From positions 434,001-498,000 of the forward strand of contig NIVC01000084.1 in assembly GCA_002269645.1 (NCBI GenBank): a stretch of 64,000 nucleotides of DNA, read 5' to 3'. The stretch comes from Macrostomum lignano. Taxonomy: Eukaryota. The stretch's first letter is position 1; each line of letters begins with the position of its first letter. Below the pieces are notes generated by a model. The model saw only the letters and a program-made list of their open reading frames with translations. It was not told the origin of the DNA and did no database searches. This document shows positions 1 to 64,000 of this stretch, in pieces. A program made the position numbers and the translations under genes.

Positions 1-245
1 CATAATTATCTGAATCATAACACCTGGATCATTACACCTGGATTATAACACCTGGATTATAACACCTGGATTATAACACCTGGATCATAACACCTGGATT
101 ATAACACCTGGATTATAACACCTGGATTATAACACCTGGATCGTACCACCTGGATCATAACACCCGGATCATAACACCCGGATTAGAACACCTGGATCAT
201 AACACCTGGACCATAATACCTGAATCATAACACCTGGATCATAAA
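1..245. repeat. 13-bp intronic minisatellite (ataacacctggat); also ~2150-2490 and ~4396-4735
   Basis: Direct reading of tandem units. Confidence 0.95.
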
Positions 246-299
246 ACTTAAACCATAACACCCCTTAGACCGCCCTTCGCCCCTCCCCGACATCCGCAG

Positions 300-3200
300 G
301 TTCCGCTCCATCACGAGCGCCTACTACCGAGGCTGCGCCGGCGCTCTGCTGGTCTTCGACGCCTTGAACCGCGACAGCTTCGACAGCTGCGAGCGCTGGC
401 TGCAGGAGCTGCGGGCCTCCGCGCCAGAGTCCACGCCCGTGGCTCTGGTGGCCAACAAGAGCGACTCGGATGAGGCCGCCGTGACTCAGGAGGAGGCGGC
501 CGAGTTCGCCAAGTCGCACGGCGTCGAGCTGTGCTGGGGGTCAGCGCCCGCACCGGACAGAATGTCGGCCAGGCATTCAGGGGCCTGCAGAGTCGGGTGC
601 TGCAGAGCCAGAGCCAGCAATTCGGGTTGGTATTTGGCCTTCGCAACAGCATTTCATCCATTTAGCTATACATTCTCATCGTCATAGCAACACAACGTCA
701 TCCACATAGCAACACAACTTCGTCCCCATGGCAACACAATCTCAAGCACATAGCAACACGATTTCATCCCCATAGCAACACAACTTCATCCCCATAACAA
801 CGCAAATATTTTCTCTTTAAAACCGATTCCTAGTTTGGCACAGACCCAGCAGTCAAACGAATCGGCTACTTTCGCTCCGAAGGCCATCAATACGAGTAAA
901 TCTACTGAGCAGTCGAAGGAGTCTCCCATTTCGAAGCCAGCAGCAGTGGGACAGGCAAACCTGAACGATGATCGCTCTCCTGACTATGTGATAAAAAGTG
1001 AGATATAGCATCCTTGTCTTTACCATCTGACTGTTACGTGGGTGCGAAGTGAGATGGATATGCGGAGTGAGCTGGGTGCGGAGTGCGGCGGGTGTGGAGT
1101 GAGGTGGGTGTGGAGTGAGGTGGGTGTGGAGTGAGCTGGGTGCGGAGTGCGGCGGGTGTGGAGTGAGGTGGGTGTGGAGTGAGCTGGGTGCGGAGTGCGG
1201 CGGGTGTGGAGTGAGGTGGGCGCGGGGTGAGGTGGGTGCGGAGTGAGGTGGGTGCGGAGTGAGGTGGGTGCGGAGTGAGGTGGGCGTGAAGTGGGGTGTG
1301 TGTGGAGTGAGGTGGGTGTGGAGTGAGGTGGGTGTGGAGTGAGGTGGGTGTGGAGTGAGGTGGATGTGGAGTGAGCTGGGTGCGGAGTGCAGTGGGTGTG
1401 GAGTGAGGTGGGTGTGGAGTGAGCTGGGTGCGGAGTGCGGCGGTTGTGGAGTGAGGTGGGCGCGGGGTGAGGTGGGTGCGGAGTGAGGTGGGTGCGGAGT
1501 GAGGTGGGTGCGGAGTGAGGTGGGCGTGAAGTGGGGTGGGTGGAGTGAGGTGGGTGTGGAGTGAGCTGGGTGCGGAGTGCGGCGGGTGTGGAGTGAGGTG
1601 GGCGCGGGGTGAGGTGGGTGCGGAGTGAGGTGGGTGCGGAGTGAGGTGGGTGCGGAGTGAGGTGGGCGTGAAGTGGGGTGTGTGTGGAGTGAGGTGGGTG
1701 TGGAGTGAGGTGGGTGTGTAGTGAGGTGGGTGCGGAATGAGGTGAGTGCGGAGTGAGGTGGGTGCGGAGTGGAGTGAGGTTCGGAGGTGGGTGCAGAGTG
1801 AGGTGGGTGTGAGAATGCTCACAATGCCCACACCCACACGCAGCGGTGCTAATCGGAGACTCCGGCGTCGGCAAGTCCTGCCTGGTCCGCCAATTTATTG
1901 ACCAGGAATTTGACGAGAGCCTCAAGGCAACGCCCACCATCGGAGTGGACTTTCGCGTGGTGAACAGCGACATTGACGGGTCGCGAGTGAAAACTCAGAT
2001 TTGGGATACGGCAGGACAACAGAGGTGAGGTTGAAGTTGGATAGCTCGCTCTTTCCTTTATTAACTTTATTTTTGGACGAAATTGTGTTATAAAACCCAT
2101 TAGATTTACACATAAGTTACTATCATTAACTCATTAGACAGCAAGGACCTTAACACCTGGATCATAATAACTGAATCATGAATCTAGGCTCATAAACCTA
2201 TATTAAAACACCGGAATCATGACACTCAAATTATAAATCTTGGATCATAATTATCTGAATCATAACACCTGGATCATTACACCTGGATTATAACACCTGG
2301 ATTATAACACCTGGATTATAACACCTGGATCATAACACCTGGATTATAACACCTGGATTATAACACCTGGATTATAACACCTGGATCGTACCACCTGGAT
2401 CATAACACCCGGATCATAACACCCGGATTAGAACACCTGGATCATAACACCTGGACCATAATACCTGAATCATAACACCTGGATCATAAAACTTAAACCA
2501 TAACACCCCTTAGACCGCCCTTCGCCCCTCCCCGACATCCGCAGGTTCCGCTCCATCACGAGCGCCTACTACCGAGGCTGCGCCGGCGCTCTGCTGGTCT
2601 TCGACGCCTTGAACCGCGACAGCTTCGACAGCTGCGAGCGCTGGCTGCAGGAGCTGCGGGCCTCCGCGCCAGAGTCCACGCCCGTGGCTCTGGTGGCCAA
2701 CAAGAGCGACTCGGATGAGGCCGCCGTGACTCAGGAGGAGGCGGCCGAGTTCGCCAAGTCGCACGGCGTCGAGCTGTGCTGGGGGGTCAGCGCCCGCACC
2801 GGACAGAATGTCGGCCAGGCATTCAGGGGCCTGCAGAGTCGGGTGCTGCAGAGCCAGAGCCAGCAATTCGGGTTGGTATTTGGCCTTCGCAACAGCATTT
2901 CATCCATTTAGCTATACATTCTCATCGTCATAGCAACACAACGTCATCCACATAGCAACACAACTTCGTCCCCATGGCAACACAATCTCAAGCACATAGC
3001 AACACGATTTCATCCCCATAGCAACACAACTTCATCCCCATAACAACGCAAATATTTTCTCTTTAAAACCGATTCCTAGTTTGGCACAGACCCAGCAGTC
3101 AAACGAATCGGCTACTTTCGCTCCGAAGGCCATCAATACGAGTAAATCTACTGAGCAGTCGAAGGAGTCTCCCATTTCGAAGCCAGCAGCAGTGGGACAG

Positions 3201-6200
3201 GCAAACCTGAACGATGATCGCTCTCCTGACTATGTGATAAAAAGTGAGATATAGCATCCTTGTCTTTACCATCTGACTGTTACGTGGGTGCGAAGTGAGA
3301 TGGATATGCGGAGTGAGCTGGGTGCGGAGTGCGGCGGGTGTGGAGTGAGGTGGGTGTGGAGTGAGGTGGGTGTGGAGTGAGCTGGGTGCGGAGTGCGGCG
3401 GGTGTGGAGTGAGGTGGGTGTGGAGTGAGCTGGGTGCGGAGTGCGGCGGGTGTGGAGTGAGGTGGGCGCGGGGTGAGGTGGGTGCGGAGTGAGGTGGGTG
3501 CGGAGTGAGGTGGGTGCGGAGTGAGGTGGGCGTGAAGTGGGGTGTGTGTGGAGTGAGGTGGGTGTGGAGTGAGGTGGGTGTGGAGTGAGGTGGGTGTGGA
3601 GTGAGGTGGATGTGGAGTGAGCTGGGTGCGGAGTGCAGTGGGTGTGGAGTGAGGTGGGTGTGGAGTGAGCTGGGTGCGGAGTGCGGCGGTTGTGGAGTGA
3701 GGTGGGCGCGGGGTGAGGTGGGTGCGGAGTGAGGTGGGTGCGGAGTGAGGTGGGTGCGGAGTGAGGTGGGCGTGAAGTGGGGTGGGTGGAGTGAGGTGGG
3801 TGTGGAGTGAGCTGGGTGCGGAGTGCGGCGGGTGTGGAGTGAGGTGGGCGCGGGGTGAGGTGGGTGCGGAGTGAGGTGGGTGCGGAGTGAGGTGGGTGCG
3901 GAGTGAGGTGGGCGTGAAGTGGGGTGTGTGTGGAGTGAGGTGGGTGTGGAGTGAGGTGGGTGTGTAGTGAGGTGGGTGCGGAATGAGGTGAGTGCGGAGT
4001 GAGGTGGGTGCGGAGTGGAGTGAGGTTCGGAGGTGGGTGCAGAGTGAGGTGGGTGTGAGAATGCTCACAATGCCCACACCCACACGCAGCGGTGCTAATC
4101 GGAGACTCCGGCGTCGGCAAGTCCTGCCTGGTCCGCCAATTTATTGACCAGGAATTTGACGAGAGCCTCAAGGCAACGCCCACCATCGGAGTGGACTTTC
4201 GCGTGGTGAACAGCGACATTGACGGGTCGCGAGTGAAAACTCAGATTTGGGATACGGCAGGACAACAGAGGTGAGGTTGAAGTTGGATAGCTCGCTCTTT
4301 CCTTTATTAACTTTATTTTTGGACGAAATTGTGTTATAAAACCCATTAGATTTACACATAAGTTACTATCATTAACTCATTAGACAGCAAGGACCTTAAC
4401 ACCTGGATCATAATAACTGAATCATGAATCTAGGCTCATAAACCTATATTAAAACACCGGAATCATGACACTCAAATTATAAATCTTGGATCATAATTAT
4501 CTGAATCATAACACCTGGATCATTACACCTGGATTATAACACCTGGATTATAACACCTGGATTATAACACCTGGATCATAACACCTGGATTATAACACCT
4601 GGATTATAACACCTGGATTATAACACCTGGATCGTACCACCTGGATCATAACACCCGGATCATAACACCCGGATTAGAACACCTGGATCATAACACCTGG
4701 ACCATAATACCTGAATCATAACACCTGGATCATAAAACTTAAACCATAACACCCCTTAGACCGCCCTTCGCCCCTCCCCGACATCCGCAGGTTCCGCTCC
4801 ATCACGAGCGCCTACTACCGAGGCTGCGCCGGCGCTCTGCTGGTCTTCGACGCCTTGAACCGCGACAGCTTCGACAGCTGCGAGCGCTGGCTGCAGGAGC
4901 TGCGGGCCTCCGCGCCAGAGTCCACGCCCGTGGCTCTGGTGGCCAACAAGAGCGACTCGGATGAGGCCGCCGTGACTCAGGAGGAGGCGGCCGAGTTCGC
5001 CAAGTCGCACGGCGTCGAGCTGTGCTGGGGGGTCAGCGCCCGCACCGGACACAATGTCGGCCAGGCTTTCAGGGGCCTGCAGAGTCGCTGCCTCGCCCAG
5101 ATGAAGCTTCAGAAGGCGGAGACAGCGCCGAAGGCGGCCAACGCGTCAATACGGATAGCAGAGATTGACAGCATGCTGGCGAGTGTCAAAGATATGAGTT
5201 CGTCGAATTTCGATTCGAAAGTTTTGTCCAGATTCACCGTTGACAGTCAGCGGCAAAGCGCGCCGCCAGGTGCCAGCGTGGAGGAGCTGCCGTTGATTGA
5301 GTCCCAGACTGCGTCTGTGCCCGACAGGCCTGCTGTGCTCGTCAATGGTGATCTTGGGCGATTTTTAGAGCTTTTAAATAAGACACAAATGGCGCCAAAC
5401 TAGACACAAATGGCGCCAAACTAGACACTAAAGGCGTCAACCTAGACACAAATGGCGCCAAACTGAACACAAATGGCGCCAAACAACTTTATGTTTACCA
5501 ATGATTAAACCGATCAACTCCCGCAGTAATCGTTGCTGGGAACGCTGGCGTTGGCAAGTCCAGCCTTCTGGCTCGCTTTGTAGGCGGCCAATTCAACGAA
5601 TCGTATGCGCCGACAGTGGCCGCGAGTCTGCAGAGCCGACTGGTCAAGGTTGACGGGGTGCCGGTCCAATGCCAGATTTGGGACACTGCCGGTCAGGAGA
5701 GGTGAGGAGATTTTGACGTTCGCACGGTGGTGCGCGAAGGGATGTGTGGAGTGAGGTGGGCGCGGGGAGTGAGGTGGGTGCGGGGAGTGAGGCGGGTGCG
5801 GAGAGTGGGTGGGTGCAGGGAGTGAGGTGGGCGCAGGGAGTGAGGTGGGTGCAGGAAGTGAGGTGGGCGCAGGGAGTGAGGTAGGTGCAGGGAGTGAGGC
5901 GGGTGCGGAGAGTGGGTGGGTGCAGGGAGTGAGATGGGAGCATGGAGTGAGGTGGGCGCAGGGAGTGAGGTAGGTGCAGGGAGTGAGGTGGGTGCAGAGT
6001 GAGGTGGGTGCAGGAAGTGAGGTAGGTGCAGGGAGTGAGGTGGGTGCAGGGAGTGAGGTAGGTGCTAACAAAGTCCACCGCCATTACTCCCAGCCATCGC
6101 AGCAACTCGGAGGGCTACTACAGCGGCTGCCAATGCGCTATGCTGGTCTATGACGTCACTGACGCGGACAGCCTCCGCGACTGCGAGGCCTGGCTGCAGC

Positions 6201-6706
6201 GACTGCGCCCGGCACAGGACGGCGACAGCGTCGGACTACCGGCCGACGCCCCCATCGCTCTGATCGGAAACAAGCTTGACCGCCGCGAGCTCCCTACGCC
6301 CTCCGGAGCTCAGTCCGGCCTGGCGCTGGCTCGGCGCCACGGCCTGGTTTGGCGCGAAGCAACGGCGCTAGACTCGGAGAGCGCCAGCGAAGCGTTCCTG
6401 TGCCTGCTGCGCGCCGTTCTACAGACCATGCATTCGCCAGAACAACTTCGGAATGCGGATTCTAAGAAACGCAAAGGCGAAAAAAACGCTAGCAGACGAA
6501 AGCGAAAGTCGAAGCAGAAGGCAAGAAACAGCGGTCGCGATGCCGCCGCCAAAGTTTCCGCCGTGAGGTTTGGCGGCACGGCGACGCTGACGGAATTTCC
6601 AGGCGTCGGAGACAACGCGGTGACCACCCAAGATGACGACAATGAGGCTGCCTGGACGTCGGACTCCTCGCTAAGCAGCAGCAGCTCGGCCGAGTCAGCT
6701 GAGTAA
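300..6706 (+). CDS. Multi-domain (tandem) Rab-like small GTPase protein, spliced, 5' end outside window
   Basis: Phase-compatible GT-AG exons: 300-629, 844-997, 1844-2024, 2545-2875, 3090-3243, 4090-4270, 4791-5347, 5527-5701, 6094-6706. Junctions rebuild Rab motifs: DYVIK|[20 protein letters not shown]|[21 protein letters not shown]. Last domain: VLVN|[25 protein letters not shown]. The first exon copy has 5 G instead of 6 at ~536-540 (frameshift). Confidence 0.8.
1060..1812. repeat. G-rich ~15-bp intronic minisatellite (ggagtgaggtgggtg); second copy ~3306-4058
   Basis: Direct reading; generates the His/Pro/Thr-rich ORFs on the minus strand. Confidence 0.95.
5381..5485. repeat. 21-bp intronic repeat (agacacaaatggcgccaaact), 4-5 copies
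   Basis: Direct reading; lies in the intron 5348-5526. Confidence 0.9.
5745..6065. repeat. G-rich ~18-bp intronic minisatellite (gggagtgaggtgggtgca)
   Basis: Direct reading. Confidence 0.9.
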
Positions 6707-6964
6707 AATGACTCAAACAAAGAGACGAAATTTTTTTTTCTATTTTTAGGTGTTAAACCATTGCGAGAAGGCTTCCCGTTTTTTATCTGAATCGATAAAA
6801 ACATTATCGATGGGATTCCCCTTTGGGGTATCATAGACACCAGCTAGCATACGCTCGCAAATATTGACGAGACAGGATTCCTCACTTAAAAATCAATAAT
6901 ATGGGATTTCCTTTTTAGCAACTATAAATAGCAGCGGGAGTCTCTTTTGTTAAACTCCAGAACG

Positions 6965-7205
6965 ACTATGGGATTCCCCTTTGCAAAACTAAAATAGCTA
7001 TGGGATTCCCCTTTGCAAAACTAAAATAGCTATGGGATTCCCCTTTGCAAAACTAAAATAGCTATGGGATTCCCCTTTGCAAAACTAAAATAGCTATGGG
7101 ATTACCCTTTGCAAAACTAAAAATAGTTACGGGATTCCCCATTGTAAAACTTAAATCAGCTACGGGATCCTATGTTAAAACTATAAATAAATAAGGGATT
7201 CCCCT
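6965..7205. repeat. ~32-bp minisatellite (tgggattcccctttgcaaaactaaaatagcta), degenerate copies from ~6810
   Basis: Direct reading. Confidence 0.9.
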
Positions 7206-7764
7206 TTTGTAAATCCAAAACAACTACGGGAAACTTGTTGACAATAATTTTCTAGTTTAATCAGTGATTGCATGATACTGTTTATGCTTTATTAAATCTA
7301 GCTAGTAATAATCAATTATGATTCCATTAAGATGTTAATGCCTAAAGTAGATTTTTGTTGAGTTTTTAACTTTCTGCTCTCTGTAGTCTAATAGGTTGTT
7401 TTTTATCAAGCCGCTTCTTTTTCAAGTTGAACAAAAAATTGATATGTTGAATCGTATCTGAGTACTTACTAGACTTTTGATTAAAATATTAGTAGTAAAA
7501 TGCGCTTTTCTTTAATTTTTTCGCGAACATATAATAATAAATACTATTTTTATACATTACGAAAGAGCAAACTGCCTGTTGCAGTACTTTGGACTGAATA
7601 ACTTTTATTTGAACCATGTTAAAACGATTATAAACATTCATGGAATAATACACTGCCAAATTGTAAGACTGCTGCGACTTCAAATGGTTTAAGACTGAAT
7701 ATAAATTACTGGGATAAATATAAAGTACTGGAATATAAAACATTGTTACTGTGAACTGGATATT

Positions 7765-8400
7765 GGGTGAGATTGAGAGATGGATGAAATTGAGAGATGG
7801 ATGAGATTGAGAGATGGGTGAGATTGAGAGATAGGTGAGATTGAGAGATGGGTGAGATTGGGAGATAGGTGAGATTGAGAGATGGGTGAGATTGGGAGAT
7901 AGGTGAGATTGAGAGATAGGTGAGATTGAGAGATGGGTGAGATTGGGAGATAGGTGAGATTGAGAGATGGGTGAGATTGGGAGATAGGTGAGATTGAGAG
8001 ATAGGTGAGATTGAGAGATGGGTGAGATTGGGAGATAGGTGAGATTGAGAGATGGGTGAGATTGGGAGATAGGTGAGATTGAGAGATGGGTGAGATTGGG
8101 AGATAGGTGAGATTGAGAGATAGGTGAGATTGAGAGATGGGTGAGATTGGGAGATAGGTGAGATTGAGAGATGGGTGAGATTAAGAGACGGGGGAGTTTG
8201 GGAGATGGGGGAGATTGACAGATGGGTGAGATTGGGAGATGGGGGAGATTGACAGATGGGTGAGATTAAGAGACGGGGGAGTTTGGGAGATGGGGGAGAT
8301 TGACAGATGGGTGAGATTGACAGATGGGTGAGATTAAGAGACGGGGATATTGATTGGTGGGATTGAGATTGGTGAAATTAAGAGGGGGGTGAGATTAGGA
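7765..8400. repeat. ~17-bp purine-rich minisatellite (ggtgagattgagagat)
   Basis: Direct reading. Confidence 0.9.
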
Positions 8401-8761
8401 AGATGAGATAAAAGGCAGATAAGACAGACACAGTTAAAACACATACCACCACTATATATGCTGACTGAATACAAGTAACAAACAAAATAGGCAAAGTAGA
8501 CAAAATAGACACAATAAAATGCGCTACAATCATTAGCTTATCAGATGCAATTATTATCACCAACAACATATTGAATGCTTTGCTCAGATATGGCAAAAAA
8601 CACCAATTTGATGGAATTTAACCAGTTAAGATTGTAATTGAAGTTACAAAATAACAAATCTACAGACTAGAGTAGACACTGGAGTATAGAGGTAGAAAAA
8701 TGATATTTTACAGCAAAGCCAGTCAAGTTTGAAATTCTTTATTTAAAGGCTTCATTATCAA

Positions 8762-9740
8762 TTTGATTGGCTTTATTGTCTATGGCCGAGTGCGGTTCTG
8801 TGGCAGTGGCTTTGATTGGTTTTATTGTCTATGGCCAAGTGCGGTTCTGTGGCAGTGTGGCTTTGATCGGCTTTATTGTCTATGGCCGAGTGCAGTTCTG
8901 TGGCAGTGTGGCTTTGATCGGCTTTATTGTCTATGGCCGAGTGCAGTTGTGTGGCAGTGGCTTTGATTGGCTTTATTGTCTATGGCCAAGTGCGGTTCTG
9001 TGGCAGTGGCTTTGATTGGCTTAATTGTCTATGGCCGAGTGCAGTTCTGTGGCAGTGGCTTTGATTGGCTTTATTGTCTATGGCCAAGTGCGGTTCTGTG
9101 GCAGTGGCTTTGATAGGCTTTATTGTCTATGGCCGAGTGCAGTTCTGTGGCAGTGGCTTTGATTGGCTTTATTGTCTATGGCCGAGTGCAGTTCTGTGGC
9201 AGTGTGGCTTTGATCGGCTTTATTGTCTATGGCCGAGTGCAGTTGTGTGGCAGTGGCTTTGATTGGCTTTATTGTCTATGGCCAAGTGCGGTTCTGTGGC
9301 AGTGGCTTTGATTGGCTTAATTGTCTATGGCCGAGTGCAGTTCTGTGGCAGTGTGGCTTTGATCGGCTTTATTGTCTATGGCCGAGTGCAGTTCTGTGGC
9401 AGTGTGGCTTTGATCGGCTTTATTGTCTATGGCCGAGTGCAGTTGTGTGGCAGTGGCTTTGATTGGCTTTACTGTCTATGGCCGAGTACAGATCTGTGGC
9501 AGTGGCTTTGATTGGCTTTATTGTCTATGGCCGAGTGCAGTTCTGTGGCAGTGGCTTTGATTGGCTTTATTGTCTATGGCCGAGTGCAGTTCTGTGGCAG
9601 TGGCTTTGATTGGCTTTATTGTCTATGGCCGAGTGCAGTTCTGTGGCAGTGGCTTTGATTGGCTTTATTGTCTATGGCCGAGTGCAGTTCTGTGGCAGTG
9701 GCTTTGATTGGCTTTGTTGTCTATGGCCGAGTGCAGTTCT
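8762..9740. repeat. ~49-bp minisatellite just downstream of the beta-TrCP stop
   Basis: Unit tttgattggctttattgtctatggccgagtgcagttctgtggcagtggc, about 20 copies. Confidence 0.95.
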
Positions 9741-9781
9741 ATCATTTTTTTAAATCCATCAATTTTGAACTATTATTTAAT

Positions 9782-12700
9782 TCAATCATCCTCATCTCCG
9801 GCCTCGTTGTCTTCGGCGTCTCCACCGCCGCCTTCATCCTCGGCGTCGGCATCGGCAAAGTGCAGCACAACAGCCTCATCAACCTCTTCATCGGCGGCTT
9901 CCTTAATGCCCCCCTGATCCCCATCGTCGCCAAGGAAATCCCACACTAAGATAGTATCGTCGTGGGACGATGAAACGATCTGGAATTCGTCGAATTGCAA
10001 GCGGAACACCCTGCCAGAGTGTTCGCTGAGTGTGACGATGCACAGCGCGTCGGCCGACGATCTGGGGTCAAGGGCGGCCTGCAGGTCCCACACTTTGATC
10101 TTGCCGTCGTAGGCGCCGGACACAATTCGTTTGGAGTCGAAACGGATGCAGCGGACCAGCTCTTCGTGCCCTGCAGGGGGATTAAGATAATAACTATCGT
10201 ATCGGGAGGTGCCTTTGATGTTCACCGAAAAAAGTTCAATGAAAGTCGGGAGGTGCCTTTGATGTTCACCGAAAAAGGTTCAATGAAAGTCGGGAGGTGC
10301 CTTTGATGTTTAACGAAAAAGGTTCAATGAAAGTCGGGAGGTGCCTTTGATGTTTACCGAAAAAGGTTCAATGAAAGTCGGGAGGTGCCTTTGATGTTCA
10401 CCGAAAAAGGTTCAATGAAAGTCGGGAGGTGCCTTTGATGTTTAACGAAAAAGGTTCAATGAAAGTCGGGAGGTGCCTTTGATGTTTACCGACGGGCAAT
10501 CGGAGTTCACCGACAGGGTTCAATGAAAGACACACCTTTGATGTTTATCGAAAGGGTTCAATAAAAGTCTGAAGGTGCCTTTGAATTTTGCCGAAAAAGA
10601 TTTAAGGAGAGTCGGGGTGCCTGGTGAAGGTTGAATAAAAGTCGGGCCTTTGATGTTTGCCGAAAAGGGTTCAATGAAAGGCGGGCCTTTGATGCTTACC
10701 GATAAGGGTTCAATGAAAGGCGGGCCTTTGATGCTTACCGATAAGGGTTCAATGAAAGGTTGGGGCGGCGCCTTTGAAGTCTGAAGTGAATCTACAGCTT
10801 CAAACTTACCATTGAGCACTCGCAGACAGATTCCGCTCTCGATATCCCACAGTCTGATAGAATTATCAGACGAGCCGCTAACAACCAGATTATCGCGATA
10901 CTGCAAACAGGCGATGCCGCGCTTGTGACCGCTCAGGGTGCGCACAAACTCGCAGCTGGCAGTGTGCCAAACTTTAATAGTCCTATCGCCGGAAGCTGAC
11001 ACAATGTAGCGCGAATCGAAATCTACAACATTCACGGCGGCTCGGTGGCCTACTAGAACTCGTCTAAGCGCGATGTCGCTAGGCGAGTGCATGTCCCACA
11101 CGGCTATGGATCTGTCCTTGGAGCACGTGACCATCAGGCCGTCGCAGAAGCGCAGATGGAGCACGGCTTCGCAATGATGATACAGTGTGTTCAACGGTTG
11201 GCCAGTGCGCACGTCCCAGACTCGCACTGTGCTGTCAGAGGAGCCGCTAATTATTATGTCATCGTCGTACTGGAGGCACAGTACGGAGCCCATGTGGCTG
11301 GATAGCACCTGGTTTGTGTGATAATTGTATGATAGGGATATCGGTAAGGGAGATGCATTCACTAATCCCATAGCTTGATATTGATCCCAATTGATAATCC
11401 CTTCGAGTTATTAATAATCCCAATTGATAATCCCCTCGAGTGAGTAATAATCCCAATTGATAATACCCTCTTGTGATTAATAATCCCAATTGATAATCCT
11501 CTCTTGTGCTTTATAATCCCAATTGATAATCCTCTCTTGTGCTTTATAATCCCAATTGATAATCCTCTCTTGTGCTTTATAATCCCAATTGATAATCCTC
11601 TCTTGTGCTTTATAATCCCAATTGGTAATCCCCTCGTGTGGTTAATAATCCCAATCGATAATCCCCTCGAATGATAAAAAATCCCAATCGATAATCTCTT
11701 TGAGCAATTAATAACCTAAATCGATACTCACCTACGATCATTTATGATTTGAATCCTCTACACAAGGATTAATTCTATATTATTATCCCCATCCCGAATC
11801 CCTTACCTTAGTACACTCCAGAGATTTACGATCCCACACTTTGATGGTGTTATCCCTTAGGCCGCTAATAATCTTGTCCTCGTCGTACTGCAGGCAATAA
11901 ACTCCTTTGGAAGATTCGCTTCGGCATTGAATTCGGCGCAATTTAAAATTGCCCTTGGCCCAGTTGCTCTCGATTCGCCTGATGTCGCTGAGAATCTTCG
12001 GGTACAGCTGCCTGTAGTGGCTGTCTGGACTGCCGGCGTCGCCCTCCGCTCCGTCTCGCTGCGGCCGGCGCAGGTCTCGCAGCCAGCCTCTGCGGACGGC
12101 CAGCCCGCGCCACAGATTGCTTCTGCGCACCTGCAAGCAATTTTTAAAGTACAGTGCGGTTTGTCTGGCTTCCCCAGCAACTGGGGATCTGGGAGGCTGG
12201 CCCAGCAACTGACACTCTGGGAGGCTGGCCCAGCAACTGACACTCTGGGAGGCTGGCCCACCAACTGAGGATCTGGGAGGCTGGTCCAGCAACTGGGGAT
12301 TTGAGAGGGTGGCCCAGCAACTGAGGATTTGGGAGGCTGGCCCAGCAACTGACACTCTGAGAGGCTGGCTTAGCAACTGAGGATCTGGGAGGCTGGCCCA
12401 GTAACTGACACTCTGGGAGGCTGGCCCAGCAACTGAGGATCTGGGAGGCTGGCCCAGCAACTGAGGATCTGGGAGTCTGGCCCAGCAACTGAGGATCTTG
12501 GAGGCTGGCCCAGTAACTGACACTCTGGGAGTCTGGCCCAGCAACTGAGGATCTTGGAGGCTGGCCCAGCAACTGAACAGTTGCTAACCAAATATTTGAG
12601 TCCCCCAAAGCCAATCCTCTCAACGCTCACCTGCGACTCAATCAGCTTACGCCACAGCAGGCCCTCAGATACAACCCGTCGCCACTCGCTGCACACCATC

Positions 12701-12983
12701 TCAGCAGAGGCGAGAGATTTTGCATCCAAACACGCCAAGATTCGCTCAGCCAAATGATCCAAGCCACATGTTGGCAGTACACTGATAAAGTCTCGCTGCA
12801 GCATGGGAGCTAAGTAGTCCTGCACTTGGCCATGCTGATAATGCGACATACTGCCCAGTAACTGTTCAACAAAGTTCACCTGTTCCATTTCTGACCAAGT
12901 GGAGAATTGCTCTAAGCAGACTGACTGCTCAGACAGAAATTGTTCAGACAGTGACATGATGTACTTGACTTTTTCTGATACAG
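9782..12983 (-). CDS. BTRC: beta-TrCP (F-box/WD40 protein, FBXW1/FBXW11/slimb orthologue)
   Basis: Exons 12983-12631, 12130-11807, 11308-10810, 10170-9782 with compatible phases. D domain ([21 protein letters not shown]), F-box ([23 protein letters not shown]) and seven WD40 repeats ([27 protein letters not shown] ... [29 protein letters not shown]). The start may be ATG 12957 or an unidentified upstream exon. Confidence 0.93.
10205..12580. repeat. Three different minisatellites, one per beta-TrCP intron: 44 bp (~10205-10760), 33 bp (~11375-11720), 28 bp (~12165-12580)
   Basis: Units gatgttcaccgaaaaaggttcaatgaaagtcgggaggtgccttt, ataatcccaattgataatcctctcttgtgcttt, ggaggctggcccagcaactgacactctg. 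Confidence 0.92.
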
Positions 12984-15900
12984 CTGAAATTCCAAGGTGC
13001 AGTATAGGGTCACAAAGTTTAGTGTTCCAAAGGATGATACAAGTAGAAAGATATGAAAATTTTATTACTTAGAAAAAACTTGAGACTGTTTTTTTAAATA
13101 TTAACTAAATATGACTAACATTAAGAGTCTAATATTTGGATTTTTATTTTTTTCAATTCTATGAATTAATAATCATTTTTCCAATCTGTAATTAAAAGAG
13201 TTTGGGAAATACTTTAAATTTGTAAGACCTAGGGCTATACAAATAGTATTTAAATATTGGCTCAATGTTAGTTTTGAGACCAAATTTTATACCATTTTAT
13301 AATAAGAGCATCTTACATCTAATTCCTAGTAACAGAATATCTATTCTAGGTGGCGGTATTAGGCAAAGTAAAAAATAAACTAGATAAAATTTTGGATTGA
13401 CCACCTATGATTTTTTTTCTTTTGTGCATAATTAGAACTAGACTGTGCATAAAACTATGCATAACCATGAATTTTTTATAACATTCATTTTAAATTAGAC
13501 ATAGAACTATTTGTTTTAATACTACTAAGTCTAGTAATTTTTATTGATTTTTAAGCTTAGATTTATTAAGTTTATTGTTTTACCATATTTTTGCATTATG
13601 TGGCTTTATTATATCCATACTGATTTGTTACAATTTTGGTTGGCTTTTCACAATTATATATTTTAGTATGCTGTGCTGACTTATCTCTATTTTTATTTTT
13701 TATTGGCTAGATAACTTCAATTGCTAAAAGCACTTTTGTTTAATGTTAACAAGACAACTATGTAAAGTTAATATAATTTAGCCTTTTATTTAAATGATAT
13801 AAAGAAACCATAGGCACAGTGCCGCATAGATAAGTCTATATACTTTTTAGCCTTTTTTGTCTAGCTAATTTAGCATAAATATAATAGGTGCTCTATAAGT
13901 TTAAATAATATAATCTTATGCTATAATAATTTCAAGAAGTATTTTAATTATATACTATATTGTCGTACTGATCATGATAAGATACATACCTATCTAGAAA
14001 CCTATCTAGGCCCCTATAATATAATTAGAGATGGTATACAAAATATCATAGGCCTAATCAAGAAAAAGATATATATTCTTGAAGCTTCCAGGGTACACCC
14101 AAAAATTTAATATTTTATATTGGTATAAAAAGTTAATTGATTAATTGATTTTAGGCTTTGCCATTTAGTTTAGTATTTTGGTATATCACATGACATAGAA
14201 AATTAAAAAAGTATGTTATCAATAAGAATCATAGGTTGTTCATGCATTATATTCATAAAATTTGGTAACTATTTTACCCAACATTGATTTCTGTATTTTT
14301 ACAAGGTTAATAATTTGAAATTTAAAAATACACAAACTGTTTTTGTTCTTTAATAGGCCTAGGCCTATATATACACAAATATGATATTTATACAAATATA
14401 TACATTTATAACTGCATCTAATCCAATTGAAAGTTGAAACTAGGCAAATGTCAAAATCACTTATTGAGTATTAAATGTTTCAAGATTTACAATTTAAAGC
14501 TCTGCTATAAGGTACAAGGTAGTAGGCCTATATTTGGCATAAATTGGTGTGCACCAAAAAAATTGGTCATCTTTTCTAAGGTCTATATACAGTGTTCTGA
14601 ACTATGGACTATATATATTGTAGCAATAGGCTTTTGCTAGGTCACTAGGAAAAAAAGACAATTTATCAAATTTTATACCAAAGTATGTCAAGCTTTTTAT
14701 CCAATTTATGACATTTTATGGTAAATATAATATAAAAGGAGAAATATGCTATATTTACGCCAACTTCTAATTCAACTGCCAATCAATTATACATTAAGAA
14801 ATTTCTAGCATATATATGCTAGAAATGCTAGATATATCTTATATGATCTCCGATGTGACCGATGAGTCTTAATTAAAAGAATCACAATAATAAGCAAATT
14901 ATGGCCTGGGACAATAAGCTTATTAAGGTAGGCCTAAAGTATACTCTAAAGACTAGGAAAAAGGCTGGTTAAAATCTGCCATTCTTTAAGAGTCGTTCAC
15001 TAAAATACATCTTTAAGTAGCACGATTTTTTGGTTCACCCGCCCGGCCGCGCGGGCCATGCCAATTCTCGCTAAAATTAAATTTCTATGTGCGGAAGTTT
15101 CCTAGAAGCTGCTTTTCGTTAGAACAAAACTATTAAAATATCGGTATTTTATTTAGTTTTAGATTGTCTTTAAAGTATGCCAAAACCAAAAACATCATTA
15201 AATTTTTTAGGCTACTTTTTTAGAATATTTTAGGCTTAATCTTAATTTGCACCTGCGAAAAAGCACGAGCACGGCGGTAAGATCAATAACGTAAGATCAA
15301 TATAGAACACAACTGTCAATGGATCTTCAATATATACATCCTTTAAGTTCAAAGGGCATATCAAGGACAAGTCAAGTAGAAGAATTGGAAACGACGTTTC
15401 CTGTAATTTTTTAAGAGGCAAGGTTTTATCGAAAAATGCATGTTACATGTTACGGGAGCAACATAGAATCCTAATTTTCTAAACGAAAAGCTTTACTATT
15501 GGGTCTCGATCCCTTCTATCAAAAGCAATAACACTTTTGTGCTGAAAAAATGAAACCTATCTCAGTAATATATTTTTTGGTAAACCAGCCTCCTAATTTT
15601 TCATAAAAACGTAGCGATTCCCGTCCTTCTACTTGAGTAGTCCAATTGTACTGAAACGTGTGTACACACGACGAATTTAGCTTTACTGCACAAGATTGGA
15701 AGAAATAATTTGGTATTAATTGTTTTTAAGATTTACTAGTAGCGCTTAAAGTACATGTACACAGTTCTGAGCTGTTATCAGAGACCAAGCACAAGTAGAT
15801 CGTTTTATAAGGTGTATATTTAGTGCTTATAGTGAATGTTAACTTTTGATGTACGAGCGTCAATTTATTTTGCCAGCTTAAACTTTAAAGATCAAATAGC

Positions 15901-16449
15901 TACGGCCGCTGCATGCTTCCACACTGTAGTCTTAAAGGTCTTCATCGAGTACTGCGCAGCAATTGCATGGTAACAACTAAAACAAACCGCGTATTGAATG
16001 TAACAAAATTACGTGTATAGCTACTCGTGTAAACTGTTACAATTTCGCGTTCACATAGTGTTAATTACATGCAAATGGATTATTTATATATATATGCATT
16101 TAGTGCAGATGTTCAGAAGTTATATTCAAAGTCAGGCATGAAGTCAACAGCCTTAAAAAGTCAACACTGCAAGCTTATATGTGATCAAAAAAGATTTGGA
16201 ATTGTATATATCTTACATTTAAAGATAAGCTAAATGTCTCGTGTAGTAGGACGTTCAACAAAAGCCGAACTATATATAAATTCCATGCAAATAAAAATCA
16301 AGATTTTCGATAGAAGCATTCATCAAAACCATTTGGTCCATGCAGGCTAAGCGCAGCTGCCTATTGTGCTCGTACGTTTCTAAAAAGTAAAACATTATTA
16401 AAACAAAGTAGTAGTTTGCACATTTTTCAAGTTTTTCGTAATTCCAGTT

Positions 16450-22338
<5,889 letters not shown>

Positions 22339-22375
22339 TGTTTGCTAGAAGGAAGGGGTCACGTTACTTAATTAG

Positions 22376-24280
22376 TGAGAGGCAGATTCAAGGACTGATG
22401 TAAGAGCGGAGAGGCAGATTCAGAGACTGAGGTGACAGCGGAGAGGCAGATTCAGAGACTGAGGGAGAGCGGAGAGGCAGATTCAGAGACTGAGGTGAGA
22501 GCGGAGAGGCAGATTCAGAGACTGAGGTAAGAGCGGAGAGGCAGATTCAGAGACTGAGGGAGAGCGGAGAGGCAGATTCAGAGACTGAGGTGAGAGCGGA
22601 GAGGCAGATTCAGAGACTGAGGTAAGAGCGGAGAGGCAGATTCAGAGACTGAGGTGACAGCGGAGAGGCAGATTCAGAGACTGAGGGAGAGCGGAGAGGC
22701 AGATTCAGAGACTGAGGTAAGAGCGGAGAGGCAGATTCAGAGACTGAGGTGACAGCGGAGAGGCAGATTCAGAGACTGAGGTAAGAGCGGAGAGGCAGAT
22801 TCAGAGACTGAGGTGAGAGCGGAGAGGCAGATTCAAGGACTGAGGAGAGAGCGGAGAGGCAGATTCAAGGACTGAGGTGAGAGCGGAGAGGCAGATTCAA
22901 GGACTGAGGTAAGAGCGGAGAGGCAGATTCAAGGACTGAGTTGACAGCGGAGAGGCAGATTCAGAGACTGAGATGAGAGCGGAGAGGCAGATTCAGTGAC
23001 TGAGGTGAGAGCGGAAAGGCAGATTCGGAGACTGAGGTGAGAGCGGAGAGGCAGATTCAAGGACTGAGGTGAGAGCGGAGAGGCAGATTCAAGGACTGAG
23101 GTGAGAGCGGAGAGGCAGATTCAGAGACTTAGGTGACAGCGGAGAGGCAGATTCAGAGACTGAGGTGAGAGCGGAGAGGCAGATTCAGGGACTGAGGTGA
23201 GAGCGGAGAGGCAGATTCGGAGACTGAGGTAAGAGCGGAGAGGCAGATTCAGAGACTGAGGGAGAGCGGAGAGGCAGATTCAGAGACTGAGGTGAGAGCG
23301 GAGAGGCAGATTCAGAGACTGAGGTAAGAGCGGAGAGGCAGATTCAGAGACTGAGGTGACAGCGGAGAGGCAGATTCAGAGACTGAGGTAAGAGCGGAGA
23401 GGCAGATTCAGAGACTGAGGTAAGAGCGGAGAGGCAGATTCAGAGACTGAGGTAAGAGCGGAGAGGCAGATTCAGAGACTGAGGTAAGAGCGGAGAGGCA
23501 GATTCAGAGACTGAGGTGAGAGCGGAGAGGCAGATTCAAGGACTGAGGAGAGAGCGGAGAGGCAGATTCAAGGACTGAGGTGAGAGCGGAGAGGCAGATT
23601 CAAGGACTGAGGTGAGAGCGGAGAGGCAGATTCAAGGACTGAGTTGACAGCGGAGAGGCAGATTCAGAGACTGAGATGAGAGCGGAGAGGCAGATTCAGT
23701 GACTGAGGTGAGAGCGGAGAGGCAGATTCAAGGACTGAGGTGAGAGCGGAAAGGCAGATTCAAGGACTGAGGTGAGAGCGGAGAGGCAGATTCAAGGACT
23801 GAGTTGACAGCGGAGAGGCAGATTCAGAGACTGAGATGAGAGCGGAGAGGCAGATTCAGTGACTGAGGTGAGAGCGGAAAGGCAGATTCGGAGACTGAGG
23901 TGAGAGCGGAGAGGCAGATTCAAGGACTGAGGTGAGAGCGGAGAGGCAGATTCAAGGACTGAGGTGAGAGCGGAGAGGCAGATTCAGAGACTTAGGTGAC
24001 AGCGGAGAGGCAGATTCAGAGACTTAGGTGACAGCGGAGAGGCAGATTCAGGGACTGAGGTGAGAGCGGAGAGGCAGATTCGGAGACTGAGGGGAGAGCG
24101 GAGAGGCAGATTCGGAGACTGAGGTGAGAGCGGAGAGGCAGATTCAGGGACTGAGGTGAGAGCGGAGAGGCAGATTCGGAGACTGAGGTGAGAGCGGAGA
24201 GGCAGATTCAAGGACTGAGGTAAGAGCCGAGAGGCAGATTCAAGGACTGAGGTGAGAGCGGAGAGGCAGATTCAGTGACA
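22376..24280. repeat. ~32-bp satellite (gagcggagaggcagattcagagactgaggtga), ~1.9 kb, in the putative SLC1 5'UTR intron
   Basis: Direct reading. Confidence 0.95.
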
Positions 24281-25121
24281 TAAGAAATCGTATACAAAAT
24301 AAGTACCTACCTGCAATTAACGACCGGATGTTAAAACTTCGCAGGAACTTATTCTAGCAACGGAGGTTTCTGGACCTTAAAACTAGATTTATAAAATTTC
24401 GTATGTTTGTATTGCGTCGTTAATACGTTTTCACAACGCTTGCAGACGAAAAATACATATGCGAGCTGAAACGAGTTTTGGAACAGAAAGAAGAAACAGA
24501 CAGGCAGAGGGAGGAACAATTCGCATTCAAGTTTGAGTAGCGTTAAAATAGTTCTACCTTAAAGCCTGGCCGCGTGTTTACTCAAGTGTTTTCTTCATTC
24601 CCTTGAGCCATTGTCCTGAAAAATTGCAGTGCACAAAGTGTGCATTTTCATTCAGGCAGATTTCTGCTGACCACTGCAGGCAGAGGAGAAGCAAGAGATG
24701 CCTGCGTACATGTCGATGGCTTGCTTTGGCCCTGCAGACCCAATGCCTTCTCCCAAGCTCAGGTGAGACTATTACTCGTATTTCGTCAGCCAACAACACG
24801 TGACTGGGTATGCTCGGACGCCCTATTTTTGTCCAAATCTAGCTTGCTATATCTAGATGTTGCTCTAGGGGAAGTGTCGACACTTTTTTCATGTAATCTC
24901 AAGAATACATAGAAAAAAGGAGTTACATAGGAAACGTTGTCCATCCCATGGGCCATGATATATCGTTTATTGAAATTTACACAATTACACCGTTTATTAC
25001 ACTTTTATTACACAATTTAAACACTTTAAAAATACTATAAAAACTTAAAGAAACTTTCAAAGATAAAAGTATGCAGTGAGGGCCACTAGAAGCTACTTTT
25101 GTATTATGTACCATTTCACCT

Positions 25122-25559
25122 TGCACTGCCTGTCCGATGCTGCCGCATTCCGCATCTCCAAGGCGGTCTCGGAGGGGCACTGCAGCATGCAGGCGACCGA
25201 TGCGTTTCCATCCGGCATTCTCGTTGCCCAGTTCGAGCCGGCCTCTCTCCGCTGCAGTCTCTTCCGCTACCAGTCCGTGTGTCGCGACCTTGTCTCTGGC
25301 GGTGCGAGCAGCGACTGCCGAGTGCTCATCCGATTTCCGATCAAATATCCGGCTCAGCTCAACCCGAAGCTCACAAACGTGTGGCTCGGAGACGACATGT
25401 CTGCATTTGAGAATGTCGTGTGCCAGGCTGACGAAGAGACCAACCGAATTTATCCGGTCGGAGTCCAGTGGACAGAGGAGGGCGCCGCGTTCGATTGGAG
25501 CAGCTCGTTTCTGGCCATGAACAAGAGCGACATCGGGTTCGGCACAGGCGTCACGGTGC
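25122..25559 (+). pseudogene. PAN-like/LamG gene family copy A: core-only fragment, no signal peptide, truncated by a SINE fragment
   Basis: HCLSDAAAFR...GFGTGVTV is nearly identical to copies B-E; homology stops at 25559. Confidence 0.8.
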
Positions 25560-25567
25560 CTACCATC

Positions 25568-25713
25568 CTAACGGGCAGATGTGCAACCGACAGCTCAGCC
25601 GCAGCTATTTGCGTGCCCGCATCTGAAGGCTGCGTTCGGCTGTTCAGTCTAAGGACTGAATGTCAACAACGCTAATGCTGGCACTCATTTTACAGCTGGG
25701 TGAACAGAAGCAA
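25568..25713 (-). mobile_element. SINE fragment (3' part of the family seen at 50050-50332)
   Basis: ctaacgggcagatgtgcaaccgacagctcagccgcagctatt...catctgaaggctgcgttcggctgttcagt...cattttacagctg matches ~50053-50220. Confidence 0.8.
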
Positions 25714-26969
25714 TATTGAAATTATATAGAGATTTAGTATATTGTGGCTAGCCATCCGCGCCCTCCAAATGGGGAGGCAACAAAAAAGAAACAATAATTT
25801 GTAAGAGCCGAGAATATAGGAGAGAGTAAATAAAGTATATTAGGCATTAAGGATCGAAAGCATTCAATATAAAAAATTGTCAGTAACAGAATAACGGTTA
25901 GAAAAAACAACTCACCCCTGAGGGGCAGAGGTTTAAATGAATAGAGTCTCATGTGCAATGAGCACTTGACCAAAGAGAGGAATAGAATAACAAACACAAG
26001 CACCAAGGCACAATCTCACACGCAAACCTCAAGTGCTTAAATAAACTTCATATAGGATTTGCTCTTGTACAGTCGCTATTGTTTGCATCTTTGGGGAAAT
26101 TATATTTTAAGCAAAAAGAATCACCCCCCTGTGAGCTTTCAAAGCCTCCCTTTAAGCCATGGCTTTAACCTTAACTCCCCTTTTGATCTATCTTTTGCTT
26201 AGCCTACCAACAACTGCCAATTGAACCTTGGCATCGCAACAACCTGAAGACAATCGTTCAGGCAACGAATTCATGTAACTATGTATTTAGTCAGAAAACA
26301 GGAATACACGGAAATAATTGATTTTCCGAATTTAACAGACTTTTAACAATTTGCAGATGCAAAGATAAATGTTTACATGGCGCACCAACCACGTTATTTG
26401 AGTTTCACAACCGGATCTAAATTCCGTTCAAATAATGAAGCCTAACCAAGGTTTACATTAGGAACAAATAAGTCTAACAAAAATTCCTAGATAAAGTTTC
26501 ATAGGTGTCAACTGCAGTGCCCAGATCAGGTTCTGCTCGACAAAATAAATTTAGAGTGTGGAAATTAGGAAACTTTGCGCCCGACTCGTTTGGGAGGCAA
26601 AAAAAGAGAGAAATAAAAAACTTTGAATAGACTTCATGTACGAGCGTATGTACAATGTACAATCGATATTGTTAGTATCCTAATGAAAAAGATTGTTAAT
26701 GCGAAAGGGCATTAGCCCTGAAAGCCATCTACTAGCAAATGAAACATTATCCTGTCAGGCTTTTTCAACCATTAAAATCAATTTGAGTTCGAGTAGTTCG
26801 AGTCTGCATGGAGGCAGATAATTTATCTGAATAAAAACTAAGTCAATTATTTACCTGTGACATTAATGATTGTCTCCCATGCAACTTCAATGCTTTAGTG
26901 ACACAATTAAAGATTTTTTACGTTTAGGTTGGAAGACATTTTTGCTGGAGCTGTGTTAATCTCCAAGAG

Positions 26970-28735
26970 CAGTGCTAATCTGTGTGGACTGATGCTAATT
27001 TGTGAGGAGTCGTGTTAACCTGTATGGAGTGGTGCTAATCTGTGTGGAGTGGTGCTAATCTGTGGGAAGTGGTGCTAATCTGTGGGGAGTGGTGCTAATC
27101 TGTGGGGAGTGGTGCTAATCCGTGAGGAGTGGTGCTAATCTGGGAGGAGTGGTGCTAATCTGTGAGGAGTGGTGCTAATCTGTGAGGAGTGGTGCTAATC
27201 TGGGAGGAGTGGTGCTAATCTGTTGGGAGTAGTGCTAATCTGTGAGGAGTGGTGCTAATCTGTGAGGAGTGGTGCTAATCTGTGGGGAGTAGTGCTAATC
27301 TGTGAGGAGTGGTGCTAATCTGGGAGGAGTGGCGCTTAATCCCTGGGGAGTGGTGCTAATCTGGGAGGAGTGGCGCTTAATCCCTGGGGAGTGGTGCTAA
27401 TCTGTGAGGAGTCGTGTTAATCTGTATGGAGTGGTGCTAATCTGTGTGGAGTGGTGCTAATCTGTGGGAAGTGGTGCTAATCTGTGGGGAGTGGTGCTAA
27501 TCTGTGGGGAGTGGTGCTAATCCGTGAGGAGTGGTGCTAATCTGGGAGGAGTGGTGCTAATCTGTGAGGAGTGGTGCTAATCTGTGAGGAGTGGTGCTAA
27601 TCTGGGAGGAGTGGTGCTAATCTGTTGGGAGTAGTGCTAATCTGTGAGGAGTGGTGCTAATCTGTGAGGAGTGGTGCTAATCTGTTGGGAGTAGTGCTAA
27701 TCTGTGAGGAGTGGTGCTAATCTGGGAGGAGTGGCGCTTAATCCCTGGGGAGTGGTGCTAATCTGTGAGGAGTGGTGCTAATCTGTGGAGAGTGGTGCTA
27801 ATTTATGGGGAGTGATGCTAATCTGTAAGGAGTGGTGCTAATCTGTGGGGAGTGATGCTAATCTGTGGGGAGTGATGCTAATCTGTAAGGAGTGGTGCGA
27901 ATCTGTGGAGAGTGGTGCTAATCTGTGGAGAGTGGTGCTAATCTGTGTAAGGAGTGGTGCTAATCTGTAAGGAGTGGTGCTAATCTGTGTGGAGTGGTGC
28001 TAATCTGTGGAGAGTGGTGCTAATTTATGGGGAGTGATGCTAATCTGTAAGGAGTGGTGCTAATCTGTGGGGAGTGATGCTAATCTGTGGGGAGTGATGC
28101 TAATCTGTAAGGAGTGGTGCGAATCTGTGGAGAGTGGTGCTAATCTGTGGAGAGTGGTGCTAATCTGTGTAAGGAGTGGTGCTAATCTGTAAGGAGTGGT
28201 GCTAATCTGTGTGGAGTGGTGCTAATCTGTGGAGAGTGGTGCTAATCTATGGGGAGTGATGCTAATCTGTGGGGAGTGATGCTAATCTGTGGGGAGTGAT
28301 GCTAATCTGTGGGGAGTGATGCTAATCTGTGGGGAGTGGTGCTGATCTATGGGGAGTGATGCTAATCTGTGGAGAGTGGTGCTAATCTATGGGGAGTGAT
28401 GCTAATCTGTGGGGAGTGATGCTAATCTGTGGGGAGTGATGCTAATCTGTGGAGAGTGGTGCTAATCTATGGGGAGTGATGCTAATCTGTGGGGAGTGAT
28501 GCTAATCTGTGGGGAGTGATGCTAATCTGTGAGGAGTGATGCTAATCTGTGGGGAGTGATGCTAATCTGTGGGGAGTGATGCTAATCTGTGGGGAGTGAT
28601 GCTAATCTGTGGGGAGTGATACTAATCTGTGGGGAGTGATGCCAATCTGTGGTTAGTGGTGCTGATCTATGGGGAGTGGTGCTAATCTGTAAGGAGAGGT
28701 GCTAATCTGTGAGGTGTGGTGCTAATCTGTTGGGA
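26970..28735. repeat. ~20-bp minisatellite (gtggtgctaatctgtgagga), ~1.75 kb
   Basis: Direct reading. Confidence 0.95.
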
Positions 28736-29480
28736 TAATCTTATACTGCATAATCCTCAAAAGAATAACCGAGCTTTAAATGTCGTTAGGCTTTGTTGTT
28801 TTTTCGTTTTTTAGGTTCTGTTTTTTAGAGAGTAGCGAGATCTTAAATTTTCAAGTTTTGCTTCAAGAAGACAGCCGTTTTTGTGTCAAAATTCTATCTG
28901 CCATCTCTTTCTGAACGGTTCACACCATTTCCTGTGACAAAAGTTTTCCATAAAGCGTTTTAAATAGAAGAAATTGTATTTAACCATTTAAAAATATTAA
29001 AGACAATTTAAGCAAACGCCTGGCATATTCTACAGTTGTCATTTTTCAAGATATGACTGAGTTCCATCTTAGAAGAGTGAAGGCAAGTGTACTTGTTTTG
29101 TTTAAAATTTCAGTTTAATAATTAACGTTATTGTATAATTAAGAAGTAAACGAATTTACGACCCATTTAAAGTAGTCATTTTTTTATATAAATCGCTTGA
29201 ATTCAAAAGACCTAATAAATCTCAAATAACAGGAGCAAATCGCTAATGCTAAGGCGACAAGCGTAAAAGTCTAGAAAAATTTAGGAATAAATATCAATAT
29301 CAATGGAAACTAGTAAATTATTAAATAGCTACTAACCTAAATTTAGGCCCAAAGTTAACAAGCAGGGAATAATTTTATCATCTAAGCTAGCAGAAGAAAA
29401 CAATAAACTATATCTCTCACATCAGAGGCGAATTAACCTTGCATTTCTTAGAGTTACAATTAAAAAGTAAATTCTGAGTT

Positions 29481-30458
29481 TTACTGGATATGGTTGAAAA
29501 AGTCGCGGATCTCGCTTTCAGACATGGTGACGTTGCTCATGGCGATGGCCCGCACAGTCCCTTTGAACATTCGAGCGTCATTCAGTCGCTTGCCGAACCT
29601 GAAGCAGTTCTGAGGCAGCAAGGCGAAGTTGCCACTAGTATCCAGAATGATGGAGGACGTCGGCAAGAAGGCGTCGTTCACGAACACTCCCCACGAGTCA
29701 GCCGCTGGAGTTGATGTAAATCCGATGTTCACCCACTCGTTCGCGTTCGAAGTCAGCGGAGTTGTCGAGGTTCGATAGCGTCTGGGAGCAGAACCAGCTT
29801 CGGTTTTGATCACGAAAAGAAGTTTGGAAGCAGCGTTATGCTCCCAAATGTGATGCTGTAGTAGTTCGGTCTCAAAATTGGCGCAGTCCAGGAACTCAAA
29901 GAAGGCATGCACCTGCGGCTGTCGCTTCATCCTGAGCAGCACCGTGACGCCTGTGCCGAACCCGATGTCGCTCTTGTTCATGGCCAGAAACGAGCTGCTC
30001 CCATCGAACGCGGCGCCCTCTGTCCACTGGACTCCGACCGGATAAATTCGGTTGGTCTCTTCGTCAGCCTGGCACACGACATTCTCAAATGCAGACATGT
30101 CGTCTCCGAGCCACACGTTTGTGAGCTTCGGGTTGAGCTGAGCCGGATATTTGATCGGAAATCGGATGAGCACTCGGCAGTCGCTGCTCGCACCGCCAGA
30201 GACGAGGTCGCGACATACGGACTGGTAGCGGAAGAGACTGCAGCGGAGAGAGGCCGGCTCGAACTGGGCAACGAGAATGCCGGATGGAAACGCATCGGTC
30301 GCCTGCATGCTGCAGTGCCGCTCTGAGACCGCCTTGGAGATGCGGAAGGCGGCAGCATCGGACAGGCAGTGCACCTGCATCTGAGTCCATGTGTCTCCGG
30401 CTCTGCACTGGCACACAACCAGCAGGCTCAAGGTGAGCAGCAGTATCTCGAGGATCAT
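29481..30458 (-). CDS. Copy B: secreted protein, degenerate PAN/apple-like domain + LamG/concanavalin-A-like (pentraxin-like) domain, ~325 aa
   Basis: Open frame from MILEILLLTLSLLVVCQCRAG (signal-peptide-like). LamG-type motifs AAFDGSSSFL, VTVLLRMK, EWVNIGFTS, FVND, FRFGK..FKGTVRAIAMSNVTMSESEI. The domain assignment is by motif recognition, not a search. Confidence 0.72.
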   Translation of the reverse strand: MILEILLLTLSLLVVCQCRAGDTWTQMQVHCLSDAAAFRISKAVSERHCSMQATDAFPSGILVAQFEPASLRCSLFRYQSVCRDLVSGGASSDCRVLIRFPIKYPAQLNPKLTNVWLGDDMSAFENVVCQADEETNRIYPVGVQWTEGAAFDGSSSFLAMNKSDIGFGTGVTVLLRMKRQPQVHAFFEFLDCANFETELLQHHIWEHNAASKLLFVIKTEAGSAPRRYRTSTTPLTSNANEWVNIGFTSTPAADSWGVFVNDAFLPTSSIILDTSGNFALLPQNCFRFGKRLNDARMFKGTVRAIAMSNVTMSESEIRDFFNHIQ

Positions 30459-32149
30459 TGCTTGAAAGTCAAAGTGTGTGTTTATTGAATGATCGAATAC
30501 ACTAAAACAAGGTACATGGGCGTATTTTAGTTGTTGCGGATTCAAATTTAGCTTTGAGTCCGCTATGCTGAGCTCTCCGCTTTGTCTTTTACATGTAAGC
30601 CTCTCGGATTTCGAAATGCACCGCAGATGTCTGTTGAGTTTGCTCTGCTCACAAAGCTTTTAATCGTAGCTTCCTGCTAGGCATTGTTTCTACTAGCAAG
30701 GCCAATATTTCGATCCATTTACAAGTTTTGTTAATGCATATGGAATATTTGCCAGCCTTTTACCTTCACAACCACGCCCTCGCTAGCTGCTGGCGAATGA
30801 TTGGGAACCTGCGCTAAATTTTGTCTTGTAGTTACCGGTAAAGGTTCCCCAATTCTGATGAAGCATGGAATGCAAATGGAGCGGCCAGGGCTTTTGTTGA
30901 CCAACGTTTTAAAAACTCAAAGCATGCAGAGTAGAAAATTTTAAGGCTTTGATCTCGCATAAGTTTTCATGCATGCGAGGCTAAAATGAAGTATAATCAC
31001 TTCTGGTTTTTCTACCTGCATTCCATTCGAGAATCAGACTTGGGCAATTGTGATAGGAAATTCTCATTTTGCTTTTTTCTACTCTGTAAGTTTTCGGAAC
31101 TTATTCTTCGAACGATTAGTTTGTCCAAGGCCAATCCTTTATTTTACGCCTCCCTTCGTTTCGACCCAATATCTAGCGATGACAGCTAGGCGTGCATGAA
31201 CACAATCACTAGCAGACAATCGGTAAGCTCAGGATGAGCAGCACTAGCTTGTGAATCCCGGCATGAAAAGATAAAGTGTGCTTTCCGAGTTCGTTCGAGT
31301 CCTGAGTTATATGTGTTTATGTGCTAGAGTATTTGCTTATGGTGATTAAGCATCCTTAATACGGATGAAGCATCATCGACAATTAGAGCATCAGTCTCTG
31401 AGAGACTTCTCCAAGTTTTTGGAGATAAGTTTAGTGAAATTCACTGATTCGAAAATTTTTAAATCCAAAATGAGACATCGGTTTGAGCAGCAAGAACTCA
31501 CACAGCGCTTCAGCAGAGTCGTCACGGCTATCGCCAGGTGCAGCAGATGTATGGCCGAGAGCCAAGCAAGATCCATGACTTCTTCGCTGCACCAACGAGG
31601 AATAAAACTGGCTGATGAACCTGCACACAATTTATCTCTGGCATAAGATTGTTCAACTCCGTGGAATGCTGTTGTCCGACACGAGTTCACCAGGTGCTTC
31701 ATATATGTTAAACAACTCCCTCATTTTACCTATCACCGAAGCTGCATATGAATTCTGAAGTCAGCTCGTATGTACACAACAGGGTAGTGAGAATAGTAAT
31801 TGCCTATCACTAGCAGAGAATTCCTGATGACAATGGACCTGCACTGACAAGCTTCCATGCTGTCTTGAGCAGATCCCTCGGGATGATCTGGCTCAACTCC
31901 CTCACGATGAGACCAATTTCTGAAAAATCATTCATGCGCTTTTCGTTGCACATTTGCTATCGAATTCTGAGGAGTTACAGAACGATCAATGTGTCGCATA
32001 CATTCCATTCGTCCATGCTTTCAATTCGAGACGGACGCTTATGATTCATAATCAGCTTTAGCCAAGCAACTGGAAATTTTTTATTCGCTTATATCTAAGT
32101 TTTTTAAAGCACGATATTTACTCCAGATATATATTTTTCACTCAGCCAG

Positions 32150-32850
32150 CTCTTGAATTGTGCTGCTTATACGCAATAGTGTAACTGACTCGCATTCAAT
32201 TGAGCATTCTCCGGTAGACTTCTAGTGGTTGTTGAGTTCATACAGCGCTTCAGTAGAGTCGTCAGGGCTATCGCCATGTACAGCAGCATTTATGATCGAG
32301 ATCCAGGCAAGATCCATGACTTCTTCGCTGCACTACTGAGGAATGAGCCAGGCTAATAAACTCCACACAATTAATCTCTTGCATAAGATTGTTGAACTCC
32401 GCGGAGTCTTCAGGTGCTAACTGTACATATCCGTTTAACTCCCTCATTTTACCTACCACTAAGGATACAACTGCATTCTGGTGCTATGTACACAACATTG
32501 TAGCGAAAATAGTAATCAACAATCACTAGCAGTGTCTTTGTCAATCACTAGCAAATGACCTTTGTCATCTACATTGACAGGCTTCCAAAGCTGCCTTGGA
32601 CAGATCCGAGTCGGGATGATCGATGGGTTTCGAGTTTGAGGAAGAGATCGGTTTTAACTCACGCACAATGGGACAGAGTTCTGCAAAAGCATTCCTATAT
32701 GTCCTTCGTGCGCTGTTCGTAGCATGTTTGCTAGTGAATTCCGAGGAATTAAAAAGCGATCAAGATACATTAGAATTTTATTCATTCTTGACAGTTGCTT
32801 TAGCAAATTGTATGAGCCAGTGGATGTTAGACGTTTTCTATATTTCATTT
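32150..32850 (-). mobile_element. Degraded Ty3/Gypsy-type integrase relic; further copies ~31490-31900 and ~36700-37260
   Basis: Frameshifted translations: QLSRMNKILMYLDRFLIPRNSLANMLRTAHEGHIG (integrase zinc-binding region), WKPVNVD..GHLLVI and LLVIVDYYFRY (rve core), DSAEFNNLMQEINCV, ISIKNAA..DDSTKAL. The copy at ~31800 reads LLVIGNYYSHYP. Confidence 0.72.
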
Positions 32851-34688
32851 TTAATTGAACCTCCGCTGCTTGAATTCCTCTAAAGCTTCACATATCTGTT
32901 GATTTAAAATACCGTTTAAACTCGTTCCTGCCATGACTTGATTTACATGTACAATGCATTCATCCGCTTTTCTATTTGAAGCACTTTACTTTTCTATTAA
33001 CTTTTACTCAAACTGCTTTGTTTTAAAAGGCTGTCTTGATAAGATCAAAGTTCAAATTTCTGCATGCGCAACGCCCATCTCTCAACTCAGATGGCGTTCG
33101 AACCGGGTCGGAAGCATCCCAAAAGCGTCTTAATGATCCGTAATAATCGAAAACTTTGTAGCGCCCAGAAGAACAAATCTCAAACTCGCAAAACCACAAG
33201 CCCTTTCAATTGCAAGAGTTTCATGTTCGAAACGACTGTATATGGCGTCTTTCGACTGCTCCCAGGGTTGCACAGCAGATAGGTTTCACATCGCCTTTCT
33301 TGTCAATCTGCGTTTAAAACCGCCTCCAGATTTACTGATGAGGCGTCGACTTATGGTTCTGTTTGAACAGACGATCCGAAGTAGGCAAGTGCTTGAGCGT
33401 TTAAAGCACGCTTATCATCTCTTTAAATGCAATTTTCTGTAGCCGTCGACCATTGCCAGCGGAAAATTTTGGTGATAATTTTTCTTGCTGATCTTAAACT
33501 AAAATCAAGAGCCGTCCATTGCATGTCAGAGACGAATAAACGATGCAACCCGGTCTTTCCATTGAGGAAATATCGATATTATTTAACTACTAGATCTGCG
33601 AAGGGTGTATAAACTTATATAAATATTAATAGACCTTAACAAGACTTGCCTTAATGGCAACAGTTTTTATTTTTGTTTTCCTACAGTGACAATGAAAAAA
33701 AATCAAAACAAAAGTCTCTTTTCGCTGGATCGAGTAAATTTTGTCTAGCTTTTTAATGAACATAGATGCTTGCATAGTGTACATAGAAACTATATGTACA
33801 TTCAAATTGATACTTCGTATTTGGTATTGAGCAGTGAAGAATAGCTGTATAGTGTTGAAGTTGTTTCCTTCATCGACCAAAATTACCCCGCTCCAGTATA
33901 CATCATACTATAGAAGAATTCTGAATTTCAGGATCTTGAGATAAGTAGAGTAATACTACTGTAAAGATCTAATGACGACACATTGCAAAAGATGAAAGCA
34001 TTACTATCAATTTAGATTCATGACTTTAGTTGCAACTATTACGCTCGTAGTTCCATCCTTTTTCTGCGAGTCTCTTCTGTAGAGCATTGAATACAATTCC
34101 TTTTTCGGGGTAATCATGGATCAACTGAACATCCATAATGTGTCGTACTAATAAGGGAATAGCTTGCAGTATTGCATCCCAGAAAATGAGACAAGAATGA
34201 GACACTCAGGCGTCTGTTTGGTTTAATGCCTAATTAGTGATTGTTGCTAACAGGGTTTTCGATTGTCTACATCCGTGCTGGAGGAAACCCAATTAACAAA
34301 AAAGGCAACTTGAAGAATCCAACTTGCCATACGAAAATGAACCAGTTTTCTTGTACGAGACAATTCCCGACAGCTGCAAAGCCTGCCACTCGCTACATAA
34401 TTGCCAAGGGGGTTTGAGGGACTGACGGCTGCTTGAACATGCAGCCGGCTGGTGCGCCCACACGTATCGTATGCCCTTGGCTTGGGTTCCATTGTAACCA
34501 GAATGGCTAATGAACCAACCCATCCAGGAAGTGAAAAAAATTAAAAGCCTTCCTTATTTAGACCCAGTAAAGCAGCACTGAATTTGAAAGTCGCATCTGT
34601 CAAAAACTGCCAAGAAACTTCACTGCTCCACGCCTGAGATAAAAAGATTCAGTTTGATTGCAGTCAATAAAATATTGAAAGTCACAAT

Positions 34689-35680
34689 ATGATGTATTGC
34701 GCTTTTTCAGCTTGGTGGATACTGTTGATGGCTCTAATGCCTGCCTACCAGTGCAGGACCGGAGACACCTGGACTCAGGTGCACGTGCACTGCCTGTCCG
34801 ATGCTGCCGCCTTCCGCATCTCCAAGGCGGTCTCAGAGCGGCACTGCAGCATGCAGGCGACCGATGCCTTTCCATCCGGCATTCTCGTTGCCCAGTTCGA
34901 GCCGGCCTCTCTCCGCTGCAGTCTCTTCCGCTACCAGTCCGTGTGTCGCGACCTTGTCTCTGGCGGTGCGAGCAGCGACTGCCGAGTGCTCATCCGATTT
35001 CCGATCAAATATCCGGCTCAGCTCAACCCGAAGCTCACAAACGTGTGGCTCGGAGACGACATATCTGCATTTGAGAATGTCGTGTGCCAGGCTGACGAAG
35101 AGACCAACCGAATTTATCCGGTCGGAGTCCAGTGGACAGAGGAGGGCGCCGCGTTCGATGGGAGCAGCTCGTTTCTGGCCATGAACAAGAGCGACATCGG
35201 GTTCGGCACAGGCGTCACGGTGCTGCTCAGGATGAAGCGACAGCCGCAGGTGCAGGCCTTCCTTGAGTTCCTGGACTGCGCCAATTTTGATACCGAACTC
35301 CCACAGCATCACATCTGGGAGCATAACGCTGCTTCCAAACTTCTTTTCGTGATCAAAACCGAAGCTGGTTCTGCTCCCAGACGCTATCGAACCTCGACAA
35401 CTCCGCTGACTTCGAACGCGAACGAGTGGGTGAACATCGGATTTACATCAACTCCAGCGGCTGACTCGTGGGGAGTGTTTGTGAACGACACATTTTATCG
35501 ACGGCCTCTTTCAGCCTGAGTACTAGTGTCGAGTTCACCTTGCTTCCACAGAACTGCTTCAGGTTCGGCAAGCGACTGAATGACACTCGAATGTTCAAAG
35601 GGACACTGCGGGCTATCGCCATGAGCAACGTCACCATGTCTGAGAGCGAGATTCGCGACTTCTATGTCGTCATCGGCTAA
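34689..35680 (+). CDS. Copy C: PAN-like + LamG secreted protein with a 1-bp frameshift
   Basis: ORF 34689-35519 plus the overlapping 35468-35680. T-run at 35493-35496 is one base shorter than in copy D. Pseudogene or sequencing error. Confidence 0.68.
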
Positions 35681-38370
35681 AAGGTTTTGTGTGACTCTTG
35701 GCGAACTAACAAGCAGTTGAACTTTTTTCAACCAATTCTAAAAGCCTGCTTCTTTGAACTCGTAGATTTACCTTTTAATTGGCTTAACTTTGGAAGATTT
35801 GTTGGTTCGGATTAGTGAGCTGCAGTTGAATGACGTTTGGAATGTACTTCAGCCTTACCTTAAAGTTTACTACGGACAAAAGTATTTAATTATCTACAGC
35901 GCAGCTTTGTTACAATGTCCCAATATTCTCTCAACACTTAATTTAACTTCTTTAATAAGATTTCACAAGCCAGTTCTGCTCTGAAGTTTTTGCTTTTGTT
36001 TGGTTTTTCTTTTCCTTCCCAGAAACGCCCACGTTGGCTTTTTACAAATGATTGGTAGGCCTGTGCCAAATGGGTCTTGTAGTTTGAGGGTGAAGCAGGG
36101 GTATTTCCTGTTCTCGCTAATGCAGGTTCAGCATCCTAAATTCCGACAAAGCAGTGCACAATGGAACGGTTTCGGCTTTTATTGACCAACTTTCTAGAAT
36201 TTAAAGCAGGGAGTGTAGAAAACATTAGAGGCTCGCACAAGTTTTCCGGCCTAGAGGCTAAAATTACGTAATGAATAGAATGTTTCTTACCTGCTTTCCA
36301 TTCGAGATTGACGCTTATGATTCATAGTCAACTTCAGCCAAGCAACTGGAAGTTTTTTATTCGCTTCTATCCAAGTTTTTTAAAGCCTTTCTGTAGCACC
36401 ATCTTTAGTTTGGTGCTACAGAAGATAAATGCATGTACATACGAGTAGTTTGTCTGGGGCCTATCCTTAATAAACGCCCCGCCTTTTTCGAACAAATAGC
36501 TAGCGATGACAGATGGTGATTAATACGTTTGGCATAACTCAGAATCAGCTGACTTAGATGGATACAGCTCACGTCTCCGTTAGCCTCGTGAAGCAACCTG
36601 AATTAAGGGATATTATGCAGCATGCTAATTGACTTCCGGTATTGGTGAAACTACTGAGTTGATGGTCAAATAACCAGAAAGGCGGATGGTTTTCCTCTTG
36701 CATTGTGCATTAGTGTAACTGACTCACATTTAATTGGGCATTCTCCGGCAGACTTCAAGTGGTTGTTGAGTTCATACAGCGCTTTGGTAGAGTCGTCACG
36801 GCTATCGCCATGTACAGCAGCATTTTTGATCGAGATCCAGGCAAGATTCATGACTTCTTCGCTGCACTACTGAGGAAGGAGCCAGGCTAACCTCCACACA
36901 ATTAATCTCTTGCATAAGATTGTTCAACTCCGCGGAGTCTTCAGGTGCTAACTGCAACTGCAACTGCATTCTAGTGCTATGCACACAACATTGTAGCGAA
37001 AATAGTAATCAACAATCACTAGCAGTGTCTTCCCTGATGGCAAATGACTTTTGTCATCTGCACCGACAAGCTACCATGCTGCCTTGGACAGACCCGTGTC
37101 GGGATGATTGAAAGGATTTTAAGTTTCCGGATGAGATCGGCTTCAACTCTCTTTATGTTCTTCGTGCGCTGTTCGTGGCAGATTTGCTAAAGAATTATAT
37201 AGAATTACAAAGCGATCAAAGTAAATTAGAATTTCATTAATTCTGGGCCGTTGATTTTGCACATTATATGAGCTAATGAACTTTAGAATTGTTCCATAGT
37301 TTATTTTTAATTGAACCTCAGCGCGCGCTGCTTTATTTCAATAGGATTTCCTCTACGTCATAAATCTACTTTGACCTGGTCATTTAAAAAACCGTTTAAA
37401 CTCGTTGCTGCCATGACTTGATTTACAAGACATTCATCCACCTTTTCACCTGAATCACTTTACTTTTCATTTTTCATCTCAATTTTATTCAAACTGGTTT
37501 GTCTTGAAAGGCTGTCTTGATATTAGATCGAAGGTCAAATTTTACTCCTATCTCTATCAACTCGAGGCGGGTTCGGACTGGATTGAAAACATTCCAAAAG
37601 CGTTTATTGATCCATAATGATAGTAAACTTCGTAGTGCCTAGAAGAACACATCTCAAACTCGGATCAAATTTCCTTATCTGTAGCCGTCGACTATTAGCA
37701 CTTTTGGGGTTAAATTTCAATTGCTGATCTCAAAGTACTTATCGAGAGTGGTGCTTTATATTTCATCATACCATTAGCTACATGTCGGAGACAAATAAAC
37801 GATGCAACCCGGTATTTTTCTTTAACAAAACCATGGATTAAATGTCGATACTACTTAATACAAGATTTACGAGGGTGTCTATACTCGTGGAAATATTAAT
37901 AGTCTTAACAAGTCTCGTCTTGATAGAAAAGATATAGAAAATATACTTTCACATTGGTATGTGGTGTTGTAGTTGTTTCCATTAACTACCGAAATTACCC
38001 TGCTCCAGTTTACACTCATATTATAGAATAATTTTCAATTTCAGGATCATGAGATAAGTTGAGTAATAGTATCATAAATAGCCATTTAGCCCCCCTCTGA
38101 GGGGCGCAAGAATGACGCCAAGTGGTTTTTATTTTGACCCAAGAGTAACCTAACTAACTATCCAAAATGTTGATTGTCATCTGTAAAAAATTACTTTTCA
38201 TTTTAATTAAGATTTTTAAAAAAGTAATTTTTAATAATAAATATAATAATAAATATAATAATTATAATATATATAATAAATATTATAGTCGATAAGGTGA
38301 AATTCAAGTCGAAACGAAATAAACAAGTCAACTAACTCAGCACAGCGTGAAGAGTTCGCTTTAGCACACT

Positions 38371-38401
<31 letters not shown>

Positions 38402-38647
38402 GAGAGAGAGAGAAAGAGAGAGAGAGAAGAGAGAGAGAATTTAGTCTAGTGTCTAAACGCACGAACTCCCACTTCCAGACCTCAAGCCTGGGAACAAAAT
38501 TCAGTGTTCACTTACTGATGCTGGCTCCTCTTCCTTGCCGGGCAGGTTTTCCGAGCTCGTCTCTTCAAATCTTCTTCTTGCGGAGTAGTCTTCTTGAATT
38601 CTAGAATCGGCCGAAAAGAGAGCTTCATAATTTATAGCCCGTCGACG

Positions 38648-39245
38648 TCAATATATTCCTCGAGTGCAGAAATCAATATATTCCTCGAGTGCAGAAATCA
38701 ATATATTCCTCGAGTGCAGAAATCAATATATTCCTCGAGTGCAGAAATCAATATATTCCTCGAGTGCAGAAATCAATATATTCCTCGAGTGCAGAAATCA
38801 ATATATTCCTCGAGTGCAGAAATCAATATATTCCTCGAGTGCAGAAATCAATATATTCCTCGAGTGCAGAAATCAATATATTCCTCGAGTGCAGAAATCA
38901 ATGTATTCCTCGAGTGCAGAAATCAATATATTCCTCGAGTGCAGAAATCGATATATTCCTCGAGTGCAGAAATCAATATATTCCTCGAGTGCAGAAATCG
39001 ATATATTCCTCGAGTGCAGAAATCAATATATTCCTCGAGTGCAGAAATCAATATATTCCTCGAGTGCAGAAATCAATATATTCCTCGAGTGCAGAAATCA
39101 ATATATTCCTCGAGTGCAGAAATCAATATATTCCTCGAGTGCAGAAATCAATATATTCCTCGAGTGCAGAAATCAATATATTCCTCGAGTGCAGAAATCA
39201 ATATATTCCTCGAGTGCAGAAATCAATATATTCCTCGAGTGCAGA
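38648..39245. repeat. Highly homogeneous 25-bp minisatellite (aatatattcctcgagtgcagaaatc), ~24 copies; (GA)n at ~38372-38438
   Basis: Direct reading; no spacers between units. Confidence 0.97.
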
Positions 39246-40825
39246 GATGCGCCCTAATAATAAAGTCAACTCTATAACCATAGTGAGGTCCTCCGAAAGG
39301 GCGTCTTCTTCTAGAAATAACGGAATCGGAGTCGTGTGCTCCTATCGGTTACTCTAGGGTACCGAAATCAATCAATCAGTAGTCGACTAAGAGTATCGGA
39401 ATCGGTCCGCAGATCCTATCCAATCCCTTAGGAATAGGGAGGCCTCAAATTCAATAACTCAATAAATCGACTGATCAGTAACGGCCGGCAATGACACAGC
39501 TCTCAATAATCGAATAACAAAGACTCCAAAAACAAAGACTCTAACAAAGGCCTACCAATTGGTGTTTGTCTCTCTCAGAGATATAGCCTTGCTTAGTAAC
39601 TCTGGCTAAGCCTAAGATCTCTTAAGGCTGCTCCGAGTCTGAGGTTTCAGCTCGGATTTTCGCTTGTATTTTTATGCACGATTTCATTCGACCTTGAGCT
39701 TCAAACCGGTTTTATTGATAAGAATCAAAAGATGGACTTTGTCTCTTGACCGGTGGGGTTTTACATAGAAAAGGGGTGAAGCTTGGGTCGCATTTAAGTT
39801 GACATTTACCATATTTGGAAGGATGTTGAAAACCGGTTTTTTGGACTATGGAATGATCAATCGCTGTTTACGTGATATTGCATGTACGAGCTCGTAGTAC
39901 TGAAAGTAGAGTATGACGCATGTTAGTTTTTAAATAGTATTCATGTTTTTATCTTACCACTTCTAGTAGGCTATAAGGCTTGGAGATCTCTACAAGCGTG
40001 CAGATTTGCAGATTAACGAACAAGGCGTTTTGGTCAGCAGATCCCGCCGGACTCAGTAAGTGGTTGGTGGCTCTATCCAATATTCCTTATCTAACAGGTA
40101 AAATACTACCCTACCCACCAAGTGAGTGTCCATATCTAACAGGTAAAATGCTATTCTATCCACCTTGTGAATTAGTAAGGAATGTATTGAAATGTCTAAC
40201 GGACACAGTAGAATTTCACCTGTTAGATAGGAACACAGTTTGTGGGCAAAGTATCATAGCTACGTCGTATTATGTTATACATACTCAACGTAGAGTCGGG
40301 TGCAGAAAAGTATTGAGCGCTAAAAGCGCCAAAACAATAAAAAAAAGTCATTGACGATGCGTGAACAAATGTTTTTATCCCAATTTATAAGTTCGAAAGT
40401 TGTTAAAAACAGATTTTATTGCGATCCAATCCTGGAACCGGCTGATTCTGAACACAAAAGCAATTTGTTTTATCTAATGAATCAGAATGGACAATAGAAC
40501 AAAAAAGAATTCGGAGCAGCTTAAATTTGCGAAATCCTACTACTGAAGTTGACTAACTGTTAGAAATAAATTAGGACATGCTCACAAAACTGCACTGTAG
40601 TGAGGTAAATAATTTTATCGGCAGTAAAATTTGAAGTAGGGCTCAAGTAAATTCACATTCGAAACATATTTCAACCGCAGTTCATTCAGACATCTGATTA
40701 AAAAAATTTCCAAAGTCCAGCCTATTACAAGGTAAATCCACGATTTCAAAGCAGCAGCGTTCGAATATTCATTGAAAAAAGTTCAACTGCTTGTTGATTC
40801 GTCGAGAATCACACAAAACCTTCGT

Positions 40826-41890
40826 TCAGCCGATGGCAGCAAAGAAGTGGCGGATCTCGCTCTCAGACATGGTGACGTTGCTCATGGCGATGGCCCGCAG
40901 TGTTCCTTTGAACATTCGAGCGTCATTCAGTCGCTTGCCGAACCTGAAGCAGTTCTGTGGAAGCAAGGTGAAGTCGACACTATTACCCAGGCTTAAAGAG
41001 GCCGTCGATAAAAAGGCGTCGTTCACGAACACTCCCCACGAGTCAGCCGCTGGATTCGACGTGAAGCCGATGTTCACCCACTCGTTCGCATTCGAAGTCA
41101 GCGGAGTTGTCGAGGTTTGATAGCGTCTGGGAGTGGCACCGGCTTCAGTTTTAATCACAAGAAAGAGTTTAGAAGCAGCGTCGAACTCCCAGAAGTGGTG
41201 CTGCTGGGGTCCGGTCTCAAAATTGGCGCAGTCCAGGAACTCAAAGAAGGCCTGCACCTGCGGCTGCCGCTTCATCCTGAGCAGCACCGTGACGCCTGTG
41301 CCGAACCCGATGTCGCTCTTGTTCATGGCCAGAAACGAGCTGCTCCCATCGAACGCGGCGCCCTCCTCTGTCCACTGGACTCCGACCGGATAAATTCGGT
41401 TGGTCTCTTCGTCAGCCTGGCACACGACATTCTCAAATGCAGACATGTCGTCTCCGAGCCACACGTTTGTGAGCTTCGGGTTGAGCTGAGCCGGATATTT
41501 GATCGGAAATCGGATGAGCACTCGGCAGTCGCTGCTCGCACCGCCAGAGACAAGGTCGCGACACACGGACTGGTAGCGGAAGAGACTGCAGCGGAGAGAG
41601 GCCGGCTCGAACTGGGCAACGAGAATGTCGGATGGAATCGCATCGGTCGCCTGCATGCTGCAGTGCTGTTCTGTGAATGCCTTGGAGATGCGGAAGGCGG
41701 CAGCATCGGACAGGCAGTGCACGTGCACCTGAGTCCAGGTGTCTCCGGACCTGCACTTGCAGGCAGGCATCAGAGCCATCAGCTCAAGAGTGGCAAGCAG
41801 AAGGCCAACTGCAGATGCGGAAGTAAGTTTTATCTTTAACATAAATCTGAGACCGAAAAAGTAAGGAATTGGTGTCTTACCTGTATACAT
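40826..41890 (-). CDS. Copy D: PAN-like + LamG secreted protein, intact
   Basis: 354-aa open frame. A likely 72-nt GT-AG intron (41880-41809) gives the signal peptide MYT|VGLLLATLELMALMPACKC. Confidence 0.72.
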   Translation of the reverse strand: MYTGKTPIPYFFGLRFMLKIKLTSASAVGLLLATLELMALMPACKCRSGDTWTQVHVHCLSDAAAFRISKAFTEQHCSMQATDAIPSDILVAQFEPASLRCSLFRYQSVCRDLVSGGASSDCRVLIRFPIKYPAQLNPKLTNVWLGDDMSAFENVVCQADEETNRIYPVGVQWTEEGAAFDGSSSFLAMNKSDIGFGTGVTVLLRMKRQPQVQAFFEFLDCANFETGPQQHHFWEFDAASKLFLVIKTEAGATPRRYQTSTTPLTSNANEWVNIGFTSNPAADSWGVFVNDAFLSTASLSLGNSVDFTLLPQNCFRFGKRLNDARMFKGTLRAIAMSNVTMSESEIRHFFAAIG

Positions 41891-42833
41891 TTCGTAATCA
41901 AATCGGTAACCGTTGTAAAAAAGTTTGCAAAATTAGTGAAGGGAAAAATTAGTAAAACCCCAGAGTTTAAGGATCACTTTTTAGAGGTTTGGAGGTTTCC
42001 TAAAAGTGAAGTGGCCACGCTTTTAAAAGAATTCTGACTGCCATTGTCTTCAAAACTCTTGGAAAATGCTTCAACAGGTGAACACTTAAAGAGGCTTGGC
42101 AGTTCTCGGCCACCCTGAGCAGGCAGCAGCCCTTCGACTGGTTTTTCTCTCAACGCCTGCGACAGGAGCCTGAGTGTTTAAGATCGTCGACCCAGCCATT
42201 GTCAAAGAATGTAGCTTCTGCAGCCTCCGCTGCTTAGAGAAAATCTGCCTACTGGGTGTTGAGAGTGAGCAGGAATCAATACAATTTGCAGCTTTTGTTT
42301 CACAGAATCGGCGGGCCTTTGAGTGGGCCGAGTGTTGCGTGACAATGCAGCTGCTTGAGGTGGCTTGCCTACCTGCTCTTTCTTTCTTTCCAATTACTAC
42401 CTGAATGTCTTCTAGGAGGTTATTTACAAAGAAGAAGCTACCAGCTAGGGAGTGGCGCTGGCAAAAAAAATTCCCTCAAAAAATCTCCCGCGTTGAAACT
42501 TGGCGACAATTTAAAATTATGACCATTCCGTCTTAGACCAGTTCTTTGGACGTGATCAACTACACATAGATGCGTATTTTAATGATGAAGAATTAATACC
42601 CGCTTTGAGTAGGAGTATCTGATAGAAGCAAGTGCTTGGTAACGGAGAATCAGGAGTTTTTAAAATGACTTGAAGTAAACCAGAGGCAGGCTAAACTTTT
42701 TGACAAAACACCGGCAATTAACAGTTGACAAATGATCTAAAAAACTGAAGTTTGGCCAAGCAAACTCAGCTCAATTCGTCTCACAATAAAATCAGGGTAA
42801 ATGAACTAAAAGTTCATGAGGCTGTCTTGAAGC

Positions 42834-43620
42834 CGCACTGCAGCATGCAGGCGACCGATGCGTTTCCATCCGGCATTCTCGTTGCCCAGTTCGAGCCGGC
42901 CTCTCTCCGCTGCAGTCTCTTCCGCTACCAGTCCGTGTGTCGCGACCTTGTCTCTGGCGGTGCGAGCAGCGACTGCCGAGTGCTCATCCGATTTCCGATC
43001 AAATATCCGGCTCAGCTCAACCCGAAGCTCACAAACGTGTGGCTCGGAGACGACATGTCTGCATTTGAGAATGTCGTGTGCCAGGCTGACGAAGAGACCA
43101 ACCGAATTTATCCGGTCGGAGTCCAGTGGACAGAGGAGGGCGCCGCGTTCGATTGGAGCAGCTCGTTTCTGGCCATGAACAAGAGCGACATCGGGTTCGG
43201 CACAGGCGTCACGGTGCTGCTCAGGATGAAGCGGCAGCCGCAGGTGCAGGCCTTCTTTGAGTTCCTGGACCGCCCCAACGTTGAAACTTTAAATCTTGGA
43301 GCACAACGCTGATCAAATCTAAAGCCGGTGCCGGTACTAGACGCTATCAAACCTCGACAGCTCCACTGACTTCGAACGCAAAAGAGTGGGTGAACATCGG
43401 CTTCACATAGACTCCAACAGCTGACTCGTGGGGAGTGTTTGTGAATAACACCTTGCTGACGGCTTCCATCAGTGTGGATGACCATTCAAATTTAAACTTT
43501 TTTTTCAGAACTGCTTCAGATCGGCAAGCGATCAAACAATGCAGGAGGGTTCAAAGGAACCGTCACCATTGGCGGCGCGTCTTCGTGTAAGAAGGCGTGA
43601 TCCGCTAGTCTTTGCTAAAT
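42834..43620 (+). pseudogene. Copy E: 5'-truncated, 3'-degraded PAN-like/LamG copy
   Basis: Core HCSMQATD..RQPQVQAFFEFLD intact; deletion and stop at 43312; residual homology (EWVNIGFT, DSWGVFVN) out of frame. Confidence 0.78.
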
Positions 43621-44210
43621 TTCTATGAACTTAACCTAGCAGATATTATTGTTGGAACAGATTTTTATTAACAGAATTTTCATATGATCTTTCGATGTAA
43701 AATTACGCAATGCGGACTGCATGGGTCAAATTAATTTAAAAATATTCAACTGCATAGAAAGAGAATTAGTGCATTTCTTAAACTTATAAGTGTGAGTCTC
43801 GCAAGTGCTTCAGAAATCCATGACTCTTTATTAGTTTCTTTATTCCGATATATCTTTCACTCAAAGTGTACAATTAGGATTTTAAGAAACATCTACTGAT
43901 AAAATATTGTTTCTTTACTATATTTTACTTTTTAATAGTTAGCTATGTAAAGACTGGGTTGCTCAATCAAATAAAAGCAAAGTATGTTATTCTGATACAT
44001 TAAAGGCAGAAAATAGTCTCCAAGATTGTACAAAATCACAAATAATTTTTAGTGGGGTTTAAATACGAAATTAAAATAGTACTTATTTAGTAATTTATAT
44101 CGATTTTAATACATATACACAAGGAACCCAGTCTTTTAACCTTAATTAACCAAAAAAAGTAAAAAGCAAAAGCCAGTTGACAACTAGGACGGTCAAACAG
44201 AAACCCCGAC

Positions 44211-49668
<5,458 letters not shown>

Positions 49669-50049
49669 GTACGAGTCCGCGACAAATAAAGTAGAAGTAG
49701 AAGCAAATTCCACTGGAAACCATGCAGTTTTCGTTAAAAGTCACGATAAGCAATTCTAGGAATTTCTAGGAATCTAGGAATTCTGGAAAAGCAAAATTTC
49801 AGTTATTCCTCCATAGTGTATTTTTGTGTAGTGTAATATTTTTGTCTAAATTTCTCTGACCTTTAGAAGTGGTGAATAAAAAATGGGCCGCATCATCTCA
49901 CTTCGGTCAGCTAATTTGGCTTGTGTTCCTCTGACCGGGCCTCGAAATGTAGGAATAATGCGGATTTGTCTACGTACGCATGGTTCCGAGTGCTGTAATG
50001 GATAACCGTAACCATTCCTCGGACCCATAATTAATATTTGATTACGCCT

Positions 50050-50332
50050 GCTCTAATGGACAGATGTACAACCGACAGCTCAGCCGCAGCTATTGCGCGG
50101 TGCATCTGAAGGCTGCGTACGGCTGTTCAGTCCAAGGACTGGGGGGGGGGTCGCCACACACAGCTTCAATTACCTCAGCTAATGCTAGCACCCATTTTAC
50201 AGCTGTTTGAACTGAAGCAATGCAGAGTAAAGTGTCTTGCCCAAGGACACAAGCGTTCCAGTGGGATCAGGAATCGAACCCCCGACCATCCAGTCGCGAG
50301 TCCGACGCTCTAACCACTAGGCTACAACCCCC
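50050..50332 (-). mobile_element. tRNA-derived SINE
   Basis: Minus strand head GGGGTTGTAGCCTAGTGGTTAGAGCGTCGGACTCGCGA..GGTTCGATTCC (A and B boxes), followed by GTGTCCTTGGGCAAGACACTT, a conserved central-domain-type motif of metazoan SINEs. No tRNA acceptor-stem closure. Confidence 0.82.
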
Positions 50333-51263
50333 ATCGGAACCATAGACATATCCTTCTACCACTGTTGTTCTCAGCCGAGTTCGTCTATGGTAAAACTCGG
50401 TTTGCACATCTGTATTTTGCTTCTTGCAGATTCTCTGCATTTTGTTAATCTTAAAGTCTTGAGAAGTTTTTCATATTGTTACGTTATAGGGAACCAATAA
50501 GAGTACTTACGACATCCTGTCGAGTTAAAATCCGAAATAATTCGAATATTGTTGAAATGGTGTTTTGGCTAGTTTGCTGTGGATTTTAGAATGCAATAAT
50601 TTTACTTTTTCTTCATATAGATTTACCTACAGCGAAAGCGAGATCTAGAAATTTTACCGTTCGTTCGGGCCAATGCCAGCTAATAAAAAGGTGGTTAGCC
50701 AGCCCAAGAGATTAATGACTGAATGTGTCGTCGTGGGCGTTGGAGGAGGGGGAGTGTGCGCCCCTCTGCCCCAAAGCCCAGTGACTAAAATCAACCGATT
50801 TGATCGATTTCTGGCCATGGAAGAATGGCAGTTTTTGTCGCACAAGTGGTCGCCAGCTGATGCATGCTGCTCTCTCAATTGCTCGCACAATTGCTAAAAT
50901 GGTCAGTAAAGCTGGCAAGTTGGCCGCAATTTGCACGCATAAGATAAAGCGCGAAACTTCTTTGCTTCAAACAATGTAGGAAAGAAACGATTTAAAGTAG
51001 ATTTTTCTGAATTTTTATTGATTTGGATACATACGACTTCGTTCGTCCCTGCATTATAGGGGAATCATGCAGAGAACATAGAAAAATAGTAAGGCAGTTG
51101 GACCCGTTATAAAACAGGAAATACCTTAGTACTCGTAGCAAACACAGAGACAAAACGTTTATAGCTCGTACATGACACCGACGCTCAACTGGCCTATGAC
51201 GTCATTGTCTATTGGCGTAATGTAAAAACACTCATCGACGTTGGGTACGACGGATACGCCAGT

Positions 51264-52202
51264 CAGTGGCGTAGCCAGTCAATCGCCTGGGGGGTGGGGT
51301 TGGGCGCGGCGGGTACCAAAAACCATGAGGCAATTGAGTGCCTGCGGCGCTAAAATGAGTGCCTGCGGCGCTAAAATGAGTGCCTGCGGCGCCAAAATGA
51401 GTGCCTGCGGCGCTGAGTGCCTGCGGCGCTAAAATGAGTGCCTGCGGCGCTAAAATGAGTGCCTGCGGCGCCAAAATGAGTGCCTGCGGCGCTAAAATGA
51501 GTGCCTGCGGCGCCAAAATGAGTGCCTGCGGCGCCAAAATGAGTGTCTGCGGCGCCAAAATGAGTGCCTGTGGCGCTAAAATGAGTGCCTGCGGCGCCAA
51601 AATGAGTGTCTGCGGCGCTAAAATGAGTGCCTGCGGCGCTAAAATGAGTGCCTGCGGTGCCAAAATGAGTGCCTGCGGCGCCAAAATGAGTGCCTGCGGC
51701 GCCAAAATGAGTGTCTGCGGCGCCAAAATGAGTGCCTGTGGCGCTAAAATGAGTGCCTGCGGCGCCAAAATGAGTGTCTGCGGCGCTAAAATGAGTGCCT
51801 GCGGCGCTAAAATGAGTGCCTGCGGTGCCAAAATGAGTGCCTGCGGCGCCAAAATGAGTGCCTGCGGCGCCAAAATGAGTGCCTGCGGCGCCAAAATGAG
51901 TGCCTGTGGCGCTAAAATGAGTGCCTGCGGCGCCAAAATGAGTGTCTGCGGCGCTAAAATGAGTGCCTGCGGCGCTAAAATGAGTGCCTGCGGTGCCAAA
52001 ATGAGTGCCTGCGGCGCCAAAATGAGTGCCTGCGGCGCTAAAATGAGTGCCTGCGGCGCCAAAATGAGTGCCTGCGGCGCTAAAATGAGTGCCTGCGGCG
52101 CTAAAATGAGTGCCTGCGGCGCCAAAAGTGGCAATGGCATAAGGCATGGCCAGCCAGGCCAACCTGGCCCCCACCCAATTGAAATTCCTGGCTACACCAC
52201 TG
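51264..52202. mobile_element. hAT-type MITE (939 bp) filled by a 21-bp tandem array
   Basis: TIR CAGTGGCGTAGCCAG / CTGGCTACACCACTG; perfect 8-bp TSD ACGCCAGT (51256-51263, 52203-52210); internal (gagtgcctgcggcgcyaaaat)n at ~51336-52125. Confidence 0.92.
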
Positions 52203-52648
52203 ACGCCAGTAAACTTCAGAATGTTTCAGAGGGCACTGGCAGTAGATAGAAATTAAAATCATTTGATTCCACACCAATACGTGTGGTAAATCCAATGTCC
52301 TGTTTTAGCATGCCAAATATGTAAACTGAATGCTTTGTGTACGAGTAGATTTTCTCCACCCCAAAAGTTCCTTAGTAGTATTGTTTTTCTACTGAATAGA
52401 TTTGTTTCCACAACTAAAAAAGCAGCCTATAGCAGCAGCCCAGCTGTTGCCGTCCGCTTAAGCCGCACATTATGCCACAATTGCAGTGCGATTTTAACTG
52501 CCGATTGCATATTCTGTAAAAGAAACAAGTACTGCCGAACTTCAGGTCTGTTTGAACTTATATAAAAAGCTCAGTTGCAGCATTTGGTACAGAATTGCGC
52601 CAGTGTAAAGTGGTATTCAAACTTTTGTGAGTTTGCTACGAAGTGACC

Positions 52649-53063
52649 CAGGGGCGTTGTCACCGGGGGACATGTAAAAGCAATGGGGGGATTTGCCAAT
52701 GCTTTGTTCCCCCCCACCCCCACCTTGTGACCCGTTATGCAAGTCAATAAATATAGCTAGCGACTGCGGCGCCAAAATTAGTGCTAACAACACCGATTCT
52801 AAAAACAATGTACATTTACGCGTACACGCGCTATTGACTTCTAGTGAGAGACTGCCTGCATGTGCACCTTTGTGTGATACGATGCACTCTACTTCTGCTG
52901 AGGCGCAGTGGCTGTTACGCAACTCTGCTGAGCCGTGGCACCCAGCAAGCGACAGCCTCGCTGCGCGAAGCCGGGTGGGGGGGGGGTTTAGCTGTTGCTG
53001 AGTGTACATGTAGTATTCTTGGCTTTGTCCCCCCCCACCATAAAATTCATGGCGACGCCCCTT
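52649..53063. mobile_element. Older hAT-type MITE (~415 bp)
   Basis: Imperfect TIR CAGGGGCGTTGTCAC / ATGGCGACGCCCCTT; degenerate 8-bp TSD AAGTGACC vs AAGAGACA (6/8). Confidence 0.62.
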
Positions 53064-53469
53064 AAGAGACAGATGAATTCAATTCAGTGCGTAGCTATAA
53101 ATATTTACAGACAGCCATCACCACTAGAATAGGACAGGCACACTCGACACTACATGAATACGTTGCATAAGTGGCTTCGAAATCTTCAAGTCGAAGCATT
53201 TTTTAACCTTGAAGTGAAAATACATGTAACCAAGTTTGCTGTTTATAAAGCATACTCGAGTTCAGCGATTAAAAGTCTCTTATCAGTAGTTGGCTTCTCT
53301 CTCTGCAGTGTGACTTGTTGCGCTCTATAACGAACATTGGACTCTTCGTTGAATGCATGATTAACCATGCAGTGTTTTTATATTTAAACTGAGCTTGCGA
53401 AAATTTGTAGCTTAAAAATATTCTGAAGATCATATTCTGTCTCCGTAGCAACCAGAAGTCAGGCTAATC

Positions 53470-55943
53470 ATGGAACCAATGACGATTGCTCTTGCAGTGG
53501 GGGCAGCACTGCTTGGCTACTTTGCAGCGAAAAAGCTCCGTTCGCCGTCAAACCTGCCGCCGGGTCCACCGGCCGTCCCTATTTTCGGGAGCAGCCTGTG
53601 GATTCAATTCCCAATGCGATGTTGGATTCTCAAGACTCCGCAACTGTACGGTCAGATTTGCACATTCGTGCTCGATGGTCGCCGAATCTGCGTGTTGAAC
53701 AGCTACGAGGCCGTGCGGGAGGCTTTCCTGACGCATTCCAGCAACTTCTCCGGCCGGCAGGTGAACATCTTCACCACCAAGGTGCTGGGAAACAGCGGCT
53801 TGTTAGCCGGTGACGGTCCGAAGTGGAAGCAGCTGAGAAGATTCAGCCTGCAGGCTCTGCGCGACTTCGGATTCGGCAAATCGGGTTCTGAAGAGACCAT
53901 AGCTAGGGAGGCGCAAGAGCTGATTGCGGCACTGGAGAGCTCTAACGGTCAGCCAACGTCGACATCGGTTCCATTTAACAAAGCCGTATCTAACGTCATC
54001 TGCAGCCTCGTGTTTGGCAGCCGGGTTGCCGACGAAGATCCGTCATTCGAAGAGAAGCTGAGCCTCATCAACAAACTTACACAAACCTCGGCCGAATCCA
54101 GACATCCGTTACTCACGATTACTATGGCGTTTCAGCGTTTCTTGTCCCCAGAACTGGTGCTGAGTATGCCTTTCCCGAAGAAGATGGTCGGCATCTTCAA
54201 TTCGGTGTTCAACTTCTGTCAGGGTCAGATTGACGCAAAAGAGGCCGCCTACAACACCGCGGATGAGCCGCGCGACTACATCGAAGCGTTCTTGGCCGAA
54301 AGGCACCGACTGACCGACGCACGCAGGACGCGAAGGCGCACCTTAGCAACAAAAATCTTCAAGTTGGTGTCTAATTAATTTTTTGAATATATTTTAATCC
54401 AGGATAAATTATTTCTGCTTATAAATTTTTTTACCCGAAATCACATCTGGACTCATTTCCATCAGATTGACTTTCACGTGCTGTATTCTTCCGTGGGTGG
54501 CTGATTAGCAAATCATTCAACGCTAGAGACTAATTCCTGACCTTAGTTTTAAAGGGAAACGGCGGCTACATGCAGAGGGATGACCCCCAAGGCAAAGTAT
54601 GTACGCTGGTACGCTCAACGATAAGTCAGCGACGCTGTACACCCCGTGAAAGCGTGCACCTGAGCTAATCGTACCAAGGGTTGACAAAACTGGCAAAACA
54701 AAATAAGTTACAACCTAGATATGGGTGGAGTCAATTGTTGCATGTCGATATGCGGCACTCATTCAAAAGCCCGATGCATAAGTAAAATTTCATGACTAGA
54801 ATCTATGTGTATCGATATTATGAAGAACTAATCAACTATAAAAACTAGCGTACAGTTAGAATCCTAGCATCATCATGCAAACTTTACTTGAGTAAACATT
54901 GACCATTTCCAACTACTGCAGGTGAGCATTTCCGACCTATTCGTTGCTGGCACGGACACAACCGCCAACAGTCTGCGCTGGATCGCCCTTCACCTGGCCC
55001 TGAATCCCAACTTGCAGGAGCGACTGGCCAGCTATGTTAAAGACAAGCTCGGCGATCGGCCGCCAGTGATGTGTGACCGGCCAAATCTGCCACTGATTGA
55101 GGCTTTCATCCACGAGGCGCAGCGTTATTACACTCTGGTGCCGACCGGAGTGCCGCATCGGACCACCGCTGATGCCGAGCTGTTGGGTTATTTCATTCCA
55201 AAGGTGCGTGGGCAAAGTGGAGTGGGCAGAATTGCCTCACCTCTGGTTGCGGGATGATTTCGTCATAGCGCTGCGTCAGCGAGCTTACAACCCTCCTACA
55301 ATAATATATTGTCACGCATATATTGCCAATAATATATTGCCAATATATCCTATAATATATTGTAGGATAGCTATTAAACAGAAATCATTCAGTTCAAATG
55401 ATTAAAACGAGGAGCTTTTCTTTGATTTAGCGATCAAACTGAAAAAATTAGGACCACAAGTTGTTTATTACCTTAAGGGACGATTAAGTTCATGTCACAT
55501 GCAGGGGGTATCTATCGTCTACCTAAGTCGATCTGTACCTAGTGTACTTACATGTAGTTAAGTCTGCATACGTTGACTACTTTTATCCTTGTTTGATTTT
55601 AAAGGACACGGTAGTATTCTCCAACATCCAAGCCGTGCACTCCGATCCGACCAACTTTCCGGATCCGGAGACCTTCGATCCTGACCGGTTCATCGACTCT
55701 GCGGGAAAATTCCGTCCCTCCGAGCGCATCATTCCCTTCTCCATTGGAAAGCGCTCGTGTTTGGGAGAAAGCCTGGCCAGAATGGAATTGTTCCTGTTCG
55801 CTGTGTCCCTGGTGCAGGCTTTCCGGATTGGAATTCCAGACAGCGAGAGGAATCGCCTTGACGAGATCAGACGCTACAGCGGAGGCGTGGTGCACTCGCC
55901 AGGACCTCACGAACTGATCTTCCAACGACGTGATGATGACTGA
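53470..55943 (+). CDS. Cytochrome P450, clan 2 (CYP2-like); 1-bp frameshift near 54320
   Basis: Exons 53470-54362, 54922-55203, 55605-55943. Membrane anchor + PPGPP, WKQLRRF (C helix), DLFVAGTDTT (I helix), EAQR, PDRF, heme motif FSIGKRSCLG. The shifted frame DAKAHLSNKNLQ|VSISDLF restores the expected pre-I-helix sequence. Confidence 0.9.
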
Positions 55944-58249
55944 TTTACTTTAACAAGCTCGGGCTAGAATGTACAAGAAAGCAAGGCTTATATGTGTAAA
56001 TTTAGCTTAATGGAAATACTACGATTGCATACATTGTTTTAGTAGTCCTTGCAGTCGTCCTTATGTGATCTATTCAGTTCTATTTATTTCGGACCAACAA
56101 CGCGAATATGCACTATAGATAGCTGCACGCGTGTACATGTACATTATGTACAATGTACAGTGTACATCATTACATGTACATGTACACTTACAAAATAATT
56201 CTTGTATTTTGTCACTACTGCAGCGTCATTACTTTTTATTGTTTTTAAGATGTATTTAACCAAGTACAATAATTACAATGTGGTCACCAAAGGGTAAACC
56301 TCGAGCGAGCCTCGATCGATATTTAAGCATGCAAACTCAAAATACATTGTAAAGTATGTCCAGCTCGAGACCAAGGACTACTTAAGTAGATATACGTTAC
56401 TTTAGTCGTCCTTGATAGAGACTTGTAAAGATTTTGACAGTTACATTACTGTATATCAGTTATCAGTTATACTAAATATTGATACATTAAAGAATGAAAA
56501 ATAACATGACTAAAGTACTCTTAGTAAAGATGGACTTCCGAACCAATGCTCACTGTCAGATATGGAGATACATTACACAAACAACAAACTTAAAAAATTT
56601 AAGTTTGCTGCAGGCACCCCCTACCATGGCGAAGGCAGGCGCACACTCGGCGTTTCGTCGACTGGCTGCTGCGGCTGACGCCGGCGCCCCGGATTCGGCC
56701 GGCGGCGTGGCATTCGTTCATGACCTGGCTCTGAGACGCGCCCTGTAAATTCATGAGCATCAGAAGCCCCTTCAAAATGAATGAAGCTCAGCAGTGTCTT
56801 GTGAAGTTTCCCGTTGATATTTCGTGAGGCCATTTTACTCTGAAAGGATAAATTATAGAATGCATTTTGTATAGATCAAGGAATGTAGCAATAGTGCGGA
56901 AGATGTACAAAGTTGTAAATTTATACATGTATTAGATCTATATCAAATGAAAATATTGAGTATTTATTCCAAACTATTTGAAATTCTATTCGTATTTTAA
57001 AATGCTCAACTTAACCCTGACCAATTCAAATATGTATTTTGTACTGTTCTGTAACAACGATCAAAAATTTATAGCAACAGTTTAGAATTGATAATACTCG
57101 TATAGCCTATGGTTTAAGTGGGACATATTACTATGAGTAAAATAATTACTATTATTGCAAGCCATTAAAGTGCAGTACCTGTATCAAAAGTAATAAAATG
57201 AACAATTGATTTATAATAGTACACCATTTATATAGCAATTATCTGAGATCTGAAATAATTAGGCTAATTAATCTCAAGAGTATAAGAGAAGCCTAAAAAT
57301 AAAAATATGATTCTTCTAATTGTAAAGAAAATAAAAGTTTATATTTCACATCATTAGACTTTAATTTAGAGATAGATTAATAGAGATTTTCTTGCATAGT
57401 GATTATATAATGGATAAAAATAAGCCAAAATGTTTTTAGCATCACCATACATAAGGCATAAATATTATCATAACATAATTGATGATTTCATGACATAACA
57501 AGAAAAACAATAAAAACATGTAGCAATGAAAAAGTAATTTTTTAATAGTCAAAGCAAGGATGTTCCACATTTGGGGCATAAGCCTATTGGCTCTACGTAT
57601 CAAACAAAATGTTAGATTTGATATTTTACAAGGTGATGTTGTCAATGGGACAACAAGCAAATGGTGATAGTGCAAATGCTAATACAAGTAATTCTTCCTA
57701 GTATGAGAATATATGATCGTAAAAAATATTTATATTTAATATAATAATGGCTGCTGATCAGAACGACCCCATATATTGATGCTATGACTAACAACCCATG
57801 CAATAACCAAAAGTTTAGAAAAAAAGTCTATAGAGCATATGCCTACTGGCAAGTTAATTGACAATTACATAGCTGACTTGGTGAAAAAAACTGTAAACAA
57901 GACAAAATTAATTTGCTGAAATGCTGCGAATGATATTTTGAATGGATTACTGATCCAGAACTGTATCTTAGACTTCAAAATTGCAAATTTTAAGCAAACT
58001 TTCAAACTATATTGGTACTTTTTGCCCAGGCCATGCACTAAAACTGCAAATTTCACGTCATTAATTTAAACCAGCTCCATCAATTATCGTGTGCTGCAAA
58101 ATAACCTAACTAAGAACGTTTCATGACTAAAAATAAAAATAAACCAGGTCCAAAGATGAACGAAATTTTACAGAAGAGTGCTCATTTAAATGGGATATTC
58201 ATTTTGTTAAAACTGTCATGGTAACTCGAATCGACGTCGAATTTTCGAC

Positions 58250-59272
58250 CTCTATTCGAAGACAACCAGCACCATATTAAATATTACAAAAGCGCTTACT
58301 TATTCAAAAAACCTGCAGACCTGCCCTCTCAAATTACTTTCCAAGTCTATTTAGAAACAAAAAATACCTAACGACCCTTCTGAAACTGAAATGTGAACTC
58401 ACGCCCAAGGCATTCTCTCAGGAAGCTTGTGGACTCTGTGGAGCAAGAAATGGAGCCGATATTCTCCACTACCTAAGTGAGTGCCCACAAACACTAGAAA
58501 TTAGGAAAAAATACTTTTCTCAATACCTTCTAGATGCCACACACATGCATAAGGGTATGCCACAAATGAAAAAAGAGTCAGAAAAGAGCTCTCCGGAGTA
58601 GCCAAAATTTACGATGTCATGTACAGCTAAATTTATTTGCATGAAATATATAACATGTTTATATACATGCATAGCAGTTAAGTACTGAGTCCGCTTCTTA
58701 CCCCCCCCCCACCTTCACGTTTTCAAAAAATCTGGATCTTTTTTGAAATGGTATTGTAATTACGGTTATATATGCTTTGATATATTGGCATAAAATAGTT
58801 ATTTTTTTTTCTTTTGGATTTTTCGTTCGAACTTCATTCGCACCTTATCGTAATCAAAGTAATCTCGCAATTAAAGCTATATACCTCGTAATTCGTACTC
58901 ATTTTTGTATTAATATTTATACTCGTTGTTAGTTGTTAGTCGTCACTTTTCGTCCAAAAATACCGTAAAAATTCTGGCGCGCTTTCAAATACTTTATCTT
59001 TTACAATAACTCAATTTTAAACAACTCAACAAATACACCCAAGAAAAATGCAAACTTTGTGGCAGAGATTCAGGAAACAATATCTTACACTATACAACTG
59101 AATGTGTCGGCATACTAGATACCAGGAAAAAATACCTTAAACAAAGTAATCTGAGCATAAGGCATTTTTACAGCTTAGGCTTTGCTACAAACGAAAACAA
59201 AAATAAAAAAGATTTGCTAGCTATTGAGAAGACCTATAAATTCATAGCAAATCTTCCTCCACAACCGACATG
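58250..59272 (+). mobile_element. Two degraded non-LTR retrotransposon (LINE) 3' coding fragments (~58250-58600 and ~58975-59272)
   Basis: Start-less frames CGLCGARNGADILHYLSECPQTLEIRKKYF and CKLCGRDSGNNILHYTTECVGILDTRKKYL: a C-x2-C-x9-H-x4-C knuckle typical of LINE ORF2 C-termini. Confidence 0.65.
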
Positions 59273-60555
59273 AAAATAATATGTCTAATAATATGTATGC
59301 AGAAACACCATGTGTACCACGCTGTTGCTACCCGTCTTACATCAATCGAATTCTTGCATGGTTACCTTGAGGCTCGCTATTATTTTTCGATCCCTCCTGC
59401 TACTTTGTATCTCCCTGCATTTTAGTCCCTGCTCCTCCTCTTTTAAACAATACCGGTGAAATTTATCCCGTTCTACGCGTTTATTTGTATACCAAATTTT
59501 TTTCTAATCGCGCTTTTTTTTAATAAGCGCTCTCTATTTGTGATTTCTTTCTTTCATCTTTTATTGCCTAATTAATACAATACACCTATTTTTATCACCT
59601 ACGGGATCAAATGAATTGCTATAACATCAAGATCATACAATGCTTGTTTTTTTTCTTAATTCCTTGCTTAAATACTTTTTGCTTCGTAAGTCGTAAATCG
59701 TTAATCGTTTTAAAGATCGTTTGAAATTTCGTAAAAAAATTTAAGCGCTCTTTCAAATTCTATATCATTGCAAAACCTGGACCGCATCATGTACTTATAT
59801 AATACATAAATATCTCCTATTGAATTAATAAATATACTGTCTTATACTGGCCAAACAGGCTTCTGGCCTGAGCCAAACTTACTACTACTAAAAAAAACTC
59901 GTCAAATCGTCTTTATAAACTTCTATTTCGAAAATTTTTCCAAATACATAGCTCTATAATATACTGGCCAAACAGGCTAATTGCCTGAGCCAAATTCTTA
60001 CTTACTACTTACTATTCGTTAAACTGCATGAATTCGACTTTAGAAGAAAAATCGACTTCGAATCGACTTCGAATCGACGTCAAATTTGACACCGGGAAGT
60101 AATCTGGCCTAATTTTTCTTAACGTGTCTATCATAACAGTAGACTAAGGTGACCTAAACTATCAAAAAGAACACAAATATTTGTAATCATTGTAATCAGT
60201 AGGCTATTAGTTAATAAACTGGCTAATTGAATATTTTGTTATACTTTAAACTGCTTTCTATGATACTTGGCACTAAATTGTTTTTAAAGTTTTGCATTCC
60301 AATCTTCCACGTGCCTAACAGAAATCTAACGATTGCTTTGTAACCTGTAATTTGCTGCTTCATATCTGTAACAGTTCCGGCAGACGATTGAATTCAAATC
60401 TACGATGTTCTGAATATCTAAATTGTTAAGTAATAGGCCTAGCTAACATGTTCTAATCATTTAGCGCTTATGTTATGCAGTATGATTTATGCTTATATTT
60501 GACTAAGCCTGGCTGAAGCAATTTTCATTTAATAAAACCAAGCAAAAAAGTCAAA

Positions 60556-63500
60556 ATGCCTATTTTTATTAAAGATTTTAAATGGTGTGACAGCCTTCAG
60601 AATGTTGTTGTTTCTATTCCACTTAAAGGAATACCTGCATCAAAGGTTGATATTGTATTAACATCAGAATACTTAAAGGTTAGTTTTATTTAAAGTATAA
60701 CTAAACATGTTGCATGCTATATTTTTTATATAATTTTATAATTTTTAGTTTGTTATTTTAATATAGTAGGTCTATATATCTATGAGTTGAGACTCAAATG
60801 AGGTTAGTAAAAGTTAAAAAATAAAAAATGGACCATTCTATAACTTTAAAATTCAATTGCTACATATTGAACTGATAATTATAAAAGTCAAAAATATTTA
60901 AATATGCATAAAAACTAGAGAAATATATCTTTCAAATGAAAATGAAATATTCTTGGAGCAGTGACTGTTTAAACATAATATATTTTTATATATACATACG
61001 AGGTGTATTCAAAAAGTTCTTTTCGGTGCCCTACAAAACTGAACACAAAACAACTGGAACTATGAAAACACTGTTAGATTGCTTAACATGATTCTGTCAC
61101 TCAATATATTCACCGCCAATGTCTTTGCACTTCTGCCAGCAATTTACCAGACCTCTGATTCCGGAACCCACACCACTCGCATCTGTTTGGCGAACAGCTT
61201 GATTGCATGCAGCTTTGATGTGCTCGACGCTGTCAAATCGAATGCCCCGAAGGTGCTTCTTCACAGATGGAAATAAGAAGAAGTCGCATGGCGACAAATC
61301 AGGCGAATAGGGTGGATGTTGGAGCACTTCCCAGCCCCATTTGCTCAGGAGTTCCACAACATTTTGCTTGCAATGTGCTGGCGCATTGTCGTGCAGCAGG
61401 ATCACACCAGATTCCAGCAGATCAGGGCGCTTCTTTCGTATTGCTGGGCGCAACTTCTCCTGCAGAATCCACTTGTAGTAGTCCCCATTGACGGTGGTTC
61501 CAATTGTGGGACTGCCCAGTATAGCAGGATTCCTTAGGAATCAAAAAACATGACATGCATGATATTTATCGTGCCCTGCTTCCTGATGGCCTTCTGAGGT
61601 CTTGGAGAATGTGCTGGAAGCCATTCGGCAGACTGGGCCTTTGTCTCAGGATCCCAGCTGTCTCCATCAACAATTCTGTATAGAAAATCCTCCCTTTCTC
61701 GATGGAACCGACGCAGGTGGCTGCTTGAAGCCACAGTTCGCTGCATCTTTTGCTCACCTGTCAGCAGGTGTGGCACCCACTTGCAGAACTTTTTCTACAG
61801 GTGAAGACGCTCCGTCAGAATGGTGTGGACGCTTCCTAATGACACACCAACGTCTTCTGCCAACTCTTTGCAAGTCCAGGGCCGATCATCATCCAGGAGC
61901 TCTTGCACTTTCTTCATAACAGTCTTGTTGGTTGCAGTCATCAGCCTTCCAGAGCGATCATTGTCCTCAACGCTCTCTCTTCCATCAGCAAACAGCCGGT
62001 ACCATTTTCGAACTGTCTGCTTAGTTGGTGCATAGTTGCCAAGCACTTGCTGAAGCTCGCTAAACATATCCGGTGGCTTTTTTCCTTGCAGAAACTGAAA
62101 CTTCATCAAGCTTTGAACATCTTGCTTTGAAAATGATTCAGCCATGGCCAAGAAATTGAGTGGTAGCTGATAGAAATTTTCGCTGCTCTAACATAGTTGC
62201 AAACTGAGGCTTACAACCCTAGACAACCCTAGAAACGTTTAGGCCATAGAAAAAACTTGGTGAAATCGCTAAAATTCTGTTTACAACGCTTTCTAAAAAT
62301 AAATGCCAAAGGACCAAAAAGAACTTTTTGAATACACCTCGTAACACTAAACACTATACTTAAAATGGATTCATTTCTTAAAGCTATCTCATTTTTTATG
62401 CAAATACAATCCTTAATTTTCTTTTTTTCTATTTTCTTTTAGGCCTACCCTATATTAAAAATTTAGCATTTTAAGTTGTTCCTTTTACTATCAAAGAATA
62501 TTAAATGAATTGACTAGCCTAGCCATTATATCCTAATATCACTTATATTAAAATACCCCCTCCCCTAATTCCCTTTGGTAGAAAACTATAAAACTGTTTT
62601 ATGTCTTATGTTAAAAAAATATTGCAAGAAATATATAAGCTTTCAACTATAAAAGTATAAAAATATCACTTGCTTTCAAGTGTATATATTTGAATATAAT
62701 TTATCTTATCATCTTATCTTATCTTATTTTCTGATCAATGTGACTTTTTCACCTCTAGTTGCAACTTAGTTGTTTCTGGTTGTGACATGGTCTTTGTCTT
62801 TGCTTCTTTCTATTTTATTTTCTTTGTTTCTTTGTTTTTGTTTGACATAACACTTCTTTTATGTTTCACAAAATGTTGCTCTTTGTTTGGCATGATACTT
62901 TTATAATTAACATGATGTTCCTATTTTTATTTCTTTTGTTAAGTTTTATTTTTATTAAAAATTATTTCAAAAAATTATTTTTTTCTACTAAAATTCAAAC
63001 TAGGTTGCTACATTAGCCTTTCTGTCATTTCATATCTAGGCTAGCTCTTATTGTTTCAATATTGTGAATTATAGTAGTTATAGTTTTGTTAAACACTCAC
63101 ATTGAATTAGTTAGAGTAAAAGTCACAAGGCAGCTATTATGATCAATTACCTAGGCAGTTAGTATCAGTCTTTATTAAAGTTAAGACAATAGTTACAGAA
63201 TATCAATATGAAGTACAGTACTATATGATTCCACACTGTAGATTAGCAATATGGTGCAATTCAAATCAGTGTCAAAATTCAGTTAGGGCCTAGTAAACTG
63301 ACAAATAAAAAGCCTAGTGTGATACAATCTTTATCAAAATCAGAATTCAGTAATTCATTTTTTTCTCCAGCAGTTTTACAATGCATTTCAAGTCAAAAAG
63401 TCTGCTTGACCTTTGGAAAGGGATTTTTTGAATATTTAATCTGCTTAGCTATGAGCAATTTCTTAGCCAAGAAACATATTTTTATTTATTTTTAGGTATC

Positions 63501-63646
63501 CTTTTCGCCATACATTTTTGAGTGCTTTTTCTATCAGCCAATCTCAGAAGATCAATCAACATGTGTGGCTGACAGCGGTATTATGCAGGTCACTGCCACC
63601 AAAATGGAGCAAATTGCTTGGCCACAATTGATGATTGATAATGCCG
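60556..63646 (+). CDS. DNAAF4: Dynein axonemal assembly factor 4 (DYX1C1), first two coding exons (CS/p23-like domain); continues beyond window
   Basis: Exon 60556-60678 MPIFIKDFKWCDSLQNVVVSIPLKGIPASKVDIVLTSEYLK|GT and exon 63496-63646 VSFSPYIFECFFYQPISEDQSTCVADSGIMQVTATKMEQIAWPQL. These resemble the human DNAAF4 N-terminus (MPLQVSDYSWQQT..LPLKGV..ENYLK|VNFPPFLFEAFLYAPI), with a phase-0 intron after YLK. Absent from the ORF track. Confidence 0.85.
60999..62341 (-). mobile_element. Mariner (Tc1/mariner) transposon, full length 1343 bp, defective transposase
   Basis: TIR CGAGGTGTATTCAAAAAGTTCTTTT at both ends with TA TSDs. Transposase fragments 62151-61795, 61776-61534, 61453-61097 with PHLLT, HDNAPAH, YSPDLSPCDF. 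Frameshifts and a deletion at the first catalytic Asp. The TIR resembles irritans-subfamily (Hsmar2-like) ends (inference). Confidence 0.95.
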
Positions 63647-64000
63647 GTAATTAATGCCTATTTATCCTATCAAGGCATGAAAGTATTGCTACTAAGGGAA
63701 AGTCAAAAACTACTACTACAGATTAACAGTTACAAATTTAATAAAAGTTAAGCATGGTTGAGGTAGAAAGACAGGTGAGGAGAGGGAAGAGAGGGAAAGA
63801 GGCAAAGGAGGAGATAGATAGAGGTGGAGAAACGGTAGAGTACAGGACAGGTAGAGGGGAAGAGGCGGTAGATAAAACAAGGCAGATAGACGGAAGGGAC
63901 AGGTAGATATGGAAGAGACAGGGAAAGGGACAGGTGGAGATAAGAAGTAGAGAAGGGACAGGTATAGGAAATAAGAGAGACAAAGGGGCAGATACAGGTA

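Follow-up and report, generated by a model that had tools for sequence, protein, structure and literature searches.

Results

Exon Structure of the Locus

Positions 1–6706 of the stretch analyzed (the window; 64,000 nucleotides of Macrostomum lignano contig NIVC01000084.1, forward-strand positions 434,001 to 498,000) are best explained jointly, and with good probability, as the 3′ part of one large gene whose product combines a CARD, a helical region and a chain of Rab-like modules. The first-pass annotation had described a plus-strand exon chain at 300–6706, comprised of the C-half of one domain, two complete type-1 domains and a divergent terminal domain, and this arrangement was recovered with canonical GT-AG sites at all window exons. 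The modules of the window's contig are named D0–D5, where D5 is terminal and the D2 N-half and all earlier modules lie upstream of the window. Three exon pieces make up each module: the first strand (DYxIK) comes from a linker exon, G1 to G3 from a 181-nt exon and the remainder from a C-half exon. The features, all on the plus strand, are as follows.

1..299, +, intron between the D2 N-half (upstream of the window) and the D2 C-half, with a 14-bp minisatellite at 10–262
300..629, +, D2 C-half exon (RFRSIT...NKSD...SAR); the G-run at 536–540 is 1 bp short and shifts the frame as assembled
844..997, +, linker exon (TQQSNES...SPDYVIK), the last residues being the start of the following Ras-domain match
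1844..2024, +, D3 N-half exon, G1 to G3 (GDSGVGKS ... DTAGQQ); 181 nt, entry phase 1, exit phase 2
2545..2875, +, D3 C-half exon, a hybrid of D4-like and D1-like parts
3090..3243, +, second copy of the linker exon, which could also be spliced in frame through another pair of sites
4090..4270, +, D4 N-half exon
4791..5347, +, D4 C-half exon and 82-aa second linker, intronless between; departs from the tandem unit at 5052
5527..5701, +, N-half exon of D5, the divergent terminal module (GNAGVGKS ... DTAGQE)
6094..6706, +, D5 C-half exon, 86-aa tail and TAA (NKLD, TAL; stop at 6704–6706)
300–2544, +, tandem unit preceding the next, with a further unit upstream of the window
2545..4790, +, a full tandem unit of 2246 bp, in which the C-half, linker and N-half exons are each followed by an intron

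Splicing of the exons from 2545 to 6706 produced an unbroken 670-aa ORF, in which a Pfam scan identified three Ras-type (PF00071) stretches (E = 2.7e-109), in agreement with the Rab-like reading of the first-pass annotation. Extension upstream revealed a non-Rab exon and two further Rab-like domains, both older and diverged, in the flank of the contig, such that the domain count rises to six in NIVC01000084.1, with four in a second genomic copy (see below). Restoring a single G joins the 18 GT-AG exons of the window and upstream flank into one ORF. This base is missing from the run at 536–540, which has five Gs where the equivalent runs at 2781–2786 and 5027–5032 have six, and as assembled the first C-half exon is therefore out of frame with all downstream exons. 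Consequently, the claim of at least four domains in one ORF holds for the chain and its exon joins, but the unbroken window ORF as assembled contains three domains, namely two identical full domains and the terminal one. The shorter run is probably a PacBio homopolymer consensus error; a real lesion was set aside because both differences between the tandem units are homopolymer lengths. This frameshift is absent from the first-pass annotation.

The exons were interpreted as internal parts of a single multi-Rab gene, as opposed to a row of single-domain genes, and several observations bear this out. Reading through beyond every donor leads to a stop within 1–27 codons (18 exons), including the predicted read-through stops at 2911 and 5403, both of which are present. 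An in-frame ATG was sought in the open stretch just 5′ of each exon and found at none of the 18, and Met is entirely absent from the type-1 N-half exons. Moreover, the Pfam Ras match of each domain begins within the preceding linker exon, starting in one case at residue 162, the last codon of that exon. A reading as separate single-domain Rab genes was rejected on the lack of upstream ATGs, and the conservation of the chain as an ORF in the second copy likewise speaks for a single gene. The linker exon at 3090 could alternatively be joined in frame by a donor after 2871 (GG|gttggt) and an acceptor before 3080 (cctag|T), adding two residues (AQ); this pairing appears weakly disfavored, since its 10 extra bases differ at two positions between the two genomic copies. 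Scans of the window for tRNA genes and Rfam families gave no match.

The Rab-like Modules

Rabs are single-domain, lipid-anchored switches. The modules described here resemble canonical Rab GTPases (Rab1, Rab11/Ypt31-32, and Rab2) in matching solved Rab structures over their full length (E = 2.6e-41 with the type-1 module, 4.7e-29 with the terminal one; Rab1, Rab11, and Ypt31 are the best PDB entries) and in their G1–G5 motifs. Thus, G1 (GxxxxGKS/T), G3 (DxxG), G4 (NKxD), and G5 (SAK-like) are present in all modules, reading GDSGVGKS or [17 protein letters not shown] or NKLD, with G5 being SAR in D0–D4 and TAL in D5. The type-1 module also carries the Rab-family motifs IGVDF, WDTAGQ, RFRSIT, and YYRG, and its RabF motifs are [27 protein letters not shown] and LVFDAL; the RabF motifs around switch I/II are reportedly the criteria of Pereira-Leal and Seabra for family membership.

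The modules also differ from canonical Rabs. There are four to six domains per polypeptide, joined by polar linkers of ∼35–90 residues. Module D1 reads DTAGAE, with Ala replacing the catalytic Gln, and D5 keeps only WDTAGQE, YYSG, and LVYDVT, with RabF1 and RabF3 degraded. No C-terminal prenylation motif (CC, CXC, or CCXX) was found, nor a prenylation cysteine after any domain: linker 0, linker D0, the type-1 linker, and the 86-aa tail contain zero cysteines, and the last residues of the chain read ...[10 protein letters not shown]. The tail is polar, first basic and then acidic and serine-rich, with no hydrophobic stretch. Subfamily scores for Rab1, Rab1B, Ypt31, Rab2, Rab11, and Rab14 all fall between 130 and 144 bits, with Rab1, Rab11, Ypt31, and Rab2 no more than about 10 bits apart, and no clear orthology to a single subfamily emerges by score.

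A Second Syntenic Copy and Its CARD

A second genomic copy of the locus (L002) has the same downstream neighbor gene as the copy in the window's contig (L001, identical in sequence to the window). It contains 12 homologous exons of identical lengths, with zero gaps over 3174 nt, that form one ORF with four Rab-like modules, and all 24 of its splice dinucleotides are conserved. A chance origin of the chain is excluded, because exon lengths, splice sites, and frame are all kept.

The product annotated in L002, a "CARD domain-containing protein" (BOX15_Mlig018981g1; PAA53536.1), shares with the window's gene the same non-Rab region and first Rab-like module (88–96% amino acid identity per segment), and its splice pattern is that predicted for the window's locus. 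It differs in ending after one module, where its locus has four and the window's contig six. A CARD (PF00619) was detected at residues 38–106 of PAA53536.1 (36.7 bits against a cut-off of 23.9) and matched the CARD of RAIDD (E = 9e-4). Residues 1–820 were predicted to be all-helical in a single-sequence AlphaFold model that is poor overall (mean pLDDT 45). The description of the protein as beads on a string therefore captures the chained Rab-like modules but not the whole, as the product of the second copy begins with a CARD and ∼750 helical residues. The window's gene probably lies likewise behind a CARD and a long helical region, by analogy with the second copy, in which alone the CARD was detected.

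Transcripts and Annotation

RNA-guided NCBI annotation at the window's locus comprises a single 344-aa 3′ product, PAA91544.1, which matches the locus at 100% and starts at Met 5101 within exon 4791..5347. This model confirms the proposed junction 5347→5527, together with 5701>6094. In L002 the corresponding annotation is the 5′ product PAA53536.1, which confirms the splices from the non-Rab exon through linker, N-half, and C-half, with an exit from the last at GG|gttagt. The intervals L001 1–10000 and L002 17800–26513 are free of annotated genes. The D0>D1>D2>D3>D4 junctions are predicted splices, and the middle ones may prove to lie between separate transcripts.

The locus might accordingly yield mainly shorter products, a CARD-helical-single-Rab protein and a terminal single-domain protein from Met 5101, with spliced-leader trans-splicing or polyadenylation cutting the unit and the middle modules rarely or never translated as one chain. 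We consider this unlikely, although the RNA-guided annotation holds exactly these two products, no gene is annotated over the intervals named above, and trans-splicing cuts many M. lignano transcription units (PMC5730564). The annotated L002 product is cut short after its first module by an insertion of ∼450 bp that is specific to this copy, carries a stop codon and an AATAAA signal, and is absent from L001, and the exons 3′ of the insertion show no indels and a dN/dS of 0.33. Moreover, the frame is open 5′ of Met 5101 back to the exon start, the same absence of Met from the type-1 N-half exons and of upstream ATGs that argues against single-domain genes applies here, and the annotation gap is explicable by multi-mapping of reads on identical repeats.

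The only database protein that covers the linkers is the 1766-aa M. lignano entry A0A1I8H0N8 of UniProt, titled "P-loop containing nucleoside triphosphate hydrolase protein", a model of the same locus in the ML2 assembly with six Pfam Ras stretches and an identical terminal 344 aa. It differs in being an automatic model in which the first module is mis-spliced (the D0 N-half is skipped and linker 0 is read in another frame), which begins after the CARD region and so lacks the CARD, which uses the alternative linker splice (GLAQTQQ), and in which all G-runs read intact. Word-indexed protein searches with the linkers and the upstream non-Rab exon, or with a 400-aa helical region, returned nothing specific; the relevant proteins were reached only as a cluster member or by exhaustive phmmer matching.

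Tandem Units and Their Origin

Positions 1–5051 consist of 2.25 copies of a 2246-bp tandem unit, where the sole difference between copies is the length of one homopolymer. Across three units, including the one upstream, identity is 99.7–100%, minisatellite introns included, and both differences are homopolymer lengths. The C-half + linker + N-half block can be duplicated without loss of frame because the intron phases repeat. The identical domains represent a very recent expansion rather than an old design, and their C-half exons are hybrids: exon 2545..2875 is D4-like at exon positions 58, 66, 134, and 135 and D1-like from 262 on. Such hybrids are expected from unequal crossing-over between near-identical C-half exons, which produced modules D2 to D4; these exons are also undergoing homogenization via gene conversion. 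The N-halves of D0, D1, and D2, in turn, are old duplicates under purifying selection (pS 0.69–0.77, pN 0.21–0.28).

The exact number of units rests on one PacBio data set, as ML2 and Mlig_3_7 were assembled from the same PacBio reads. A real multi-Rab gene in which the assembler over- or mis-counted identical units, leaving a true count of four or five modules in line with the second copy, is therefore conceivable, if not the likely case. Besides the shared reads, the near-identity of the units down to their introns, the restriction of differences to homopolymer lengths typical of PacBio consensus error, and the lack of the extra unit in the second copy would all fit such a miscount. Against this, the D4-like/D1-like hybrid exon requires at least one real unequal crossover, and two different assemblers agree on three N_t1 exons each (in contig segment L001 and in A0A1I8H0N8).

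Selection Between the Copies

Comparison of the two copies gave an overall dN/dS of 0.38 (Fisher p = 8.5e-6), and past the first module the ratio was 0.33; the values for single short exons are noisy (1.18 for N_D0 and 0.91 for N_t1). In contrast to the 3174 nt of exon, which contain no indel, 10 of the 11 introns differ in length. These data, with the fully conserved splice dinucleotides and intact GTP-binding motifs in all modules, make it very unlikely that the array is a decaying pseudogene remnant whose neutral expansion was favored by minisatellite-rich introns and near-identical exons. Such decay could be read into the frameshift at 536–540, the truncating insertion in L002, the dN/dS near 1 in some exons, and the identical units, which are uninformative on selection; the frameshift, however, falls within a homopolymer, and no break is seen at that site in the UniProt model, which derives from the other assembly.

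Discussion

What the chain does can only be inferred from its sequence, and the role as scaffold or sensor proposed in the first-pass annotation is a hypothesis. From the absent lipid anchor and the retained GTP-binding motifs, with D1 lacking the catalytic Gln, the protein is unlikely to cycle on membranes as a normal Rab. It would more likely act as a soluble platform, multivalent and dependent on nucleotide, to which Rab partners or the protein itself would bind and which would feed into CARD-CARD signaling. In a more specific and highly speculative version, to which we assign little weight, the CARD-coupled array of non-prenylated Rab look-alikes would be an innate-immune or cell-death sensor, its modules working in cis as integrated decoys that bait Rab-binding or Rab-modifying factors of pathogen or endogenous origin. 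Once the modules are engaged, or cluster in a nucleotide-dependent manner, CARD-CARD assembly with a caspase would follow, and the rapid gain of modules by unequal crossing-over, with homogenization by gene conversion, would be the footprint of an arms race. Least probable of all is a polyprotein precursor whose linkers are cleaved to release free Rab-like monomers, for which the repeated module-linker layout is the sole support: the linkers have no common cleavage motif, conservation among them is confined to DYxIK, which is part of the Rab fold that follows, the freed monomers would lack prenylation sites, and no precedent was found in the literature searched.

More than one G domain per chain is known from Miro, EngA/Der, and GIMAP8; DAPK1 combines Roc with a death domain, and the large Rabs (Rab44/45, RASEF) combine EF-hands, coiled coil, and Rab. 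These proteins either have G domains from outside the Rab family or carry just one Rab domain, and to our knowledge none has a CARD with a Rab array. COR, EF-hand, AIG1, and transmembrane domains were not found among the Pfam results for the chain. Accordingly, although Roc (PF08477) overlaps the Ras stretches, the COR family of Roco proteins is missing; the EF-hands of Miro are likewise missing, and the polar tail has no hydrophobic stretch resembling a membrane anchor; and neither the AIG1 family of GIMAP8 nor the IRG family of tandem IRG proteins appears. With respect to STAND/NLR NTPases, NACHT and NB-ARC gave only short, P-loop-limited hits on the Rab G1 (e.g. NACHT 587–607), where no stretch passes alone and the whole-protein scores are sums over the repeated P-loops. 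A survey of the ARF family describes one Rab-BTB/BACK-Arf fusion (Malawimonas) and nothing resembling a chain of Rab domains.

Predicted proteins with two to six Ras/Rab stretches each were found in bdelloid rotifers (Rotaria, Adineta), Solemya velum, Blattella germanica, Pelomyxa, and a Gammaproteobacteria MAG, in several of which the junctions are polar linkers without Met or Cys; for one, a Logan contig carries an unbroken ORF of 569 aa. They differ from the chain described here in sharing only 25–45% identity with it, in having different Rab types (e.g. Rab1/8-like), and in lacking a CARD, and since the Rab types differ they are probably of independent origin. Nearly all of these entries are gene models predicted automatically, and some evidently fuse adjacent genes. 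Multi-Rab gene models thus recur across several phyla, and no study of them was found.

The suggestion that the protein is possibly undescribed needs qualifying, as A0A1I8H0N8, with its six Ras stretches, already models the locus; it stands insofar as no paper on the locus was found, and the literature searched yielded nothing relevant on proteins with multiple or tandem Rabs, on CARD-Rab proteins, or under the locus identifiers Mlig023764 and Mlig018981. The architecture is unusual; UniProt lists it as an automatic model without a name, and it has apparently attracted no study.

The locus presents an exon-block duplication caught in progress, with hybrid exons, repeating intron phases, and concerted evolution, and as such is a clean example of how repeat proteins grow. 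Transgenesis and RNAi exist for M. lignano, and the protein is therefore open to experiment. If a chain of four to six anchorless Rab-like domains behind a CARD is indeed conserved, it would represent a new use of the Rab fold, one that would connect a membrane-traffic module with death-fold signaling.

Gene structure

The first 6.7 kb of the window is eukaryotic, with introns alternating with GC-rich exons. Each Rab-like module is assembled from a linker exon, an N-half exon (G1 to G3) and a C-half exon, located by three-frame translation and a search for GT-AG splice sites.

Exons within the window (three-frame translation and splice-site search, GT-AG)
300-629, + strand, C-half exon
844-997, + strand, linker exon
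1844-2024, + strand, N-half exon
2545-2875, + strand, C-half exon
3090-3243, + strand, linker exon
4090-4270, + strand, N-half exon
4791-5347, + strand, C-half exon and second linker
5527-5701, + strand, terminal N-half exon
6094-6706, + strand, terminal C-half, tail and stop

Spliced from 2545 on, these exons give a 670-aa ORF in which a Pfam scan identified three Ras stretches (E = 2.7e-109), bearing out the proposal of the first-pass annotation that Rab-like domains are joined by spliced exons in one ORF. The frame free of stops that it described holds from 2545 onward and fails at 300-629, where a run of five Gs (536-540), missed in that annotation, compared with six at 2781-2786 and 5027-5032, places this exon out of frame with all downstream exons as assembled.

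Contig NIVC01000084.1 (locus L001) matches the window without any difference and contributes 4.9 kb more upstream, comprising one further near-identical unit and, farther upstream, two diverged Rab-like N-half exons, a C-half exon, two linker exons and a non-Rab exon. All 18 exons splice via GT-AG sites into a single frame, which with one G restored encodes ~1500 aa and six Rab-like modules, D0 to D5, the terminal 344 aa matching the Macrostomum lignano protein PAA91544.1 (BOX15_Mlig023764g1) residue for residue. The N-half exons are 181 nt long in all five of D0-D4 and 175 nt in D5, and all enter in phase 1 and exit in phase 2, after DTAGQ-E/Q; consequently, duplication of a C-half, linker and N-half block leaves the frame intact.

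Downstream of the array, the contig is annotated with a beta-TrCP-like F-box/WD40 gene (518 aa, ~9782-12975, - strand) and, beyond it, a sodium:dicarboxylate symporter family gene (from ~16450, - strand). Adjacent 2-kb bins at 20001-24000 have opposite skews (GC skew -0.20 then +0.45; AT skew -0.37 then +0.30), probably caused by long strand-biased simple repeats.

Modules and linkers

Solved Rab structures were matched over their full length, with Rab1A for the repeated type-1 module (2.6e-41) and Rab11A for the terminal module (4.7e-29), and no one Rab subfamily was prominent among the structure matches of either. The GTP-binding motifs G1, G3, G4 and G5 are intact in six of six modules; the catalytic Gln is replaced by Ala in D1, and D5 has lost RabF1 and RabF3. 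Polar or small residues make up 68-85% of the linkers and the tail, which are free of cysteine.

In each module, the Pfam Ras match starts at the final codon of the preceding linker exon, whose 3' end reads DYVIK, DYQIK or QRVIK. These ends are the counterpart of the YDYLFK strand, which in ordinary Rabs lies before the P-loop. In-frame ATGs are absent from the open stretch directly upstream of each of the 18 exons, type-1 N-half exons contain no Met, and read-through beyond each donor meets a stop codon within 1-27 codons. The lipid-anchor motif is absent, with no prenylation cysteine after any module. The lack of upstream ATGs, the Ras matches starting in linkers, the missing prenylation cysteines and a second genomic copy all favor one gene, the strongest of the four being that the chain is kept in the second copy.

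Second genomic copy and transcripts

An exhaustive phmmer search identified PAA53536.1 (BOX15_Mlig018981g1, 1063 aa), a "CARD domain-containing protein" 81% identical to the type-1 module. Its paralogous locus, L002 (NIVC01003072.1), is syntenic with L001, because a beta-TrCP-like gene lies downstream of both. L002 has 12 homologous exons of equal lengths, with zero gaps and all splice dinucleotides retained, forming one ORF with four Rab-like modules. The two loci differ by dS = 0.057 and dN = 0.022 (dN/dS = 0.38, Fisher p = 8.5e-6), whereas intron lengths are unequal in 10 of 11 cases and most intron alignments contain gaps. This combination is the signature of purifying selection on the coding chain. 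In PAA53536.1 the CARD occupies residues 38-106 (Pfam 36.7 bits; RAIDD CARD E = 9e-4); profile searches with the long non-Rab region gave no significant family, and a low-confidence model suggests that it may be all-helical.

A copy-specific insertion in L002 (17704-18009, ~450 bp), within the intron that follows the first Rab-like module and behind the acceptor cccacag/A, provides an alternative last exon of 31 codons (FIHAQQ...CPPKK), a stop and an AATAAA signal, and hence the annotated product stops after one module. L001 is without this insertion, and the same acceptor there starts the linker exon. Short isoforms as the main products are nevertheless improbable; for the exons 3' of the first module dN/dS is 0.33.

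The Mlig_3_7 annotation is RNA-seq-guided, from StringTie/TACO assembly with boundaries set by trans-splicing and poly(A) reads (PMC5730564). It supports splices 5347>5527 and 5701>6094 (via PAA91544.1) and, in L002, non-Rab exon > linker 0 > N_D0 > C_D0, with the exit from the C-half at GG/gttagt to acceptor cccacag/A. No annotated transcript crosses the middle modules of either locus, plausibly owing to multi-mapping of reads on identical repeats, and junctions D0>D1>...>D4 are predicted splices.

Among database proteins, the linkers were found only in UniProt A0A1I8H0N8 (1766 aa), an automatic model of the ML2 assembly that falls in the 90% cluster of PAA91544.1. It has six Ras stretches and the same three identical type-1 N-halves, with G-runs intact; its flaws are a mis-spliced D0, an alternative in-frame linker splice and a start downstream of the CARD. 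A mis-counted number of units is thus unlikely, with the proviso that ML2 and Mlig_3_7 share one set of PacBio reads, so that their agreement is between assemblers, not data sets.

History of the array

A 2246-bp unit is repeated in tandem across positions 1-5051 (2.25 copies). Unit A (1-2245) and unit B (2246-4491) differ solely by one G in a homopolymer, and units B and C are without differences until 5051 and divergent beyond. Unit 0, upstream of the window, differs from unit A by four substitutions, all in the D4-like 5' segment of the hybrid C-half exon, and two homopolymer lengths, C3/C4 (intron, L001 ~3380) and G5/G6 (exon). As the non-substitution differences are homopolymer lengths, the frameshift at 536-540 looks like a consensus error unfixable by polishing in a repeat. 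Pseudogene decay, of which a frameshift could be a sign, is very unlikely beside the purifying selection on the chain.

Synonymous sites are saturated among the N-halves of D0, D1 and D2 (pS 0.69-0.77) but the protein is conserved (pN 0.21-0.28); these are old duplicates maintained by selection. Among the C-halves, D0 to D4 hardly differ (pS 0.01-0.13).

C-half exons
L001 coordinates: 1623-1943, 2955-3285, 5200-5529, 7445-7775, 9691-10000
L002 coordinates: 17097-17417, 18725-19055, 21104-21410

At exon positions 46, 53, 199 and 201, the C-half exons of D1 and D4 (C1 and C4) agree within each locus and differ from those of the other, a pattern that indicates concerted evolution by gene conversion postdating the L001/L002 split. 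GC content is highest in C-half exons (0.64-0.68, versus 0.46-0.56 in N-half exons), as would be consistent with GC-biased gene conversion. In the extra units the C-half exons are hybrids, D4-like at 58, 66, 134 and 135 and D1-like from position 262 onward, exactly the outcome to be expected of unequal crossing-over between C1 and C4.

Each of the gene's introns has its own minisatellite, and more lie just downstream (repeat units of 14, 22, 16, 21, 18, 32, 17/34 and ~50 bp); array length is the main difference between homologous introns of L001 and L002.

Minisatellites
Gene: 10-262, 676-805, 1038-1809, 2151-2507, 5381-5484, 5748-6065
Downstream of gene: 6966-7231, 7764-8353, 8762-9000

Multi-Rab proteins elsewhere

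In the exhaustive phmmer search of 1.84 billion representatives, about a dozen of the 150 best-ranked proteins have at least three Rab stretches. Predicted multi-Rab proteins are rare yet recurrent, with sources in rotifers, a bivalve, a cockroach, an amoebozoan, fungi and a bacterial MAG, and one from other taxa is an uninterrupted ORF. Some two-domain models (P0015, P0030) are clear fusions of neighboring genes. The predicted HEV2614272.1 (Gammaproteobacteria MAG, 2322 aa) combines a long helical N-terminal region, leucine-rich repeats and four Rab-like GTPase stretches. Unlike the M. lignano paralog at L002, none of those found has a CARD, and none is close in sequence to the chain. No paper was found on multi-Rab proteins, the M. 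lignano chain included.

A polyprotein that is cleaved is scarcely credible. The M. lignano chain is real, conserved, already in databases and uncharacterized, and its product would be a soluble platform, multivalent and nucleotide-dependent, with a coupling to CARD signaling.
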